Shown here: one piece after another, positions 1 to 64,000 of the stretch | Layout of the letters: every line of letters begins with the position of its first letter | Position numbering within the stretch: position 1 is the stretch's first letter | Source: a virus | IMG/VR virus record: IMGVR_UViG_3300046532_001566 | Coordinates: 52,086 to 116,085 of that record | Direction: 5' to 3' (one strand) | Length of the DNA stretch: 64,000 nucleotides | The notes under the pieces: model-generated | Seen by the model: the letters and a program-made list of their open reading frames with translations, nothing else | Databases searched by the model: none | Told to the model about the DNA's origin: nothing | Made by a program: the position numbers and the translations under genes

Positions 1-1211
1 ACTGGATTAAAATCCATTTCAAGTTTCTGCCCAACTGCACTACTACTCCTTGTTTTCATAAATTGTAATTGTACTCTGTTACGTTCTCGCATACTTGGTG
101 TACTGTAGATACCAAATACATTATCTGCTGTCTGGATTTTACTTAGGCCACCAGCAATCATGGAATGATCAAACTCAACACTTTCTACTGCACTTCTGTT
201 TAACTGTGAAGCAGTAGCAAATAGCAAATTCTCGGTAACTGCTAGATTCCTTAATTCTTCACTAACAATCTTATCTTTAATATACAAATCAGCAACACTA
301 ATTTTCTGTGTAGCCGGCATCATAAGATCTAGGTAATCTACAAGTATTGCATCTACATGTATTTTACGTTGTGTCTGAAATTCTCTAATCCATGCTAACA
401 AATCATTTGCAGTAACACTGTTTGGTAGTTGTACAATCTGCAAGCCTCCAGATTTTTTACCAATCATACGCACTTTTAAATCAATATCATCAATTTGTTT
501 ATATACGTCTCTAGTTGCAGTTCCAGTAAGCATTGCATCCATTCTCATAGAACACAACCCTTCACTAAGCTCTAAACTAAAGTAAACAGTATTAAGTCCT
601 GCTTTAGCCCAATTAAGTCCTAAATTTTGCAAGAACAAACTCTTACCTGCACCAGATGCTCCAGCAAAGATATTAAGTTCACCTTTATTAAATCCACCAT
701 ACAGTTTATCATCAACTGTTTTCCAACCAGTTGTTAACTGTCCGTTTGCATCTTTTAATCCATCAAGTCTTGCTTTAGGATTCTCAAAGTAATTAGTTCC
801 AAACGTTTTAGGAAGTCCTACTTGTACAGCCGCTTTAATTAATGATTCAACTTCTCCGTAATTACTTTTTTCTAGTAAATCAGCACTAGTTAAGATTGCT
901 CCTTCTAATGCTTTATGTCTAGAAAATCCTTCAAACTCTGATAAAAACCATTCTTTATGTTCTTCTGCTTTACCGCCAATTTCCTCAATCTCAATAGAAG
1001 TAACTGCTGATAATTGCTTTGCATCAGGTACGTTACTATGTTCAGTAATATAGTCTTTAATAAACTGAGCCGCTGGGCGGAGTCTGCGATCAAAATAATC
1101 AGCATTTAATACATTATTACATCTTGCCGCTAAATCATTATTACTAATTAAGAACTCTAAAAAGAGTTTCTGTAAATCATAACTATATTCTTTTACTTCA
1201 GTATCTGCCAT
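1..1211 (-). CDS. gp41: Replicative DnaB-like helicase (T4 gp41-like), 3' end outside window
   Basis: Translated by hand from ATG at 1211 (MADTEVKEYSYDLQKLFLEF...). Walker A ELNIFAGASGAGKSLF, plus FSLELSE, VDYLDLM and TASQLNRS motifs. Absent from the ORF track because it is truncated. Confidence 0.9.
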   Translation of the reverse strand, partial: MADTEVKEYSYDLQKLFLEFLISNNDLAARCNNVLNADYFDRRLRPAAQFIKDYITEHSNVPDAKQLSAVTSIEIEEIGGKAEEHKEWFLSEFEGFSRHKALEGAILTSADLLEKSNYGEVESLIKAAVQVGLPKTFGTNYFENPKARLDGLKDANGQLTTGWKTVDDKLYGGFNKGELNIFAGASGAGKSLFLQNLGLNWAKAGLNTVYFSLELSEGLCSMRMDAMLTGTATRDVYKQIDDIDLKVRMIGKKSGGLQIVQLPNSVTANDLLAWIREFQTQRKIHVDAILVDYLDLMMPATQKISVADLYIKDKIVSEELRNLAVTENLLFATASQLNRSAVESVEFDHSMIAGGLSKIQTADNVFGIYSTPSMRERNRVQLQFMKTRSSSAVGQKLEMDFNP

Positions 1212-1468
1212 TACTTATTGTCTCCCCATCGTAATTTTGCAAGCATTGCATCTTCGGGATTACGGAATCTAAAGATCATGTCGTCTAAGGATGATTGATA
1301 TGCCCAACGTTTTATTGGCTTAGCTTGCCAATTACTTACTTTGTATGAAGGTAACCCAAATTCTGTAGTCATCCATAAAATAACTTCTTCCCAAAATGCA
1401 TTGGTATCTTGTCCTGGTTTCCAATCTAACTTAAAACTATAATACGGTTTTACCTTATAACTAAACAC
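1211..1468 (-). CDS. Hypothetical protein (85 aa)
   Basis: Fills the gap between primase and helicase with short overlaps (TAATG at 1209-1213). Confidence 0.65.
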   Translation of the reverse strand: MFSYKVKPYYSFKLDWKPGQDTNAFWEEVILWMTTEFGLPSYKVSNWQAKPIKRWAYQSSLDDMIFRFRNPEDAMLAKLRWGDNK

Positions 1469-2417
1469 ACCATCTCCTCATTAATAATTTAACCTTCAAA
1501 GGCGAGTGTTCAATCGCCATTAATATACTTTGCAATGTTGCAACCCTCCCAAACTTTAAAATTGCATCATTAGCATCCTTTACACCCGAAGGCCATTCTG
1601 GAAAACTAACATTCCATCCTAAATTTATTGCATCTTCTATTAACACTTTACCAGCAACATCTCTATCTGCTAAAATAACCGGTTCTGTATCCAAGTCTTC
1701 AATCATCTGTGCTTGTGGAAGACTAATCCTATTACTTAAGATAGCAACGCCGCCTATTGCTAGTGCATCGTATTCTCCTTCACAAACTATTGTATACTTA
1801 CGTTTTGTTAATTGTTTATCTAAATTATAAACAAATTCGTTTGGAGATGTTCGTAGCATTTTAGCAGTACCTGATGGCGGATCATTAATCCATCGTCCCA
1901 TATAACCTACAATATTACTATTATCAGTATAAGGTAATATAATACGTTGCTTCATGCCTATTGCATTAGTTTGTTTCCAGTCTGCTAAGTTGTATAATCC
2001 TCTATTAGTAAGATACTCGATAGCCTCATCTCGTAAATCAGTTAATTCCCAAGGATATGTATATTCAGGCCATTCTTTATTAAATATTACTTTCTCTGGT
2101 TCAACTTCCTCAATAACTTGATCCCATAGTAATATTTTAAGACGCTGGATCTCTGCCTCATCAATGCCTAGTATTCGCATTAACTTTATTAATTTAAATC
2201 CTAATTTACTTCCGGGGCGCCATCCAGTTGTAAAGCCACAATTAAAACAATGATATGCTGTTTTATCATTATCAAATCTAATGCCACCTCGATGTTTAGT
2301 GTCAGGGCGACTTTCTCCATTATGTACACATACTGGACAGTTCATAGTAGACCAACCGCTACTATTATTCTTTAGTACAGGTAAGTTATTACGGAGTGTG
2401 GATTCAACAACATTCAT
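1461..2417 (-). CDS. gp61: DNA primase (T4 gp61-like)
   Basis: N-terminal Zn ribbon (CPVC...HCFNC), TOPRIM motifs VCEGEYDA and ADRD, and KDAND. Next to the helicase. Confidence 0.9.
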   Translation of the reverse strand: MNVVESTLRNNLPVLKNNSSGWSTMNCPVCVHNGESRPDTKHRGGIRFDNDKTAYHCFNCGFTTGWRPGSKLGFKLIKLMRILGIDEAEIQRLKILLWDQVIEEVEPEKVIFNKEWPEYTYPWELTDLRDEAIEYLTNRGLYNLADWKQTNAIGMKQRIILPYTDNSNIVGYMGRWINDPPSGTAKMLRTSPNEFVYNLDKQLTKRKYTIVCEGEYDALAIGGVAILSNRISLPQAQMIEDLDTEPVILADRDVAGKVLIEDAINLGWNVSFPEWPSGVKDANDAILKFGRVATLQSILMAIEHSPLKVKLLMRRWCV

Positions 2418-2423
2418 AGTGTT

Positions 2424-2452
2424 ATTATACTACAATAAACGTATGAAGTCAA
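2424..2452 (-). promoter_or_regulatory. Sigma70-like promoter of primase
   Basis: TTGACT-17nt-TATAAT on the minus strand. ATG lies only 6 nt past the -10 box. Confidence 0.7.
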
Positions 2453-2499
2453 TAAGAAATTATGCCATAATGTTAATAAATTAGACCGTTTTTTATATA

Positions 2500-3312
2500 T
2501 TATACTCTTATTAAAATTTTATCTAATGTGCCTGCGTTGGTAACATCAGTTGTAATTACAGTACGGAGCCATCTTACTCCTCCATAGTAATTGAATGGAT
2601 CAATACCTGTGTATCCTGCATATGTAATTAGTGCTGAAGTAGCGTCCTGGGGAACCAAATCCGCCCACATAGTATTTCCAGTAATATTTTCATCTAGTGT
2701 TCCTTGTACTTTAACAGTACCACTAAAATTACTTGCATAAACGGCAGTAGAAAATAAACTTGTATCTTTTCTATAATAACTTGGACCTTCTGTCGATGAA
2801 CTAGCAAATTCGTCTGTAACAGATTGTGTTAAATCTACTGGCCATTCTGTAATCTCAAAGGTAGAACGGGAGAATGGAATTATAGCCTCGCAAATTTCAA
2901 TATCCCAACCGGCTTTATATGCACGATCCCAGGTTAATGCTGTTTCAAGGCCTCTACCATCTACTACTGTGGCACTTAAAGTATAAATCCCAGGTGGTGA
3001 GGTCATTAGATCCCTTGCAAAAATTGTTAACCTTGCTTCACCATTTTCTGCGGTAGTAGGTATAGCACGCCTTTTAAAGATAGTTGTGCCTGTGTAACTA
3101 TCCCATAAAGTAAACATTATCTCTTTATGCAATAGACTAAACGGACGTCTATCATCACCAGATACTGTAAGATCTAGTAAATTATCTACGCCTTGGTACC
3201 AACGTATCTTACGATCTGTGTATCCTGCATGATGCCGTGTTAATGAGGAGCCTGTACCGGCGCCTGCATAGTTTAAATTAGCTTTCGCTACTGATGAATT
3301 GAGTGTTCCCAT
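2500..3312 (-). CDS. Hypothetical beta-rich protein, probably a late/virion protein
   Basis: 270-aa ORF directly preceded by TAAATA (3318-3323). Confidence 0.6.
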   Translation of the reverse strand: MGTLNSSVAKANLNYAGAGTGSSLTRHHAGYTDRKIRWYQGVDNLLDLTVSGDDRRPFSLLHKEIMFTLWDSYTGTTIFKRRAIPTTAENGEARLTIFARDLMTSPPGIYTLSATVVDGRGLETALTWDRAYKAGWDIEICEAIIPFSRSTFEITEWPVDLTQSVTDEFASSSTEGPSYYRKDTSLFSTAVYASNFSGTVKVQGTLDENITGNTMWADLVPQDATSALITYAGYTGIDPFNYYGGVRWLRTVITTDVTNAGTLDKILIRV

Positions 3313-3375
3313 AACTTTATTTATCAGTTATGACAAACAGACCACCGGTCCACTGACTAAATAGAATTACAAAAT

Positions 3376-3750
3376 ATGGACATTAAAATACAACAATTTT
3401 TAGAAGAATTCCCTTTTATGAGCCTTGTCAGATATGCTGATAAGGAAATCGTAGGAATAGTACAAAACAGTGATAATACCGTTGTCACTATGTACAAATA
3501 TGATTTATTAAAAACTCCTGGAGAGAAATTGGCTTTTATAGAAGCAGGTGAAGAATGGTGGTGGGGAAGTAATCGTTTACTACCAATTAACATTGTTTTA
3601 AAGGCTACTATGAAGACTTTCGGATATGCCCTACAAACATATGCTACAAAAGATTTTGAGATGCTTGCTGGTCACTTAACTAGCCTTGAAAACGTAATTG
3701 TTAAAAGGACTAAAAGGCGTCAAATCAGTCTTGTTAAGAAGATGGAATAA
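3376..3750 (+). CDS. Hypothetical protein (124 aa)
   Basis: Clean ORF divergent from 3312, with TAAATA at 3358-3363. Confidence 0.7.
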   Translation: MDIKIQQFLEEFPFMSLVRYADKEIVGIVQNSDNTVVTMYKYDLLKTPGEKLAFIEAGEEWWWGSNRLLPINIVLKATMKTFGYALQTYATKDFEMLAGHLTSLENVIVKRTKRRQISLVKKME

Positions 3751-4315
3751 GCTCTTCGCACAATAAATTCATTTGTGCTACAATCATAATTGCATATGCC
3801 GTTGCATGGGATTTCTTAAAGAAATATTCATCGGTTGTAGGTTTTACCCACACTTCCTTCATAATCTGAGTCCACTCTTTATTAACTAGGTACCTTTTTG
3901 CAGGTCTAATCATTCCTAGTACTGCCGCAAGTTGTTCAATGTTAGATGGTTTAGTTTTACGGAGTATCTCTCCGTGTCCGTTAACATGTAATAACTTGCT
4001 AGAAAATTCATCATGAGTTAACAGATCCCATATTGGTTCCTTAGCAATTAACCTATCTAATTGCTCTTTGTTTTTGATCTTAGAATAAAAACTAACGTTT
4101 AATAAATCTAATTTAAAAAATCCAAGTTCCTCTGCTTCTTTATGATCTAAACTGCACCATCCAGTGTACGGATTAATAGGTACTGGGTGAAAATAAACTC
4201 CTGTCTTATGTTTAGTAGCGCCATGCCCAGTTGTAATCATTGCTGGTACTCCGTTAAGTACATGCAATAACTCTTCCCTATTTCCAAAGTCAATATCTAC
4301 ATCAGGTCTACTCAT
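3734..4315 (-). CDS. dnaE: Stand-alone minimal DNA polymerase III alpha (DnaE) catalytic-core protein
   Basis: DnaE motifs in the expected order: RPDVDIDF (PDxDxD), KHKTGVY, GFFKLDLL, LAAVLGMIRP, YFFKKSHATAYA. No PHP or OB domains. Confidence 0.85.
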   Translation of the reverse strand: MSRPDVDIDFGNREELLHVLNGVPAMITTGHGATKHKTGVYFHPVPINPYTGWCSLDHKEAEELGFFKLDLLNVSFYSKIKNKEQLDRLIAKEPIWDLLTHDEFSSKLLHVNGHGEILRKTKPSNIEQLAAVLGMIRPAKRYLVNKEWTQIMKEVWVKPTTDEYFFKKSHATAYAIMIVAQMNLLCEELIPSS

Positions 4316-4521
4316 CGTAGACCTTGTTTAACAATATTAATCAATTCTTCTTGTTTACTTTTCATGTCTTGAATCTCTTTATAAAGTTGGATTAACTTTT
4401 CATCAAATAATATAATACGTTTTTCTAATGTTTCAAGGTTTGCTACATGGGTCTGAAGCTTAGTATCTTGTTGCACCAACTCACTTCGGTTGGGCTTTTT
4501 GCTATTTTTCTTGTCCACCAT
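4312..4521 (-). CDS. Small coiled-coil protein
   Basis: Heptad-like Leu/Glu/Lys pattern. ATGA-type junction with the dnaE-like gene, but a 79-nt overlap with the upstream ORF, so the start is uncertain. Confidence 0.5.
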   Translation of the reverse strand: MVDKKNSKKPNRSELVQQDTKLQTHVANLETLEKRIILFDEKLIQLYKEIQDMKSKQEELINIVKQGLR

Positions 4522-5132
4522 TCTGTGTCTATGCTCCTTGCTATAACATCTAATTGCCCTGGTTCCATTCTATCAAGTAAGGCTTGCGCCACATCTGATG
4601 AATAAAGTATCCAAGGACTTATTCTTCCCATGACTATCGAATTCATGGCTGTTGCTGTTGGTACTTCTTGAAAATAGTTCTCCCAAAATCTATCAGTGTC
4701 TTCTTCGCTCCATGCTTTCATTAATAACACTATGCGTTCTACTGCACGTTCTATTGTTTCAGTTTTACTGCTTTCCTGAATATAAAGAGAATATGTTCCT
4801 TTCTTTGTCCAGTTACTTAGTTTAACACTATGTTTAAATAGCCATTTAATAAACTTTTGTGTTTCTGTCGGTCTGAGCTCAATTATATAATTAGAAAATT
4901 TAATAAATCCAATATAGTCAAGACTACGAATAAAATCCTCAGTAGTTCTTTCTTTTTTAGTCTGAGGACTCACATACTTCATAAAATCATACCATACTTG
5001 AAATGCAATCCTAGAAGCTGGTTCATCTATACACATCCATCTGCGTTTCTTTTCACACATATGGCTAGATAAAGTGCGTTCTCTTGCAAACTTTTTCAAG
5101 CAATACTTACATTGGTAAGATTCTACTACCAT
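4443..5132 (-). CDS. Hypothetical protein with N-terminal Zn finger
   Basis: YQCKYC...LSSHMC pattern. Lies in the replication operon. Confidence 0.7.
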   Translation of the reverse strand: MVVESYQCKYCLKKFARERTLSSHMCEKKRRWMCIDEPASRIAFQVWYDFMKYVSPQTKKERTTEDFIRSLDYIGFIKFSNYIIELRPTETQKFIKWLFKHSVKLSNWTKKGTYSLYIQESSKTETIERAVERIVLLMKAWSEEDTDRFWENYFQEVPTATAMNSIVMGRISPWILYSSDVAQALLDRMEPGQLDVIARSIDTEWWTRKIAKSPTEVSWCNKILSFRPM

Positions 5133-5617
5133 TATTTAAACAAATCCTTCAATTTTTTATCTGGTGTGTTTTTAACCGTTGCAATGTCCTTAAGAACGTC
5201 TGATCCGTTGATTTCTCTGAATAATTCTATCTCTTCTTCATTACAATTAGGTAATAGCTCAATTAACCATTCTCTAAGTTTATCTTTCTTTGCACCTTTA
5301 GGAGGGACAAATTCATGCCTCATTTTCTTGCCTAAACCAACTAATGCTAAAACTCTATAACGTAATTCCTCATGGGCACTAGTAGTAGCAATATAATCAA
5401 CATTACTTAGATCATTAACCATTAACAAATAATGTTCTTGTATCTCTGCTTGACCTTGTACTTGGCTTGCCCACCGTTGTGCCATATAAGTGCTAACCGA
5501 CTTCTTACTCTCGTCATCTAACTTAGTGTAATAGTCTCCGTTGCGGTAATCAATAGCATTCATAACTTCATGAATATTAACTTTGTGTACTGCGGTAGCT
5601 TTTTTCTTTGCAGGCAT
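5132..5617 (-). CDS. Possible clamp-loader small subunit (T4 gp62-like)
   Basis: YMAQRWAS...LMVNDLSN...LRYRVL...GKKMRHEFV resembles the gp62 pattern. Start moved to MPAKKK (ATG 5617). Confidence 0.4.
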   Translation of the reverse strand: MPAKKKATAVHKVNIHEVMNAIDYRNGDYYTKLDDESKKSVSTYMAQRWASQVQGQAEIQEHYLLMVNDLSNVDYIATTSAHEELRYRVLALVGLGKKMRHEFVPPKGAKKDKLREWLIELLPNCNEEEIELFREINGSDVLKDIATVKNTPDKKLKDLFK

Positions 5618-5622
5618 ATTAT

Positions 5623-6129
5623 TTAAAACCAAATTTTATTAAGATCAAGTACCTCAGGAACCTTTGATGATTCTTTAAGGAAGAAACTACAAGGTGCACT
5701 CTCACCTGCCGTAAGAGGAACTGTTAATATATGCCCAAACTTTAATTTAGGAACATACCATTTTACTTCCTGATACACATTTACAATTTCTACCGGAACC
5801 CAGTTAGCCTTATATCCGTTTACAGGATTAAATTCAAATGCACTAAATCCTCTGTCATTTAAACTCATAATGCTTACTACTTCTGGTTCACCGTGATCTG
5901 CTTCGCCAATTACTAAGCTCCAATCCAAGGGCATTTTAATTTCATGTTCGCCTATACGCAATACTGCGGCAGGGCAAGAGAAACTTTCTAAAAATACAAG
6001 TGGAATAAAAAGATAATCTACGTCTTGAGGGGTGCTATAGTCTAACACACTATATCGTAAATCATTATCTACCTCTGTGGGCAACCTGTCTAAATCATAT
6101 GAGTTATTGTCTACTGTTAAAATGTTCAT
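5623..6129 (-). CDS. Hypothetical beta-rich protein, possibly a degenerate Hint-like fold
   Basis: 168-aa ORF coupled to uvsW (TAATG). See findings. Confidence 0.6.
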   Translation of the reverse strand: MNILTVDNNSYDLDRLPTEVDNDLRYSVLDYSTPQDVDYLFIPLVFLESFSCPAAVLRIGEHEIKMPLDWSLVIGEADHGEPEVVSIMSLNDRGFSAFEFNPVNGYKANWVPVEIVNVYQEVKWYVPKLKFGHILTVPLTAGESAPCSFFLKESSKVPEVLDLNKIWF

Positions 6130-7583
6130 TAATATTTTACCTTATGTGTTTCGTATGGATAATTTGCTTCGTTATAAAATTTCTTTCGCTTTGCAAGATG
6201 TCTTTTAGAGAATTTTGCATTACTTGTAATATCCCATATCTGAACAAAGTCTTTGTCGTCTGCTTTTCTAATTCCTCTACCAATGCTCTGTATTGTTCTT
6301 ACAAAACTCTTACCTGGTTCAACTAGCACCAAGTTAAAGATACGAGGAATATTAATCCCTACACTAGCAACTCCATATGTTGCTACAATAATCTTATTGT
6401 TTAGTGTTTGAATTTCATTATATTCTGCTTTACGGTCTTTACTTTTCATAGAACCAGATACAAAAACACAATCTTCTAGTATCTCTTCTAGCATCTGGCC
6501 TGTTTTAATTCTATCAACTAATATAAGTGTGTTTCCTCCTTCACTTATTGATTCAAATTTCCTTGCTAGTTCGTCTATACGTTCTTTATTTGTAGTAAGG
6601 AAAGATAATTCTTCTTGGTAACTGTTATAGTCAACACTATCTTGGTATTGTAGTACTTTAACATGACAATTAGACAATACACCCTTGTCTTGTAGCTCAC
6701 TCGCTTGTAGCCTGTGTAATACCTCGCCTAAACTGCATATTAGACTGATATATTCGTGTTCTTCTTTTGGTATTGTTCCTGTTAGACCCCAACGTATTGG
6801 AATATGTGCAAAAGGTCCTGTGAGCATTGTTCTAAGAACATCAGCTTTGGCCATATGCACTTCATCTACCATAACTGCTATTAAGTTATCTGTAATAATG
6901 TCAATACTAACATTACTCTTACCATCTTTATATCGTTTGATTAACGAATTTAAGCTCTGCCACGTTGCAATAGTATGCTGGTGTCCTGCGTCCTTTTCGT
7001 CTCCAAAAAATACACCTACATCTAATCCTAAATTGACATAATCTTCTTGTGTTTGTTTAACTAGATCCTTATTAGGTACAATAACTAATGTCCGACCATA
7101 TGGCTCGCACATTAGACTCATTGCGGCTGTCATTAATGTCTTGCCGGCACCAGTTGCAATCTCTTGTACACCATGAGGGTTAGCAAGGAACCTGTTAATA
7201 CATTCTACCTGGTAGTCCCTTAATACAATAGACTTGCCTTCTGCTACATGTCCTTTTGGCCAAACTATATGCGAAAATGTATCTTCGGTAACTTGAACAA
7301 ACTCAAAATTATGATTAACACGGTTGTCAACAAGTTCAACACTCCATCCTTCATCATCTAATATAGGTAATACTCGATCTAGCAAATTTAAATAAGTTGC
7401 ACCAGCGGCTGTAAAGAATCCAATCTTACCATCCCATCTACCTAGCCGATAAGCCGGTACATGATATGCATAAGGAAGCATATACTTTAACTTGTTTTCG
7501 CAAGTTCGTCGAGTACTAGGTGAAAGATCGTGAAATCTAACATTAACTTCGTCTCGTATTTCTAATTTACATATGCCTGCCAT
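6129..7583 (-). CDS. uvsW: UvsW-like SF2 DNA helicase
   Basis: LRDYQ, ATGAGKT, DEVH, GLTGT and QSIGRGIR motifs. Start reassigned to MAGICKL (7583) because the longer ORF runs through a terminator and a promoter. Confidence 0.92.
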   Translation of the reverse strand: MAGICKLEIRDEVNVRFHDLSPSTRRTCENKLKYMLPYAYHVPAYRLGRWDGKIGFFTAAGATYLNLLDRVLPILDDEGWSVELVDNRVNHNFEFVQVTEDTFSHIVWPKGHVAEGKSIVLRDYQVECINRFLANPHGVQEIATGAGKTLMTAAMSLMCEPYGRTLVIVPNKDLVKQTQEDYVNLGLDVGVFFGDEKDAGHQHTIATWQSLNSLIKRYKDGKSNVSIDIITDNLIAVMVDEVHMAKADVLRTMLTGPFAHIPIRWGLTGTIPKEEHEYISLICSLGEVLHRLQASELQDKGVLSNCHVKVLQYQDSVDYNSYQEELSFLTTNKERIDELARKFESISEGGNTLILVDRIKTGQMLEEILEDCVFVSGSMKSKDRKAEYNEIQTLNNKIIVATYGVASVGINIPRIFNLVLVEPGKSFVRTIQSIGRGIRKADDKDFVQIWDITSNAKFSKRHLAKRKKFYNEANYPYETHKVKY

Positions 7584-7589
7584 AGTATT

Positions 7590-7618
7590 ATTATACATCC
7601 TTATCAAGTGAAAGTAAA
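7590..7618 (-). promoter_or_regulatory. Sigma70-like promoter of uvsW
   Basis: TTTACT-17nt-TATAAT, with ATG 6 nt past the -10 box. Confidence 0.55.
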
Positions 7619-7632
7619 GCTTCTTGATAGCC

Positions 7633-7664
7633 GAAAGAAAAGGTACCCTCCCGAAGGAGGGTAC
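7633..7664 (-). terminator. Rho-independent terminator with UUCG loop
   Basis: GTACCCTCC-TTCG-GGAGGGTAC followed by CTTTTCTTT on the minus strand. Confidence 0.85.
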
Positions 7665-7666
7665 TA

Positions 7667-7700
7667 AATAGGTGCCACCACGCAAATGTCAACACCTATT
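7667..7700 (-). promoter_or_regulatory. Hairpin whose loop is antisense to the translation start of the ATPase gene (9192-9218)
   Basis: AATAGGTGTT-GACATTTGCGTGGT-GGCACCTATT. GTTGACATTT and GCGTGGT are complementary to AAATGTCAGC and ACCACGC, which flank the ATPase SD. Confidence 0.6.
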
Positions 7701-7705
7701 AAACT

Positions 7706-8143
7706 CTAATTACATGCCTTAACCGCAAGTGCCAATGTAGCAAGATTTAAATCTTGGAACATGGTCTTACCTTTAATGGTCTGACCTACGATTCTCATAC
7801 GGTTCTTACCAACATAGCTGGTAGCCGGAATCATAATAAAGCCTGTGTCTCGTTCTAAACGAGAAGCATCTACCTTAGGTAATGCTGGTTCCGAATCCAA
7901 TCGAATTTGGTAATTCACAATACCGTTCTGCTTAAAATTAACATAAACTGTGTCTGCATTCGCAGTAACATTTCTTTGCTTAGTTGAGGTAACTTTGCAA
8001 TATGAATTGTCAGACATTGCATTAACTGATACAACCGTCTTCCACATCTTACCTTTATACGTTGTCTTACTGTCCTCTGCCGCAAGAGCACTAGTACTTA
8101 CTAGTGCCAATGTTGCTGTCATTAAAAATAATTTCTTAAACAT
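7706..8143 (-). CDS. Exported protein with Sec signal peptide
   Basis: MFKKLFLMTATLALVSTSALA is a typical signal peptide. AGGAGG SD upstream. Confidence 0.75.
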   Translation of the reverse strand: MFKKLFLMTATLALVSTSALAAEDSKTTYKGKMWKTVVSVNAMSDNSYCKVTSTKQRNVTANADTVYVNFKQNGIVNYQIRLDSEPALPKVDASRLERDTGFIMIPATSYVGKNRMRIVGQTIKGKTMFQDLNLATLALAVKACN

Positions 8144-8158
8144 TATTAAATGCCTCCT

Positions 8159-9199
8159 TTAAAAGCTTCGTTTCATTACTGTAGTTTCTGCAAGACGTTT
8201 CCATTTACCATCCACACCAGTCATCTTGCAAAGATCCGCAACCTTAATCACTGTACGAAGTGAAAGCTCACGAAGTCTGTCCTGGTTAGTTTCTACGTAA
8301 TCGTATATCATCTTATTTTCAGCTTCACTAAAGTTATAAGAGTTTAACATACCATCTCGCATAATTTGTTTGATACGAAGCATCTTGTCGTATGCTGAAT
8401 CAAGTGTAAGATCCAAATAGTGACAACGTGACTCAAGAGCACTAAGATGATCTTTAAGTTTTGCACTTCGTACATGCTCAAATTTAATGTTAGTAATAAA
8501 AATTGCACTACCTTTAAATTCAAAACGATCCGGAACACCTTCCCTACGCAACATTGAGGAATCTGTGTTCCAGCAAATAATACGTTTCTTAGAACTATCT
8601 AATGCCGCTTTAAGAATATTCAAGGACAAATCATCCATTAACACACTATCGCAATCATCAAATACTAATACGTTTCCGGCATCTGCATACTGAAACAATT
8701 TGCAGTACAAACCAATTGGACTCATTGCACCCTTAACAACTTCAAAACGAGGAGTCATATTAGCAATTTTATCAAACATGGCCGCTTTTTCAAGTGTTCG
8801 TTCTACACCAAACGATTTACCAACACCTGGAGGTCCTACAACAATCATTGCACGAACTGTACCTTCAATTGCCGCTTCTGTCATGTCCTCAAGGATTTCA
8901 AAACGTTCTGCAATCTCTTCCAAACGTGTTGCATCATATTCTGCATCGTGCTTTTCTGCTGACGGAAGATTACTATCTACTTCAGGAGTAAATGCTTCAC
9001 TTGCATTAGCCGGAACAATGTCTTCCATGCTTGCTACTTTAACACGAATCTGTTTGTCTGCAAAATCTCCAAATGAGTCATCTGCAACAACGGTTACATA
9101 ACCGCCTTTTTCATTGTAGTCTGCTACTAATTGCAGTACTTTATTATGTACTGTAAAAGTGCGGTATTTTCCGTTTGTAATTTTTATAAAAGCTGACAT
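8159..9199 (-). CDS. AAA+/P-loop ATPase with N-terminal beta domain
   Basis: Walker A GPPGVGKS, Walker B VLVFDDCD, sensor FITN, Arg finger ALESRC. Confidence 0.85.
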   Translation of the reverse strand: MSAFIKITNGKYRTFTVHNKVLQLVADYNEKGGYVTVVADDSFGDFADKQIRVKVASMEDIVPANASEAFTPEVDSNLPSAEKHDAEYDATRLEEIAERFEILEDMTEAAIEGTVRAMIVVGPPGVGKSFGVERTLEKAAMFDKIANMTPRFEVVKGAMSPIGLYCKLFQYADAGNVLVFDDCDSVLMDDLSLNILKAALDSSKKRIICWNTDSSMLRREGVPDRFEFKGSAIFITNIKFEHVRSAKLKDHLSALESRCHYLDLTLDSAYDKMLRIKQIMRDGMLNSYNFSEAENKMIYDYVETNQDRLRELSLRTVIKVADLCKMTGVDGKWKRLAETTVMKRSF

Positions 9200-9236
9200 T
9201 TAATTTCCTTTGCGTGGTTAAACTCTCATTATATAT

Positions 9237-9270
9237 AGTATAGCACCAGTTGGACCTAATGTCAACCTTT
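9237..9270 (-). promoter_or_regulatory. Early promoter (AAAGG-TTGACA-17-TATACT)
   Basis: Exact 17-nt spacing. The same extended motif occurs at 9429-9462 and 26915-26948. Confidence 0.75.
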
Positions 9271-9390
9271 ATTTTGCTTTTTTTGCAAGTTTTTTTGATA
9301 TAATTTCAAAAAATTACGGCAATTTTGTTCAGCAACCTTATCGCCTAAACTTTTATAGTGTGCAATATTTGCTTTCATTGCTTCTTCCAT
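9262..9390 (-). CDS. Small early protein, 42 aa (MEEAMKANIAHYKSLGDKVAEQNCRNFLKLYQKNLQKKQNKG)
   Basis: Translated by hand, below the ORF-track cutoff. Directly downstream of the promoter at 9429-9462. Confidence 0.55.
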   Translation of the reverse strand: MEEAMKANIAHYKSLGDKVAEQNCRNFLKLYQKNLQKKQNKG

Positions 9391-9428
9391 TTGCTTGACC
9401 TTTGTTGCTGTTTCCTTATTGTATATAC

Positions 9429-9462
9429 AGTATACGGCCTTTTATCCTAAAGAGCAACCTTT
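9429..9462 (-). promoter_or_regulatory. Early promoter (AAAGG-TTGCTC-17-TATACT)
   Basis: Matches the motif at 9237 and 26915. Confidence 0.6.
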
Positions 9463-9473
9463 TTCTGGTCCGC

Positions 9474-9543
9474 TAAGTCGTTGATTTATAAGGAAATAGT
9501 AAAATAATTGTAAAATAATTTCTCTATATAAATCAACGACTTA
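9474..9543. repeat. 17-bp perfect inverted repeat, each arm an IHF-consensus box
   Basis: TAAGTCGTTGATTTATA (9474-9490) / TATAAATCAACGACTTA (9527-9543). AATCAACGACTTA fits WATCAANNNNTTR. Confidence 0.8.
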
Positions 9544-10002
9544 CCGTAATTCCACATCTTCAAGTCCAGCCACCCGTAATTTAGTGATATTATTGATCTG
9601 AAACGACTTTGCATCCAGGGCTTTTGTGAGGCCTATAAACTTATTCCTCAATAATGCAAATTCATTGATGAGATTTTCCATTTGAGCCACTTCCGGCTCT
9701 CCATCTGTGTACTTTTCTGCGTCTCGACTGCTCAAAGTACGGTTGTAATGCTCTGTAAACTGTCTAAATTTAGCAGATCGTACTTTTCTAAGCTCAATGT
9801 TCAAATGTTCAAGGATTGCTTCAATTTCTTGAAGCTGATTAAATCTCCATTCCACTTGTCCAGGCATTTCTCTGCTTTGCTTCTCTAAACTACCGTTCAT
9901 TCTTAGCTCTTTTCTTGCTTCGTCTATTTCTGATTCAAAATATCCAATGCAAGCCGGCAAATGCGAGATATCTGTTTGAACTTTTCGGTACCAGGTGCTC
10001 AC
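9541..10002 (-). CDS. uvsY: UvsY-like recombination mediator
   Basis: Helical 153-aa protein with ..AEKYTDGE.. and KSFQINNITKLR C-terminus. Near uvsX and uvsW. Confidence 0.7.
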   Translation of the reverse strand: MSTWYRKVQTDISHLPACIGYFESEIDEARKELRMNGSLEKQSREMPGQVEWRFNQLQEIEAILEHLNIELRKVRSAKFRQFTEHYNRTLSSRDAEKYTDGEPEVAQMENLINEFALLRNKFIGLTKALDAKSFQINNITKLRVAGLEDVELR

Positions 10003-10242
10003 TTAGTAGTTCTCATCTTCTTCATCATCTTCTTCATAGTCTACATCTCCAATTAAATCAGTTAAAGCCTGTGCTATTTCTCTACCTGCTACAACTAAGT
10101 CATCTCGTTGCACTTCTAGGTTGATATAATCCTCTGCAACCCTAATAAACGAGTGTGCGGCATCTTGTCTTTCTTTTTTATCTAAGTAAGGCTTTAATGC
10201 TACCCAAATCTCTGCAAGCATTTCTCCTGAATTATCCGTCAT
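10003..10242 (-). CDS. Hypothetical acidic protein (79 aa)
   Basis: ORF with AGGAG SD, abutting uvsY. Confidence 0.7.
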   Translation of the reverse strand: MTDNSGEMLAEIWVALKPYLDKKERQDAAHSFIRVAEDYINLEVQRDDLVVAGREIAQALTDLIGDVDYEEDDEEDENY

Positions 10243-10282
10243 GTATATCGCTCCTAATTTTTAATTGTCTAAGTTGCTATAC

Positions 10283-10711
10283 TTAGTTATATTTTTTAGC
10301 GAGTCTGTCCAAGTATGTTTTATGATCTGTCCAAGTGATACCATCAACTAAGAATCCCCATTCTCGTTTTTGAATACCAGGTATGAATAAAGTCCAGGCA
10401 TTAACATTAGGGTCAATTTCTATCCTATGATAGCTTTCAGCTGATGAGATCCTGCAATGCCCAGGGCCTCTCCAGTGTTTGCCAGTTAGGGTATGCTCCC
10501 AATAACCGCCTCGAAGTATAAGAGTAAAGTATGACCACGGATGATCATGAAGGTCATCCGGGTCATTTTTCAGAAACTTATGAAGGAATATGTTAAATGG
10601 AAAATATTTACGATCTTTCAAGAACAAATAATATCGTTCTAAATAAGGCTCGTTACTATTTCTATCTAATATAAGTCTATAACGACCTATAGCTTTCATA
10701 AAACCTTTCAT
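10283..10711 (-). CDS. Cupin-like protein
   Basis: LHDHPW...GGYWE...YHRI metal-binding cupin pattern. Confidence 0.7.
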   Translation of the reverse strand: MKGFMKAIGRYRLILDRNSNEPYLERYYLFLKDRKYFPFNIFLHKFLKNDPDDLHDHPWSYFTLILRGGYWEHTLTGKHWRGPGHCRISSAESYHRIEIDPNVNAWTLFIPGIQKREWGFLVDGITWTDHKTYLDRLAKKYN

Positions 10712-10712
10712 C

Positions 10713-11834
10713 TTAACTCTCTACTGTTGTTTCTTCTACCTCTTCAGCTAATGCATCACCATCAGCTTCGCCGTTTGGACTAATTGCACCTTGATATGCC
10801 AAATCTTGACCTTTTGCAACAATATCTTTCATTACTTTATCAAGTACTTCATCAGTATATTGCTTGCGAAATTCTTTAATAATTTCACCATCAGTCATTG
10901 TGTATGCTAATTTGTTACCTTCCTTCTTTAACCAACCTCGAGCTTCAAATAATTCAACGAGACCACTATAAGGATCCATTCCAGTAGTGTACGGAATTTG
11001 TACTTGTACACTTTCAAATGGTTTTGAGTAACGTGTTTTCATAATCTTACAAGCGGCACGGATGCCATGTACCTGTGATGTCTTATTACCATCTGCATCA
11101 ACTTTAAGTTTTAGTTTTTTCATTGCTACAACCATAGAACTTGCATAGATAAAACCAGCACCGCCGGTAATTTTGTCATCTGGATCAAACATATCCTGTG
11201 AAGCATATGTATGATTAGTAACTACTAGTCCTACTGGGTGAGGTGCAATACGATTAACAGTATTTTTAATAAGAGCTGTCAATGCTTTGGCCTTACGACC
11301 CATATCACCTTTCATATCACCTGCTTCAAACTGGTTAACATCAGTTGGAGTAAGCAACATACCTACCGAATCGACAACAAACATAACTTTCTGTTGCTCT
11401 TCGTATGGCAGATCTGCATATTCGTCTTTGTAATTTTTCATGAATTCGGATAGAAATTTTGCTACCTCGTCAATCATGCTAACACCAAACCTCATTAACT
11501 TATCTGGTGAGGTATCAATGTCTAATGCTTTCAACCAATCTTCATCTAGTGCATTCTCACTATCGAGAAGTACTGGAAGAATACCAAGGTGTTGTGCATT
11601 TCGTACAAGATTACCTGAACAAATGTAACTTTTACCTGATCCTGATTCTCCTGCAAACATAGTAACTTTGCCTAATGGAATTCCACGTTCAAAATCACCA
11701 GTCATTAGATAGTTAAGTGTGTGGTTGCCTGTACTAATCCAATCTCTTGGATCATTAAATCCAGTACTCATTCCTGGTACTGCTTTAGTTAAGTTTTTTC
11801 GAAACTTAGAAACGTCAAATGCTTTAGTTGTCAT
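10713..11834 (-). CDS. uvsX: RecA-like recombinase UvsX
   Basis: GIPLGKVTMFAGESGSGKS, LDSENA, VVDSVG and TNHTY motifs. Confidence 0.93.
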   Translation of the reverse strand: MTTKAFDVSKFRKNLTKAVPGMSTGFNDPRDWISTGNHTLNYLMTGDFERGIPLGKVTMFAGESGSGKSYICSGNLVRNAQHLGILPVLLDSENALDEDWLKALDIDTSPDKLMRFGVSMIDEVAKFLSEFMKNYKDEYADLPYEEQQKVMFVVDSVGMLLTPTDVNQFEAGDMKGDMGRKAKALTALIKNTVNRIAPHPVGLVVTNHTYASQDMFDPDDKITGGAGFIYASSMVVAMKKLKLKVDADGNKTSQVHGIRAACKIMKTRYSKPFESVQVQIPYTTGMDPYSGLVELFEARGWLKKEGNKLAYTMTDGEIIKEFRKQYTDEVLDKVMKDIVAKGQDLAYQGAISPNGEADGDALAEEVEETTVES

Positions 11835-11855
11835 AATTATCCTCTCTGTGTAATT

Positions 11856-11881
11856 GGGGTGACTAATCTTCTAGCCACCCC
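11856..11881 (-). terminator. Hairpin after the gp32 gene
   Basis: GGGGTGGCTA...TAGTCACCCC stem, with only a weak U tract. Confidence 0.45.
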
Positions 11882-11892
11882 TTTATTACAAA

Positions 11893-12906
11893 TTAGCTAC
11901 CTGTTGTTTCTCTGTTACGAATCATACTTAAGATATCGTCAACACTAGGTTTCGGTGCGTCAGAGGATGCATCTGCAACTGGTGCCGCTTCTACTGCTAC
12001 TGGTGCCGCTTCTGCTACTGGAGCAGGAGTTGCTGGAGCCGGTGCAGGTGCCGCTTCTGCTACTGGAGCAGGAGTTGCCGGAGCACTAACTGGGTTAGTA
12101 GCTGAAGTAGAATTAGCAAACGTTGCACCATTAGGGCGATAATAATTGCCCCAACGTGCTGGATCATATAATTGACCATCAACCGAAGCTTCAAACATTT
12201 CTAGTTGAATGTCAACTTCTTCTTTGCCTGGACGTTTAGGCATAAAGTCTCCAAGATCAAACAATCCATGCTTTGAAACTGCACTTAGTTCTTCTTCGTT
12301 TAGACCACGTTCCTTACGAGCCCAGGATGATGTACTATAATCAGCATAGCCACCTTTCTGAGTCTTATTAATACGGAAGTCTGTACCACGTTCGTAATCA
12401 GTTGGAATTTCTTCCATTTCAACGTCCATTAACGCACTCTTAATAATTGTAAAAATCTGAGGGCTAATGATCATTCTACGAATTGGATTTTCTGGGGCAT
12501 TATCTTCGTCAAGCGGGCTTGACACTACTATTCCCTGGAACACATAAGAACGCTTTTTCCAATATTTTCGTGCTAACTGCTCCATGCTAGGGTCGTTAAA
12601 CCAAGGACGTAATTGTGCATGGATAGGACAAGCTTCTCCCCACATATCTACGCAAGGTACTTGCACAATACATTTACGAGATTCGTCTTGGCCTTTAATG
12701 CCTGGAAACTCGAAACGCATCATTAAGCGTTCTCGCCAAAAGAATGTGTTAGAATCGTCGCCGTCTGGTAGAAAGCGAATTACTGCGGATGTTCCTTCTG
12801 GAATGTTCCAATGGGCAAATAGCCCGTTATCACCGGATTGTGTTGAACCGCCCGATTTTGCGGCTTGCTCGGTTAGACGAGCTCGTATTTCTGCTAAAGT
12901 TGCCAT
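11893..12906 (-). CDS. gp32: Single-stranded DNA-binding protein (T4 gp32-like)
   Basis: AVIRFLP, ACPI, G.DFRINK and ADYSTSSW motifs, with an Ala/Pro-rich linker. Next to uvsX. Confidence 0.9.
   Translation of the reverse strand: MATLAEIRARLTEQAAKSGGSTQSGDNGLFAHWNIPEGTSAVIRFLPDGDDSNTFFWRERLMMRFEFPGIKGQDESRKCIVQVPCVDMWGEACPIHAQLRPWFNDPSMEQLARKYWKKRSYVFQGIVVSSPLDEDNAPENPIRRMIISPQIFTIIKSALMDVEMEEIPTDYERGTDFRINKTQKGGYADYSTSSWARKERGLNEEELSAVSKHGLFDLGDFMPKRPGKEEVDIQLEMFEASVDGQLYDPARWGNYYRPNGATFANSTSATNPVSAPATPAPVAEAAPAPAPATPAPVAEAAPVAVEAAPVADASSDAPKPSVDDILSMIRNRETTGS
11981..12078. repeat. Coding tandem repeat in the gp32 linker
   Basis: GGTGCCGCTTCTGCTACTGGAGCAGGAGTTGC at 12002-12033 and 12047-12078 (period 45), with a partial copy at 11981. 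Encodes ATPAPVAEAAP. Confidence 0.85.
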
Positions 12907-12993
12907 AATTAGTTATCTCCTGTATATTATGAGCCAATATTTGTTTCAGTTCTTCTGAGCCAAACAACGTAAACCTTCCCGGCCTACATTGTA

Positions 12994-13022
12994 ATTATAC
13001 TTATCTTTGAGACTAAAGTCAA
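12994..13022 (-). promoter_or_regulatory. Dual promoter of gp32 (sigma70-like plus overlapping late box)
   Basis: TTGACT-17-TATAAT with TAAGTA overlapping at 12998-13003. Confidence 0.65.
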
Positions 13023-13044
13023 GTGTCCATTTGTCCGTTTTAGA

Positions 13045-13785
13045 CTATTTTTGGTTAAAATATATGCTTGTGTGGTTGACTTCGTTTATAATTTGTGGTA
13101 AAAGGTTTGCCCACTTGCCTTTTGTAGGCCAAAGGAACCATATTTCAGATAGTTGCATCTGTACTAATATACGCCTTCTGTGTTTATAACGTGGATGTCG
13201 TTGTGTTCTAACTAATGCCGGATATATGTCATCGTGGTGATCTAAGTTTAAATCATGCCCTAACATTAACATCTCATCTTTTGGATCTGCATCTATAAAT
13301 TTACAAATATCACGTTCAACCTGTTCGGAGGAATGGTCACCATCTATAAAAACTGCATCAATATCCATATCTTGTGGAACTGTATAATCGTCACTTCTTG
13401 TAGTTATTAGTTTCCATTTATCACTTTCAACAAAATTTGTGCAATAATTAAAACTAGGTATCCAGCTATTATGCTCTTGTGCTATTTTTACCATTGCTTT
13501 CCAGTTGCTGTATATCTTAGAATCTTCTTTATCTTTTTGATCTCCTAAGCAACCTGGACCCATTTTAAAAGCAGACCATATTTCGGTTGATAATGGATCA
13601 ATACTTGTTAAGCAGGTGCTTAACGGTAAATTGTCTTTAATAGCCAATGTACTGCGTCCGACAAAACTACCAATTTCTATAAAGTTTGAATTTTCTGATG
13701 TGTGTTTAGCAATAATACCTAACAGTATTAAATCTCTCCAAAGCATCCATCCTGGTGTGTTATAGGCATTCTGCCAATTTATCAT
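13045..13785 (-). CDS. Class I SAM-dependent methyltransferase (Methyltransf_24-like)
   Basis: FIEIGSFVGRST, DAVFIDGDHS and LGHD motifs. Confidence 0.85.
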   Translation of the reverse strand: MINWQNAYNTPGWMLWRDLILLGIIAKHTSENSNFIEIGSFVGRSTLAIKDNLPLSTCLTSIDPLSTEIWSAFKMGPGCLGDQKDKEDSKIYSNWKAMVKIAQEHNSWIPSFNYCTNFVESDKWKLITTRSDDYTVPQDMDIDAVFIDGDHSSEQVERDICKFIDADPKDEMLMLGHDLNLDHHDDIYPALVRTQRHPRYKHRRRILVQMQLSEIWFLWPTKGKWANLLPQIINEVNHTSIYFNQK

Positions 13786-14693
13786 ATTAAATTTTTAGTA
13801 AAGATATCTAATTGCTCTGATACCAATCCCTGAGGGCGAATAATTTCTAGTCCCGGTAGGAGTTTAAGTTTAACGTTGGTATCTTGAATTAGATGGAAAA
13901 TTGATTCTGACACTTCTTGCCTTGGTGTAAATTCATGTGCAACAATATGATCTAGTTTCCCAGTCCGAGCGGCACGTTCCATCATTCTACGAAGTAGTTT
14001 AACTTCTGAATATCCTCGACTTTGGATTTCCTCTAGTTGCACAGAGTTATTAATTTTTTTACTATAACGTAGCAATTCCATAATGTCTGTTCGACGTCTG
14101 CTTACTTCAGCAATTTTTTCACCTAATTGATCCCAAGGCTTTCCACCTTGATCAACATGTAATGCCATTACCCTAGCACCTAATAAATGTTTATGTGGAT
14201 AACGGAATCGTTCTCCTTTGTGTTCAATAAACACATCTTGGATATTACGACTACGAGCTCCTCGTTTTTCTTCGTCAACTTTCTTAGAATGACGAATGAT
14301 AATTTTTGTTTCTCCTAATGGATGATAACTTGATTTGCTAGTGTTTCGGGCTTCGTCGGTCCTTGTTCTATGCACAAAATCCTTAGGACGAATTTCTCCA
14401 TCATAACTTCTAGTTGTAGTGCTATAAAGATAACGTCTTGCTGTAGTAGTGGCACGAGGTTTAACCTCATTTTTAATCCATTCAATATCAGCTTCGTTTG
14501 GATCATACCAAATTTCAATTTCTTTGATATCATGCTTAACTAGTATTAATGTAGCCTTATCTTTAATATAAAGATATACTGCATCTTCAGCATTAACTGT
14601 TGCTCTACCTTCTTTGTCTCGGAGTGCAACACTATGGCTAAGGCCTGATAATGTTCCTACTAAATCTCCTGATATATTATCTTTGATTGTCAT
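13782..14693 (-). CDS. Hypothetical late protein
   Basis: Start reassigned to MTIKDN (14693), which removes the overlap with terminase and follows TAAATA-N5. Confidence 0.7.
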   Translation of the reverse strand: MTIKDNISGDLVGTLSGLSHSVALRDKEGRATVNAEDAVYLYIKDKATLILVKHDIKEIEIWYDPNEADIEWIKNEVKPRATTTARRYLYSTTTRSYDGEIRPKDFVHRTRTDEARNTSKSSYHPLGETKIIIRHSKKVDEEKRGARSRNIQDVFIEHKGERFRYPHKHLLGARVMALHVDQGGKPWDQLGEKIAEVSRRRTDIMELLRYSKKINNSVQLEEIQSRGYSEVKLLRRMMERAARTGKLDHIVAHEFTPRQEVSESIFHLIQDTNVKLKLLPGLEIIRPQGLVSEQLDIFTKNLI

Positions 14694-14706
14694 ATTGTTA
14701 TTTACC

Positions 14707-16266
14707 TTATAAGAAGCCAATCGGCATAGGCTTAATTGCTTCTTCTGTATCACTATTTATTAAATATTCATAAGTTGGCATATCCCATGCCATAACTACT
14801 TCAATGATCCGCAAAGCAAGTATTGTAGACATAACTAAATCATCAGTTTCGCCGTCTTTAGCCGAAAAACTCGAACCCCTTGCAATAAAGTTCTTCATTT
14901 CCCTAAGTAAGTTATGGCTTTTAATAGTCATCTTATCACCTTCAACATAACTCTTTAAACGCATGCATGAAGTTATCTTACTTTTGTGTGTTGTATTAAA
15001 TCCTCTTCTTCCTTTACTTTGTCCTGGTTTTCTTACTTCTTGCACAAAGTTACCGGGAATATTTTCTTCCCCATATTCTTTAATAGATATTAATGACGCT
15101 TCACCAATACTGTTGTTTTCGACTGACCAATATAATTCTGCATCCGGGCATTCACTTTCTAACCAACGTAACATATTAACTAACTGTCGTAACTGTCCTT
15201 GTATGTCTGTTTTATTATGTTGCCATTCTGCAATCTGGACAACATCTGGTAACCGGTATACTTCTATTGCGGCCATATCGCCACCAGTTCCTAGACTAGG
15301 ATCCCAACCAATTACAAATGCTGATGCCTCAGGTTTGTCATACACTCTAACTTGACCAAGATTAAACTTAGCATCTTGACTTTTCATGTTTACTAATTTT
15401 AACGGGCTAATTAACGTTTCATCAGCAATAATAAACTCACATTCATGTTCACGTCTAAAACGTTCTTCTCCAATTTTACTTCTTTCTTCTTGAGCCCATT
15501 TTTCATCACGTTCTGGATGCCTGTCCCATTGGAATTGAATATTAGCAAAACCATTTTGACCTAGTGTAGGATCTTCATTAGGATTTCCAAAATCGTCAAT
15601 TTTCTTTTCAGCTTCTTTCCATATACGAGCAAATTGATCATCATCTTGATTTGGCGTACTTGTAATAATACATTTACCACCAGTTGCTAGTGTAGGAGAA
15701 ATTGAGGTCCAAAATTCCTCAGCAATTCGAGGTTTAACAAATGCAAACTCATCAGCATATAGTAAAGATATAGACATACCACGTCCGGTATTATCTGTAG
15801 TTGTTGCAGACATAATACGACTGCCGTTATCAAAATCTATACTACCTTTGTTATAACTAGTTGCTCCTGCTTTTAAAAAATCTGGAAGAGTTTCGTATGT
15901 ATAGCGAACTCTTTGCATAATTTCTTGGGCACCAGCAAACTTGTGTGCCGCTATAAGAATAGTAGTATCTGCAATAAACAACGCTCGCCAAACAAGATAT
16001 GCCGCGGCACATGCTGTTTTACCCATTTGCCTTCCAAGCATATTAATACTATATCTATTTTCGTGATAACATTTTAATAAGTCACGCTGATAACGATACA
16101 ATTTAAAAGGTATTTTACCCCTAACTGCATGTTGAACCCAGCAATGGTTATCTATAAAATGTATTGGGTCATTCGCACAAAGGGAGAGTTCACGAATTTG
16201 TTCATCCGTGAATCTCTCCAATTGATAAGGCGATTTAACAAAACTAAAATTAGGTCTGTTAGCCAT
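14707..16266 (-). CDS. gp17: Terminase large subunit (T4 gp17-like)
   Basis: LYRYQ, GRQMGKT, LLYADEFAF, TSTPN, and nuclease motifs GWDPS and DDLVM. Confidence 0.95.
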   Translation of the reverse strand: MANRPNFSFVKSPYQLERFTDEQIRELSLCANDPIHFIDNHCWVQHAVRGKIPFKLYRYQRDLLKCYHENRYSINMLGRQMGKTACAAAYLVWRALFIADTTILIAAHKFAGAQEIMQRVRYTYETLPDFLKAGATSYNKGSIDFDNGSRIMSATTTDNTGRGMSISLLYADEFAFVKPRIAEEFWTSISPTLATGGKCIITSTPNQDDDQFARIWKEAEKKIDDFGNPNEDPTLGQNGFANIQFQWDRHPERDEKWAQEERSKIGEERFRREHECEFIIADETLISPLKLVNMKSQDAKFNLGQVRVYDKPEASAFVIGWDPSLGTGGDMAAIEVYRLPDVVQIAEWQHNKTDIQGQLRQLVNMLRWLESECPDAELYWSVENNSIGEASLISIKEYGEENIPGNFVQEVRKPGQSKGRRGFNTTHKSKITSCMRLKSYVEGDKMTIKSHNLLREMKNFIARGSSFSAKDGETDDLVMSTILALRIIEVVMAWDMPTYEYLINSDTEEAIKPMPIGFL

Positions 16267-16277
16267 GTATGCTACTC

Positions 16278-17921
16278 CTACTTCTTAGCTTTTTTAGTAC
16301 TCTTCTTTGACATAATGCCTTCTGAAATAAACTTGCGGTATTCGCCAAGTGCTTTCTGAAATGACTCTTCAACATCATCAGCAGTGTGCATGCCCATTGG
16401 ATTCTCTCCTTGGCCATCTGCACGATTGATGTAATCTGAATTACCAGCCCCTTGTCCAGGCGCACTAGGTAATTTATCAAATTCTTTTGGCTCGTCCATG
16501 CTAGTTCCAGCTGGAGAATTAGCTAATTTAGACTCGTCAATATTTCCAAGACCTGATAGTTTAAGTAGTCTATTCATATCATTAACATCAATTTCTGTAC
16601 CTTGATATTTTGTAATAAGATCAGTTGTAGTAATTGCTTCTACTACTGGATCCGGAAGTCCTAATGATGTTTCTGGAATAATGTCATCATCTTTACCAAT
16701 TGCTTCGCCCATGATTTCCTTGTATGCTTGTTTTGCTTCTTCATCACTCATACCCTGTGCTGAATATTCTTCAACAAACTCTCCCATGCTCATACTTTCA
16801 GCATCATCAATCATTTTGCTCTTTGATGCGCCTTCTGTAACTGCATCTCCGTTGGAATCATAATCCGGTCCAGATGTTACTCCGCTAATTCTTGCTTGTA
16901 ATATGCGAGCAAGTTTTTGAAGTTCTTTAAATTCTTCTGTAGAAACTTCTTCTCCACTCTGGCTCTTTAGCATGGCCTTCCGGATTCTTGCTTGTAATAT
17001 GCGAGCAGTCCGTGCCATGTCATCATCTTCTTTAACTGTTGCCTCTACTAATCCCATTTCTTTAGCGATTTGGTAGCGTAGTTGATCAGCGTCTCCTGGC
17101 TCCATGTCAGCACTGCCTCTGCGCCTTGCTTCATTGTCTACTTTACTAGCATTTTCTCTACCTAGCTTATCTAGATCTTTAAAGCCCATTCTGCCTTCTT
17201 CAAGTCCTGCTAATTCAACTATTCTGTTTATTTCAGCTAGGTCGAGCGTTTCTGACTCTTCAATTGACTCTTTAACCCAATTATCGCCATTCTCGTCAGC
17301 ACAATCACATTCACATGATGTAGATGCAGGCTTATGCATTTCGTCTCCGCAATGCTTACAGACCATCTTATCTTTAGCTTCTACTACTTCTTCAGCTTCG
17401 TTCTTTTTTTCATCTTCGTCTTCGTCTTCGTCCTTGTCGGCCCAATCAGGAATGCCATCTCCGTCAGCATCTGGCTTTTTAGCTTCTGTTGGTTGTTCTT
17501 CTTCACCTTCTGATGCACATGCACCCATTAATGGAGCTTCATCTTCACCGGCTTCGTCATCAGTTGGAATTACCATTGGTAAGTCTTCAATGTCGCCACC
17601 ATCAATATCAGCATCTGGTGCGTCCAGGACAGGTGTATCATTAACTTCAATACCTGCTAGTTTTAACATGTTAGTAATCATATCTGCTTGCTCTGGCGCT
17701 ACTTTAATTTCAGTTGGAGTATTAACTGTTAACGTAACTTCTTCTCCACCTTCAACAACTGCGTCATCACCCATGTTGTCCCATGCTTCTTCAATACCTT
17801 CTTTGGTAATTCTTACATTTTCATTTACTTGAGCTAATGCAACTAGGTCCTCACTCTTAACGATAGGAGTGAAACCATTAATTGCTTCTAAAACTCTCTT
17901 AATATCACTATTATCAGCCAT
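16278..17921 (-). CDS. Acidic low-complexity protein, probably a prohead core/internal head protein
   Basis: Very D/E-rich, many (I/L/V)xE sites like gp21 cleavage sites, and three L-[KE]-L-[AS]-G-[IL]-type motifs. Confidence 0.65.
   Translation of the reverse strand: MADNSDIKRVLEAINGFTPIVKSEDLVALAQVNENVRITKEGIEEAWDNMGDDAVVEGGEEVTLTVNTPTEIKVAPEQADMITNMLKLAGIEVNDTPVLDAPDADIDGGDIEDLPMVIPTDDEAGEDEAPLMGACASEGEEEQPTEAKKPDADGDGIPDWADKDEDEDEDEKKNEAEEVVEAKDKMVCKHCGDEMHKPASTSCECDCADENGDNWVKESIEESETLDLAEINRIVELAGLEEGRMGFKDLDKLGRENASKVDNEARRRGSADMEPGDADQLRYQIAKEMGLVEATVKEDDDMARTARILQARIRKAMLKSQSGEEVSTEEFKELQKLARILQARISGVTSGPDYDSNGDAVTEGASKSKMIDDAESMSMGEFVEEYSAQGMSDEEAKQAYKEIMGEAIGKDDDIIPETSLGLPDPVVEAITTTDLITKYQGTEIDVNDMNRLLKLSGLGNIDESKLANSPAGTSMDEPKEFDKLPSAPGQGAGNSDYINRADGQGENPMGMHTADDVEESFQKALGEYRKFISEGIMSKKSTKKAKK
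16888..17007. repeat. 24-bp exact direct repeat inside CDS
   Basis: ATTCTTGCTTGTAATATGCGAGCA at 16888-16911 and 16984-17007 (ARILQARI twice). Confidence 0.9.
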
Positions 17922-18511
17922 TAGTTTGTTTCCTTATTTGCTTTAGTTAAAGGACTATCTGAAACTGATTTATCGTTTAGAATTGGTCCTGATGCTTTAA
18001 CATTTGTATCTTTAGTTAAAACTACTTTTCTACGGTCATCTTTGATCGCATCATCAACAAGTTCTGCAACATATTCGTCGCCAGCTACATCTTTAGCCGC
18101 AACTGGATTTGCTTCATTGTCTGAATATTCTGTTCCTGTAATTGCTTCATATTCTGCATCCGATTCTGGTTGCATTTGAGATTGCATTAAAGGATCATCG
18201 TGGCTAAATGCTCGCAAAGTACCTTCAGGAATTCGTAGAATTCCTCTAAGCTCATCTTCTAGCATAGTTGTTTGTATTGGTAATCTAGTTGTACAATCAA
18301 TTACAACAATTTCATGTCCGCCATATGATGGAAAATCAGGTGGCAGTGTTTGTAACATAAGTTTTTCCGGTCTTCCAACTTCTAACGCATCATACTTCTT
18401 CATATGGCGTTCAATAGTTTCAAGTTGTTTCTCGCTAGGCGAGAAGACCATCTTTACACGGTATTTGTGTTCCCGTTGTAGTTGGTTAATGTATTCTAAT
18501 AACGTGGGCAT
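17921..18511 (-). CDS. Hypothetical late protein
   Basis: 196-aa ORF with AGGAG SD and TAAATA upstream. Confidence 0.7.
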   Translation of the reverse strand: MPTLLEYINQLQREHKYRVKMVFSPSEKQLETIERHMKKYDALEVGRPEKLMLQTLPPDFPSYGGHEIVVIDCTTRLPIQTTMLEDELRGILRIPEGTLRAFSHDDPLMQSQMQPESDAEYEAITGTEYSDNEANPVAAKDVAGDEYVAELVDDAIKDDRRKVVLTKDTNVKASGPILNDKSVSDSPLTKANKETN

Positions 18512-18533
18512 AATTATATCTCCTCATATACAC

Positions 18534-19052
18534 TTATTTATTGTGACCCACACGATTTAAGATGGCTTGCACTAGATCGTTACGGTTAGCAATTACAGTT
18601 TCATCAGCATCAATGATATTATCATCACTTTTATCTGTTTGGTTTAATCTAGCTTTTTTAAGCTGTAATTCAACCATTTTCAACTTTTTCTCTAACTTAG
18701 ATGTTTTAGCATCAACTGATATCTTTAATAACTGGGCGGCTACTTCAAAAACTTTTCCAGCATTTCTGTCATCAACATTAAATCCTAAATCCATCAATCT
18801 ATCACTTTGTTCTTCTGCTTTACTAGCAAGTCCGTCTAATTCTCTCTCCGATTGCGCCATATCAGTAACAGTAGGAAGGGCCATATCAATACGGCTAGCC
18901 ATGTCTATTACTGCCTGAGCTGATCTAATGTCATCAGCTATACTAGGCTCGATAAGCACATCTGGAAGTGTGTTGTTTTTTAGCTCAGTGTCTGTCTTTT
19001 CTTCATCTACTTCGGGAGAAAAGCCAAACACTTCTTCTAATTTCTTAGTCAT
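18534..19052 (-). CDS. gp16: Terminase small subunit (gp16-like)
   Basis: KVFEVAAQLLK matches the gp16 'aYEVagqLik' helix. Coiled-coil, near gp17. Confidence 0.6.
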   Translation of the reverse strand: MTKKLEEVFGFSPEVDEEKTDTELKNNTLPDVLIEPSIADDIRSAQAVIDMASRIDMALPTVTDMAQSERELDGLASKAEEQSDRLMDLGFNVDDRNAGKVFEVAAQLLKISVDAKTSKLEKKLKMVELQLKKARLNQTDKSDDNIIDADETVIANRNDLVQAILNRVGHNK

Positions 19053-19107
19053 GCATATACTTATGACAATAGAAGTACTAAGTGGCTCGGAATAGACTTA
19101 AAATGTG

Positions 19108-19560
19108 TTACTTTCGTCTAGTACGAGTCGGACTTGCTTTATTAAACAAGTGTTCTTCTGTTATTATACGGAATTGACAGCCCATACTTTTGCACCAAGC
19201 TCTGGCCGCTTCCCATTTAGCCATATTAAGCACTACTGCCATTTTTTCTTTTTGACTACGGGCTGATTCTAATGTAACCTGGGATCTAGGTTTAACTTCA
19301 ATTAATTCTGCTTTACGAGAGTTGCCTTTACCTTCATATGTAATTAAAAAATCAGGGACGTATGTTGTCTGTTTTCCTGTAAATGGATTTCTATATGGTA
19401 TTCGAACTACTTCACTTCCCCAAGATATAATATTAGGATTATTATCACAAAATCTCATAAAGGTTAATTCCCAGCCACTTCGATAACGCGGAGAACCTTT
19501 ACCTGTGTACTTGTCTTGATTGAGTACTGTATATAAACCTTGTTTAAAATTATTAGCCAT
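19108..19560 (-). CDS. gp4: Head completion nuclease (T4 gp4, TnsA-like)
   Basis: YRSGWE..FM..CD, WGSE..IPY, YVPDF, IEVKP and KWEAA motifs. Confidence 0.88.
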   Translation of the reverse strand: MANNFKQGLYTVLNQDKYTGKGSPRYRSGWELTFMRFCDNNPNIISWGSEVVRIPYRNPFTGKQTTYVPDFLITYEGKGNSRKAELIEVKPRSQVTLESARSQKEKMAVVLNMAKWEAARAWCKSMGCQFRIITEEHLFNKASPTRTRRK

Positions 19561-19562
19561 GT

Positions 19563-19943
19563 TTAAGTGCCAGTTTCGGTTAATAGCGCCTCATCTGGAT
19601 CCTGTGTAGTAATTAATTCACCTGCTTGAGTTGTATAAGCATAATCATAATTATTAACTCGAAACTCTCTTAATACAATTGGAGGAATAGCTAACTTTCC
19701 TTTTACATTATAAGAAATTCCATTAGGTAAATTATTAGAATTAATACTATCTAATATAGGTTGTGTGACTACTAATTTTCCAGTAATAGTTGCCTGAGTA
19801 ATAATTGAATTAAAATCTAATCCTAAATCAGTACTTGCTTTCCATAGATTTTGCACAACATTTTCTGCTGGTGTTCTTCCTAATCCAAGTCCTAGTACCT
19901 TCTGTACAGCTTTATCAAATTGTACCTGTGGAATTATACTCAT
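19563..19943 (-). CDS. Hypothetical protein
   Basis: 126-aa ORF coupled to its neighbours. Confidence 0.65.
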   Translation of the reverse strand: MSIIPQVQFDKAVQKVLGLGLGRTPAENVVQNLWKASTDLGLDFNSIITQATITGKLVVTQPILDSINSNNLPNGISYNVKGKLAIPPIVLREFRVNNYDYAYTTQAGELITTQDPDEALLTETGT

Positions 19944-21082
19944 GTGCCTTTTCCTATCGACGATCTTACAATATTATCAGAGTTTTGTATTGATTTTCTC
20001 AAATCTTTATTACGGCTAAGGTTAAGTACTCGGAGTGCCTTTAGTTGTTCCTTTGAGGCGTTCTTTTTAAAAGCCGCTAGTTTTCCTGGACCGTGTTGTT
20101 CATCTGTTTGTTGAACTATTTTTACTATTTCTCTAGATTCTGTTGGACTAAGAGGAATCTTTTTATTTTTATTAACAGCATTAATAATTCTTTGTCCGTT
20201 TGTAGATATAACTTGTTCCATAGCAATACCAAGAGCTGGATCTGTTTTATCTGCAGGTTTTTTATCTAATTTATTAGTAGATACTATGCTCTCAGCTTGA
20301 GCCACTGTTTCTGTTCCATCTGCATTTTTTCTGATAACTGTCGCCTTTGTTCTAGTAGTTCTTCCAGTTATAATATTGCTTTGAGTTTCGTTTGGCTCAG
20401 GTGTTTTCGTAGCTTCAGGAGCCTTGTCAGGATCAAATTTTCTAATATAATTGCCTGGTTTTTGAATATCAACATTACTAAAGTTAGCAGTAGCAGTTTT
20501 ATGCCAGGACATAAATTCATATCTAATAGTTAATGTCCATAATACAACATCACTTGATGAATAATCAACTGTGTCATGTTGAGCATCAACTACATAAGCA
20601 TTATATAATGTATATTCTTTGGCGGCGTCGATGATCTCGGCGTCGTCATCGCCGTCTGAGCTAGGGTCGATGAGACTACCTCCAGATGTCTGATGCATTA
20701 ATAATTTAACAGTCATAGGAGTATGATTTAAATTTTTAGAACCGTCTGTTGCATCAAATTGTCCTTTTACTGCATTGCTTATAAATTCTTCTACTTTATC
20801 ATTTTGTTGATCATAAAATGATATTGTGATTGGTTCAAAATTCATTTTTGTTTGTATAACTGATTTATGGTTGTACTGATTAACAACTTGACTATCAATA
20901 GTCCAACGTGGAAGTTCAAATGTTTTTAAAGTAAAAGAAGATGATATATCTTCTTGCTCGTCAAGAACAAAACTTGCAATCCATTGATACTTTAGATATG
21001 GAGAATTATCAGAAACAGTTCCTTCTGCTGTCTGAGACAAATTTCCAAATTGTTTAAATCCATAGTTGTTAAATGATCCCAT
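19940..21082 (-). CDS. Tail-tube-fold paralogue (gp48/gp54-like) with C-terminal extension
   Basis: FELPRW...NQYN...FEPITISFYD...TLTIRYE is a gp19-like pattern. Follows the tube gene. Confidence 0.65.
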   Translation of the reverse strand: MGSFNNYGFKQFGNLSQTAEGTVSDNSPYLKYQWIASFVLDEQEDISSSFTLKTFELPRWTIDSQVVNQYNHKSVIQTKMNFEPITISFYDQQNDKVEEFISNAVKGQFDATDGSKNLNHTPMTVKLLMHQTSGGSLIDPSSDGDDDAEIIDAAKEYTLYNAYVVDAQHDTVDYSSSDVVLWTLTIRYEFMSWHKTATANFSNVDIQKPGNYIRKFDPDKAPEATKTPEPNETQSNIITGRTTRTKATVIRKNADGTETVAQAESIVSTNKLDKKPADKTDPALGIAMEQVISTNGQRIINAVNKNKKIPLSPTESREIVKIVQQTDEQHGPGKLAAFKKNASKEQLKALRVLNLSRNKDLRKSIQNSDNIVRSSIGKGT

Positions 21083-21105
21083 TACAGTTTCTCCATTAAT
21101 CGTAA

Positions 21106-21168
21106 CAAAAGGGCCTTACGGCCCTTTTGCTTTATTCTAGTAAGCAAAACGTTGCCGTCTTACTTACT
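21106..21168 (-). terminator. Two tandem GNRA hairpins after the tail tube gene
   Basis: 13-bp stem with GCAA loop (21139-21168), then CAAAAGGGCC-GTAA-GGCCCTTTTG (21106-21129). Confidence 0.75.
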
Positions 21169-21191
21169 TATCATTTTAATTAACTACTAGT

Positions 21192-21791
21192 TTAATTGTT
21201 GCCAGTAGTTGAGTTGTCTGTCTCTGTAATACCACCGGTACCTTCTAATGCCGCTGTTCCTCCAATTGAATGATTAGCATTATCAAATTTAATCATAACT
21301 GTAATAACTAATGGATCACTTGTAGCATAGTTGTTCTCACCGTAGTTGATGTTTTGGATATAGCAACCTGCTAATTCCCAACTATCAAGAACATTCGTTT
21401 CTGAACTACCGTCTAAGTTGTCGATTATTGTTACAAACTTGTAGTTACCGCCGGAATTTTGTCCGGATTGTGCCGAATGGTCCATTTGCTTCTGTAACTG
21501 TTTAGCTAGTTGATTGCCAACTGCACCAGTTATATCGTCTCTTACTGTTAACGTAATAGGATCCCATGTATGCTTACCAGCCATAAAGATCCTAGAGTTG
21601 TAAACGTCAAGAACAATGTCGTCATGCGTTACACTAGGACGACTAACACTTACCACTTGACTAGTTAACTCTGTTTCGTCTCCTTCGCCTAATTGAGTAA
21701 AGGTAACCCGAAATCTATAAGATAACTTAGGACTAACAAGTGCGGCATCCGTTGTTCCCGGAACGTTAAATTTACTTACTGAAACTGCCAT
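21192..21791 (-). CDS. gp19: Tail tube protein (gp19-like)
   Basis: PKLSYRFRVTF, AGKHTWDPITLTVRDD and W.L.GC motifs. Follows the sheath gene. Confidence 0.9.
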   Translation of the reverse strand: MAVSVSKFNVPGTTDAALVSPKLSYRFRVTFTQLGEGDETELTSQVVSVSRPSVTHDDIVLDVYNSRIFMAGKHTWDPITLTVRDDITGAVGNQLAKQLQKQMDHSAQSGQNSGGNYKFVTIIDNLDGSSETNVLDSWELAGCYIQNINYGENNYATSDPLVITVMIKFDNANHSIGGTAALEGTGGITETDNSTTGNN

Positions 21792-21813
21792 TTTCTTATC
21801 TCCTTGTGTTTAT

Positions 21814-24174
21814 TTATACATTACTGCCGGCGATCGCGCCGGTGTTGACAACACGAATTGGAATATAGATAAATTCAGCCGCTTTAACTGGCTCAATTGC
21901 AATATCAATATATAATTCGTTTCTGTCTATTCTTGCGTTTGTGTTGTTTGTTTTATCACAAACTACTAAGAAATCGTATACAGCTCTCTTAGAAACCATA
22001 TCTGCCATAAAAGCATTGAACACTAATAATATACGATCTCGTGTAATCTTATCGTTTGGTTCAAATATGAACGGACGGGCTACAATATCAAATCTTTCAC
22101 GCAAGTGAGCTAGTAGACGTGCAACGTTTACTCGATCAAGTGCTGAAGAGAACGGATGAAGTGTCTTCTGTCCCCAAAGGTAAAGTCCCGTTCCTGGGAA
22201 GTTAACTAATGGGTTAAGATTCTTTTCATAAAGTGCATCACGTTGTCCATTATTAAGTGCAATATTCTTAAACTCATTCTCTGATGTAACAACACCAAAG
22301 TTACTAACACCACTTGCTTGTCCTCTGGTTAAACCAGCTGGAGCAAACCATGGATAAGCTACTTCATCGTTATAAGCATATGCTCTTAGTACTGCATGAC
22401 TAGCTGGTACTGCAACATCATTTCCTGACAAGTCAGTTGATAGTGCTGAAGGGTAGTAAAGTGCAATCGACGCATTTCTTGTTGTCAATCCATCTTCACC
22501 GTTAGTACCTGCATTTGTTCCAAGTGCCCATGTATTAATATCTGATGTTCTACTAGAAAGTTTCATAGGAGTATCAGCAATAATAAATGCAGTTTCCTTA
22601 CGATCAATATTTAGTGTTAACATCTCATCAATACACTCAGGATATCCTGGAGTTGCAATTAAGTTAAATGTAAGAGTTTCGTCTCTTAATTCTTCACCGC
22701 CTGTTAAGATTGATTGTAATCTTTTAGCAACAACACGGCGTTGAGCTTTATCAAACGCATACAGAGAACCAGCTTTTGGTCCAGAGTCTCTATTTCCTGA
22801 TTCGCTTTGGAAGAATCCTTCTGCCTTATTCCATTTCTTAACGTTACCAGAACTTACTGCTGTATTAAACAGTAGAATTCCTTGTGGGAAGAAAAATGGA
22901 TTTGGTGATTCGTCATCCATTGCTGTAGCAACACCACCTGCTCCTGATGTATCTCCCGGAGTTGCTGTTAAGTCATTAAACAGTACACCATTTGGAGTAG
23001 TTTGATCTGCATTATCATGAGATACAAAATCTGTTCCATCATATTGTTTAATGAAAGGATAGTTTACCATATCGTTTGTATCAACCCAAACATCACCAGT
23101 AATCGGTGAGGCAGGTTCGATAGTGTCAACAGTAACATTTGAGATTGGCTCCCAACCTGATGTGTTTCTTTTATAAATGTCAACATCATCTCCAGCATCA
23201 TACCAAAGTGTACCATCTGCAATATCACCAACTGGTGCTGTTGCTTTAACTTCTTGTGTATTTGCTGAAAAAATTGAACCATCATATCTACGAACTTCAA
23301 AGTTTGCTTCAGTTGCTACTGGAACCCTAATGTAAATATCATTTGCATCTAACGATACACCAAATGCCGTTGCGGCCGCTGTATCATCAGCATATGCAAC
23401 TAGTTGATCTGGAAGATTTGGTCCAATAATCTGTTGATTGAAAGCACCAGTTGAAGAACTGTACTTCTTAACAACAGGCTTAAAGCCGTTGTTTGGTGAA
23501 GTTACTTTAAACCAAACATCACCTGATGTTGGTGTTGGAAAATCATAGTGAGGTGCAATATTAACTGAACCTGTAATTGTTGCAGATGTTAGTTTTACCC
23601 AAACACCTGATTCGTTTTTATAAAATTCTTTTAGAGCAAGTGACACATCAAGGGCATAATCCCCATCTGAACCACCTGTTGGTGCTCCATCAAACAATTT
23701 TACTGTTTGTTGGATCCATGCAGTTCCATTTCCTTCAAAAATTCCAAAGGAGGTTGAAGCTGTATCAAACCAATATGTGTTATTTAAAGGTTCGCCTGTT
23801 GGGGCGACCGCTAGTGGTTCCATTTCTTCTACGTTTAAATCTGCACGACAAATAATTGCTCTGTTTGCTACGCCTAAATAGTAATAAGCGGCAAGTAAGC
23901 CATATTCGTTTAATTCATGTCCGTGTACAGGAGTACCGTCTACGATTGTAAATTCTGGTTCTCCGTATAATTGAACGAGTTCTCTTTGACTAGTTATAGT
24001 AAGAGGTAATCCAGCATATTTGGACTTAGTGTACTCTGCAATAGTGCCGTCTGGTGCAAGTTTATTAGATCTTGTTGCAACAAAAATTGCAGGAACTGTT
24101 CCATTACCGGCGGATGCATATGCGGATTCGTCTATGACGGATACGCTAACACCTGGGGAAACTAAAGTTGCCAT
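21814..24174 (-). CDS. gp18: Tail sheath protein (gp18-like)
   Basis: LVSPGVSV, PWFAPAGLTRG, WGQKTL, LDRVNVARL, FEPND and KAAEFIYI motifs. Confidence 0.95.
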   Translation of the reverse strand: MATLVSPGVSVSVIDESAYASAGNGTVPAIFVATRSNKLAPDGTIAEYTKSKYAGLPLTITSQRELVQLYGEPEFTIVDGTPVHGHELNEYGLLAAYYYLGVANRAIICRADLNVEEMEPLAVAPTGEPLNNTYWFDTASTSFGIFEGNGTAWIQQTVKLFDGAPTGGSDGDYALDVSLALKEFYKNESGVWVKLTSATITGSVNIAPHYDFPTPTSGDVWFKVTSPNNGFKPVVKKYSSSTGAFNQQIIGPNLPDQLVAYADDTAAATAFGVSLDANDIYIRVPVATEANFEVRRYDGSIFSANTQEVKATAPVGDIADGTLWYDAGDDVDIYKRNTSGWEPISNVTVDTIEPASPITGDVWVDTNDMVNYPFIKQYDGTDFVSHDNADQTTPNGVLFNDLTATPGDTSGAGGVATAMDDESPNPFFFPQGILLFNTAVSSGNVKKWNKAEGFFQSESGNRDSGPKAGSLYAFDKAQRRVVAKRLQSILTGGEELRDETLTFNLIATPGYPECIDEMLTLNIDRKETAFIIADTPMKLSSRTSDINTWALGTNAGTNGEDGLTTRNASIALYYPSALSTDLSGNDVAVPASHAVLRAYAYNDEVAYPWFAPAGLTRGQASGVSNFGVVTSENEFKNIALNNGQRDALYEKNLNPLVNFPGTGLYLWGQKTLHPFSSALDRVNVARLLAHLRERFDIVARPFIFEPNDKITRDRILLVFNAFMADMVSKRAVYDFLVVCDKTNNTNARIDRNELYIDIAIEPVKAAEFIYIPIRVVNTGAIAGSNV

Positions 24175-24277
24175 TATATTTTTCTCCGAGTTAAATTAAT
24201 TTCTAGGGCATCAGCCCTTCTCAAGCATATTTAGCAAACTGGAGCAAAAAACCGGCTATTTATAAGGGTATGTTATT

Positions 24278-24808
24278 TTACTGATCTGAGGACAACGTTG
24301 TGCTTTTTAAATTAAGTTTGTTTCTTGCAAGCATATCAACATTAAAAACAAGCCTGTCTAAATCACTATTATTATCAATAGTAAAATCGCACATCCATTG
24401 TTCAATACTCATACTACTGGGATCTTCACTAGGTAAATGATCTCCTCTGTCAACCCAAATAGCATAATCAAATATACCTTCATTTTGCATTGCAAAATAT
24501 TCACGTTTGTTACGCAATCCGCAGTAAATATCATGTTTTGCAAATAAATTACGACCAAGTCTTGCTAAGTCAAAACTGCAATACTCATGAATCATATTAT
24601 ACCATTCAGTACGATGGTTATGCCTATCTGCATAACACTCTTCTTCGTCTACATAATTGTATTTTTCTTTTAGATCGTTAAAAATAAAGAGTTCAGAGCA
24701 GAATTTTGAGCTTGATTGGAATGTGTAACTGTATGTTGATAACAATTCGCATACTGTATCTTTACCGTGACGTCCGTGTCCTACAACTAATAATTTTGGT
24801 AGCGGCAT
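24278..24808 (-). CDS. Deoxynucleoside monophosphate kinase-like P-loop protein
   Basis: GHGRHGKDT P-loop, R...E motif, C-terminal IDNN. Confidence 0.7.
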   Translation of the reverse strand: MPLPKLLVVGHGRHGKDTVCELLSTYSYTFQSSSKFCSELFIFNDLKEKYNYVDEEECYADRHNHRTEWYNMIHEYCSFDLARLGRNLFAKHDIYCGLRNKREYFAMQNEGIFDYAIWVDRGDHLPSEDPSSMSIEQWMCDFTIDNNSDLDRLVFNVDMLARNKLNLKSTTLSSDQ

Positions 24809-24832
24809 TTTAGATTCCTAATTTAAGTATAT

Positions 24833-24861
24833 ATTATAACAGTAATTAACACCAATGTCAA
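24833..24861 (-). promoter_or_regulatory. Consensus sigma70 promoter
   Basis: TTGACA-17nt-TATAAT upstream of the kinase. Confidence 0.8.
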
Positions 24862-24869
24862 TAGTAATG

Positions 24870-25616
24870 TTAGCCAAAGATAAAACTAATAGGAGTTCCA
24901 CCATCTACGTAATTTATTAGGTCTTGATCTAATTTCTCAATTTCTGCTTGGGATTGGGCAATAAGGTCGTTACCGTTTAATGTAACACCACCACCCGGGC
25001 CTGCTAACGAACCAAACTTACTACGAGCTTGTCCTAATGCCATTTTTGCAGTTGCTAAAGCATAATCCTTTAACCAAGGTTGGGCATGCGAGTCTGCTAA
25101 TAGCATTTCATCTGGTTTATAATTATAAGTGTGTAGAATACATTCCTCGTCACTTCTAATTTTTCGTTGTAGGTGTAATTGCTTAGAAACTTCATTCCAG
25201 TTAAAGATAATATAAGCACCAAACATCTTACCCATTTGTTCTCTATAACCCATATATAATTCAAAAGTAGCAAGTCCGCCACCTCTACCAGCATTAAGCA
25301 TATACATGTTTAAATACCCTGCCTCAAATGGCTCAAAGTCAGTTGCACTGGCAGAAATACCACCTGCGTTCCTTCTATATATTTGTCTAACCTCAATAAT
25401 CTCGTTTGGCAAAGTATATGTACTTTGTTGAGGCTGTAGTTTAAGCACTAAGAAACTTTCTTCGACTGCTCTGCTACTACGTTGGCGGTACTTGGCAACT
25501 GCTTTATCAATTGCCATATCATAATGATCTTTATCCAACTCAACATCAATCATTCCTTCACCGAGGTTTAATTGAATATATTTTATAACTTTGTTGCGTT
25601 CTGTAGTAATTGCCAT
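24870..25616 (-). CDS. gp13: Neck protein (gp13-like)
   Basis: LGEGMIDVELD, WLKDYALA..K, and KF...GPGGGVTLNG motifs. Confidence 0.88.
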   Translation of the reverse strand: MAITTERNKVIKYIQLNLGEGMIDVELDKDHYDMAIDKAVAKYRQRSSRAVEESFLVLKLQPQQSTYTLPNEIIEVRQIYRRNAGGISASATDFEPFEAGYLNMYMLNAGRGGGLATFELYMGYREQMGKMFGAYIIFNWNEVSKQLHLQRKIRSDEECILHTYNYKPDEMLLADSHAQPWLKDYALATAKMALGQARSKFGSLAGPGGGVTLNGNDLIAQSQAEIEKLDQDLINYVDGGTPISFIFG

Positions 25617-25666
25617 AAATTAGCCTCCATGTTATTTATGGCAACTAGATCGAAATATATCAGTAT

Positions 25667-26881
25667 CTACTTTATAACTTTAAGCAATATAGTCTCTGGT
25701 GAGATACGTGGACGCAATCTCACCTCTGTTCCTTTAATATTACCTAAGAATTTACGCAATTCAGCTCTACTAGACGATTTCCATTTAGTAAGTTGCTCTT
25801 CAGGTTTACGCAACGTTTTAGAAATGCTCCTAGTTTCATCTTGTCCAATAATACTAGTGCTTTTAACTGTTAGATAAGACACTGTCATATCATTATGCTT
25901 TGTAGAAACAAATCTTCCTAGTTTCCTTGTTTTGGTATTATATGTCCAAAGCTCTGAACATTCTATAATATCCCTAGGATCAATACTTTTAAATTCCAGG
26001 TCGCCGAGTTTAAACGTCTTAAGGTATTTGAGATTTCGTACAACCTTGTCTGGAGTAACTATTCTCTTCTTTGGTTTTGCTCTAGTTGAAATCTTCATCG
26101 ACTTATATGCATTAGCACCATCAATAATCGACTGTATAAATTTGATGAAGTTTTTTGCATCTCGTTTGCCTAGATGTGCATATGCTTCATTTAATTGTTC
26201 ACATTCACCTTTTAGGTATTCTTCTATTTCTACAATTAATGGCTTATAAAATTCAACAATCTTTGGAGCAGAATTTGCGGCTAACCCTTGTGTATTAAGA
26301 AATTTGTAAGTATCAAAACTCTTCCCTTCAAGTGTAAAATCGTCAACTGCTCCTTCAATCTCTCCAATTATTTCATATAACTGTTCTCGCAAACGATCCT
26401 GGATAGTCTCTTTAGGTACTACTCTTTTTCCCTCGATTGCTTTCTTTTCTTCAACAATAGTTAATCCTATGTTATAAAGTTCGTCTAAAATTTTATGCAA
26501 ATATTCACTTAGAGGAGCAACTGTTCCCATAGTTCCTGCAAGTGATTCCCAATGTTCAATATATGCAGGGTGTGTATCTGGCCATCCTCTTGATAGCAAT
26601 CTAGCACTTGCTCCTACACTAGGTCCATACCTATTATCTGAGACTTTATTAAGAGTGCTTGCTTTATCTTTATAATCTGGATGGGCTTTTGCATAAGCAA
26701 CTATCCAAGTTTTATAATCGGAATTTTTTCGTTCCAATCGGTAATATTCAACAATACGACGGTACAGTTTGCTATATTCTGGTCCAGTAAGTGTTTCAAC
26801 GTTCTCAAATTGAGGTTCACCGGTGTTTACACGCCTAGCGGCACGGGGTTTCTTCTTCTTTGTTACTTTTGGCAAGGCCAT
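25667..26881 (-). CDS. Hypothetical early protein
   Basis: 404-aa basic ORF under the early-type promoter at 26915-26948. Confidence 0.75.
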   Translation of the reverse strand: MALPKVTKKKKPRAARRVNTGEPQFENVETLTGPEYSKLYRRIVEYYRLERKNSDYKTWIVAYAKAHPDYKDKASTLNKVSDNRYGPSVGASARLLSRGWPDTHPAYIEHWESLAGTMGTVAPLSEYLHKILDELYNIGLTIVEEKKAIEGKRVVPKETIQDRLREQLYEIIGEIEGAVDDFTLEGKSFDTYKFLNTQGLAANSAPKIVEFYKPLIVEIEEYLKGECEQLNEAYAHLGKRDAKNFIKFIQSIIDGANAYKSMKISTRAKPKKRIVTPDKVVRNLKYLKTFKLGDLEFKSIDPRDIIECSELWTYNTKTRKLGRFVSTKHNDMTVSYLTVKSTSIIGQDETRSISKTLRKPEEQLTKWKSSSRAELRKFLGNIKGTEVRLRPRISPETILLKVIK

Positions 26882-26914
26882 GGATTGAACTCCTATTTCT
26901 GACTAACTATAGTA

Positions 26915-26948
26915 AGTATACACTCTTTATCCCTTGGAGTCAACCTTT
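26915..26948 (-). promoter_or_regulatory. Early promoter (AAAGG-TTGACT-17-TATACT)
   Basis: Third copy of the extended motif. Confidence 0.7.
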
Positions 26949-26992
26949 ATTTTAGATACGGTAAATACAATATAAGATACGAAGGAGTTTTT

Positions 26993-28093
26993 ATGCCAAG
27001 AATTCAGCTTTGGAATAGCGAAAAAGGAAACGATTATCACTATCAAGATCGCCTTATACGGGAAGCCGTTAATGCCGGTGGTACGTCAATTTATGTACAC
27101 AAATACCTAGGTCCTGCTTCACAAGGAGAGACTGGTGATCCTGCACAACCAAATTTATCTGCACAAGGTGATGTTTCGGAATTAGATATCCAAGACTTAT
27201 TGTTTCTAGAAAATAGAGATAGGATATATGATACCACTATTTACGAATTAAGAGGAACATATAATGTTGCAGATCAAGATTTTGATTTAAGCCAATTTGG
27301 ATTGTTTTTAAGTGCTGATACTGTTTTTATCACATTCCATACAAACGATATGGCCGCAATACTTGGTAGAAAACTTATGGCAGGTGATGTTATAGAGCTA
27401 CCTCATTTAAATGACGACTTGCTATTAGATGCTACTAAAAAGAGCATTAACAAATTTTATGTAGTAAATGATGCATCAAGGGCCGCAGAAGGATTTGGTC
27501 CAACATGGTGGCCTCATTTATGGAGAATTAAGGCCGCGCCAATGATGGATGCACAAGAATACAGAGGCATACTTGGTGATCCTGAAGATGAAGACAGCTT
27601 AAAGAATTCATTAAGTACATATCAAAGAGAAATTGATATATCTGAAGCTATTATTGCATCGTCGGAAGTACTAGTACCTAACTCAGGGTTATGGGACGAT
27701 TCACCATTTGCTGGAGAGAAAGAGGGTACAGAACCTACATCAATTCCAGATAGCGGACCAGTTAGTGATATAGCAGTTGGCGGGTTACCTGATAAAGGTT
27801 TAGTAAATTCAGGACTAAGTTTCCCTAATAATGCAGAACAGCAAGAATTCTTTATAAGAAGCGATTTTGTTCCAAACAGATTATTCCAGTTTATTGGCAA
27901 GAAATGGCTTAGAGTATTTGACAGTGTAGAAGAAGTAGGATTTGGTGGTGATTTGAGACCGAGGACAGTAGTTAATAAGTTTATCAATAATGATGCAATT
28001 ACACGTTCTTCTAATCCAGCTTCTGAAGGTGGAATAACTCCAGAAAAAGCAACGCTTTCGAAAGTGTTTAAGAAACCTAGGACAGATGACTAA
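26993..28093 (+). CDS. gp14: Neck/head-closure protein (gp14-like)
   Basis: DLLFLENRDR, DLSQFGL and GDVIELP motifs. Precedes the gp15-like gene. Confidence 0.75.
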   Translation: MPRIQLWNSEKGNDYHYQDRLIREAVNAGGTSIYVHKYLGPASQGETGDPAQPNLSAQGDVSELDIQDLLFLENRDRIYDTTIYELRGTYNVADQDFDLSQFGLFLSADTVFITFHTNDMAAILGRKLMAGDVIELPHLNDDLLLDATKKSINKFYVVNDASRAAEGFGPTWWPHLWRIKAAPMMDAQEYRGILGDPEDEDSLKNSLSTYQREIDISEAIIASSEVLVPNSGLWDDSPFAGEKEGTEPTSIPDSGPVSDIAVGGLPDKGLVNSGLSFPNNAEQQEFFIRSDFVPNRLFQFIGKKWLRVFDSVEEVGFGGDLRPRTVVNKFINNDAITRSSNPASEGGITPEKATLSKVFKKPRTDD

Positions 28094-29469
28094 TGGCACA
28101 AACATATTTTTATGATCAACAGATCCGAAGATGGCTAATACAATTTATGAGATTGTTTGGAGGCTTTTCTGTAAAGATGGGCAAGGACGAGCAGGGTGCT
28201 GATTTCTTCCAAGTAGTACCTGTTAGATATGGTGATACTAGCAGAATGGCATCACACATTATTAGAGAAAATTCGGAAAATAAAATTAATACGGTTCCAT
28301 TTATATCTGTTTATATTGCTGAATTACTTCCTAATCCTGACAGAAGATTAAATCCAACACATGTTGGTAAAGCACAAGTATTAGAAAAAAGATTTGACTC
28401 TGATCAAGGACAGTTTTTAGATGAGATTGGCGAATCATATACATTAGAAAGGGTTGCTCCTATCCCTTATGATTTAACCCTTAATGTAGATATATGGACA
28501 AGTAATACAGAACAAAAATTACAACTACTAGAACAGATACTATTATTATTCAATCCAAGTGTTAATTTACAAAGTAGTGATAATCCTTTTGATTGGACAA
28601 GTTTAGGAGTTGTTGAATTAATTAACACTACGTGGTCAGCAAGACAAATTCCAATGGGGAATGATGATATTATTGATGTGTCTAGTTTAATATATTCTTT
28701 ACCAATTTACTTAACACCTCCAGCAAAAATTAAAAGGCAAGTTCTCATCCATAGTATATTACAATCAGTGTTTGATGATAAAGGTGACATAGGTCTCGAA
28801 AGTTTAAATCTTAATTTTAATAACAATTCACAACGACAATGGATTACATTTGAAAATAGACATATTAAAGTAAATTCAGATAATATTGAGCTTCGTAATA
28901 CTGATAATAGTAATATTGATAAAAATCAAGGTAGTGATTTATTAGATTGGGAAGATCACTTTAATTTACACGGAGGGTTTAAGCCCGGTATTACTGAAAT
29001 ACGATTACGGATTGGACCAAGTGCATCTTTTGCTGATGAGGCTGATGAGGTTATATTAGTCTGTGATAGTATAGTTTCTACTAATAAAAATTTAATAGCG
29101 TTTACATTAAATCAAGATACATTGCCAATTGATACTATTCTAAGTATTAACGGTATTATTAATCCTCAGAAATCAGAACCTGGAGTAGGTAACTTGCCAG
29201 CAGAAGCAACCGGACAACGTTACTTACTTGTAGAAAATACCATACCATTTGACGGAGCTCCGTGGGGAACAACATTAGAAGCAAAAGAAAACGATATTGT
29301 TGAGTATAATGGCAGTGAATGGGTAGTCAGCTTCAATGCTTTGGCGGTAAACACTATAGGGTATACGACCAATGTCAACTCAGGTGAAAAACTTTACTTT
29401 GATGGTAATGAATGGGTTGTTGCAATAGAAGGAATATTTGCAGAAGGATATTGGAGGATAGTTAACTAG
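28093..29469 (+). CDS. gp15: Tail terminator/sheath stabiliser (gp15-like) with C-terminal extension
   Basis: YFYDQQIRR..QF..LF, VPVRYG, PIPYDL and QLLEQILLLFNP motifs. Confidence 0.85.
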   Translation: MAQTYFYDQQIRRWLIQFMRLFGGFSVKMGKDEQGADFFQVVPVRYGDTSRMASHIIRENSENKINTVPFISVYIAELLPNPDRRLNPTHVGKAQVLEKRFDSDQGQFLDEIGESYTLERVAPIPYDLTLNVDIWTSNTEQKLQLLEQILLLFNPSVNLQSSDNPFDWTSLGVVELINTTWSARQIPMGNDDIIDVSSLIYSLPIYLTPPAKIKRQVLIHSILQSVFDDKGDIGLESLNLNFNNNSQRQWITFENRHIKVNSDNIELRNTDNSNIDKNQGSDLLDWEDHFNLHGGFKPGITEIRLRIGPSASFADEADEVILVCDSIVSTNKNLIAFTLNQDTLPIDTILSINGIINPQKSEPGVGNLPAEATGQRYLLVENTIPFDGAPWGTTLEAKENDIVEYNGSEWVVSFNALAVNTIGYTTNVNSGEKLYFDGNEWVVAIEGIFAEGYWRIVN

Positions 29470-29477
29470 GTAGTATT

Positions 29478-29915
29478 ATGTTGAGAGCAGTAGGAGCGTT
29501 AATTATATGTCAAAAGACACAACGGGCAATGATGCAGTTAAGAAGCGAAGCAGAACGTCATAGTATGTGTTGGGGCTTATGGGGTGGAAAACTTATAGGC
29601 AAAGAAGGTGACTTAGAAGGACTTAAACGAGAACTTGTTGAAGAACTCGGTCATCCAGGGGTGCCTGGTACTATTGGTATTAGTCACATTTATACATTCA
29701 CAACAAGAAATAGACATTTTAGACATGTAAGTTATGCTGTCTTATGTGAAGACGAATTTATTCCTACTTTAAATGAAGAGAGTGCCGGTTATTGCTGGGT
29801 AACATTACAATCCTGGCCAACACCTTTACATTTTAACACTGGAAAAATGTTTAAAAGTAGAGCATTTAAAGAGACATTGAAAAGTATATTGAGTGATGAA
29901 TTTACGAATAATTAA
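29478..29915 (+). CDS. NUDIX hydrolase
   Basis: WGLWGGK...E....GLKRELVEELG Nudix box, and LNEE..GYCW. Confidence 0.85.
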   Translation: MLRAVGALIICQKTQRAMMQLRSEAERHSMCWGLWGGKLIGKEGDLEGLKRELVEELGHPGVPGTIGISHIYTFTTRNRHFRHVSYAVLCEDEFIPTLNEESAGYCWVTLQSWPTPLHFNTGKMFKSRAFKETLKSILSDEFTNN

Positions 29916-30318
29916 CAATACGCCACCAATAGAGTTTTACAATGGTCCTCATAAGCAAATGATATTTACATTATGCAATGAAGAAGAATTAAACAACCCA
30001 TTATTAAATCGGTTATATAAAGAGAATGTATGTTACACAGAACGTTGGTATTTAGAATCTAGAAAATTAATCTTTGATGAGAATTGGATCCATCCAATTT
30101 TAAAAAGTATTTGTATAGATACTGTTCTTAAAGCCAAGATTATTAAAAGTACAGTCATAGATGGAGTTATTATGAGAAATTTTCTTAATGATAAATCTCT
30201 TCCAGAATATCATATTAGTGCTGGGATTAATTTAAAAAAATTACATAGATGGTGTGGATTTTTCTCTAGTCTTCCCGATAAAGTAGAAACTCTTGTTGCC
30301 CTAAATGGCCAATCTTAA
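29893..30318 (+). CDS. Hypothetical protein
   Basis: 141-aa ORF following the NUDIX gene. Confidence 0.6.
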   Translation: MMNLRIINNTPPIEFYNGPHKQMIFTLCNEEELNNPLLNRLYKENVCYTERWYLESRKLIFDENWIHPILKSICIDTVLKAKIIKSTVIDGVIMRNFLNDKSLPEYHISAGINLKKLHRWCGFFSSLPDKVETLVALNGQS

Positions 30319-30916
30319 TACTTAAATTAATATCACACCATATATCGTAACCAACCTCAATAGCTTTTGTACAAAATCCCATGTCTTCACCGTGCCAACT
30401 ATCTGTTAGTTCGTGCCAAGTTAAAGGAAACCATGGTGCTGGTATCTGGTTGTATACGTCAGACTTTACTAACATACACCCCATACCAGCATATTTTACT
30501 TTTTTCATAGATCCTGATATTTCTACAGGAACAACTGGATCTATATCTGCAAATGCAGTTGGATGAAACGGTTCAACTCTTTTTGAATACGTTGCACATA
30601 CTATGTCTTTATTGTGATTTATTAAATCTACAATAACATCTTCAGGAAACGTCATATCACTGTCAAACCACATAACGTAATCTGCTTTATAATAATCTAT
30701 TGACCGTCTAGCTAAAAATTGCCGTTGACTACTCAGTACTGTACCCAAGTCCATGATAATATCAACTTGATATCCTAGCTTCTCAGTATAACGTAATGCT
30801 TCAATTAAAAAAAATGCAAACTCAGAATGAACCATTCCGTTTGTTGGAACACAGATAGCAATATGTTTGTTTGTATCTGTGATTTCTACTGGAGCAGTTA
30901 AATTTTTCCCAAACAC
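30266..30916 (-). CDS. Glycosyltransferase (GT2/GT-A fold)
   Basis: IAICVP, WFDSD (DxD), GMGCMLVK, GEDMGFC and IGHLG motifs. Confidence 0.85.
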   Translation of the reverse strand: MFGKNLTAPVEITDTNKHIAICVPTNGMVHSEFAFFLIEALRYTEKLGYQVDIIMDLGTVLSSQRQFLARRSIDYYKADYVMWFDSDMTFPEDVIVDLINHNKDIVCATYSKRVEPFHPTAFADIDPVVPVEISGSMKKVKYAGMGCMLVKSDVYNQIPAPWFPLTWHELTDSWHGEDMGFCTKAIEVGYDIWCDINLSIKIGHLGQQEFLLYRED

Positions 30917-30918
30917 AA

Positions 30919-31458
30919 TTAGTCCTCATTAACATCGTCAGATGATTGATCAGGTGATATTTCTGCTTTTTTATTTGCAACTCTTTCAGCTCCACGTGTA
31001 GTTTTATTAACTACATTAAGATATGTTTGAGTTTTAATAATAGTATTTTCATAAACATTAAGTGGTAGATTTAACATATCGTTCATATTAGCAGAAGTCA
31101 TTTTATTAGATAGTGCTTCTACTGCCGCACGTCTTGATAAAGTTTCTGCCCAATATTCAGGCTCTGCTTCTTCAAGTGCTTCAACTAAATTATCTTTTCC
31201 AATGTCTTCTAACAGATTGTTAATCTTGTCTTGAACAATAACCATTTCGTTTATTACTGCTTGCTTTTCCCAATCTGATCTACATGATGTTTCATAATGA
31301 TTAAATAATTGGTCAATATCTTGACATAATAGTAATACTAAACGAGGCCCTTCGGCTTCGTTGTATAAAAAATTATCTCTTTCAAATTTTGTTCTAAAAG
31401 GAATTCCAGACTGTATTCCTCTAATTTCACCCATAATATCTTCTGCGGATTTTGACAT
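30919..31458 (-). CDS. Hypothetical helical protein
   Basis: 179-aa ORF with AAGGAG SD. Confidence 0.7.
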   Translation of the reverse strand: MSKSAEDIMGEIRGIQSGIPFRTKFERDNFLYNEAEGPRLVLLLCQDIDQLFNHYETSCRSDWEKQAVINEMVIVQDKINNLLEDIGKDNLVEALEEAEPEYWAETLSRRAAVEALSNKMTSANMNDMLNLPLNVYENTIIKTQTYLNVVNKTTRGAERVANKKAEISPDQSSDDVNED

Positions 31459-31517
31459 AACGTCTCCTTTATAATTACTGCTAGTATATATAAGATTTTA
31501 GTGGTGGTGTTTTACCC

Positions 31518-31550
31518 AGAAAGAGAGGAGCATAAATGCCCCCCTCTTCT
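31518..31550 (-). terminator. Probable terminator after the fibre operon
   Basis: GAGGGGGCA..TGCTCCTC-TCTTTCT on the minus strand. Confidence 0.55.
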
Positions 31551-31557
31551 TAATTAA

Positions 31558-31773
31558 TTAAGATCTATTATCTGTGTCAGTTGTATCATGTGGTGCATAG
31601 TGGCCACCAAATGTTGAACTAATAGATACGGCTCCTGTTGTAATTCCAAGTGAATTACCAAGATTTGCACGAAGATGAATATAAGCACCTGCGGCAGGAA
31701 GTGAACCTGAAAAACCTTTTCTTATTCGTCCCATTGATTTTTTGGAACCTGTTGCTGGAAATGCTCTAGCCAT
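31558..31773 (-). CDS. Small protein following the S74 fibre
   Basis: 71-aa ORF with AAGGAG SD. Confidence 0.65.
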   Translation of the reverse strand: MARAFPATGSKKSMGRIRKGFSGSLPAAGAYIHLRANLGNSLGITTGAVSISSTFGGHYAPHDTTDTDNRS

Positions 31774-31798
31774 TTTGAGCTCCTTTAGTTCTTAAAAA

Positions 31799-33604
31799 TC
31801 AATGTAAAGTCTTCTTTACATCAGCTTGTAGTTGTTCAATCATTGCTTGTTGCTCTTTCATTGCTTCAACTAAAACTGTAACTACTTTATCATATCTAAT
31901 TGTTTTATAACCAGCTAATCCAGATTCACAAACTAGTTCTGGGAAAACTGCTTCAACTTCACCAGCAAGTAGGCCGATTTGGTTATCAACTCTTTCAACA
32001 CCAAGTGATGCCGCTAAGTCGTTTGCTTTGTAGTTATATCCGCCCATTGCCATAACGCCTTGTAGTGCATTTTGCACTGGAACGATGTCTTTCTTAAGTC
32101 TCTCATCTGAGAAGTAAGCTGTTACTTCGCCTGTTGCTGTAATACTACCAGTAACTGCAAGAGTACCTGTATAAGATCCAGACATGGATAAAGTACCTGT
32201 TCCAGTAATTGTTCCACCAGTTAAGCCGTTGCTTGTTGCAACAGATGTAACACCAGTTGCCGGCATGTTAATGAAATTATTACCATCTAAGTAATGAGCA
32301 CTAGATAGTCCGTCTAATAAGTCAGCATCTAGTCCACTTCCGCTACCATCAACTGTTTTGATAAGTGTTAAGATTTCTGCAGATGTTTGGTCTGCTGTTG
32401 CTCCAGACTCAATAGTAGCTAATTTTGAAGTATTAGTAGCTACTGTACTTGCAGGTGCATAAAAAGCACTAGATTGACCGTCTAATAAGTCAGCGTCTAG
32501 TCCACTTCCGCTACCATCAACTGTTTTAATTTTAGTTAAAATTTCAGTGGCAGTTTCTGCGGCCGGCATATTAGAAAAGTTGTTTGCATCTAAGTAGAAA
32601 GCTCCTTGTTGTGCGTCTAATAAGTCAGCATCTAAACCAGATGATACCCCGTCAACTGTTTTAATTTTAGTTAAAACATCTGCGGCAGTATAGGTTGTAG
32701 TTGCTACTTTAGCATCAATTAGGTTTGTGATAGTAGTTGAGAAACTAGCGTCGTCACCAAGTGCCGCGGCTAATTCATTCAATGTATCAAGTGTTCCTGG
32801 TGCTGACGCAACTAGTGCGGCAATTTCTGAGTCAACATAGTTTTTAGTTGCACCATCTGTACTTACAGTAGGAGCTCCAAGATTACTAATTTTGTTACTA
32901 TTCATGTGGATGACATCACCAAACTCAACATTAATACCTGCAGAATCTACAATTCTGTTAGATGATTGAAGTGATAATGTACCCATAACTTGAACAGTAC
33001 CAGTACCAGTTGGAGTAAGTTCTACTGAACCTGTTCCTGATGTTTCAAGACGTACATCTTGGTTAACATCTGTAGACATTGTAATAGCGCCTGAATCATC
33101 AGACAATGTTTGCTTACCGTTAATGTATAACGAACCAGGGCCAACAAATATATCTTTGTAAGCCATAGTTGAAGAACCTAAGCTGTATGTGTTATCAGTA
33201 ACTGGTAAAATATTTCTACTTGTTGCGTCACCAGTTAAAGTTAAACCAGCAAATGACGGTGAACCAGCTGTACTTACATCTTGTGATGTAGTCATTTCAC
33301 CTGTTGTTGAGTTGTATGAAAGTCCTGTTCCAGCGGAAAGTGCCGCTCTTGCTCTTGTATCTGTATAATAAAGGCTTGTTGAACCTTCTGTAACTTCGTC
33401 TGTTCCTACTACGACAGCTCCTGATGATCCATTAACGCTTATAACTGGACCGACTTCTACGATACTAGCAGTTCCACTGACAGATTTTTTGATGTACATC
33501 TTTCCGTCATATGTATTAATTGCTACTTCGCCTAATTCGATCTGAGACGTTGTTGGAATGTTGCTTGCCGTGGCGGATCTTTTTAAAATAATGGTATTTG
33601 CCAT
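31799..33604 (-). CDS. Tail fibre with C-terminal peptidase S74 intramolecular chaperone
   Basis: Mtd-like N-terminus (LKRS...GEVAINTYDGK), three IKTVDG.SGLDADLLD repeats, and FSDERLKKDI...GLLAGEVE..FPELV...VEAMKE. Confidence 0.9.
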   Translation of the reverse strand: MANTIILKRSATASNIPTTSQIELGEVAINTYDGKMYIKKSVSGTASIVEVGPVISVNGSSGAVVVGTDEVTEGSTSLYYTDTRARAALSAGTGLSYNSTTGEMTTSQDVSTAGSPSFAGLTLTGDATSRNILPVTDNTYSLGSSTMAYKDIFVGPGSLYINGKQTLSDDSGAITMSTDVNQDVRLETSGTGSVELTPTGTGTVQVMGTLSLQSSNRIVDSAGINVEFGDVIHMNSNKISNLGAPTVSTDGATKNYVDSEIAALVASAPGTLDTLNELAAALGDDASFSTTITNLIDAKVATTTYTAADVLTKIKTVDGVSSGLDADLLDAQQGAFYLDANNFSNMPAAETATEILTKIKTVDGSGSGLDADLLDGQSSAFYAPASTVATNTSKLATIESGATADQTSAEILTLIKTVDGSGSGLDADLLDGLSSAHYLDGNNFINMPATGVTSVATSNGLTGGTITGTGTLSMSGSYTGTLAVTGSITATGEVTAYFSDERLKKDIVPVQNALQGVMAMGGYNYKANDLAASLGVERVDNQIGLLAGEVEAVFPELVCESGLAGYKTIRYDKVVTVLVEAMKEQQAMIEQLQADVKKTLH

Positions 33605-33721
33605 TTGAGTATATACTCCCGGGTAATTTTAGCACAATGAAGGTTCGTCCCTCATCTTATGTGTTTCCGTAGTTATTTATACATAAAGGTAAATTAATTG
33701 TTTGTTATATATGAATTATTT

Positions 33722-36271
33722 TTAGAAAGAACCGCCGTCTATGCTCTTGTTATCCAAGGTTTCTGTGCCAGTAAGCGATGCCTTGGTATCTAGTTGAGTT
33801 TGAACATTACTTGTAACACCATCTACATAATTAAGTTCAGTAGCCGAAGCTGTTATATCTGTTCCTGCAATTTGTAAAGTTGTTGCATTTACTACTCCAG
33901 CTCCACTATAAATTACAGCTTTATTATTAACAATAGTTCCTGGTGCTGAGCCATCGGTTAAGTTTATTTCCCATCCTGTTGATGTAATTTGAGTATTATT
34001 TAAATAAAATAGTGCAGTTCTTACATAAACTCTATCACTTGTGCTATTTCCAAGATATGTATAAGTACCATTTAAATAAGTAGTTCCACTGTTAGTTATG
34101 CCAGTAGCATTAATTGAACCACCTGACTGGTTGCCTGTAACATTACCTGTTACATTACCTCCGACATCGCCGTTCATAAAACCTGTAAATACAGCAGTTG
34201 TGCCACTGTGATTTATAACATTGGCTCCATCAAAGAGTAGTTTGAAACTTGGTGTTAAAGTTGTACCTGATGAAAAATTAATTTTACTAATAGCCCAATG
34301 ATCAAAATCTCCGTTAGCAGTATGAACGTTTTCAAATTTAAATTTAACACTACTTGCTTTAGCATTTGTTGGTAAAGTAAGTTCTACAGTAGTCCAGGTG
34401 GGATATACTTTTGGACTTCCGTAATATGTTTGCATAAGTGTGTAACTTGAGCCATTGTTAGTACTATAGTAGATTTTAAAATCATCACCACTATCAGTAT
34501 TTTCACCACCGTTACCACCGGAGGTGTTAGTACCTTGGATTATGTCAAAACCAAGTCTTGTATAACTTGATGTATTAAGGCTTGCAGTTGTAAGGAATCT
34601 ATAGCCACTAGTGCCAGCATCTCCTCTAAAACCAAATATACTATTAGCACCTGACGGATTAGCAAAACCAGCTGTACCAGTTCCTGTTCCATTTGTTCTT
34701 AATATAATATCTTCGTAATTACCATAGTTACTTCCACCCGCATTAAATATTCCAGAACCATCTGTTGTAATATTACCACCTGATATAGCAACAGCATATG
34801 CTGATGTATTTGATACATTACCAGTACTACCTGTTGATGCTGTATTTAAATTAATTTCTAATTCAGTGCCAGTATATGTAGATTTAGAGTCTAATGTTTC
34901 ACTAAGTGTAACTGGAAGGTAAGTTCCTAAGTCACTAATTTGCGATTCAGTTATGCTTAGTGCTGATTGATGTCCAGTAACATCTGATTCTGTAACAGTA
35001 TAATCTGTTAGATAACTTGAACTTGCATGATTTCCCCATCCGTATGAGGTATCCCATTGACCAACTTTTGTATCTGTAATGTTATTAGAACCCATATCAA
35101 TATAGTTTCCATTAGCATCCAATGTACCACCTAACTGTGGAGTTTTGTCTTCTGATATTTCGTTAACGTCATCTCCATCTGCTTCTGCATTACCACTTGA
35201 ATCAAATTTACGTGATTTCATTTTACCTGATGTAGCATCTCGTTCAATTTTTATTTTTTTACCCGTGCTATCAACTAGTTCAATAGCACTTGCTCTAATT
35301 ATTTTTCTATTACCCGAACTATCTTTAATATCAAGATTATCACTGCCATCATTTGTTAGTGTAGCACCGCCTAAATCAATAGTGCTACCTGCTAGGTAAA
35401 GGTCATTAAATCTATAAGTTGCTGATCCAAGGTCATATGTTTCTGTTGTATCTGGAATTAAGTTTCCTGAGATTGTTGACGCACCAATTGTTTTATTAGT
35501 TAATGTGTCTGTTGAACTAGCTGTTAGATAACCAGCATCATTTGTAAAAACAGAAACTCCAGAACTTAACGTTGGTACATATGTTTCATCAATACTAAAC
35601 GTCTTGTGACCAATTGTATTGTAAGCTGATCCACTTAATCCAGTTCCTGCATTAAGCCAGCCCCAAGCAAATGCCCATTCACCAGTTGTATTATCATATG
35701 TTACATTAGATGGATAAGAGTCTTTTGAAATTGCTTGTCTTGCTAATGTATCTGAATAGAATTTGTTAGTAGATCCTTCGGTAATATTATCTGTATCTAA
35801 AGCATGTTCTGTAACAGCAGAAATTATTCCGTTAGACTGTACTGATAAACCTATTAAAGTTGAACCATCTCCATATGAATCTTCTAATCCTGCTACAATT
35901 TGCGTTTGCTTAGTAAACGATAACGATGTTTCGTCTGGAACAATAGTCCCAGTAGTTGTTAATAACCAATTACTTTTACTAAAAGAAGTTCCTTCTTCAA
36001 CATAAACTGATAATCCAGAAGTAACTTCAGCAGAACTATCAGCATCAAATGATCTTGCCAATGTTCCGTCTACTGATTTAACATAAATTCCGTTTTGAGT
36101 AGCATTAGTTTGTCCAGTTAACAACACTCTGTCATCTGTAGAAAGTGATACTCCGTCAATAGACGATACTGTTGAATCTATACTAACATTTGTTGACGAA
36201 GCAACAAGGACACTGTCTTTGTAATCAGTTAATCCTCTAATGTGTTTTACTTGGCCTCTAAATAATGGCAT
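33722..36271 (-). CDS. Virion fibre/adhesin protein with reelin-subrepeat-like domain
   Basis: DRVLL.GQT..TQNGIY fibre domain, Asp-box YSTNNGSSY, Ser/Thr/Gly-rich, C-terminal IDGGSF. Confidence 0.8.
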   Translation of the reverse strand: MPLFRGQVKHIRGLTDYKDSVLVASSTNVSIDSTVSSIDGVSLSTDDRVLLTGQTNATQNGIYVKSVDGTLARSFDADSSAEVTSGLSVYVEEGTSFSKSNWLLTTTGTIVPDETSLSFTKQTQIVAGLEDSYGDGSTLIGLSVQSNGIISAVTEHALDTDNITEGSTNKFYSDTLARQAISKDSYPSNVTYDNTTGEWAFAWGWLNAGTGLSGSAYNTIGHKTFSIDETYVPTLSSGVSVFTNDAGYLTASSTDTLTNKTIGASTISGNLIPDTTETYDLGSATYRFNDLYLAGSTIDLGGATLTNDGSDNLDIKDSSGNRKIIRASAIELVDSTGKKIKIERDATSGKMKSRKFDSSGNAEADGDDVNEISEDKTPQLGGTLDANGNYIDMGSNNITDTKVGQWDTSYGWGNHASSSYLTDYTVTESDVTGHQSALSITESQISDLGTYLPVTLSETLDSKSTYTGTELEINLNTASTGSTGNVSNTSAYAVAISGGNITTDGSGIFNAGGSNYGNYEDIILRTNGTGTGTAGFANPSGANSIFGFRGDAGTSGYRFLTTASLNTSSYTRLGFDIIQGTNTSGGNGGENTDSGDDFKIYYSTNNGSSYTLMQTYYGSPKVYPTWTTVELTLPTNAKASSVKFKFENVHTANGDFDHWAISKINFSSGTTLTPSFKLLFDGANVINHSGTTAVFTGFMNGDVGGNVTGNVTGNQSGGSINATGITNSGTTYLNGTYTYLGNSTSDRVYVRTALFYLNNTQITSTGWEINLTDGSAPGTIVNNKAVIYSGAGVVNATTLQIAGTDITASATELNYVDGVTSNVQTQLDTKASLTGTETLDNKSIDGGSF

Positions 36272-36342
36272 ATTTTATCCTTTTAACTGTATCTGACAAT
36301 GACTTATACATAAGGTATTTATGTCTTTGTGCTGATAATGTA

Positions 36343-36375
36343 GAGAAAGAATAAGGGGCAAATTGCCCCTTATTC
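36343..36375 (-). terminator. Terminator after the 1283-aa fibre gene
   Basis: GAATAAGGGGCA-ATT-TGCCCCTTATTC followed by TTTCT. Confidence 0.75.
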
Positions 36376-36405
36376 AATACTTCTATACTTTATTTTAATT
36401 AATGA

Positions 36406-39400
36406 TTAGTATGTACCACCATCAATCGTGTCGTTTTCGTTAAGCAATCCATCAGTATTCAATGTACCACCTATAATATAACGAACTGTAACAATGTCGT
36501 TAGCTTCAGGGGCAGTATCAAACACAATAGTTGACTCACTGTTTGCAGTAGTCATTGTGTAAGAATATGTTGGAGCTTGGAAGATACCGTTAACAAAAAC
36601 TGTAGTATTATCAATTGATGCTACTTCGATTCCTGTTAATGTAAAGCTAGTATCTGTACCATTAGCAGTAAAGTTAGAATGGGTTGATGTAGTTGAAAGA
36701 TCGTTAGTTACGAACTCTGCTCCTACTGCGTCCCATACTAGAGCATATCCGTCTTGAACACCAGTAGTACTGACGTCTGACATATCTGCAATACTTGCTA
36801 AGGCAATCCGAGCATCTGCTCTTGCATTTGTATAGTACTCGTTTACTGCACCTTCTGCTATAGCATCTGTATCAGGAGTATTATATGTAAGTGTTCCTGT
36901 TCCAGAAGCATAAGCAAGGATTGATGAATCATCAGATACTAATGTAATAGCCTGATGTACTCTAGCAGAAGTATGGTAAAGATTACTTGAACCTTCATCT
37001 ACTTCATCAGTACCAATAACAACAACACCTGTTGCTCCATTGACACTAGTTACACCCGCTGTTGATGAAATAACACCTGTTGCAGAGTCATAGCTAATAT
37101 TAGAACCAGCTGAAATTGCCGATCTTGCTCTTGAAGTTGTAAAGTACTGATTAGTAGCACCTTCAGTAACATCATCAGTATCCATTTGTCCAATTGCAAA
37201 CGTAAATCCGCCTGCGTTATCATATGACATAATATCCTGGTTATCAGATGTTAAAGATATTGTACTATGTACTCTTGCATTAGTATAGTACTGGTTTGAT
37301 GCACCTTCAGAAACATCATCAGTATCATGGTTTGCTAAAGCAAAACCAATAATACCAGTTCCAGAAGAGTAAGTTAAATCACCACTAACTGAAACTGCGG
37401 CTCTTGCTCTAGTGTTAGTAAAGTAAAGATTGCTTGTACCTTCAGTAATACCATCTGAGTCAGGTGTAGAATAACTAAACACTCCAGTTGCAGAAGAGTA
37501 AGTTAAATCTGTACTTGAGTCTGCACTAACTGCGGCTCTTGCTCTAGCATCTGTGTAGTACTTGTTAACACCTTCAGAAACATCATCAGTATCCGGAGTT
37601 GCTTGAGTAGAAACACCTGTTGCAGAGTCATAAGTTGTTAACCAACCTGTGCTACTAACAGCGGCTCTTACACGAGTATCAGTATAGTACTTGTTTAATA
37701 ACCCTTCAGTAACATCATCAGTGTCATGATCAGATAAAGCAAAACCAAATACACCAGATGTGTTATAAGTTAAATCACCTGTTGCACTTATTGTACCATG
37801 CACTCTTGCAGTTGTATAATAAAGGTTATTTGTACCTTCAGCAACACCATCAGTATTACCTTGAGTATATGTTATAACACCTGTTGAGCTGTTATATGCT
37901 AGTTCAGTACCGCTAACACTAACTGCGGCTCTTGCTCTAGCATCTGTAAAGTACTTATTAGTAGCAACCGGAGATTCATCAATATCATCAGTGTCATGAT
38001 TACTAACATCTGAAACTGTACCAGTTACATCACCAGTTACATCACCAGTTAAATTACCTGTAAATTTAGATGATGCCGTAACTGCACCAACAAAGATATC
38101 TTTGTTGAACGTCCAAGCATCCGTTGCAGATCCATAAAGAATTGTTGCACCGGCTCCAGCAACAGTTAAACCTGCACCGTTTGCCGCGGCCGCATCTGCG
38201 GCTCCTGAAGCTACAGTAATATTAACATCTTCAACTGAAAGATTTGCAGTGTCAATAGTAGTTGTTGTACCGTTAACTGTAAGGTCACCGTCAATAGTAA
38301 CAGCATTAAACTGAACATCAGATGTTGTTCCAACATCCTGGCCAATTGAAATAGCACCAGATGCAATAGCTACACCAGTACCAGCACTAATAGCCGCTTG
38401 GGCTCTTGCGTTAGTAAAGTAAAGATTATTTGAACCTTCAGTAACACCATCTGTAGTTGGTGTAGTATATGAAATAACACCAGTTGAAGCATTATAACTT
38501 AACGAACCAGTTGCAGAAACTGCGGCTCTTACACGAGCATCTGTATACCACTTATTAGTAGCACCTGGAATCTCAAGAATATCATCAGTATCAATAACAA
38601 CAGTACCAGATGATCCGTTAACAGTTGCAACTAATGCGGCAGTAGACATAATACCAGTAGTACTATCATATGATAATGCACTACCGCTAACACTAATTGC
38701 CGATCTTGCTCTTGCAGTTGTATAATAAAGATTACTTGAACCTTCACTTACTGTATCTGTATTACCTTGTGTGAAACTAACTACACCAGTTGAAGCATTA
38801 TAACTTAATGAACCAGTTGCAGAAATTGCGGCTCTTGCACGAGCCTCTGTGAAGTAAAGACTAGTTGAACCTTCAGTAATACCATCTGTAGTTGGTGTAG
38901 AATAATTAAACTCTCCAGAAGTACTATTGTAAGTCATGTCACTAACAGGTGACACAGATAGTGACGATCTTGTTCTTGCAGTTGTATGATAAAGATTACT
39001 TGTACCTTCAGTAATACCATCTGAATCAGGTGTAGTATATGAAATAATACCTGTTCCAGAATCATACGCTATACTTCCACTAGCTGAAACTGCGGCTCTT
39101 GCTCTAGCAGTTGTATGATAAAGATTACTTGAACCTTCAGTAACATCATCAGTGTCATGATCAGATAAAGCAAAACTAAATTCACCTGCGGCTGAGCTAT
39201 ATTGTAGATCACCTATAACAGAAGCACTAACTGCGGCTCTTACTCTTGCAGTTGTATGATAAAGATTACTTGAACCTTCAGTAATACCATCTGTAATTGG
39301 TTTAGTATATGTTAAAGCTCCGGTTCCGCTATTATAAGAAAGAACTGTAGTATCAGAACTTGTTAATAGAATAGAAGATCTTGCTCTTGCAGTTGTAAAG

Positions 39401-40257
39401 TATTGATTAGAAACACCTTCGTCAACATCGTCAGTATCAAGAACAACAACACCAGTTGCTCCGTTAACGCTTGAAACTCCACCAACAATATTAATCACGC
39501 CAGTTGAAGCATTATAAGTTCCATCTCCTGAAACAGAAATGCTATCTCTTGCTCGTTGTGTTGAGAAATAAAGGTTACTTGCGCCTTCATCTACTTTATC
39601 TGTATCTTGTTTATTAAAAGTAAAGTCGCCTGTAGACTGACTGTAAGATAATATTGATGTATCATCTGAAGTTAAATCAAGTGCAAGTCGAACTCTTGTA
39701 TCTGTATAATACTGATTAGAAGAACCTTCTAATATACCATCAGATGTTGGATGAGAGTAGGTAATTGCACCAGTTGCAGTATTATAATCTAAAACAGATG
39801 TATTATCAGATGTCATAGTAATGGCAGCTCTAGCTAACGTAGCAGTGTAATAAATGTTAGAAGAACCTTCTGGAACATCATCTGAAGAAGTAATTAATTG
39901 TGCTAATAGGCCGTCGTCGACATATTTTTTTGTTGCAGAATGTAAATCAGCAGTTGGTGTACCTGAAAGAGTCAAAGACCCAGTCATAGTACCACCAGCT
40001 AATGGAAGTTTTTCTGCTAACGAAGTAGTAACTGTAGTAGCAAAACTGGCATCATCACCAATAGCCGCGGCTAGCTCATCTAATGTATTTAGAAGGGCCG
40101 GAGCGGCATTGACTAAGTTATCAATTTCTGTACCAACGAAACCGGTTGAAGCAATCTGGGTAGAAGCTGTACCTGCGGCCGCTGTTGCCGCTGTAGGTGT
40201 TCCACGAAGATCAACTGAGTTTATTAACGAACTCGACCGTATTTTAATTAAAGGCAT
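36406..40257 (-). CDS. Long repeat-rich virion fibre protein
   Basis: About 20 copies of TDD[VI]xEGxxNxY[YFH]TxAR[AV]RxA, a P2-gpH-like N-terminus (GTPTA...APALLNTLDELAAAIGDD), and C-terminal IDGGTY. Confidence 0.85.
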   Translation of the reverse strand: MPLIKIRSSSLINSVDLRGTPTAATAAAGTASTQIASTGFVGTEIDNLVNAAPALLNTLDELAAAIGDDASFATTVTTSLAEKLPLAGGTMTGSLTLSGTPTADLHSATKKYVDDGLLAQLITSSDDVPEGSSNIYYTATLARAAITMTSDNTSVLDYNTATGAITYSHPTSDGILEGSSNQYYTDTRVRLALDLTSDDTSILSYSQSTGDFTFNKQDTDKVDEGASNLYFSTQRARDSISVSGDGTYNASTGVINIVGGVSSVNGATGVVVLDTDDVDEGVSNQYFTTARARSSILLTSSDTTVLSYNSGTGALTYTKPITDGITEGSSNLYHTTARVRAAVSASVIGDLQYSSAAGEFSFALSDHDTDDVTEGSSNLYHTTARARAAVSASGSIAYDSGTGIISYTTPDSDGITEGTSNLYHTTARTRSSLSVSPVSDMTYNSTSGEFNYSTPTTDGITEGSTSLYFTEARARAAISATGSLSYNASTGVVSFTQGNTDTVSEGSSNLYYTTARARSAISVSGSALSYDSTTGIMSTAALVATVNGSSGTVVIDTDDILEIPGATNKWYTDARVRAAVSATGSLSYNASTGVISYTTPTTDGVTEGSNNLYFTNARAQAAISAGTGVAIASGAISIGQDVGTTSDVQFNAVTIDGDLTVNGTTTTIDTANLSVEDVNITVASGAADAAAANGAGLTVAGAGATILYGSATDAWTFNKDIFVGAVTASSKFTGNLTGDVTGDVTGTVSDVSNHDTDDIDESPVATNKYFTDARARAAVSVSGTELAYNSSTGVITYTQGNTDGVAEGTNNLYYTTARVHGTISATGDLTYNTSGVFGFALSDHDTDDVTEGLLNKYYTDTRVRAAVSSTGWLTTYDSATGVSTQATPDTDDVSEGVNKYYTDARARAAVSADSSTDLTYSSATGVFSYSTPDSDGITEGTSNLYFTNTRARAAVSVSGDLTYSSGTGIIGFALANHDTDDVSEGASNQYYTNARVHSTISLTSDNQDIMSYDNAGGFTFAIGQMDTDDVTEGATNQYFTTSRARSAISAGSNISYDSATGVISSTAGVTSVNGATGVVVIGTDEVDEGSSNLYHTSARVHQAITLVSDDSSILAYASGTGTLTYNTPDTDAIAEGAVNEYYTNARADARIALASIADMSDVSTTGVQDGYALVWDAVGAEFVTNDLSTTSTHSNFTANGTDTSFTLTGIEVASIDNTTVFVNGIFQAPTYSYTMTTANSESTIVFDTAPEANDIVTVRYIIGGTLNTDGLLNENDTIDGGTY

Positions 40258-40272
40258 GTTTTTAATTTCCTT

Positions 40273-40356
40273 ATGTTGAAATAGTACTCATGTACTATTT
40301 TAATTTGCCTAAGTTTAAGTTTGTTTAGGCCCAACATTTGTGGAAAATATTTTCCA
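40273..40356. promoter_or_regulatory. Structured intergenic leader of the long fibre gene
   Basis: ATGTTG/CAACAT closes two hairpins (AAATAGTAC/GTACTATTT and GCCTAA/TTAGGC), followed by the 16-bp palindrome TGGAAAATATTTTCCA. Confidence 0.55.
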
Positions 40357-40370
40357 ATTTTATATGATTG

Positions 40371-42158
40371 TTAAATTACAACTAACCAATAGTTACGAGA
40401 TATGCTCGTTAGGCCTATAGTTGCAATTATCTGAAACTCGTATCTGCAAGGACTGCTCAATGTTGGTGCAGTTCCTACAAGAGTTAAGCCACTAGCCGAC
40501 AACCATGTCGGAGTAGCTTCGTTTTGGGAAGTTGCTCCCAAGGTCAATGTTGACCCAGTATTTACTCCTATTGGAAAATTTATAGTGTCTCCACTACTAA
40601 AAGTACCAATAAATTTTGTTGCATCTGTCCATAAAGGATTTGCAGTTCCGTCCGGTTCTGCAAACGCATCTTCAAAAACAAATTCGTTTCCGCTATTATC
40701 AATTAACGTAATGGATTGATTTCCGGTAAATGTTTCTGCTGTTTTTAATTGCATTTGATTTGCAGATGGATATTCAATGTGTGCAATAGGGATATTTCCT
40801 ATCTTTGCTCCAAAGCCATATGCCATCTCAGTAACATTAAATATAATAAGATTAAAGACTGGAGCAGTAGTTACTGAATACGAAATATTTGAAATTTTAG
40901 GTCTAGGTCTATCAGTTGTAGTGTGTCCTAATAATATTCTAACTTCGATAACACTTCCACTTTCGGGTGCTTCGTCAAATACTAACTGATCGCTATTTGT
41001 AACAACATAACTGTATAAAGGCTTCTGTGCAACTCCATCAACTACTACTACAAGATTATTAGGACTAGGAACATCTGTACCTAAACTAAACTGTAAAGTA
41101 GTTCCGTCTCCAACATAATTTTTAGTAATTGGTACTAAGGCAATAGTTTGAGGTCTATATTTTGATAATGTACCGTCATATGCAAATAGTTGACCGTCAG
41201 TTGGAGATGTATTTTGAACATCAGTTAAATCACCTATTGCTAAATTAGAAATAGCATTTTGTCTTGCTAAAATTTCTGTATCAAGAGATGTTTGTAATGC
41301 ATTATCGTTCATTAACCTAGTAAGAGCTTCTGCATCAATATTATTTTGTAATGTAGTATCAGCATTACCTCTGTTAAGTACTTCTAAATTAATTGCGGCA
41401 ATACGAGCAGTTTCTTCTGCATCAATATTATTTTGTAATATAATATCAGCATTACTTCTATCTATAATTTCTGTATTAACCTTTCCATCAACTAAAGTAA
41501 TGTTTGAATCATGAACCGAATCTGCACTAATGCGAGCAGTTTCTTCGTTAGTAATTGCAGTATCTAACGTTGAAATAGCAGTTTGTCTATCTGATGTTTC
41601 TTGTGCAATATCTACTGCTAACTGATTGTCTTGTGCTATACGATCAATTTCTTCTGCATCAATATTTCCTTGTAATACATTATGTCCAGCAATACGATTA
41701 GTAACTTCGGCCGCTCTTGCATTGGTTGCAAGTGTATCTGCAAATTGTCTATTAGAAATTTCTTGTGCTAATCCTGATTGTACAGTAGTAAGAGATGTTT
41801 GATTAGCTGTAATAGCACTTAATAAAGTACTATCACCACTTTGAAAAGCTGTAACAATTTCTGATAATGAATCTAGTGTTGCTGGATCAATATTTGAAAT
41901 AATATTATTAATTTGAGTTTGTAAATTACTTGCTGTACTGTCAACATATGATAACGCAACTAAGGCATTCCATGTTGCACCGTCAAATACATCTAACTTA
42001 GACGAATCAGAATCAAATCTTATAGCACCTGCGGCCGGGGATACAGGACGTTGAACAGTATTACCTGTTGGTATCTCTATTGCTCCAGTTGCTCCTACCC
42101 GTAGTGTACCTGAACTAGGTGATAGTTTATCTGTTACTTGATTTGTCTTAATTGCCAT
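40371..42158 (-). CDS. Coiled-coil fibre/whisker-like virion protein
   Basis: P.GNT.QRP...GAIRF, many E..xR..AD..L heptads, and a GDGTT..F...VDGV.Q beta domain. Confidence 0.8.
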   Translation of the reverse strand: MAIKTNQVTDKLSPSSGTLRVGATGAIEIPTGNTVQRPVSPAAGAIRFDSDSSKLDVFDGATWNALVALSYVDSTASNLQTQINNIISNIDPATLDSLSEIVTAFQSGDSTLLSAITANQTSLTTVQSGLAQEISNRQFADTLATNARAAEVTNRIAGHNVLQGNIDAEEIDRIAQDNQLAVDIAQETSDRQTAISTLDTAITNEETARISADSVHDSNITLVDGKVNTEIIDRSNADIILQNNIDAEETARIAAINLEVLNRGNADTTLQNNIDAEALTRLMNDNALQTSLDTEILARQNAISNLAIGDLTDVQNTSPTDGQLFAYDGTLSKYRPQTIALVPITKNYVGDGTTLQFSLGTDVPSPNNLVVVVDGVAQKPLYSYVVTNSDQLVFDEAPESGSVIEVRILLGHTTTDRPRPKISNISYSVTTAPVFNLIIFNVTEMAYGFGAKIGNIPIAHIEYPSANQMQLKTAETFTGNQSITLIDNSGNEFVFEDAFAEPDGTANPLWTDATKFIGTFSSGDTINFPIGVNTGSTLTLGATSQNEATPTWLSASGLTLVGTAPTLSSPCRYEFQIIATIGLTSISRNYWLVVI

Positions 42159-42656
42159 TTATTTTAGTTGTCCTAACGCTGACCCATTGGATGGGAGATT
42201 ATGTGTTTTTTCTTTAGTTCTTCCAAACGCTGTTACTCCAATAACTGCACCCATTGCAACATGGTACAATCCTGCACCTTGTAATGTTAATGGTTGCCAT
42301 TGTACTGCTACCTGTCCTCCAGTTGATGCTTCTAATGCTTGTATAATTGCCCAACCAATTGGTGCTAATACAAAATCAAATATACATGTAAACATATACA
42401 TCCATCCCATCATAGGGCGCCATTTGTTGTTAACCCAGTGCTCGTTAGTATTCTTTATATCTGTCGAAGCTCCGCCTGCTGTAGTAACTGCGGCGGCATT
42501 ATCAGTTGCGGCTCTGCTTGCGGCAACATCAATTACAACATTTCTATTATCACCGGCAACTTGTGCTAGACTATCACTAGTAGATAATTTGTTTTTACTC
42601 CTGATACTGATAGATGTATCGAACCCAGTATCGTCATAACTGCTTAATTTAGGCAT
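42159..42656 (-). CDS. Membrane protein, GTA-type 3TM holin-like
   Basis: KWRPMMGW followed by two hydrophobic segments and GRT.EK. Confidence 0.6.
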   Translation of the reverse strand: MPKLSSYDDTGFDTSISIRSKNKLSTSDSLAQVAGDNRNVVIDVAASRAATDNAAAVTTAGGASTDIKNTNEHWVNNKWRPMMGWMYMFTCIFDFVLAPIGWAIIQALEASTGGQVAVQWQPLTLQGAGLYHVAMGAVIGVTAFGRTKEKTHNLPSNGSALGQLK

Positions 42657-42720
42657 ATAAAATCTCCATTATGTTATAGTGTTATTTACCGTTTACAGAC
42701 AATTTTATATAGGTAAGATT

Positions 42721-42927
42721 TTAACCAATTTGATTTTTAACTATATCTTCTTGAGTAATATTTCTGACAGCATTCCATTTGTTAATAGGACATGATGATT
42801 CTGAAAAACTTATCTTTAAAGCAACTAAGCATCCACATTTTTTGCATTGTTTTGTAAATCTAGTATAAAATTCACAGTTGTGACAATGTTTTGCTCTTGA
42901 TAATCTGTCTGTCATTGATGCTAACAT
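42721..42927 (-). CDS. Small Cys-rich (Zn-binding) protein
   Basis: R..HCHNC...QCKKCGC...K...CPINKW. Start moved to ATG 42927, after TAAGTA-N5. Confidence 0.7.
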   Translation of the reverse strand: MLASMTDRLSRAKHCHNCEFYTRFTKQCKKCGCLVALKISFSESSCPINKWNAVRNITQEDIVKNQIG

Positions 42928-42940
42928 AAAAATACTTATC

Positions 42941-42980
42941 AAGAAAAAAGCATAGCTAGTTTCCTAGCTATGCTTAATTT
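42941..42980 (-). terminator. Major capsid gene terminator
   Basis: AAGCATAGCTAG-GAAA-CTAGCTATGCTT followed by TTTTCTT. Confidence 0.85.
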
Positions 42981-43000
42981 TTTCTTATTACCTAAAAGGT

Positions 43001-44200
43001 TTAGATGAAAGAAAGTCCTGCTGTTGCGATTGCAATGTTATTAACATAATCAGCCGCGTTACCAAGAGAAGAAGCTGTATTTGAAAGCTCAACATATCCG
43101 TAACGTGTCATAAAGCTGACCGTTGGTTCGAATGTGTTAGGATCAAGTACAACGCCTGAGCTCATTAGAGGAATGTAAGGGCAGTAGAATGCTGGAGCAT
43201 CCATTTCGTTTCCGCCTTTATAGCCAATTAGTACAGGAGCGCCGTCACCAGCATAATGGTTAACGTAAACTCTTACTGAGCTATTAAGTGTTCCAACAAA
43301 CTTAGTATTTGTTGGTGCTTCAAATGTACCTTCAGTTGTTCTTGCAAACGCTGAAGTTGTAGCAGATTGTAGAATTGTTAAAGCTGTTGGGCTTACAACA
43401 ATGTAGTTACCTGCGCCACGTCTTGTGCGAGAAGCAATATCGTTAGCGGCTCTATTAATAAGAACTGCTAATGCGGCATGCTCATCACCAACGAAGTTGG
43501 CTGTACCACTAACTGAGGCTTGGTCGTATGTACCGAAAGCACTACCAGAAAGTGAAGTAAGAGATTGGATAACCTCCTGATCAATTTCAGCAGTAATTTC
43601 TTGTGCAAGAGCGGCCATAATCTCAGCTTCAACGTCAACACCATGAATGGCTTGTGCGTCTTGAGCGGCTTCAAAAGTCCAACGAGCTGATAGCTTACGA
43701 GACTTAGCTTCTACAGTTTCTTTAAGGATCTGGATGGACATTTTATTACCACCGGTTCCTTCTTTAGATGCTGTAGCGTCTGCTTTACCAGCGGCATCAC
43801 CTGAGTACTGGTTAGCAATAGCAAATGGGCTAAGAGCTTCATCACCAGCAACAACTTCTGCACCAACTTGTCCGTCTTCGTTTGTAGAAGCGGCAACCGC
43901 TTCAGCATAACGTACACGAAGTGTATGGATCTGTGAAACTGGACCCTGCATAGGCTGAACACCGACTAATTCGTTAGCGATGGTTGTTGGCATAACACGT
44001 CTGATAACTGGTAGAATTACTTTGTTAAGTACTGCTATGTTTCCAGATGCTGATGCACCAGTGGTAGCTGTTTCAGACAAATACCTTTTAGTATTTTCTA
44101 AGCAAACTTCCATTGTAGTTTTACGTTGTCCGTTAAGACCCTCTGTAAGGGCTTCTTTAGTTGCGGACCAATTTTTAGCTTCAAAAAGAGCTTCTGACAT
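43001..44200 (-). CDS. gp23: Major capsid protein (gp23-like)
   Basis: LVGVQPMQGP, VEAKSRKLSARWT.E.AQD..AIHG, FYCPYIPL and TRYG motifs. Confidence 0.97.
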   Translation of the reverse strand: MSEALFEAKNWSATKEALTEGLNGQRKTTMEVCLENTKRYLSETATTGASASGNIAVLNKVILPVIRRVMPTTIANELVGVQPMQGPVSQIHTLRVRYAEAVAASTNEDGQVGAEVVAGDEALSPFAIANQYSGDAAGKADATASKEGTGGNKMSIQILKETVEAKSRKLSARWTFEAAQDAQAIHGVDVEAEIMAALAQEITAEIDQEVIQSLTSLSGSAFGTYDQASVSGTANFVGDEHAALAVLINRAANDIASRTRRGAGNYIVVSPTALTILQSATTSAFARTTEGTFEAPTNTKFVGTLNSSVRVYVNHYAGDGAPVLIGYKGGNEMDAPAFYCPYIPLMSSGVVLDPNTFEPTVSFMTRYGYVELSNTASSLGNAADYVNNIAIATAGLSFI

Positions 44201-44216
44201 TTTTAATGTCTCCTTC

Positions 44217-45329
44217 TTAAATACCAGCTAATTTGCGAAGATCTGCAATAGTAGAATTAACTTCTGTTGCAATCTCTTCAACAACTTGTGCTGATTTATT
44301 TCCTGTAATCACAGTCTTCTGTGATTGTTGACCCTCAACGATAACTTTCTTGTCCCTACGGACCTCTTCGTTAAGAACTGATGGCAAGTACTTTTGGAAA
44401 GCTTCGTTAAGTTTACTTGTTGGTGTAGACTCAAGTAGTTCATCCATAATAACTCTTTTGTCTTTAGACAAAGGAGAATTAAGTTCTTGCATAATCCGAG
44501 AACGAGTCATCTGGTCTTCCGCTAGGCGCTGACGACGACTTGATTCGGTAATGAGATTTTCTTTTTCAGCAATAGCACCATGTGCTTCTGCTAATTTAAC
44601 TTCCATCTCAGTAATCTTATTAGTAAGTTCACTTACTGCTGTACCATCTGCAAATTTGCTTGCCATAAATTCTGCGGCAAACGCTTCCATGATCTTACGA
44701 CCAAAGTTGTTTTCTTTTGCTTCACGGATATCTGTTTTAAGCGAGGACAATTCAGTTTTGAAAGATTCAACTACTAAGCCATTGACTTTTTCGCTTGCTT
44801 TCTTAATAAACTGTGTTCTTGCTTCTTCGATAGCAGTACGACCTTCTGAAATTAGTTTAACTCTGGCTTCAACTAATCTTTTATGGTCTTCATGTAACTC
44901 TGAAAGCTCATTAGTTAATTTGCGTAATGCAAATTCTTCTAAGCCTTTAAAACTAACTTTTTGTGAGGCACGATCTGCCTTTAATTCTGCAACTTCTTTT
45001 GCTAAAGTTTCCATAACAAACTTTTGTAAAAGTTGTGCATCATCACTAATCTTTGTAGCATATTTTACACGAGTAGTTTGAGTGTCTTCGTGTAACTTCT
45101 TAAACTCGTCACTAGCACCAGAAATGGTATCTTGAATTAACTTATCCATTGCTTCAACGAGTTGACCTTTATCATGCTCATAACGTGAAGCGAATTCTTC
45201 GCGGAGTTCCGCTGTAACTTCTTCACGTGTTTCTATCTGTTTGGAATCCCAAGCGGCGTTGATATTCTCACGCACCTCTTCAGATAATACTACAGAGCCG
45301 AGCAAATCTGTAAAAGTTTCATTACTCAT
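44217..45329 (-). CDS. gp22: Prohead scaffold protein (gp22-like)
   Basis: Coiled-coil and Glu-rich, between the protease and MCP genes. Confidence 0.8.
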   Translation of the reverse strand: MSNETFTDLLGSVVLSEEVRENINAAWDSKQIETREEVTAELREEFASRYEHDKGQLVEAMDKLIQDTISGASDEFKKLHEDTQTTRVKYATKISDDAQLLQKFVMETLAKEVAELKADRASQKVSFKGLEEFALRKLTNELSELHEDHKRLVEARVKLISEGRTAIEEARTQFIKKASEKVNGLVVESFKTELSSLKTDIREAKENNFGRKIMEAFAAEFMASKFADGTAVSELTNKITEMEVKLAEAHGAIAEKENLITESSRRQRLAEDQMTRSRIMQELNSPLSKDKRVIMDELLESTPTSKLNEAFQKYLPSVLNEEVRRDKKVIVEGQQSQKTVITGNKSAQVVEEIATEVNSTIADLRKLAGI

Positions 45330-45341
45330 AATTTTGTCTCC

Positions 45342-45983
45342 TCAGACTTTTTTAAGATTCTCAAGGAATCTAAGTACCTCTATTTCAAGGTGCTTTTGTG
45401 CGGACTTGTCGTAAGTCGTCGCTAGGGCTACATCCATAAGAGCGGCTCGTCTTCGATCTTGCATAACTCTTTCATAAATTGGAGTTGGATAAGCATCAGG
45501 AGCACTAGGTTGTGCTACAACGTCAACAGTAACAATTTCAAATTCTGAAACTTTACCGCCGGCGCCTACATTGCCTGATCCTCTTGAACTAACTCCTAAT
45601 TTAACTTTAGCTTCCAGTAATGTTTTAATGATGTTGCCCATTGGAGTTGGAATAATTTTTAATTGTCCATATCCATCGGAACCTTGCATCCACATTTTTG
45701 TAACCATATGACTTACTCGGTCAATATTAACCTGTAAATCATCTGGGTGATCTGCTTCACCTAATACTGAAAAACCATCGCCTAATCGTTGACTAATGCT
45801 CTCTACAGCCCGGGAAATTTCATCTGCGGGATAAACTCGTTCGTTATGATTGACTTTATCACCTTGAATAAAAATTCCTTTCATGTAGAGATTCTTACCG
45901 CCATCATTGCCGTCTTCAATCGTTTCGACAATTAAGCCTGCTTGATCAAATGAAAGTCTTTCTGTTAATGGCTGTAAGTTCAT
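45342..45983 (-). CDS. gp21: Prohead protease (gp21-like)
   Basis: GIFIQG..N.N.RVY, GEADHP, GVSSRGSG and DVVAQPSAPDA motifs. Confidence 0.95.
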   Translation of the reverse strand: MNLQPLTERLSFDQAGLIVETIEDGNDGGKNLYMKGIFIQGDKVNHNERVYPADEISRAVESISQRLGDGFSVLGEADHPDDLQVNIDRVSHMVTKMWMQGSDGYGQLKIIPTPMGNIIKTLLEAKVKLGVSSRGSGNVGAGGKVSEFEIVTVDVVAQPSAPDAYPTPIYERVMQDRRRAALMDVALATTYDKSAQKHLEIEVLRFLENLKKV

Positions 45984-45987
45984 CTTA

Positions 45988-46740
45988 TTACCCCTTTACT
46001 TGGCTCATTGAAGGCTCAGTAGTTCCGTGTGGTAGTTCCTGTGAAGCTGGAGCTTTAGCTGGAGCTGTTCCAGATGCAACACCTTCTGCGGCGCCACTAC
46101 CTGTGTTTACTACTTTACCACCCATGTCGTTTTTCTTAGCAACTGGGCTTGCTTTATTATCTGCATGATCTGCCATATCTGGCTTCTGTGCTAACTTGAG
46201 TTCAGCCGCTTCGTCAATCTTCTCTTCAGAATCAGCTTCGTCGATGCTTTCATCTTTATCTTCAAATTGTACGGATTCTGCTGGAATCTCTTCTGCATCC
46301 ATTGGGATTTCATCTGTTACAATGTCATCTCCTGGGATTTCTTCGTCTGCACCACCTGTAAGCATTTCTTCAAATTCTGCTTTAAGGTTAGCAAGTGCTG
46401 ATTCTACATCAACCATTGCATCTGCAACGTCTGCGGCATCTGCTGATACAGGAGCTTCTTCAGCACCCATTTCATCGCCAATTTCTTCAGCATCAATATC
46501 TGGGTCAATTTCTGAATCAAGGTCAAGTTCGTCATCACCTTCTTCAGTTAAGTCTGCTTCAACTTCATCAACTGCGGCATCAATATCTGCAATTTCTTCT
46601 TCTAAATTAGTATCATCCGACATAATGTCTTCATAGACTTTGCGGCCGATACCAACATAGTAATCATGTAATAGATCACTTGCTTTTGCTTCTTCTTTAT
46701 TCAAAAGATGCTCAAGTGCCTGTTCAAGTACTGTTGTCAT
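45988..46740 (-). CDS. Acidic prohead core protein
   Basis: Very D/E-rich, between the portal and protease genes (the gp67/68 position). Confidence 0.65.
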   Translation of the reverse strand: MTTVLEQALEHLLNKEEAKASDLLHDYYVGIGRKVYEDIMSDDTNLEEEIADIDAAVDEVEADLTEEGDDELDLDSEIDPDIDAEEIGDEMGAEEAPVSADAADVADAMVDVESALANLKAEFEEMLTGGADEEIPGDDIVTDEIPMDAEEIPAESVQFEDKDESIDEADSEEKIDEAAELKLAQKPDMADHADNKASPVAKKNDMGGKVVNTGSGAAEGVASGTAPAKAPASQELPHGTTEPSMSQVKG

Positions 46741-46882
46741 ATTCTTTTTCTCCTTATCGCGAAAGGCGGGTATTCACCAATAAGTACTTACTAATGACAC
46801 ACGAAATAGTACGGGTTATGGGGTAAAAACAGTACTTTTTGGCACAATTTTAAAATTTTGAGAGGAAATTATTTAAAGTAAA

Positions 46883-47089
46883 TTATACTGCTGGAGGTCG
46901 AGCATACATTTTTGTAATAGCTTCGAGTCTTGTCTTCTGTTCGTACTTTCTTAGCTCACGAAGTTTACGCAACCTGTTTACATGTTCTAAAGTCATACGA
47001 TGTCGTCGCATATCGGAATAAAATGCTACTTCAGGATCTACTTCTTCTTCAATCTCATCTTGTATTTGTGTTAAGTCATTGAATCTCAT
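46883..47089 (-). CDS. Small head-module protein (68 aa)
   Basis: Start reassigned to MRFNDL (47089) after TAAATA-N5, which removes the overlap with the portal gene. Confidence 0.65.
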   Translation of the reverse strand: MRFNDLTQIQDEIEEEVDPEVAFYSDMRRHRMTLEHVNRLRKLRELRKYEQKTRLEAITKMYARPPAV

Positions 47090-47105
47090 AACTTTATTTA
47101 TTCCT

Positions 47106-48758
47106 TTACGCTGGTGGTTCCACAGGTTCGGCACCATCATCTGGTGCTGGTTCGCCAGTTTCTAAATCATCTGCAAATTCCATATCTGCATCACCTACTG
47201 CTCCGCCTCCGCCGCCACCAATATCTCCAAATCCAGCATCTTCATCTGGATTCTCTGGTACAGGGGATTTGTTTTCTTCTAACCAATATTTTTCATTTTC
47301 AAGCAATTCTGCTTCAGTTAGTCCTAAGAACTTCTGTAATTTAAATCTATGACTTAAATAAGGAACTTCAGCTAATTGTGTAAACACACTAGCTCTAGCA
47401 TTATTAACTTCAATCTGTCTATAATCACTAAAGTTTTGAGGCTCTAACATATCAATGTCAAAAGATGAAGTATCTACATTAATTCCTCTATGCTTAACAA
47501 AGGTTTTAAATTCTTTGCTTAACTTAGGCATAATCAAGCCTTGCAATCTTTGACAATATCTATTAAAACGATATTCTTGAATTAACGCCGTTCCTACACG
47601 ACCATCTGTCATTGGGGCCGCACTATCATCAGGACCAGTTGGCATATAACTGCTTGGGATACGCAAGCCTCTTAATAATTTATTAGAGAAGAATCTTAAA
47701 TCATCTATCTCGCCTAAGTTAGTTCCGCCTGGTAATACTTCAACTTTACTTCCTCTACCATCAGCTGATTGAGCAAAGAAAAAGTCTTCCATGATACTTA
47801 ATGGATTGTAACTTGCATCTAGTGCTGTGCCGCCACCTGATCTAGTTGGAATACGTCTTTGATGAATTTCGTTTTTAACTCTTTCCAAGAATCCCATTGC
47901 TTGGTGACTAGGCAAGTTGCCTGTATCAATGTAAAATACTCTACGCTCCGGAGCACGTTGTACACGATAGATAATAATTGCATCTTCGAGTAATTCTTTT
48001 TGTTTGTAAATTTTAAATACACTATCAAGTATACTAGCACCAAAAGGCCAGTTAGCATCTAATCCTTCACTTAAACTAATATGAATAATATCTTTTGCAT
48101 CAACTGTGACTTCAGTTCCGGTTTGTCCGCTCTTATAAGCACTATTAGAAACACTATATTGATTGTTTGGACCTGCTTGTACAGCATTAGCCATAGACTG
48201 CACACTTTCAATTGGCTTAGTTGCTACTTTTGCTCCTAAGTTAGGGTGCAAGTTACTAATAACATACTGTTCAACTTTACGACCTTCTGCTTCGTTAATT
48301 ACTGCTCTTTTAACGTCACCTGGGTTTACCCAATATAATTCAAATGTTTCCGGATCACGTAAGAAAAAGTGATCACCAAATTTAATTGAACTACGAAAAG
48401 TTCTAAATAATTTTGAATCCCAATCATTAATAGCACACCATTTTTTAAGTGTTTCGTTAATAACTTTACTTTCACTTGGTGTTGGATCCGAAGACCATCT
48501 AATTGCAAAAGGAAGATTTGTTATAGGATCTTCTTGAGTGCAAAATTCTGTAACAGTATCTAATGCCGCATTAACTTCTGAGTCTTGATCCATTTGATCA
48601 TATTGACTGTAACGTTCTACTCTGTTAGGTTGCCCTGTGTATACGTCTTGAAGCCAGCTTGCAAATTTTGATGAGCTTCCTCCAGACTGTCTCGGACCAT
48701 TGTTAGTCTGCTCGTTCTGGGGATCCCATATCTTAAAGTGTTTTTTCCATGATGCCAT
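47106..48758 (-). CDS. gp20: Portal protein (gp20-like)
   Basis: LEDAIIIYRVQRAPERRVFYIDTGN, EDFF...GRGS.VE.LPGG.NLGEIDD and LRIPSS motifs. Confidence 0.97.
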   Translation of the reverse strand: MASWKKHFKIWDPQNEQTNNGPRQSGGSSSKFASWLQDVYTGQPNRVERYSQYDQMDQDSEVNAALDTVTEFCTQEDPITNLPFAIRWSSDPTPSESKVINETLKKWCAINDWDSKLFRTFRSSIKFGDHFFLRDPETFELYWVNPGDVKRAVINEAEGRKVEQYVISNLHPNLGAKVATKPIESVQSMANAVQAGPNNQYSVSNSAYKSGQTGTEVTVDAKDIIHISLSEGLDANWPFGASILDSVFKIYKQKELLEDAIIIYRVQRAPERRVFYIDTGNLPSHQAMGFLERVKNEIHQRRIPTRSGGGTALDASYNPLSIMEDFFFAQSADGRGSKVEVLPGGTNLGEIDDLRFFSNKLLRGLRIPSSYMPTGPDDSAAPMTDGRVGTALIQEYRFNRYCQRLQGLIMPKLSKEFKTFVKHRGINVDTSSFDIDMLEPQNFSDYRQIEVNNARASVFTQLAEVPYLSHRFKLQKFLGLTEAELLENEKYWLEENKSPVPENPDEDAGFGDIGGGGGGAVGDADMEFADDLETGEPAPDDGAEPVEPPA

Positions 48759-48812
48759 ACTCTTACTTACCTTTTTATATTAATAGTTAATTACCAAAAC
48801 GTATCTCTTTTA

Positions 48813-51800
48813 TTACCCACTAACTCTTGGTGAACCAATTAATGTTTGTGGTCTTGTATTCTTTTCAGCACGGCTTATATGTCCTTCAATGCTTTGAAGT
48901 ACTGTAAGCGTTTCTTTAGTAGTCTCTGTACGTCCGTCTGCATATGTAGTGGTTTCCTCTTTTTCCAGCTGTATTGATTCTGACACTGTTGCAGAACTTA
49001 ATGCTTTTGGTTGTTCAGGATCTTTAGCAAATAAGCTACCTACACCTGCAATAATAGTATCCCACATACTAGGTTTTGGTAATTGATCTAATGCTGATGC
49101 AGTTACTAATATACCTGCGGCTAAATCATGATATCTATCTGCCAAGTCTAACGGTAAGTTTAATTTATTAAAATCTGTATTGTTTAATGATGTTGATAAC
49201 ATCATCATAGATATTGCTAAATCTCCAATTCCATTAACTGCATCTGAGGATATGTTACTTGTCATATCAATAAAGGAATCTAACTTATCTAATGCTGTTT
49301 CAGATACTCCTTCTAATCCTTTATTAAAAATCATTAAGTTTCTACCAAATCTAGCAACCGAAGTAGCCATTAACTGGACACCTTTTGCGGCTCCAGCAAT
49401 TTTAACTATCTTATCAATTGGTCCTTCGGACTGGAACATTCCCATAAAGCTACTAAGTGCTCCGCCTCCTGCTAGTGCGGCAAGTCCTACTCCCATTAAT
49501 GCTAATGCAGGGCCTAATGCAAGTAATGTTCCAATAGGGACTGTACCTATCATTTGCAACCCATAACCTAAATCTATCATTGCTTCTCCTGCTAATCCTG
49601 CGGCAAAAGCAAACGGAATTAATGCGGCTCCAAGTACACCTATTGCTAATGCACCTAACATAATAGGTGCAATCATACCTGAAGCTCCAATAAGTGCGGC
49701 TCCAGCAGTAACTACTCCTAAAGCAATACCTCCTGCAATAACTCCGCCCCAATTAATGTTTGAAAATTGCTGGAATGCTTTACCAGCAATCCACATTGCT
49801 CCACCAACTGCGGCTAATACTGCGGCTCCGATAAAATATTTTGGATTTGATACTGCGGATAATCCTTTGCCTATTCCTTCTAATGAATACTGAACTAGTT
49901 TTCCAATTCCTTTACCTAATCCACTTCCAAGTTTAGCGGCGCCAGCTCCAATTGATGTCATTGCACTACCTATTCCTTTAGCAAGACCTGCAATCCCTTT
50001 GCCAAACGATGTCATACCTTCGCCAATTCCTTTAAAGAGCTTAGAAAGCCCTGATCCTATTCCTCCCATAGTATCTTTAATCATAGATCCTACGCTTTTA
50101 GTTTTTTCTCCAAATTTCCCTAATGCGGCAGTACTTTTAGTTAAACCAGAAGTACTAGGCATTTCAGGTGTAGTACCTCCACCACCCATCATTCCTTTTA
50201 CAAATCCTCCTGCCTTACCTAATAAACCAGGTTTACTTGCAACTCCTCCTACTACACTTTTTGCACCTTTTAATCCTCCGCCTATTGCACCAGAAGTCAT
50301 TTTGCTAAAGCCGTCTTTAACGCTACCAAATAATCCTTTAAGCATACCTCCACTACCGCCTATTGATAGTGCGGCGGCACTACCTGCGGCCGCCAACGAC
50401 ATAAAGGTACCTAATAATCCAACTCCACCTGCAACTAATCCCCAGAACGCTCCTTTAGCAAAATCAACTGATGTTTTCATGTTTGTTAAAGATTCAATAT
50501 TACCTGCTTCTGTGGTTTTTCCTTTTTTAGAATTAGCCTCAGCATCTTTATCAGATTTATTTGTAGTATCGCTTAGGCGTTTAAATGCTAATCCAATTCC
50601 GGCCGCGGCATTCATATTAGTATCAACAAAGTTTTCATTAGATGCCCATGTATTCATTGAGGCGCTTTCCATGCTTTTCATTGCGTCTAATAATGTACCG
50701 TCACCTTTAGTTTTTTGACCTGTATCCATCATTGCAATCGCTGAAGCGATTGCGGCGGCTTCAGCACCAGTCTTTCCTTCTGTTGCAATAGCAACCGCTT
50801 GACCTGTTTGTCCTGCGGCCATTGCGGCTGATGCTCTATCTCTTTGATCTTGACTTAGATTGCCAAGTAATTGTCCCATAACGCCTTGAATTTCAGTAGC
50901 ATCAGAACCTACTCCTAAGTTTGCGGCTCTTTGTCCTGCAATAGACTTTTGGAAAGCCATAGATGCTTGCATAATTGCATGAGCACTAACACCAAACTGA
51001 TCACTTAATCCTCTAGCTGTCTTTGCGGTAGTAGCATAACTCTTAATTGCTACTTGCATTGCTTTATCTTGATCTACTCCTGCCCTTCTTGCAACATCTA
51101 GTCCGGCGGCCATTAAACTAGCACTCTGTTTTTCAGTAAGTCCTAATTGTGCTGTTAACTTAGCTGTTTCGTTAACTGACTTTGCAGAAACTCCATGTGC
51201 TTTTGTAAGGTTGCCCATCATAGAAGAACCGTTTCTAACTGCTCTCGACATTTGAGATAAGTTTTTAACTGCGTCTTCTGTAGTTGCTCCTAATAACTTA
51301 AAACCACCACCACTTTCATTAATAACAGTTGCAAACTCTTTACCAAGTCCAGACATCATTGATTGTGTTTGCATTAAGCCAACACTTACTGCACCTAAGT
51401 TTAATGCTCCGCTTGCACTTCTAGCGGCTTCTGCAAAGTTTTCTAATGTTCCCCAGGCAAATCCTAAACCTAATGCAAATTTACCTAGAACTTTAGTAAA
51501 CGTTGAACTTCCGTTTATTAATGCACCTGATAATTGCTTTAATGAGTCTTGTCCAGATTTACCAGCGTCTGCTAAACCGGCACCAAATGACTTTAATCTG
51601 TTTTGAGTTGCTTTTTGTTGCCAATTCAATTTAGTTGATGAAGTTATAAGTTTAGCATTGGCTCCAGTCATATCTCCTAGGCTTTTACTAGTACCTTTTG
51701 CTGTAGCACCAAGTGAATTAAGTTTTTTAGCAACATCATCGCTGGCTCCTGAAGCTTTGTTAGCTGACTTTGTTCTATTACCACCTGTAGATGATCCTTT

Positions 51801-51875
51801 ATTACCAATATCACGACCGAGCTTGGCAATCTGATCAGTTAACTTATCTATTGCTTCTTTTAATTCTTCTTCCAT
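48813..51875 (-). CDS. Tape measure protein
   Basis: 1020 aa, Ala/Gly-rich helical repeats with a hydrophobic central segment. Next to the hub chaperone genes. Confidence 0.75.
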   Translation of the reverse strand: MEEELKEAIDKLTDQIAKLGRDIGNKGSSTGGNRTKSANKASGASDDVAKKLNSLGATAKGTSKSLGDMTGANAKLITSSTKLNWQQKATQNRLKSFGAGLADAGKSGQDSLKQLSGALINGSSTFTKVLGKFALGLGFAWGTLENFAEAARSASGALNLGAVSVGLMQTQSMMSGLGKEFATVINESGGGFKLLGATTEDAVKNLSQMSRAVRNGSSMMGNLTKAHGVSAKSVNETAKLTAQLGLTEKQSASLMAAGLDVARRAGVDQDKAMQVAIKSYATTAKTARGLSDQFGVSAHAIMQASMAFQKSIAGQRAANLGVGSDATEIQGVMGQLLGNLSQDQRDRASAAMAAGQTGQAVAIATEGKTGAEAAAIASAIAMMDTGQKTKGDGTLLDAMKSMESASMNTWASNENFVDTNMNAAAGIGLAFKRLSDTTNKSDKDAEANSKKGKTTEAGNIESLTNMKTSVDFAKGAFWGLVAGGVGLLGTFMSLAAAGSAAALSIGGSGGMLKGLFGSVKDGFSKMTSGAIGGGLKGAKSVVGGVASKPGLLGKAGGFVKGMMGGGGTTPEMPSTSGLTKSTAALGKFGEKTKSVGSMIKDTMGGIGSGLSKLFKGIGEGMTSFGKGIAGLAKGIGSAMTSIGAGAAKLGSGLGKGIGKLVQYSLEGIGKGLSAVSNPKYFIGAAVLAAVGGAMWIAGKAFQQFSNINWGGVIAGGIALGVVTAGAALIGASGMIAPIMLGALAIGVLGAALIPFAFAAGLAGEAMIDLGYGLQMIGTVPIGTLLALGPALALMGVGLAALAGGGALSSFMGMFQSEGPIDKIVKIAGAAKGVQLMATSVARFGRNLMIFNKGLEGVSETALDKLDSFIDMTSNISSDAVNGIGDLAISMMMLSTSLNNTDFNKLNLPLDLADRYHDLAAGILVTASALDQLPKPSMWDTIIAGVGSLFAKDPEQPKALSSATVSESIQLEKEETTTYADGRTETTKETLTVLQSIEGHISRAEKNTRPQTLIGSPRVSG

Positions 51876-51970
51876 AGCGGTTTTGGACCTTTGATTCGTT
51901 ATAACCTGGTATAAGTATATTTACAAATAAAAGGCTTCTATAGCCTTATTTACCTGATAGGATTAACTAC

Positions 51971-52867
51971 ATGGATAATAAAAACCCACTTTCCGGGCAA
52001 ACTGCCAATCCTTTATCGGATTATTTTAGACAACCGGGTACATATATTACTTTGCCCTCTAATGGTAGGTTCTACAAAGATAAACTTACACTATCTGATA
52101 GCGGAGAATTAGCAATATATCCGATGACTGCTAAAGATGAATTACGTCTAAAGAATCCTGATGCTTTATTTAACGGCGAAGCAATGAGAGGTGTTATCAA
52201 AAGTTCAGTACCTGACATTGAAAACGTAGACGAAATACCTTCTGCAGATGTTGATATGATACTAGTTGCTATTAAGATGGCTAGTTACGGAGATGACATG
52301 CCAATGGACGTTTCTCATAACTGTAATGAAGCAGACGGCAAGGCTCAGCGAATAAATGTAAGTTTAGGACAGATAATCAGCACATTAAGACCCATTCCAG
52401 ATAAATTAGGAACCGTGGTTTTATCAACAGGATTAGAAGTACACTTGAGACCTTATAATTTAAAGGATCAAGGAAGATTACTTAAAATGCAATTTGATTC
52501 AATGCGTAACTTACAATCAAGTGAACAACGGGGCGAAAAAATTGAAGATCAAACAAATATTGCTAACGCTGGCTTTGCTTCATTAGTAGATTTGAGTCAA
52601 GATTTACTTACTGGTGCTATTTTAAAAGTAGTTATTCCAGGTAAGGATACTGATGAAGAACCAAAAGAAATTACAGACATTAAACATATTGCAGGTTGGT
52701 TAGCTAATTTAGATAGAGGATCATGCGATAGACTTGAAGATGAATTAAAATCATTCCAAGAATTTGGAATTATTAGAGAAATTACAGCAACATGTGATTA
52801 TTGTAAAGAAGATTACAAGACAGACATGTTATTTGATCCAACAAGTTTTTTTTCCGCAGGCTCTTGA
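51971..52867 (+). CDS. gp26: Baseplate hub assembly/tail chaperone (gp26-like)
   Basis: YITLPS.G, PMTAKDE, D.D.IL.AI..ASYG, C..C, and terminal SFF. Confidence 0.75.
   Translation: MDNKNPLSGQTANPLSDYFRQPGTYITLPSNGRFYKDKLTLSDSGELAIYPMTAKDELRLKNPDALFNGEAMRGVIKSSVPDIENVDEIPSADVDMILVAIKMASYGDDMPMDVSHNCNEADGKAQRINVSLGQIISTLRPIPDKLGTVVLSTGLEVHLRPYNLKDQGRLLKMQFDSMRNLQSSEQRGEKIEDQTNIANAGFASLVDLSQDLLTGAILKVVIPGKDTDEEPKEITDIKHIAGWLANLDRGSCDRLEDELKSFQEFGIIREITATCDYCKEDYKTDMLFDPTSFFSAGS
52844..52855 (+). promoter_or_regulatory. Candidate -1 ribosomal frameshift site (T TTT TTT)
   Basis: Eight T at 52846-52853 in X XXY YYZ register. The -1 frame is open into ORF 52864-53085. Confidence 0.6.
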
Positions 52868-53085
52868 GTCTAGGAACTGATGATGCTAAGATTACGAAGT
52901 TTATTGAAAGTTTCGAACAAGACTCAAGGGCCCTGATCCAAGATATATGCAACCTAAGTGTATGGAGCGACAATCCTATAAATGTAATATGGGACATGCC
53001 GTATACTGACCGATTAGTACTATCCGAAGTTGTTAAAGAAAAGATTGATACACTGTATGGTAAAAAAGGCATTGCTAGAAGATAA
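52864..53085 (+). CDS. gp51-like hub assembly protein, probably reached by frameshift
   Basis: IWDMPYTDR resembles the gp51 'e.m.p.eR' motif. TTG start with no clear SD. Confidence 0.6.
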   Translation: MSLGTDDAKITKFIESFEQDSRALIQDICNLSVWSDNPINVIWDMPYTDRLVLSEVVKEKIDTLYGKKGIARR

Positions 53086-53839
53086 CAACACAGGTAAAGT
53101 AGTCTCGCTAGGTTGTCGACAACTATTATCATACGATATTGCTAAATGGGACAAACAAGGATTTAAAGGATCTCCTCCAGAATTTAAACACAATTCAGAA
53201 TTATTAAATCATAATGCTACTAGTATTGAAATTACTAAGTACGGAGTCAGAGGAGATAAAATGGCTAGGCCATTGTTTACTAAACATTTCCTACCATATC
53301 ATAAAAAAACTAAATGGGCACAAACAGTTATAGATAAAACTCCAAGTGGTTTTATATCAAAAGATACTTGTCAAGTATCATTATTTGAGACTAATAGCTA
53401 TACTCAACTTCAATCTATATTTGGATGGACCAGTCAAGGTAACGACATAAAGCACGGAGCTACTGGTGAGAACGTTACTACAGCAGGTATTCAATTATGG
53501 AAATTAAAACAAAATTCATTATTAACTATAGGGACCACTGTACTAAAAGTCAAAGGACAACGAAGTCTATGTAGAGGGATGGTTAACACAATGAAAGAGC
53601 CTAAAAATCCTAATACTTTGTTTAAGGAATTAATGCAAAATTTAGTATGGCAAAGACATCTATGTGGGATTATGTGTGAAGTAATAACCCCTGGATGGAT
53701 AAGTTTAGATGATAACATTATTTCAGTTGATAATCCATTAGAAGATGAAGACTATCCTAACACAATGCCAATATCTAGGAGATGGGAACGTTTAAAGCAA
53801 TTAAACTCAGTAGATTTAATTAAGTTCTTATCAGAGTAG
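53030..53839 (+). CDS. MOSC-domain protein (YiiM-like), start uncertain (53030 or 53057)
   Basis: GVRGD, QVSL, GATGENVTT.G, IG..VLKV..QRSLC and GIMCEVI.PG.I...D.I motifs. Confidence 0.7.
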   Translation: MLKKRLIHCMVKKALLEDNNTGKVVSLGCRQLLSYDIAKWDKQGFKGSPPEFKHNSELLNHNATSIEITKYGVRGDKMARPLFTKHFLPYHKKTKWAQTVIDKTPSGFISKDTCQVSLFETNSYTQLQSIFGWTSQGNDIKHGATGENVTTAGIQLWKLKQNSLLTIGTTVLKVKGQRSLCRGMVNTMKEPKNPNTLFKELMQNLVWQRHLCGIMCEVITPGWISLDDNIISVDNPLEDEDYPNTMPISRRWERLKQLNSVDLIKFLSE

Positions 53840-53867
53840 TTCATTAACATAGTTAAGTATCGCTTAT

Positions 53868-53938
53868 AGGACGAATACTTCGTCCTTGAGTATCGTAGTG
53901 CAATGCACTAACTCACTCACATACATCTTTCGAAAGAT
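53868..53938. repeat. Cluster of three short palindromes
   Basis: AGGACGAA-TAC-TTCGTCCT (53868-86), TAGTGCA-A-TGCACTA (53896-910), ATCTTTCGAAAGAT (53925-38). Confidence 0.85.
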
Positions 53939-53994
53939 AATTAATGGTATTGTTAAGATACTGTAATTTTTTTTATATACATGAATAATAATTA

Positions 53995-54400
53995 TAGCTT
54001 GAGCTGGATGAGTATCCACACTTAGCCCCGTTTGGGGGCTAAGGTAAATGGTTTGTCTTGACCCAGACTCGTACCACACTTTGGTTAAAGAAACATATTA
54101 TGTTAGGGCGGTTACGCTGTACCCTTTTACTCTCGACTGTAATAACGCAAACAATAGAACCGAACCAAACCAATTCTATTATTATGTGGGTTGTAATAGT
54201 TCACCAGAGCCCACTCATTTTAGTAATAATATACATACACCAAGCCAGTTTCATACCGTTTGACTTACGTCCTGTAAAGGATAGTGGTGATATGTCTCTG
54301 CTACTGCTCAGAAATTCCGTCCCCTGCGACTCTATTAGTCCAGGTTTTATGGGTGCAATATAACCGGCTTGCACTTACCTATCAGTAGATAACTTGCCAA
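53995..54400 (-). ncRNA. Candidate large structured non-coding RNA
   Basis: About 400 nt, relatively GC-rich, no credible ORF, many stems. G-U pairs favour the minus strand. Boundaries are approximate. Confidence 0.6.
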
Positions 54401-54405
54401 TGTGT

Positions 54406-54918
54406 TTAAGAGGTTGTCTCTGTGAGCTGTGAGTATGTTTTTACTTGTTCAAAATTATATTCCCAAAAGGAATCGTATTCTGTTATGAGCCAATTTTTGT
54501 AGTTTATAGATCGTGTTGTATTAAATTTAAACTTGTCTTCGTATGCAACATAGCGACCCTTTCTATTAAATTTCATGCATAGTAATCCTAAGTCGCCTTC
54601 ATCCATGCAGTCTATAGTTTGATTTATCCAATCATCTAGTATCAGAACATCCGTATTTTGAAGTAACTGATGAAAAGGGAAATCTGCGTAAAATTTACAT
54701 TCAAAAACCAATAAAGGAAAACTAGGTCCGGGAATGATATCTCCTTTAAAGCCTCTAATCTGTTCTTCACTTAGAAAACTTTTGCGGACATTATTCATGC
54801 CTCCAACAAACGCTCCCGAGTTAGGAACTCGTACAAAACTCTCATTGTAGATTAGAGAGAGGTGTGTTGCAACCTCTCTCTCAAACCCAGACCCTTTTGT
54901 TTTACTTTTACTTGGCAT
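54406..54918 (-). CDS. PD-(D/E)xK nuclease, Holliday-junction-resolvase-like
   Basis: SKTKGSGFERE, GDI and FECK motifs. Confidence 0.8.
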   Translation of the reverse strand: MPSKSKTKGSGFEREVATHLSLIYNESFVRVPNSGAFVGGMNNVRKSFLSEEQIRGFKGDIIPGPSFPLLVFECKFYADFPFHQLLQNTDVLILDDWINQTIDCMDEGDLGLLCMKFNRKGRYVAYEDKFKFNTTRSINYKNWLITEYDSFWEYNFEQVKTYSQLTETTS

Positions 54919-55125
54919 TTAAAGAGCGTTTTTTTCTTCTGTAATCTCTTTACGTCTTTCTTTAAGAGCTACTGCAATCGCTTGAAGAGCCTTACGAGCT
55001 CGTGTTGCACTAGCCTTAACACCTTTTTCTACAAACTTTCTGTTTTCTGCAATATATACATCCATCTGTTCCATCATAGCTAGATGGTTGGCTGAATCTC
55101 TTGGATCTTTATTTTCGGTAGTCAT
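54919..55125 (-). CDS. Histone H1-like (Hc1-type) small basic protein
   Basis: KGVKASATRARKAL....KERRKEI motif. Confidence 0.7.
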   Translation of the reverse strand: MTTENKDPRDSANHLAMMEQMDVYIAENRKFVEKGVKASATRARKALQAIAVALKERRKEITEEKNAL

Positions 55126-55136
55126 ATTATATCTCC

Positions 55137-56906
55137 TTAAAGTACAATTTCTGTTGAGTGATCAAGCATAGTAAAACCATTTTGCTTAACCACCATTAAC
55201 ACGTTATTAACGCGGCCAGCGAGTTCGTCTCGATGGCTAATTAGGAATACGTTACGATTCATTTCACGGCCCATTTTCTTTAAGACTGCCATTGATAATT
55301 CGATACCAACTTGGTCCATGCCTGAGTCTACTAATTCATCAATAAACAACAAATTCATAGGCTCTGTAAAACTTTCGTATACGTCTCTAAAACTCCAACT
55401 TAGTGCTAGGATTAACCTATTACGTTCTCCTCTACTCAAATTATCAAAATCAAACGATTGTCCTAATTGAGTAATGTCGACCTCTAAGTCACTTTTAAAA
55501 ATCACTTCATGTGGTAGTTGTAACTTATCTAAGTAATACCCTAGTCTGTGATTCAAATATGCTAAATTCTGCTCAATAATGCGTTTACGGACAAATGAGT
55601 CCTTATTAGTTAACAATTTGAGCAAAAATTCCTGGTGTTCTTGCAGTCTAGTGTACTGATTCATGTTATCCCATGAAATTTCTGCAAGGGCAGTAGTCTC
55701 AAGTGCTTCAATTTGCTCTTGATAAGGATCTGCCTCTCCTTCCTTTGCAATTAAAGAACCTTTTAAATTTTCTAGGTTACTCTGGTGCTTAATTGCATCT
55801 TCAATACTAGAATATTTTGTATGCGGACGTTCGCCCATATCACCTATTTCTCGTACTGCAATATCTGCTTGTGCAAGTAATCCGTGTTCTTCTTGCAATG
55901 CTGTTTTAATTTGATCTAATAAATTATTAGCATTAGTTATTAAAATTTCTTGTTTATCGTCATGCAATTCTTGACCACATGTATGACACTTGTGATCCTG
56001 TAACACTACTAAATTGGATTCAGAAATTTTAAAAGATTCTTTTAATTTATTAATATTACTTTGTCTATTGGCTAATTCTTTGTTAGCTAATTTTAAAAGA
56101 TTTTCGTTTTCTTTAAAAGCATCTAAAGCACGATGTGATTCAAGTTCAGCATTAATATCAGTAGCTTCTAGTTCAGTAACACCTGCCAATATATTAGTCA
56201 AGTCTTCGTCTTTTTTCTTTGCCCAGGTCCTGCTACGTCTTTTTAAATCATCAATAGTTTGCTTTACCCTAGAATTACTTTCTTCTAATGCACGATGCCT
56301 TGATTCTTCATCTTTAACTAGTTCTTTAGTATTACGAATATTTTCTTTAAGAATATCTGCTTTTTCACTAAGCTGAGTAATTCCTAATAGTTCCTCAATA
56401 ATTTCTCTTTGATCATTAGCTCGCAATGCTAAAAAAGGTTGTGTATAAGTGTTCAACGCAACAAGGTGTTTGAACATTTCTTTACCCATACCAATAAGTC
56501 TATCTATTTCTTTTTGTGTGACTCTGTTTTCGCCTTGACCTTCATCTGTTGGCTCGCCTACTTGATTATTATTAATATAAAAATGTAATACATTAGGACT
56601 GCGACCACGTTCAATTTTAAACTTTTCGCCGTTCTTTTCAAATTCTAATGTAACAAGCATATTCTTGCCATTAGTCTTGTTAATTAAATTGTGTTTGCGG
56701 ATTGTAGTTAATGCATCACCATACAATGCAAAAGACAATGCATTAACAATAGTTGTTTTACCAACACCATTACGAGCACCATCACCGCCTAAATCTAAAT
56801 TATTTCCTAACACAAGTGTAAGTCCGTCTGCATTTAGATTTAATGCTTGGGTAACATTTCCAACACTCATAAAATTTCTAATGGTAATGTTTTTAAAAAC
56901 AATCAT
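55137..56906 (-). CDS. gp46: Recombination endonuclease ATPase subunit (gp46/SbcC/Rad50)
   Basis: NFMS.GN, NGVGKTT, Zn hook CHTCGQ, LSRGE, FIDE and ISH motifs. Confidence 0.95.
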   Translation of the reverse strand: MIVFKNITIRNFMSVGNVTQALNLNADGLTLVLGNNLDLGGDGARNGVGKTTIVNALSFALYGDALTTIRKHNLINKTNGKNMLVTLEFEKNGEKFKIERGRSPNVLHFYINNNQVGEPTDEGQGENRVTQKEIDRLIGMGKEMFKHLVALNTYTQPFLALRANDQREIIEELLGITQLSEKADILKENIRNTKELVKDEESRHRALEESNSRVKQTIDDLKRRSRTWAKKKDEDLTNILAGVTELEATDINAELESHRALDAFKENENLLKLANKELANRQSNINKLKESFKISESNLVVLQDHKCHTCGQELHDDKQEILITNANNLLDQIKTALQEEHGLLAQADIAVREIGDMGERPHTKYSSIEDAIKHQSNLENLKGSLIAKEGEADPYQEQIEALETTALAEISWDNMNQYTRLQEHQEFLLKLLTNKDSFVRKRIIEQNLAYLNHRLGYYLDKLQLPHEVIFKSDLEVDITQLGQSFDFDNLSRGERNRLILALSWSFRDVYESFTEPMNLLFIDELVDSGMDQVGIELSMAVLKKMGREMNRNVFLISHRDELAGRVNNVLMVVKQNGFTMLDHSTEIVL

Positions 56907-57925
56907 TTATTCAATCCTTGATAAATTTCAGTTAACAGACGTTTATCTATCTGGGCAGAATCAATTGACTGAATCTGATTTAAAACAATAGCATCAACAC
57001 TTTCAAACGTAATCTCTCCACCTTCCCATTCTTTAGAATGTTCTTCCTTAGCATTTGGAATAAGAGACAATTCACGCATTCCGTATTCCTCATACCATTT
57101 TTCCTTGATGTAAGAAGCCTCTTCAAAGCTAATGTCTACATCAATAGTAACACGAGCAAATGTTGTATGATCAAACAAATGTTCATGATTATCAATAGCA
57201 TGTGTTAGTGACATAGTTCTAAATTTAGGAGCGTCAGGCCAGGTCCTAAATTCGTAATCCTTACCATACGGCAGTATCATCATGCCCCTTTCATCATCAC
57301 CAGCGTCGGCAAAGTTATGAGGAAATGCATTACCCATATAAACAATATTGCCTCTGCGTTGACGTTTATGGAAGTGACCGCTAAACACTAGTTCCTGATT
57401 AGGAAAATGTCCTTCGTTTAGTCCGCCGTGGTCCGGCATCTCTACCATTGCATTCATCTTAAAACGAGGCAGTTCAAAGTGGCCAAATATGTAACGAGAC
57501 TCGATATTTCTCATATCGGTCCATTCTTCTCCTACTAACCAAGGAACAATAGTCATGTCACCTATTGTAGTGATATCGTTAATAATTTGTAAATTAGGCA
57601 AATAATCACCAAAAGGTAAAGAGTTAATTTCTCGTTTTTCTCTATAAGCTAAATCATGATTACCCATAATAGCATAAACTTTTTCAAAGCTATTGCTAAG
57701 ATATTCTAAATTTGTTGTTGTATAGTTAAGAGTACTGACATTAATATTACTGCGACTATTATGCCAATCACCAAGGAATATACAAGTTTCGCACCCCTCT
57801 TTATGGGCCTGTTCTACAAACCAATGAATGAAGTTTGTACAGTCGTCATTGTGGGCTCTACTATTATTTCGTAGTCCAAAATGAATGTCAGTAAAGCATG
57901 CCGCTTTTTTAAAAGGTTGTGTCAT
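56903..57925 (-). CDS. gp47: Recombination endonuclease nuclease subunit (gp47/SbcD/Mre11)
   Basis: DIHFG, GDW, GNHD, GHFE and SGHFH motifs. Confidence 0.95.
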   Translation of the reverse strand: MTQPFKKAACFTDIHFGLRNNSRAHNDDCTNFIHWFVEQAHKEGCETCIFLGDWHNSRSNINVSTLNYTTTNLEYLSNSFEKVYAIMGNHDLAYREKREINSLPFGDYLPNLQIINDITTIGDMTIVPWLVGEEWTDMRNIESRYIFGHFELPRFKMNAMVEMPDHGGLNEGHFPNQELVFSGHFHKRQRRGNIVYMGNAFPHNFADAGDDERGMMILPYGKDYEFRTWPDAPKFRTMSLTHAIDNHEHLFDHTTFARVTIDVDISFEEASYIKEKWYEEYGMRELSLIPNAKEEHSKEWEGGEITFESVDAIVLNQIQSIDSAQIDKRLLTEIYQGLNK

Positions 57926-57930
57926 CCTAT

Positions 57931-57959
57931 ATTATAACACACTATTTGCTTGAAGTCTA
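57931..57959 (-). promoter_or_regulatory. Sigma70-like promoter of gp47
   Basis: TAGACT-17nt-TATAAT, with ATG 5 nt past the -10 box. Confidence 0.55.
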
Positions 57960-58099
57960 GTCTTTTCTAACTTATCTTTTATAAAAAGTTTTTCTTTTTT
58001 AAGATGTTTAATATGTTCACCTGTTTCCTTAATAACTCTTTCTTTAAGAGTCTGATGCTTTGTTTCTAGAAATGTTATTTTCTTATATAAATTGGTCAT
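57932..58099 (-). CDS. Small DUF465/YdcH-like coiled-coil protein (55 aa)
   Basis: Translated by hand: MTNLYKKITFLETKHQTLKERVIKETGEHIKHLKKEKLFIKDKLEKTRLQANSVL, with the L..KH..L...LKKEKL..KD pattern. Confidence 0.65.
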   Translation of the reverse strand: MTNLYKKITFLETKHQTLKERVIKETGEHIKHLKKEKLFIKDKLEKTRLQANSVL

Positions 58100-58100
58100 A

Positions 58101-58472
58101 CTACTTCTTCTCCAAATACTGATTTAATTCTGGCCCTTTCCAATCGCTTGGCTTTAGGATTTTTCCATCTTCTCTTTTAGTAACCTTACCGGTTACCGGA
58201 TCAATCTTTGCAAAATTAGTATCCATAACTTCTTTCCAGGCGCCTTCACCATCAGCACCAAATGAATGTATAGCACCAATTGTAACTACAAGAATATCAA
58301 TTAAAGCGTCTAACTGCTCTACGTTATCATGATCCTTAATTGCATCTGCAAGCTCGCCGACTTCTTCTTCAATTAGGCTAATATACAAATTATATTGGTC
58401 CTTGTTGTACCCAGCAGTAGTTTGATCACTTGCTGTCATAAATCGTTCTTGATCCGTAAAAGGATTAGTCAT
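58101..58472 (-). CDS. MazG-like/PRA-PH family NTP pyrophosphohydrolase
   Basis: LIEEEVGEL, DALIDILVV, V...NFAK and KREDGKILKP motifs. Confidence 0.85.
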   Translation of the reverse strand: MTNPFTDQERFMTASDQTTAGYNKDQYNLYISLIEEEVGELADAIKDHDNVEQLDALIDILVVTIGAIHSFGADGEGAWKEVMDTNFAKIDPVTGKVTKREDGKILKPSDWKGPELNQYLEKK

Positions 58473-58481
58473 TCTGTTCTC

Positions 58482-59450
58482 CTATTGAAATTCTGTTGGT
58501 GGATTGTTGTGTCCAATCATTTCTGAAAGTGGTTCAACTACTGGGACCTCTTTAGCCTTTTCTTCTTCAATTTTTAAAGCCTTCTGGCGTTCAGTTTCTG
58601 CTTTAGTTTTTTCAATATGTTCTGCTTGTCTAGTCCAACTAGGCATTTGACCAGCTTCTTGTAGTAAGTCGTCTCTAATATCTCGTTGACGCTTTTCAAC
58701 ATTTAACACTCTTGTAAAGCTATTTGTAACTGCGGCAGTATAGTATGCAAAAGGATTTGAACTTTTATTTTCATCAAACTGTAATGCAATTTGTGTCAAC
58801 TGTATTAGTGCATGCCCACGCATTTCGTCAATATAACTATAACCACGCCAATTACTTCTTAGGCTATACCGTTCACACAATTTTAAGAACATTGCTCCTA
58901 AATGGTTAGTAAGTTTGCCATGGCCCACACTAAACTCTCCAGTTTCTAGATTACCCTTCCAATGACTACGAGCCACTTCTTCCCATACTTTATTCTTTTG
59001 TACAAAGTGTTTGAAGGGAGGAAAATTAACTTTCTTTCGATAGTCTGCTGGTATCTTAGGATTGTTTTTACGACCAGGATCTAGTGGAATATGATCCCAT
59101 GTCATGAGCCTAACCGTTAAATCTTCTGTTGGGATAGTTTTAATAGCTACTTCAAATTCGGCAAGTTTTGGTTTTTTGCTAGGCTTTTTACCTTCTTCTT
59201 CCCATACTTTTAGAGCCTCTTTATGAGCCTGTTCTTGATATCGTTTAGCTCTTGCGGTCTTTGCAAGATTTAACACTCCTTCTGGAAATGCATTTGTTTT
59301 ACGGTTATGAAAATGTTTTAGGTCATGTAAAATAATATCAACATCGCCATACGACTTATCTGCTTTCCAGCAAAATGTCAGCTTACTCTTATGAATCTGA
59401 GCAAGTAAATCTTTGTTCTTTAAATAAACGTTTTTAGTATTTGTTGTCAT
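58482..59450 (-). CDS. gp55: Late-transcription sigma factor (gp55-like)
   Basis: YLKNKDLL, NWRGYSYIDEM, FDENKSSNPFAYYT and NSF.R.L..EKRQ motifs. Confidence 0.85.
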   Translation of the reverse strand: MTTNTKNVYLKNKDLLAQIHKSKLTFCWKADKSYGDVDIILHDLKHFHNRKTNAFPEGVLNLAKTARAKRYQEQAHKEALKVWEEEGKKPSKKPKLAEFEVAIKTIPTEDLTVRLMTWDHIPLDPGRKNNPKIPADYRKKVNFPPFKHFVQKNKVWEEVARSHWKGNLETGEFSVGHGKLTNHLGAMFLKLCERYSLRSNWRGYSYIDEMRGHALIQLTQIALQFDENKSSNPFAYYTAAVTNSFTRVLNVEKRQRDIRDDLLQEAGQMPSWTRQAEHIEKTKAETERQKALKIEEEKAKEVPVVEPLSEMIGHNNPPTEFQ

Positions 59451-59473
59451 ATAATCATATCCTTATTTTACAT

Positions 59474-59502
59474 ATTATAACATAGTATTCATTTAATGTC
59501 AA
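59474..59502 (-). promoter_or_regulatory. Consensus sigma70 promoter of the gp55 operon
   Basis: TTGACA-17nt-TATAAT. Confidence 0.8.
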
Positions 59503-59555
59503 GCGGTTATCTACCCACTTTATAGAAACGGTAAATATAGTTGGAGATATATTAA

Positions 59556-60206
59556 ATGAAAATAAGTGATCTACAACCTCGTATCATTGCTATCTATGCC
59601 GGAAGGTTTCATCCGTTCCATTATGGACATTCCATGGCATATAAAGAATTAGCATCTAAGTTTGGCATTAACAATACTTATATTGCTTCTAGCGGTAAAG
59701 TAGAGCCGAATAAGAGCCCGTTCTCGTTTGATGAGAAAAAAGTGATGATGCAAGCAACTGGTATTAGCCCTGACCATATAGTAGAAGAAAAGGTACCTTA
59801 TTCTCCTGTAGTGCTTCCTCAAAAACTTGGTCTTGATCCAAATACTGATGTATTGGTTTTTGGTATCGGAGCAAAGGATATGCAAAGTGATCCTAGATTT
59901 TCATTTGCACCATTAAAAAGTGGTTCCCCTGCATATTTTCAGAAATATATTGAAGGAAAATTGAAACCTTTTATAAGTGATAAAGGAGATGCAACCGGTC
60001 GTCCTGGACATGGATATGTTGTTCAGGTAAACGATTACAAATTCCAAATAGCTGGTGAAACAGCCGGGAGTGCATCTGAAATTAGAAATAGATTTGCAAC
60101 TGCAAATGAAGAAGGAAAGATACAAATTGTAAAAGATATGTATCCAAAGACTGATGATGTAACTAGAAGTAAGATACTTTCTATTTTTATTAGGAAACTA
60201 GGATAA
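59556..60206 (+). CDS. Cytidylyltransferase-like (HxGH) nucleotidyltransferase
   Basis: AGRFHPFHYGH, SPFSFDEK and SASEIR motifs. Confidence 0.8.
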   Translation: MKISDLQPRIIAIYAGRFHPFHYGHSMAYKELASKFGINNTYIASSGKVEPNKSPFSFDEKKVMMQATGISPDHIVEEKVPYSPVVLPQKLGLDPNTDVLVFGIGAKDMQSDPRFSFAPLKSGSPAYFQKYIEGKLKPFISDKGDATGRPGHGYVVQVNDYKFQIAGETAGSASEIRNRFATANEEGKIQIVKDMYPKTDDVTRSKILSIFIRKLG

Positions 60207-60207
60207 C

Positions 60208-60798
60208 ATGGCGCAAGTAGCTGACAAAGTAAAATTATCATTTAAAGCATTAAAAGAACTGAGAGTTGATGCTAAGGCATTCTCGACACATGAGTTAGAA
60301 TTTGAATATACACCTAGAATAACTCAGTCGATTGAAGTGCAATACAGCCAATTTGAGTTACAACATACAAACTATCAGCCAAGTGCATTTGGCAGTAGAA
60401 AAGTTCCTACTATTGGAATTAGTGGGCCTTTTGTTAGTAGAACAGAAGAAGAAGGACGCAAGACATTAAATGCAATACATTTACTAAGAACAGCTACAAT
60501 GATGTATTATGGTAGAGGAGAGAAGGAACCACGTCGTGGAACACCTCCCCCAATTGGAAGATTAAATGCATACGGTTTATACAATAATACTCCAGTAGTT
60601 GTAGCATCGTTTCAATATGATTATCCACAGGACGTTGATTACATTTCAGTAAAGATGGCAGACGGAGTACAAACTGTTCCTGTATTATTTGATATTACTA
60701 TATCATTGCTAGTACAATTTACTCCTATTGAAGTGGTTTCGGATTTTACATTAGGTGACTTTGCAAGTGGTAAATTATTAGGGAAAGGATACATCTAA
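60208..60798 (+). CDS. Baseplate tube-initiator-like protein
   Basis: FEYTP.I....Y......HTNY, G.PPPI..LNAYG and PVVV.SF...P.DVDY. Precedes the gp53-like gene. Confidence 0.65.
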   Translation: MAQVADKVKLSFKALKELRVDAKAFSTHELEFEYTPRITQSIEVQYSQFELQHTNYQPSAFGSRKVPTIGISGPFVSRTEEEGRKTLNAIHLLRTATMMYYGRGEKEPRRGTPPPIGRLNAYGLYNNTPVVVASFQYDYPQDVDYISVKMADGVQTVPVLFDITISLLVQFTPIEVVSDFTLGDFASGKLLGKGYI

Positions 60799-61088
60799 TG
60801 GCTACAGGAAAATCACATTACAGTAATACATCTATTACAGATTTCTTTTTAGATAGATATATTCCGCAAACTGCAGAAGACTTAGTATCATCTCAAGCAC
60901 AGATAAACCAACATGTAGTAACACCTGGACAAGCACACAGACCAGACAAACTAAGTTACGATCTATATGGTAATAGCAAGTATTGGTGGACTATAGTAAT
61001 GCTTAATAGGAACGCTCTTGTAGATCCTATTAGAGATTTAAAAACAGGGTTAGTACTAGAAGTACTAGAAGATGCATCAAAGGTTTAA
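60798..61088 (+). CDS. gp53: Baseplate wedge protein (gp53-like, LysM)
   Basis: HRPDKLSYDLYGNSKYWW....N motif. Confidence 0.8.
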   Translation: MATGKSHYSNTSITDFFLDRYIPQTAEDLVSSQAQINQHVVTPGQAHRPDKLSYDLYGNSKYWWTIVMLNRNALVDPIRDLKTGLVLEVLEDASKV

Positions 61089-61107
61089 TTTATGTTAGTA
61101 ACAGTCA

Positions 61108-63180
61108 ATGAGTGAGGAATTTGAGGAATTTGATGAATCTGGTTCATCAAATGCACCTATTTTTCCACCTACTAGATTAGAAGGCGAATTAGGTGACAAT
61201 CCATTATTAAAGTATCAGAGTGTAACTTATAATATTACACTAACAATGATGCCTGTTGGAGAAAAACGGTTACACCACAAAAAACGAAGTTTTAAGCATA
61301 CTGATGGAATTACAATAATAGATTCGTCTAGGGTTGGATCAGTTGTTATGGAATCATTAGAGATAAAAACTGCTAGTCCGGGTCAGAACAACAGCATATA
61401 TTATCTTTCAAGTATAGACCATACATTTACTGCTAAAGTAATCGAACCTTTAGGTGGAAAACTTATTGAGATGATTGCAAAGTCAGCTAAGGCGTTTAAT
61501 TATAGCAATACAGCAGAGGCTATTTATTTGTTAGAAATTTCGTTTAAAGGTCACGAAAATGATGAACCAGTCCAAGCAAAAGATAGAAATGGTTCCCCGT
61601 TAAATTTTAAATGGTACGTTACTATTACAACTCTTAAAATGTCAATAGATGTTAGAGGAGCGTCTTATGATCTAACAATGGTTAATAATGTAGGAGCGGC
61701 ACAATCATCACAATATTTAAAAATAGAAACTGGAGTTAAAGTTGATGCAGATAATGATAAAGGCAGTGAACAAAATTGTGGTGGAGTAGTTTCACGGTTA
61801 GAAAGTGCAATGAACAAATACCAGAAAAATCTAGTAAAAGAAGGAACAATAGAATTTCCTGACAAATATACATTTGTAACAGATACAACAATCGCATCTT
61901 TAGGTTTTGACTTTGGTTCATCAAAAATTAAAAAGAATGAAAGCTGGATTGCGACCGCCGTATGGACCGACGGAACTATTTCAATACCTCCTGGTTCAAC
62001 AGTACAATCGTACATACATATGATGTTTGGAAATTCAAAACCTCTTATTAATTTCTTAACAAACGACGCATATCCGCAGGGCAAGGTAGATCCAAAACCA
62101 AAATCTTTAGAAAAATTAAAAAAGACAATATTAATTGTTACTGATGCTGTACCACAAGTTGGCAAATATGATCGAAAGAGGAATAGAGATGCAGTTGATA
62201 TAACTATATTTGTTGGTTATAGAGTAAATCCAGGTCCGTTGATTTCTCCAATTGAGTTATTGGAAACCGCCAGCATCGACTCAGTAGGTGCAAGACTTGA
62301 TGACTATATTAAAAGCGGAATGATAAGAAAAGCATATAAATGGATATACACTGGTGAAAATACAGAGATTCTAAACTTGGATTTAAAATTAGATAATCTA
62401 TGGAGGGTTCCATTACCTGTACTTCCTGGAGTATCATCTCCTCCTGCTAAACGAAGTAAAAATGTTATTTCTGTCAATGACAAGGTAGCACCAAGTGCCG
62501 CATTAGTCCCGGGCAGGACTGAATTTATTTTTGCAGAAACGTTAACAGACAAAGAGGCAGGATTAGTAAATGACGAGATAAATCGGTATCCACCTCAATT
62601 TATGCCATCTAATACAAAAGCAAATGAAAAAACAACACAAAATGAAAATGATGAGAAGGACTATTACGTTAAGGCAATCTTTAAACAATTACATTCAGGA
62701 GCAAGTAACACTGGTGATTTATTGAAGATAGAACTAGAAGTTATAGGAGATCCTTTTTGGTTACATCAAGCTCCTGCAGGAGTTGGTCCGCCTGAAACAG
62801 ATAATGTAGAGTGGTATATTGAACATAACGGTAATATTAAAGAATCAATAATAGAGATAACTAAAAAGACAGCAACACACAATGTATCCAACGCAATTTA
62901 TTTAGATATCCAAGTACCGTCTTCATCTCGTGACAATCACGAAGACCTAATGGATTTAAACGATGATGATGTAATAACAGGAGTATATCACATCTGGTCA
63001 GCAACACATACATTTACAGGTGGTAAGTTTACCACTAAATTGTCAGCAAACAAAGATGATCTCTTGGGACAAAAAGCAAAAGAAGCGGCCGCTCTTAAAA
63101 CAAGGGTAGCCAAGGCATTGAATCTTGCAACTGGTGACCCGGCTAATGTAGCTAAAGAAAAAAACAAGGGAAAGAAATAA
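61108..63180 (+). CDS. Baseplate hub-like protein
   Basis: C-terminal LEVIGDPFW and GVY......H.F.GG.FT motifs. Between the gp53- and gp5-like genes. Confidence 0.6.
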   Translation: MSEEFEEFDESGSSNAPIFPPTRLEGELGDNPLLKYQSVTYNITLTMMPVGEKRLHHKKRSFKHTDGITIIDSSRVGSVVMESLEIKTASPGQNNSIYYLSSIDHTFTAKVIEPLGGKLIEMIAKSAKAFNYSNTAEAIYLLEISFKGHENDEPVQAKDRNGSPLNFKWYVTITTLKMSIDVRGASYDLTMVNNVGAAQSSQYLKIETGVKVDADNDKGSEQNCGGVVSRLESAMNKYQKNLVKEGTIEFPDKYTFVTDTTIASLGFDFGSSKIKKNESWIATAVWTDGTISIPPGSTVQSYIHMMFGNSKPLINFLTNDAYPQGKVDPKPKSLEKLKKTILIVTDAVPQVGKYDRKRNRDAVDITIFVGYRVNPGPLISPIELLETASIDSVGARLDDYIKSGMIRKAYKWIYTGENTEILNLDLKLDNLWRVPLPVLPGVSSPPAKRSKNVISVNDKVAPSAALVPGRTEFIFAETLTDKEAGLVNDEINRYPPQFMPSNTKANEKTTQNENDEKDYYVKAIFKQLHSGASNTGDLLKIELEVIGDPFWLHQAPAGVGPPETDNVEWYIEHNGNIKESIIEITKKTATHNVSNAIYLDIQVPSSSRDNHEDLMDLNDDDVITGVYHIWSATHTFTGGKFTTKLSANKDDLLGQKAKEAAALKTRVAKALNLATGDPANVAKEKNKGKK

Positions 63181-64000
63181 TGATAGGACCATTTGATCAA
63201 CCAGATAAACTTGATGGAGTTTTTGTTGGAAAAATTAAAAATAATATTGACATATACGGTATGGGAACCCTTGAAGTTTATATTAAAGAATTTGCTGGAA
63301 ATGAAGATGAATCTCAAAACTGGAGAAAAGTAAGATACTGTCCTCCATTTGCTGGATCATCAAATCATCAATCAGAAAAACCTGCAAAAGGATCAGTTGA
63401 ATATGAAGAAACTGACCATTCTTATGGTATATGGCATATTCCTCCAGATTTAAACGTATTAGTGCTTTGTGCATTTCTTAATGGCGATTCTAATCTAGGT
63501 GTTTGGTGGGCATGCCTCCCTCATGATGATAAAACACATGCACTTCCGGGAGTAGCATCAGGAGCGACACATGAAGGACTAGTTAAGCCAATTGGCGAAC
63601 GGAATAGATTTAATACATCTGATAAGAATACTCATCACAGACCCGAACATCCTGCTAGTCTTAGATTAAGCGAACAAGGAGTAGACAGAGACCTTCGAAG
63701 AGGACAATCAAACGCAGGACCGTTTAGAGATGCTACAGCTCATCCAGGATTAGCGTATGGTATGCTAAGTCCTAACCAACATAGCTTTATGTTAGATGAT
63801 GGTGCTGATCAAAAAAGTGGTGAAATACGTTTACGAACGTCTAGCGGACATCAAATACAAATGCACGAAGAAGGTGGCTACATTAATATTATGAATGCCA
63901 AAGGTAACGCTTGGATAGAATTAGATGAAGAAGGTAATATAGATATCTATAGTGAAAAAGACATATCGTTCCATGCAGAAGAAAATATTAATTTCCATGC
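63180..64000 (+). CDS. gp5: Baseplate central spike (gp5/VgrG-like), partial
   Basis: Translated by hand: MIGPFDQPDKLDGVFVGKIKNNID...LEVYI...YGIWHIPPDL...VLCAFLNGD (OB fold), then LDDG...IRLRTSSGHQI.M. Runs off the window. Confidence 0.75.
   Translation, partial: MIGPFDQPDKLDGVFVGKIKNNIDIYGMGTLEVYIKEFAGNEDESQNWRKVRYCPPFAGSSNHQSEKPAKGSVEYEETDHSYGIWHIPPDLNVLVLCAFLNGDSNLGVWWACLPHDDKTHALPGVASGATHEGLVKPIGERNRFNTSDKNTHHRPEHPASLRLSEQGVDRDLRRGQSNAGPFRDATAHPGLAYGMLSPNQHSFMLDDGADQKSGEIRLRTSSGHQIQMHEEGGYINIMNAKGNAWIELDEEGNIDIYSEKDISFHAEENINFH

Follow-up and report, generated by a model that had tools for sequence, protein, structure and literature searches.

In T4-type phages, early genes are known to be shut off by proteins (RegA, RegB, gp32 and gp43) or by local hairpins. 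The hok mRNA is subject to fold-back inhibition (fbi), in which a 5'-3' contact in the full-length mRNA blocks translation; its extreme 5' end pairs with the 3' end, trimming of the 3' end activates the message, and the system includes the Sok antisense RNA and the mok frame. Within a limited literature search, we know of no DNA phage with autoregulation by 5'-3' UTR pairing or by a 3'-derived small RNA. An earlier annotation of the locus studied here (the sequence-only reading) knew of no described phage system of this kind; to hold that nothing similar is known would be too strong, as there are bacterial precedents. In Staphylococcus aureus, icaR is controlled by 5'-3' UTR pairing through fold-back in cis (PMC7821165), and OppZ and CarZ of Vibrio cholerae are autoregulatory small RNAs derived from 3' UTRs (PMC7398697). 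Local hairpins hide the Shine–Dalgarno (SD) sequence or AUG of the T4 genes e, soc, 49 and I-TevI in particular transcripts, and the T4 review that covers them contains no long-range case of this kind (PMC3014915). T4-like phages also carry PeSL, dispersed terminator/promoter cassettes (stem-loop plus early promoter) that are present at ~50 copies per genome and have been proposed to drive recombination (PMC2839356, PMC4122927).

We analysed a window of 64,000 nucleotides from a 116-kb IMG/VR record. The window belongs to a T4-like jumbo phage that is uncultured, and a megablast search against 50,697 phage records gave no close cultured relatives. Its minus strand carries an ATPase operon with the following features.

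9237-9265, minus strand: operon promoter, early-type sigma-70 (TTGACA, 17 nt, TATACT), having a TG before the -10 box and an A-rich tract upstream
9209-9218, minus strand: target 1 in the 5' UTR, ACCACGCAAA, forming helix 1 with loop bases 7686-7677
9202-9211, minus strand: SD segment of the ATPase, AAAGGAAAUU, between helices 1 and 2 and looped out
9192-9201, minus strand: target 2, AAAUGUCAGC, comprising the AUG and codons 2-3 and forming helix 2 with loop bases 7693-7684, including one U-G pair
8159-9199, minus strand: AAA+ ATPase, T4 NrdC.10 homologue, 346 aa, gene 1 of the operon
7706-8143, minus strand: passenger gene, 145 aa, with a signal-peptide-like N terminus and its own GGAGG SD
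7667-7700, minus strand: hairpin H1, 10-bp stem and 14-nt loop, carrying the antisense bases 7693-7677
7633-7664, minus strand: predicted intrinsic terminator, 9-bp stem, UUCG loop and CUUUUCUUUC tail, at the operon end
7583-7618, minus strand: next promoter (TTTACT, 17 nt, TATAAT) and leaderless start of a UvsW-like helicase, given as context and marking the end of the ATPase unit

The predicted operon promoter was graded strong (score of 11/12, with TG), and its -10 box lies at an equal distance from the ATPase ATG in nearly all homologous loci; transcription would start at about 9230. No further minus-strand terminator was predicted between the ATPase start and the operon terminator. The passenger gene product is predicted to be a small secreted protein, for which Pfam and PHROG searches gave no match, and the genes between the ATPase and the 3' module vary from relative to relative. 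The first gene of the operon encodes a T4 NrdC.10-like AAA+ protein, as judged by both homology and its P-loop AAA+ fold. It matched phrog_1250 at 1.8e-82 and, in tblastn searches, genes annotated nrdC.10, including the KVP40 and Aeromonas phage 25 homologues; a match to AAA_16 (27.6 bits) fell under the family cut-off. The motifs Walker A (GPPGVGKS) and Walker B (VLVFDD) show no variation, and the AlphaFold model (pLDDT of 80.5) resembles the AAA+ modules of RFC, ORC, RuvB and NorQ.

The start region of this gene is complementary to the 3' end of its own operon. Across the start region, the minus strand reads ACCACGC (9218-9212), AAAGGAAAUU (9211-9202) and AAAUGUCAGC (9201-9192), with the AUG at 9199-9197; the antisense stretch GUUGACAUUUGCGUGGU lies on the same strand at 7693-7677. 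The sequence-only reading had reported this match, and its coordinates and complementarity were correct (10 + 7 bp, 7693-7677 against 9218-9192). The pairing can be read in two ways, either as the 7 + 10 bp given in that reading or equally as 10 + 7 bp, the latter consisting of ACCACGCAAA with UUUGCGUGGU, an exact inverted 10-mer, and UGUCAGC with GUUGACA, including one U-G pair. Duplex predictions gave the two-helix form throughout, with the SD held in an internal loop of 10-15 nt and the AUG covered.

Fourteen of the 17 antisense bases fall within the loop of H1, the stem of which pairs 7700-7691 with 7676-7667 (10 bp, the top two pairs being U-G). The 10-bp hairpin that had been noted before the UUCG terminator is real: H1 and the terminator (which reads GTACCCTCC-TTCG-GGAGGGTAC, then CTTTTCTTTC, at 7664-7643) together have a folding energy of -31.3 kcal/mol (z = -3.27), which none of 200 shuffles matched. 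The predicted complex leaves the terminator folded, and the mean unpaired probability of the antisense elements was 0.64, compared with 0.40 for their surroundings. The H1/terminator sequence is single copy (allowing up to 3 mismatches, the terminator occurs once in the window), and Rfam covariance models gave no match at E ≤ 1 on either strand of positions 5000-12000. No promoter for H1 was conserved within 220 nt upstream in ten members of the class, which indicates that the mRNA itself supplies the module. The TTGACA in the loop was rejected as a -35 box; it has no acceptable -10, is absent from L007 and from a clade at 70% protein identity, and is the complement of AUGUCAA. The sequence-only reading had also proposed a late plus-strand promoter, TAAATA at 7665-7670, and this did not survive comparison, as L001-7 have CTAATAGG or CGAATAGG there and relatives at 92% protein identity no longer carry the motif.

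The size of such a match alone proves little; its position exceeds chance. Complements of 9-13 nt in the 4 kb upstream are present for nearly every predicted terminator of this genome, and, allowing one mismatch, ACCACGCAAA was seen 3 times against 2.9 expected, which is no enrichment. Among 17 predicted terminators of this phage, the upstream complement falls on a gene start for the ATPase one only, and we rejected a general rule for all of its operons on the basis that 1 of 17 fits. Whole-region duplex energy had no discriminating power (-26.0 kcal/mol for the 47-nt start region against 2.5 kb, with unrelated start regions at about -24 and a rank of 15 of 59), and loop-centred and pre-terminator tests were used instead. 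When the 17-nt loop was scanned against 38,680 windows on both strands of the 116-kb record, its best non-self target was its own start region, at -22.6 kcal/mol (mean of -7.9 and sd of 2.4 across windows; ~6 sd below the mean). The runner-up reached -20.3, and the next-best sites in the genome are not gene starts. The motif ACCACGCRAA occurs in the record at the two partner sites only. Loop-to-linear pairing in cis is a pseudoknot, which folding programs cannot score with H1 intact; after the cost of opening H1, net binding was -9.6 kcal/mol, a value reached by 1 of 100 shuffled start regions. The corresponding values were -13 to -19 kcal/mol in five relatives, with averages of -2 to -5 for shuffled start regions.

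We carried out the comparison of homologous loci that had been proposed as a check, tabulating base pairs between the 5' and 3' segments by script, and found that loop and start region change together. The hairpin-plus-terminator module persists, with compensatory changes, in relatives whose protein identity is 92% or 70%. In helix 1, ACCACGCAAA/UUUGCGUGGU becomes ACCACGCGAA/UUCGCGUGGU in L001-6 (A to G matched by U to C), CAUUCCACGCAAA/UUUGCGUGGAAUG in L014, L015 and L094, and AUCCACGCAAA/UUUGCGUGGAU in L017-20 and L095; the 70% clade shows A to U with U to A, plus a paired U/A indel. Helix 2 is kept in the 70% clade as GUCAGC with GCUGAC, and L094 has GUCGGC with GCUGAC, a G-U pair. Such G-U pairs, found in helix 2 of both the window and L094, are compatible with RNA pairing and not with DNA identity. 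The H1 fold is also kept in the 70% clade with other stem letters (UACCGAC/GUCGGUA). Some relatives lack parts of the arrangement: in L007, helix 2 has been lost and net binding does not beat that of shuffles (35/100); L096 (65% identity) retains the UTR motif and has no module within 3 kb; and most members of a clade near 60% identity lack the module. The conserved UTR block CACGCAAAGGAA could serve another role as well. Where the module is present, its distance past the stop codon ranges from 10 to ~2,160 nt, and the terminator stem follows it after 0-31 nt in every case; its place is tied to the close of the unit and not to the ATPase gene.

Immediately ahead of the operon terminator, 52 of 112 unique homologous loci have a complement of their own start region at p ≤ 0.05 (5.6 expected) and 25 at p ≤ 0.01 (1.1 expected), counts that come from phylogenetically related loci and hence not from independent events. 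These complements form at least 10 clade-specific sequence classes, which are directed at the SD and its private flanks, at the AUG and its codons, or at the UTR further upstream; a UAGCUCCU class and a UCUGUGUCA class are among them. In 51 of 105 loci, no other gene start on the same strand matched as well as the ATPase start region. Mapped onto the ATPase tree, the classes required 14 changes, compared with 53-62 for shuffled labels. A permutation test on class representatives gave p < 5e-5, which serves as illustration only, the representatives having been picked for having a match. Twelve cultured T4-like phages (T2, KVP40, PA5oct and nine others), included as a method control, gave no signal (all p > 0.09). 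The core idea of the sequence-only reading, an antisense loop beside the terminator directed at its own start region, is thus backed by compensatory changes, by G-U tolerance and by independent modules in other clades.

Our main reading, to which we give a probability of roughly two in three, is that the 3' module negatively regulates its own ATPase operon by pairing with the start region. We infer that this pairing forms in vivo and represses rather than stabilises. The operon mRNA would carry its negative regulator at its 3' end, where the H1 loop, held beside the terminator, would pair with the 5' UTR upstream of the SD and with the AUG and codons 2-3. In the resulting two-helix complex, the SD would be trapped in a short internal loop and the start codon covered, 30S subunits would be kept off and ATPase synthesis would stop. 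The regulator would be present only after transcription has reached the operon end, and ATPase output would be limited in one of two modes. In cis, fold-back would set a limit per transcript, as in S. aureus icaR; in trans, a stable 67-nt piece consisting of H1 and the terminator would outlive mRNA decay, and the limit would scale with accumulated transcription, as for V. cholerae OppZ and CarZ.

The same 5'-3' pairing might instead shield the mRNA from ribonucleases and give it a longer lifetime, as in Bacillus subtilis hbs, with no shut-off of translation, which we consider improbable. The pairing and covariation evidence is silent on the sign of the effect, the SD itself is unpaired in the internal loop in the window's class, and hbs demonstrates that contact between 5' and 3' UTRs can stabilise an mRNA (PMC7821165). 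However, helix 2 covers the AUG in the window, and in most other classes the element directly complements the SD (coverage peaks at -12 to -5); given the known 30S footprint, continued initiation would be hard to reconcile with such coverage. Quite improbable is a module that acts as a small RNA in trans, aimed mainly at other phage or host mRNAs, with the match to its own start being secondary. In the GGAGCGAA class, the extended SD complemented by the loop does recur at several neighbouring genes (9 hits in 55 kb against 1 for the control), which speaks for this reading, but the window's target is unique, no other gene start scores well, and the AGGAGCTA class, too, is strictly one-to-one.

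Very improbable, finally, is a DNA-level feature or coincidence (a PeSL-like recombination inverted repeat, an operator pair, or a -35-like TTGACA that is complementary to ATGTCA by accident): the chance abundance of inverted 9-13-mers within 4 kb and the lack of enrichment of ACCACGCAAA speak for it, as do the shuffling of terminator/promoter cassettes known in T4-like phages (PMC2839356) and the GTTGACATT common to the loop and the operon's own -35 region, but neither the repeated compensatory changes nor the family-wide excess is explained by chance, an operator pair would need no G-U tolerance, no hairpin-loop placement and no SD/AUG overlap in every class, a dispersed cassette would not be single copy, and pairing is still kept in L007 and the 70% clade, where the TTGACA is absent.

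If negative regulation by the 3' module is correct, a long-range RNA switch in the 3' end of an early operon would add a layer of control in T4-type phages and, within our limited literature search, would be the first known case in a DNA phage of such bacterial-type autoregulation. The NrdC.10-like ATPase would then be a protein under tight dosage control in these phages. The co-evolved specificities provide ready-made compensatory variants for testing and could supply short orthogonal translation switches. A broader proposal is tentative, and we hold it to be possible rather than probable: the module may be an RNA timer of the NrdC.10-like-ATPase unit in uncultured T4-like phages of a large clade. 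The transcript would end in 60-70 nt that are antisense to the ribosome site of the first cistron, translation would take place only while the operon is still being transcribed, and specificity would have been rewritten at least ten times by co-evolution, into private one-to-one pairs, as in the window, or into a tag common to several early genes. Such a timer would be an early shut-off that the phage itself carries and that needs no protein, and would amount to a natural collection of orthogonal RNA switches.

Compared with the described systems, the locus resembles PeSL in its intergenic order, in which a strong sigma-70 early promoter comes after a stem-loop terminator (7700-7590), and differs in that the hairpin and terminator are single copy and the loop is specific to one start region. 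In the local hairpins of T4, the inhibitory arm directly precedes the start and its presence is set by promoter choice, whereas the putative arm described here stands at the opposite, 3' end of the unit. The analogy to hok drawn by the sequence-only reading is a loose one: the long-range 5'-3' contact, proposed here, is common to both, and the small toxin ORF and the Sok-type antisense gene have no counterpart; the product is a 346-aa AAA+ ATPase, and there is no conserved antisense promoter and no mok frame.

As in icaR, a putative anti-RBS sequence lies in the predicted 3' untranslated part of the transcript and is complementary to the transcript's own initiation region, and the C-rich anti-SD motif of icaR is also used by many of the related phages. 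Here, the transcript comes from a phage early operon that in some cases is polycistronic, the proposed target, in the first cistron, can be as far as 2.5 kb off, and the antisense bases sit in a hairpin loop adjoining the terminator; the window's helices flank the SD and do not pair with it. RNase III cleavage belongs to the icaR mechanism, whereas the helices here are 10 and 7 bp and interrupted by a loop. The icaR 3' UTR is not conserved even in Staphylococcus epidermidis, whereas the module co-evolves with its target across a large phage clade. OppZ and CarZ are defined by release by RNase E, dependence on Hfq and a discrete RNA; the putative element described here belongs to a lytic phage. 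The likeness lies in a module at the 3' end of an operon that shares the terminator of the mRNA and has no promoter of its own, and in a putative seed that is complementary to, and covaries with, the start region of a gene in the same operon, for which we propose negative feedback; as with CarZ, the gene targeted is the first.

The window derives from a 116-kb IMG/VR virus record, and the minus-strand genes around the finding encode a UvsX-like recombinase, a UvsY-like mediator, a 346-aa P-loop ATPase, a 145-aa protein and a UvsW-like helicase. This part of the genome is a T4-type myovirus replication/recombination region. The window has no close relative among cultured phages, and megablast gave no match. 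At 41%, the Pseudomonas jumbo phage PA5oct has the best protein match to the ATPase; T4-like phages of Acinetobacter, Vibrio, Aeromonas and enterobacteria come next, and there the gene carries the annotation nrdC.10. NrdC.10 has no assigned function (PMC1524935). An AlphaFold model (pLDDT 80.5) predicts a generic AAA+ module resembling RFC, ORC/Cdc6, RuvB and NorQ, preceded by an N-terminal beta-rich domain of ~65 residues. Residues 71–82 of the protein (8159–9199, minus strand) form a predicted disordered linker between the two (pLDDT<50). We found no solved structure matching the ATPase by sequence, and its toxicity is pure conjecture.

Features of the ATPase operon
9265–9237, minus strand: predicted near-consensus sigma-70 operon promoter (TTGACA, 17 nt, TATACT), with an extended -10 TG and an A-rich tract upstream
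7706–8143, minus strand: passenger gene of 145 aa, a secreted-type protein with a signal-peptide-like start
7700–7667, minus strand: hairpin H1, with a 10-bp stem (top two pairs U-G) and a 14-nt loop
7664–7643, minus strand: predicted operon terminator, a 9-bp UUCG hairpin followed by CUUUUCUUUC

The promoter position implies a 5' UTR of ~31 nt, and no further minus-strand terminator was predicted between promoter and operon terminator. Upstream of the promoter, an A-rich tract and a small AAAAAAAGCAAAA-type dyad (9262–9390, minus strand; 9300–9270) are conserved in relatives and may be a UP element. Beyond the operon, the ATG of the UvsW-like helicase gene (7583–7618, minus strand) lies 6 nt past a -10 TATAAT and lacks a Shine-Dalgarno (SD) sequence, so that its mRNA is probably leaderless; in relatives at 92% protein identity, this gene begins AUGUCAGG, in part like the ATPase start.

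On re-reading the window, all sequences and coordinates of the sequence-only reading proved correct. H1 ends two nucleotides upstream of the terminator, and its loop bases 7686–7677 are the exact complement of ACCACGCAAA at 9218–9209 (helix 1). Bases 7693–7687 form helix 2 with UGUCAGC, which consists of the last two bases of the AUG and the five that follow; one pair is U-G. The 10-nt segment with the AAGGA SD remains an internal loop between the helices.

By size alone the match is not more than chance; its position is what stands out. Almost every predicted terminator of this genome has a 9–13-nt complement within 4 kb upstream, and unrestricted duplex energies did not single out the true start region among unrelated ones. 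The 10-mer ACCACGCAAA occurs in the 116 kb only at these two sites. When the 17-nt loop was compared with all 38,680 sequence windows on both strands of the record, its own start region ranked first after the trivial self-antisense (-22.6 kcal/mol; mean -7.9, sd 2.4), and none of the runner-up sites was a gene start. Predicted net binding, including the opening of H1, was -9.6 kcal/mol, which 1 of 100 shuffled start regions matched.

We collected 160 homologous loci from viral and metagenome contigs by protein-anchored searches that ignored RNA elements. The 92% relatives keep H1 and terminator nearly unchanged, and six of them (L001–6) carry UTR ACCACGCGAA and loop UUCGCGUGGU, an A-U to G-C double change relative to the window. 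In the clade at 70% protein identity, H1 stems are wholly different (UACCGAC/GUCGGUA), as are the terminators; GCUGACUAUUUGCGUGG is still found in a large loop directly 5' of the terminator, with flanks that follow the UTR sequence. Three of these loci (L014, L015, L094) pair CAUUCCACGCAAA with UUUGCGUGGAAUG over 13 bp and five (L017–20, L095) pair AUCCACGCAAA with UUUGCGUGGAU over 11 bp, which relative to the window amounts to an A-U to U-A swap and a paired one-base insertion. Loop and start region co-vary by compensatory changes, a check that the sequence-only reading had proposed. Helix 2 is kept in this clade (GUCAGC with GCUGAC). Codon 2 of L094 carries a synonymous A-to-G change that produces a G-U pair, and the U-G of the window is at a different position. 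Such wobbles are compatible with RNA pairing and are mismatches for DNA. Helix 2 is lost in L007, a 92% relative, and the module of H1 and terminator was not found in L096 or in most of the clade near 60% identity.

The module lies 5 nt past the ATPase stop in L014, 140 nt in L094, ~470 nt in the window's group and 1.1–1.5 kb in others, with differing passenger genes in between; its position follows the end of the unit rather than the ATPase gene. In L015, L017–L020 and L095 the passenger, ~1.0–1.4 kb past the ATPase stop, encodes a protein whose EGLVFK motif recalls RNA/DNA ligase nucleotidyltransferases; the 145-aa passenger of the window is unrelated to that protein.

For a family-wide survey, the first intrinsic terminator past the ATPase was called blind to the start region, and at each locus we took the longest stretch of the start region (-35 to +12) that had an exact complement in the 60 nt preceding the terminator stem. 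Among 112 unique loci, 55 had a complement of at least 8 nt; 52 reached p<=0.05 against shuffles (5.6 expected) and 25 reached p<=0.01 (1.1 expected). We distinguished at least ten sequence classes of complement, each of which fits the start-region sequence private to it.

Complementary pairs by class
UAGCUCCU with AGGAGCUA
UUCGCUCC with GGAGCGAA
UUGCUCCG with CGGAGCAA
AUACUCCGUU with AACGGAGUAU
CUCUCUCC with GGAGAGAG
UCUGUGUCA with UGACACAGA: start codon and codons 2–4
AUUGCCUAGU with ACUAGGCAAU: upstream UTR
The window's own class

Coverage of the start regions peaks at -12 to -5, the SD. Elements end 0–31 nt from the terminator, usually in a hairpin loop or just 5' of a hairpin, and their unpaired probability is 0.64 (surroundings, 0.40). 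In 51 of 105 loci, every other same-strand gene start was a poorer partner than the ATPase start. Classes are clade-specific, with 14 changes on the ATPase tree as against 53–62 for shuffled labels. The identical analysis of 12 cultured T4-like phages gave no signal and doubles as a negative control of the method. In PA5oct (L172, 3640–3680), for which RNA-seq data are published, a hairpin right past the stop of the ATPase homologue carries a 3' arm, AUGCUACU, complementary to positions -10 to -3 of that gene's start region; this 8-nt match is borderline (p ~0.1).

Complements matched to SD, AUG or their close flanks, and presented by a loop where their own transcript ends, are best explained as an RNA–RNA contact that would block the 30S subunit at the first cistron. 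Compensatory changes and the family-wide excess back the earlier idea of an exposed antisense loop against the operon's own start, and on comparative grounds the finding is well supported. It is possible that pairing instead stabilises the mRNA, as in hbs, a role that poorly fits elements covering the SD or AUG. A DNA-level repeat or operator pair was rejected, as it would leave G-U tolerance, loop placement and the consistent overlap with translation signals unexplained. A PeSL cassette was rejected because the H1/terminator element is single copy and PeSL is not (PMC2839356). TTGACA in the loop, the complement of AUGUCAA (a Met-Ser-Thr start common among homologues), is no promoter, and neither L007 nor the 70% clade has it. 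A plus-strand TAAATA, earlier read as a possible source of a late sense-mimic RNA, is not conserved in relatives and was rejected.

The 5' region is otherwise weakly structured (predicted -3.6 kcal/mol), so the ATPase should be well translated until the transcript's 3' end appears. The operon mRNA could then fold back intramolecularly, or the H1-plus-terminator piece could survive as a 67-nt RNA acting in trans on newly made transcripts; both modes fit. We found no conserved promoter upstream of H1, so any small RNA must arise by processing. In one related clade (L047, L087, L055 and G001–G003), several neighbouring genes share the extended SD GGAGCGAA (9 matches in 55 kb versus 1 in the control), and its complement UUCGCUCC lies in the loop preceding the ATPase-operon terminator. 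The sharing of this SD argues that, at least in some lineages, the module can act in trans, and the arrangement may be a one-to-many form of the switch. For the target in the window and for the AGGAGCUA class, pairing is strictly one to one, and in this window the circuit would thus be autoregulatory.

A 2010 review of T4 post-transcriptional control covers protein repressors, RegB and local hairpins at genes e, soc, 49 and I-TevI, and contains no long-range 3' element (PMC3014915). The sequence-only reading knew of no such system in phages; this holds for the literature that we searched, in which we found no phage example of 3' self-targeting control, but the logic is known from bacteria. The hok mRNA, to which the module had been likened, is a distant analogy only. 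Closer are icaR, whose mechanism is that of the fold-back mode (PMC7821165), and OppZ/CarZ, whose mechanism is that of the trans small-RNA mode (PMC7398697).

Follow-up and report, generated by a model that had tools for sequence, protein, structure and literature searches.

ROOL and GOLLD are large ornate RNAs of phages and prophages. Other structured RNAs, such as the HEARO/OMEGA RNAs and the IS110 bridge RNAs, lie beside the nuclease or recombinase that they guide, and still others, such as ColE1 RNA II and the transcripts of the T4 oriF and oriG R-loops, form hybrids at replication origins. The described RNA closest to the one analysed here is the Polynucleobacter-1 motif, described in 2010 (Weinberg et al. 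2010, PMC2864571), which is found mostly downstream of GOS11034- or PSSM2_218-like genes, whose 3' half is not always detected and which was, as of 2010, absent from purified phages (Weinberg et al. 2010, supplement, PMC2864571). Furthermore, the flanks printed in the Stockholm file of 2010 already hold, unannotated, the 3' domain that we describe below as module B (Weinberg et al. 2010).

We analysed a stretch of 64,000 nucleotides from an IMG/VR virus record (hereafter the window), in which a first-pass annotation had proposed a large ornate non-coding RNA on the minus strand, at the end of a gp55-gp47-gp46-H1-like-resolvase operon. Covariation and a match to Rfam family RF01718 (Polynucleobacter-1) uphold this proposal. 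Like most of the examples of 2010, the RNA of the window lies downstream of a small phage-like gene. However, the catalogued motif has 141 positions whereas the RNA of the window runs about 240 nt further, and this copy is carried by the contig of a T4-like phage, between the gp46/gp47 genes and the baseplate genes. The evidence says that the Rfam entry covers merely the first third of an RNA of about 400 nt.

Results

Genomic setting of the RNA

The IMG/VR record to which the window belongs is 116 kb long, with an estimated completeness of 35%, and the public sequencing runs that contain the sequence are seawater metagenomes; the source is an uncultured marine T4-like phage. On the minus strand, genes encoding a gp47-like phosphoesterase (56903-57925), a gp46-like SMC/AAA ATPase (55137-56906), the histone-H1-like protein Hc1 (54919-55125) and a PDDEXK_15 nuclease (54406-54918) form a row, the last gene being directly upstream of the RNA. 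The nuclease resembles D14 of T5, a putative resolvase, and its relatives in jumbo phages carry a D14-like or RusA-like resolvase annotation. A T4_baseplate gene on the plus strand (51971-52867) converges on this row and a MOSC-domain gene, also on the plus strand (53030-53839), lies between it and the RNA. At the syntenic locus L098, the baseplate gene comes directly after the RNA.

The gap at the junction of these two converging gene sets (53840-54405, 566 nt) is, as had been noticed, the longest non-coding stretch of the window, i.e. the longest one without ORFs of at least 110 aa, the runner-up having 365 nt. It had also been called relatively GC-rich, which is true for the RNA part (41.9% G+C versus 36.6% for the whole window and 28.8% for the tail at 53840-53992). 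This AT-rich tail contains palindromes (for instance AGGACGAAGTATTCGTCCT near 53866-53884) and is poorly kept among close relatives, with the exception of its last 50 nt beside the MOSC-domain gene.

A 5' domain of the Polynucleobacter-1 family

The 5' domain of the RNA (module A; 54233-54379, minus strand, 147 nt) matches RF01718 over the whole model (positions 1-141 of 141) with 95.8 bits for a gathering score of 37 and an E-value of 3e-21 (cmscan). It is the sole Rfam match in the entire window. The consensus helices are kept, the cmscan alignment flagging just two non-standard pairs, and the stems GTGCAA/TTGCAC and TCCT-TTAC-AGGA that had been listed from the letters are helices of this model. 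The RNA had been proposed to belong to a known class, such as ROOL or GOLLD, or to a new one. Neither ROOL (RF03087) nor GOLLD (RF01998) matches the gap at the gathering score or even at E-values up to 10, so that membership of these classes is not borne out; the 5' 147 nt belong to a known family, RF01718, and the 3' domain to none in Rfam. No Rfam match to group I or group II introns, RNase P RNA or tmRNA was obtained in the gap, and ARAGORN found no tRNA or tmRNA. Rows for CRISPR-DR63 and psbNH that appeared in the gap in the scan to an E-value of 10 were far under the cut-offs and were taken as chance.

Immediately 5' of the RF01718 match, the sequence can form a leader hairpin, UAUC-UACU-GAUA (54380-54391, minus strand). 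Since a word of the (C)ACUAC type occupies the leader position in both phage and bacterial copies, the RNA probably begins upstream of the Rfam model.

A pseudoknotted 3' domain

The 3' domain (module B), delimited by nhmmer and covariation, has about 210 nt (54011-54221, minus strand), followed by a tail to about 53993. It begins with a conserved AAAAUGA, and no Rfam family matches it in the window or in 57 related loci. Its pairing was evaluated on 50 diverse copies aligned with MAFFT by sequence only, i.e. without fitting to a structure, by counting 27 named pairs. As named, 92.3% of the cells hold standard pairs, versus 31-52% when the 3' partner is slid by one to three columns; cells changed on both sides number 218 versus 21-62 and the covariation score is 0.463 versus 0.07-0.14, a value reached by none of 500 shuffles. 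Helices P1, P1a, P4 and P7 covary in this alignment. The covariation among homologues that had been suggested as a check is therefore present. Moreover, G-U cells (109) outnumber A-C cells (20), which indicates that the molecule is an RNA read from the minus strand of the window; the complementary strand would pair in 85.6% of the cells. Thermodynamic stability is unremarkable (MFE z of -1.47, 10 of 100 shuffles folding equally well) and would by itself be compatible with chance, but covariation does show a real structure. RNAalifold on the MAFFT alignments gave the obvious stems only, and P2, P3 and P5 were judged sequence by sequence.

All elements are given here on the minus strand, from 5' to 3'. 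P1 (GUGGG/CCCAC) encloses a short helix, P1a (54186-54214), both being supported by covariation: 96% and 93% of their cells are paired in the 50-copy alignment, with changes on both sides in six of eight pairs, and in P1 itself both sides change in four of five pairs across relatives. P2 is a long hairpin, AAUAAUAGAAUUG ... CGGUUCUAUUGUU (54150-54183), identified by folding of homologues; all 50 homologues fold the corresponding segment (AATAGAATTG/CGGTTCTATT) into one hairpin, with 13 bp and a z of -3.1 on average. It is followed by the 5' strand of a pseudoknot, GCGUUAU (54142-54148), whose CGUU is invariant in all 50 copies. Then comes a three-way junction (54088-54134) made of P3 (GAGA/UCUU), an A-rich joiner GUAAAA, P4 (AGGG/CCCU) and the P5 hairpin (AACAU/AUGUU). 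The 3' strand of the pseudoknot, GUAAC-CGC (54108-54115), is located in the loop of P4, and GGGTACAGCGTAACCGCCC corresponds to P4 with this loop. Across the family, GCGUUN faces an NAAC-CGC loop of P4 and both are mostly invariant; the position beside the invariant CGUU/AAC-CG pairs is GC in 28 copies, UA in eight, AU in seven and GU in five. P3 is weak in the window (4 bp, absent from the MFE fold), and other copies carry the compensatory forms GAAC/GUUC, AGCG/CGCU and AGUA/UACU. The P5 hairpin is predicted in 35 of 50 copies and the closing helix P3 in 30 of 50. P7, a hairpin CUUAGCCCC-CAAAC-GGGGCUAAG (CTTAGCCCC/GGGGCTAAG; 54021-54043), is supported by covariation with 84% of cells paired and with UUAGCC/GGCUAA, UUCACCC/GGGUGAA, UUCGCCC/GGGCGAA and CUGAGCC/GGCUCAG among the copies.

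Hence, most of the stems read from the letters proved real: GTGCAA/TTGCAC and TCCT-TTAC-AGGA in module A, and GTGGG/CCCAC (P1), GGGTACAGCGTAACCGCCC (P4 with its pseudoknot loop), AATAGAATTG/CGGTTCTATT (P2) and CTTAGCCCC/GGGGCTAAG (P7) in module B. By contrast, the long-range pairing of GAGTCTGG with CCAGCTC is unsupported, both words lying at equivalent places of two tandem repeat units. A helix closing the molecule between its 5' and 3' ends was also considered, with the leader UAUCUAC (54391-54385) facing GUGGAUA (54019-54013) over 7 bp, extended to 10 bp in L002 and L006. It was rejected: own versus cross pairing is not significant (p 0.32, 21 loci) and the leader can also form a local hairpin.

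Among five close relatives, the proportion of invariant columns is 0.81-0.93 throughout modules A and B and 0.29-0.43 just past the second of the two boxes described below, conservation dropping after about 54005. Four short ORFs are present in the gap, with 101 and 71 aa on the plus strand and 71 and 57 aa on the minus strand. None is conserved: each is broken by one to four stops or split in L002, L003, L006 and further relatives. The protein-level conservation that would have spoken against a non-coding RNA is thus absent, even among close relatives.

Two tandem units at the 3' end

The first-pass annotation had pointed to a word repeated twice in the gap. We confirmed this word, AAGTGTGG (AAGUGUGG in the RNA), at 54081-54074 and 54023-54016, with one further occurrence in the 64 kb, and found that its two copies (boxes 1 and 2) head tandem units. 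Unit 1 (54050-54081, minus strand) consists of box 1 AAGUGUGG and the P6 hairpin GUCU-GGGUCA-AGAC (54068-54055). Unit 2 (53993-54023, minus strand) consists of box 2, which overlaps the 3' strand of P7, and the tail AUACUCAUCCAGCUCAAG, and probably contains the 3' end of the RNA. In the window, the two units align over 26 columns with one gap (p 0.02 for the local score). They resemble each other over 13-39 columns in 24 of 50 lineages (p<0.05 in each), the sequences being lineage-specific, for instance GUGACUGC-GAACUCACCACAG and GUGACUGCUCAUCU-ACCACAG in one lineage, or GUGUGA-AGAACUCAGCGAAAUACCC and GUGUGAUUGAAUCU-AGCGAAAUAUCC in another. The exact word common to both boxes has 3 to 9 nt across the family and often just 4-5 nt. 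Since the likeness reaches past the boxes, each of these stands at the head of a longer unit, the two tandem units co-evolve and the RNA extends as far as about 53993. In one lineage (3' tails of L107, L053, L170, L071, L082, L043 and L117), unit 2 holds a palindrome, (A)UCUAGAUGA, which could pair between two molecules and is absent from the clade of the window.

Both boxes find complementary sequence in the segment that separates P6 from P7. For the window, this means possible pairing of ACCAU (54052-54048) with the GUGGU of box 1, and of AUUUAC with the GUGGAU of box 2 if one U bulges out. The resulting extension of P7 covaries elsewhere (UUUACA/UGUGAA, UUUGCA/UGCGA, GUCGUG/UGCGAC, GGUCAUG/UGUGACU). 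Such partners inside the RNA point to an internal constraint, and not to a reader outside the molecule, as the origin of the twin words. In a permutation test, boxes of the same lineage suit the strand 5' of P7 better than boxes of other lineages do (p<0.0002), but this result is confounded by P6: the box 1 arm of the test also spans the 5' strand of this hairpin, and its 3' strand lies within the strand 5' of P7. Because of this confounding, we infer the internal partner rather than take it as demonstrated.

Pairing of the boxes with two CACUA words, located in the leader and in module A, was rejected since the boxes of L146 and L079 became UACGA, CACUA being unchanged. Similarly, a target of the twin units was sought in the nearby DNA: 33 shared 11-mers were found for about 20 expected, none of them containing the box words.

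Transcription

Neither a sigma-70-like excess nor a TATAAATA box (T4 late promoter) was found near the RNA, and no intrinsic terminator was found for it. Six metatranscriptome runs contain about half the words of 53840-54920. In four of these runs, contigs identical to the window, found in runs from two studies, bridge the nuclease gene and module A (54241-54598, 54256-54834 and 54339-54732), and a variant contig reaches 54149. This evidence consists of contigs only and could include DNA; none covers 53602-54148, which is not taken as absence. The contigs fit a read-through from the nuclease gene into the RNA. Hence, the suggested co-transcription at the end of the gp47-gp46-H1-like-nuclease row fits these data, the RNA having no promoter or terminator of its own found and contigs of four RNA libraries bridging gene and RNA. 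One of the runs (X19) contains a variant strain with several substitutions and with eight additional bases (ATGTGTTT) after 54399, past the nuclease stop codon and ahead of the RNA.

Distribution in phages

As searched by nhmmer, module B follows the PDDEXK gene in 24-25 of the 49 IMG/VR loci that hold a relative of this gene, about half of the loci being without it within 800 nt. RF01718 is present in only the five closest of the PDDEXK-linked module B loci. Independently of any gene, a scan of viral contigs with a 14-base core, GGTACNGCNNAACCGCC, yielded 120 loci, 73 of them with module B, and ten of these pattern-found loci carry both modules, at a spacing of 16-19 nt (eight loci) or 54-55 nt (two loci). 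Altogether, module B is found in 100 viral loci and the RF01718 motif in only 15 of those. Where present, module A is always directly 5' of module B and on the same strand, with a gap between the two envelopes of 16-19 nt in 13 of the 15 phage loci, 54-55 nt in the two others and 47-124 nt in bacteria.

Most phage copies of module B carry a different 5' module in place of module A. In loci devoid of RF01718 (L080, L075, L043, L117, L014 and others), a conserved 5' module GGUCGRGG...CUCGACUCACC... was observed, often ending in a GGUUUGACAAACC hairpin. Given these alternative conserved 5' modules upstream of module B, the RNA seems modular, and modules A and B may be separable units. Furthermore, another conserved non-coding stretch (...CACUACCCUCACGCGAGAGGAUGCC...) stands some 600-800 nt past the stop codon of the PDDEXK gene in loci L016-L021. 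It recalls the variant group of the 2010 Polynucleobacter-1 alignment, is not called by Rfam at its gathering score and may be more distantly related to the Polynucleobacter-1 phage RNA.

The gene upstream of the RNA also varies. At locus L098, gp47, gp46 and Hc1 genes are followed by a gene encoding a 142-aa SegE-like GIY-YIG nuclease, then by the RNA (modules A and B) and the converging T4_baseplate gene. Since this is the same locus with GIY-YIG replacing PDDEXK, the RNA goes with the locus and not with one nuclease. When the upstream proteins of ten pattern-found loci were compared, seven proved to belong to this GIY-YIG family, and in some loci an extra ORF separates the nuclease gene from the RNA. 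Co-occurrence with Hc1 is not strict either, 19 RNA-bearing PDDEXK loci lacking this gene. Many deposited cyanophage genomes give the 142-aa SegE-like GIY-YIG gene the name 'NAD synthetase'.

Blastn of the gap and of the gaps of two relatives gave no match among 50,697 records of isolated phages. Among isolates, Methylophilales phage Melnitz and cyanophage S-SSM4 are the closest at the protein level; nhmmer found no module B behind their GIY-YIG gene, and in S-SSM4 (L172) this slot holds a tRNA-Arg gene. Neither a DUF6641 gene, frequent beside the bacterial copies described below, nor a SegE-like GIY-YIG gene was found in the 116-kb fragment of the window's phage, which proves nothing since this fragment represents about 35% of the genome.

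Bacterial copies

A search with a 19-base core pattern retrieved 24 bacterial loci, of which 18 carry module B. They belong mostly to freshwater Burkholderiales and Rhodocyclales and include complete chromosomes. The RF01718 motif lies a short way upstream on the same strand in 16 of these 18 loci. Of seven loci tested, six have a DUF6641 gene upstream, on the opposite strand; one member of this family shows a faint likeness to Prim-Pol (E 0.006, below the cut-off). One locus also has a tyrosine integrase gene in its vicinity, and a different one a tRNA gene. In the order of Limnohabitans sp. DCL3, RF01718 exceeds the family cut-off in four of 151 sampled genomes. Strain DCL3 (G001, L180) itself carries two copies, at C1:2845677-2845812 and C1:1314328-1314441, with 94.6 and 53 bits. 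This patchy distribution and the DUF6641 and integrase neighbours indicate that the RNA belongs to mobile elements as an accessory, and that it has no housekeeping role. Its presence on patchy islands of cultivable Limnohabitans, Dechloromonas and Polynucleobacter makes it experimentally reachable; Limnohabitans sp. DCL3, Dechloromonas sp. ZS-1 and Polynucleobacter asymbioticus QLW-P1DMWA-1 all have the form with both modules.

Discussion

We are highly confident that the gap contains a real structured RNA of this family. Very probably, it is a structured non-coding RNA of about 400 nt, read from the minus strand (from about 54391 to about 53993), composed of module A and the pseudoknotted module B. 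The most likely source of the transcript would be read-through from the gp47-gp46-Hc1-PDDEXK nuclease row. The RNA would act in trans as a folded RNA of mobile elements, common to T4-like phages of aquatic habitats and to small islands in freshwater Betaproteobacteria. In this fold, the pseudoknot between GCGUUAU and the P4 loop would stack on the three-way junction P3-P4-P5 with its A-rich joiner, and this near-invariant core would be the working site. The twin units, for their part, may be held alike because each pairs with the neighbouring half of the P6-P7 strand.

A more modest role would be that of a cis-acting 3' untranslated structure only, which ends the mRNA of the nuclease row or protects it from 3' exonucleases. 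Such a role would agree with the position of the RNA, which immediately follows the final gene of the row and lies where two gene sets converge, with the apparent lack of a promoter and an intrinsic terminator of its own and with the contigs that bridge gene and RNA. However, the bacterial copies are free-standing, their nearest upstream gene being DUF6641 on the opposite strand, and in phages the upstream gene varies by locus (PDDEXK, GIY-YIG, or an extra ORF in between). In addition, about 400 nt with an invariant pseudoknot core far exceed what protection needs. The size, the invariant pseudoknot with its A-rich joiner and the free-standing bacterial form thus argue for a trans-acting RNA and not for a mere mRNA end, and we consider a purely cis-acting structure improbable. 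It is still less probable that the RNA serves as a primer or origin RNA that forms a lasting hybrid in the AT-rich palindromic tract at 53840-53992, despite the G+C content of 28.8% of this tract and the proximity of an integrase and of DUF6641 to bacterial copies: even close relatives keep little of the tract, a high A+T content is usual between the genes of this phage, nothing connects the conserved pseudoknot with priming and the Prim-Pol hint is sub-threshold. Like ColE1 RNA II and the T4 origin transcripts, this RNA is a structured transcript running into an AT-rich tract, but it has no homology with them and the downstream tract of the window is not conserved.

An element acting as DNA, i.e. 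a cruciform or a protein site for recombination or packaging, could be suspected from the adjoining recombination genes and from the many inverted repeats. Nevertheless, the excess of G-U over A-C cells (109 versus 20) and the poorer pairing of the complementary strand (85.6% versus 92.3%) are those of an RNA. A pseudoknot and a three-way junction with an invariant single-stranded joiner are likewise RNA-like features; in addition, the Rfam model matched by the 5' domain was built as RNA, and RNA libraries contain the region. A DNA-level element is therefore hardly credible. Membership of ROOL or GOLLD, which the size, the phage origin and the tRNA gene occupying the slot in cyanophage S-SSM4 could recall, is refuted by the lack of any match to either family in the window (E up to 10) and in 57 related loci, and retains next to no probability. 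What remains is a likeness: all are large intricate phage RNAs, but that of the window is shorter (about 400 nt) and matches them neither in sequence nor in structure. Finally, the short ORFs do exist in the window, but a real gene among them is refuted as well, with a probability close to nil, each being broken or split in L002, L003, L006 and others, and the pairs covarying in the manner of an RNA.

As for the activity of this trans-acting RNA, it is a tentative possibility that it works as a particle binding or sequestering a protein. By analogy with ROOL and GOLLD, an RNA-only assembly may be envisaged but appears unlikely, and a ribozyme or a ligand sensor appears just as unlikely. The likeness to HEARO/OMEGA and IS110 bridge RNAs lies in the small nuclease gene beside the RNA in phages, in the tyrosine integrase at one bacterial locus and in the short, fast-changing words that the family carries. 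However, no Rfam match links them, the neighbouring nuclease belongs to two unrelated folds or is separated from the RNA by a gene, the changing words have complementary partners inside the RNA and no nearby target was found.

Conserved RNAs this large and complex have repeatedly proved to be ribozymes, riboswitches or RNA assemblies. As a long shot, the pseudoknotted 3' domain could be the core of a new class of RNA machine common to lytic T4-like phages and integrative islands. Such a machine might be catalytic, as a ribozyme, it might form an RNA-only assembly, or it might serve as a guide, using its two co-evolving units to read two copies of a nucleic-acid target in DNA transactions. If this were true, mobile elements would have a nuclease or recombinase pathway that relies on this RNA.

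Conclusions

New in this work are the PDDEXK context, the nuclease swap at one locus, the boxes that head longer tandem units and the partners of the boxes within the RNA. Polynucleobacter-1 has been an orphan Rfam entry since 2010, and its uncatalogued 3' domain is the widespread part of the RNA in aquatic T4-like phages. A corrected family model would improve the annotation of phages and metagenomes. Moreover, the phages retain this 3' domain at one locus where the nuclease gene beside it is exchanged.
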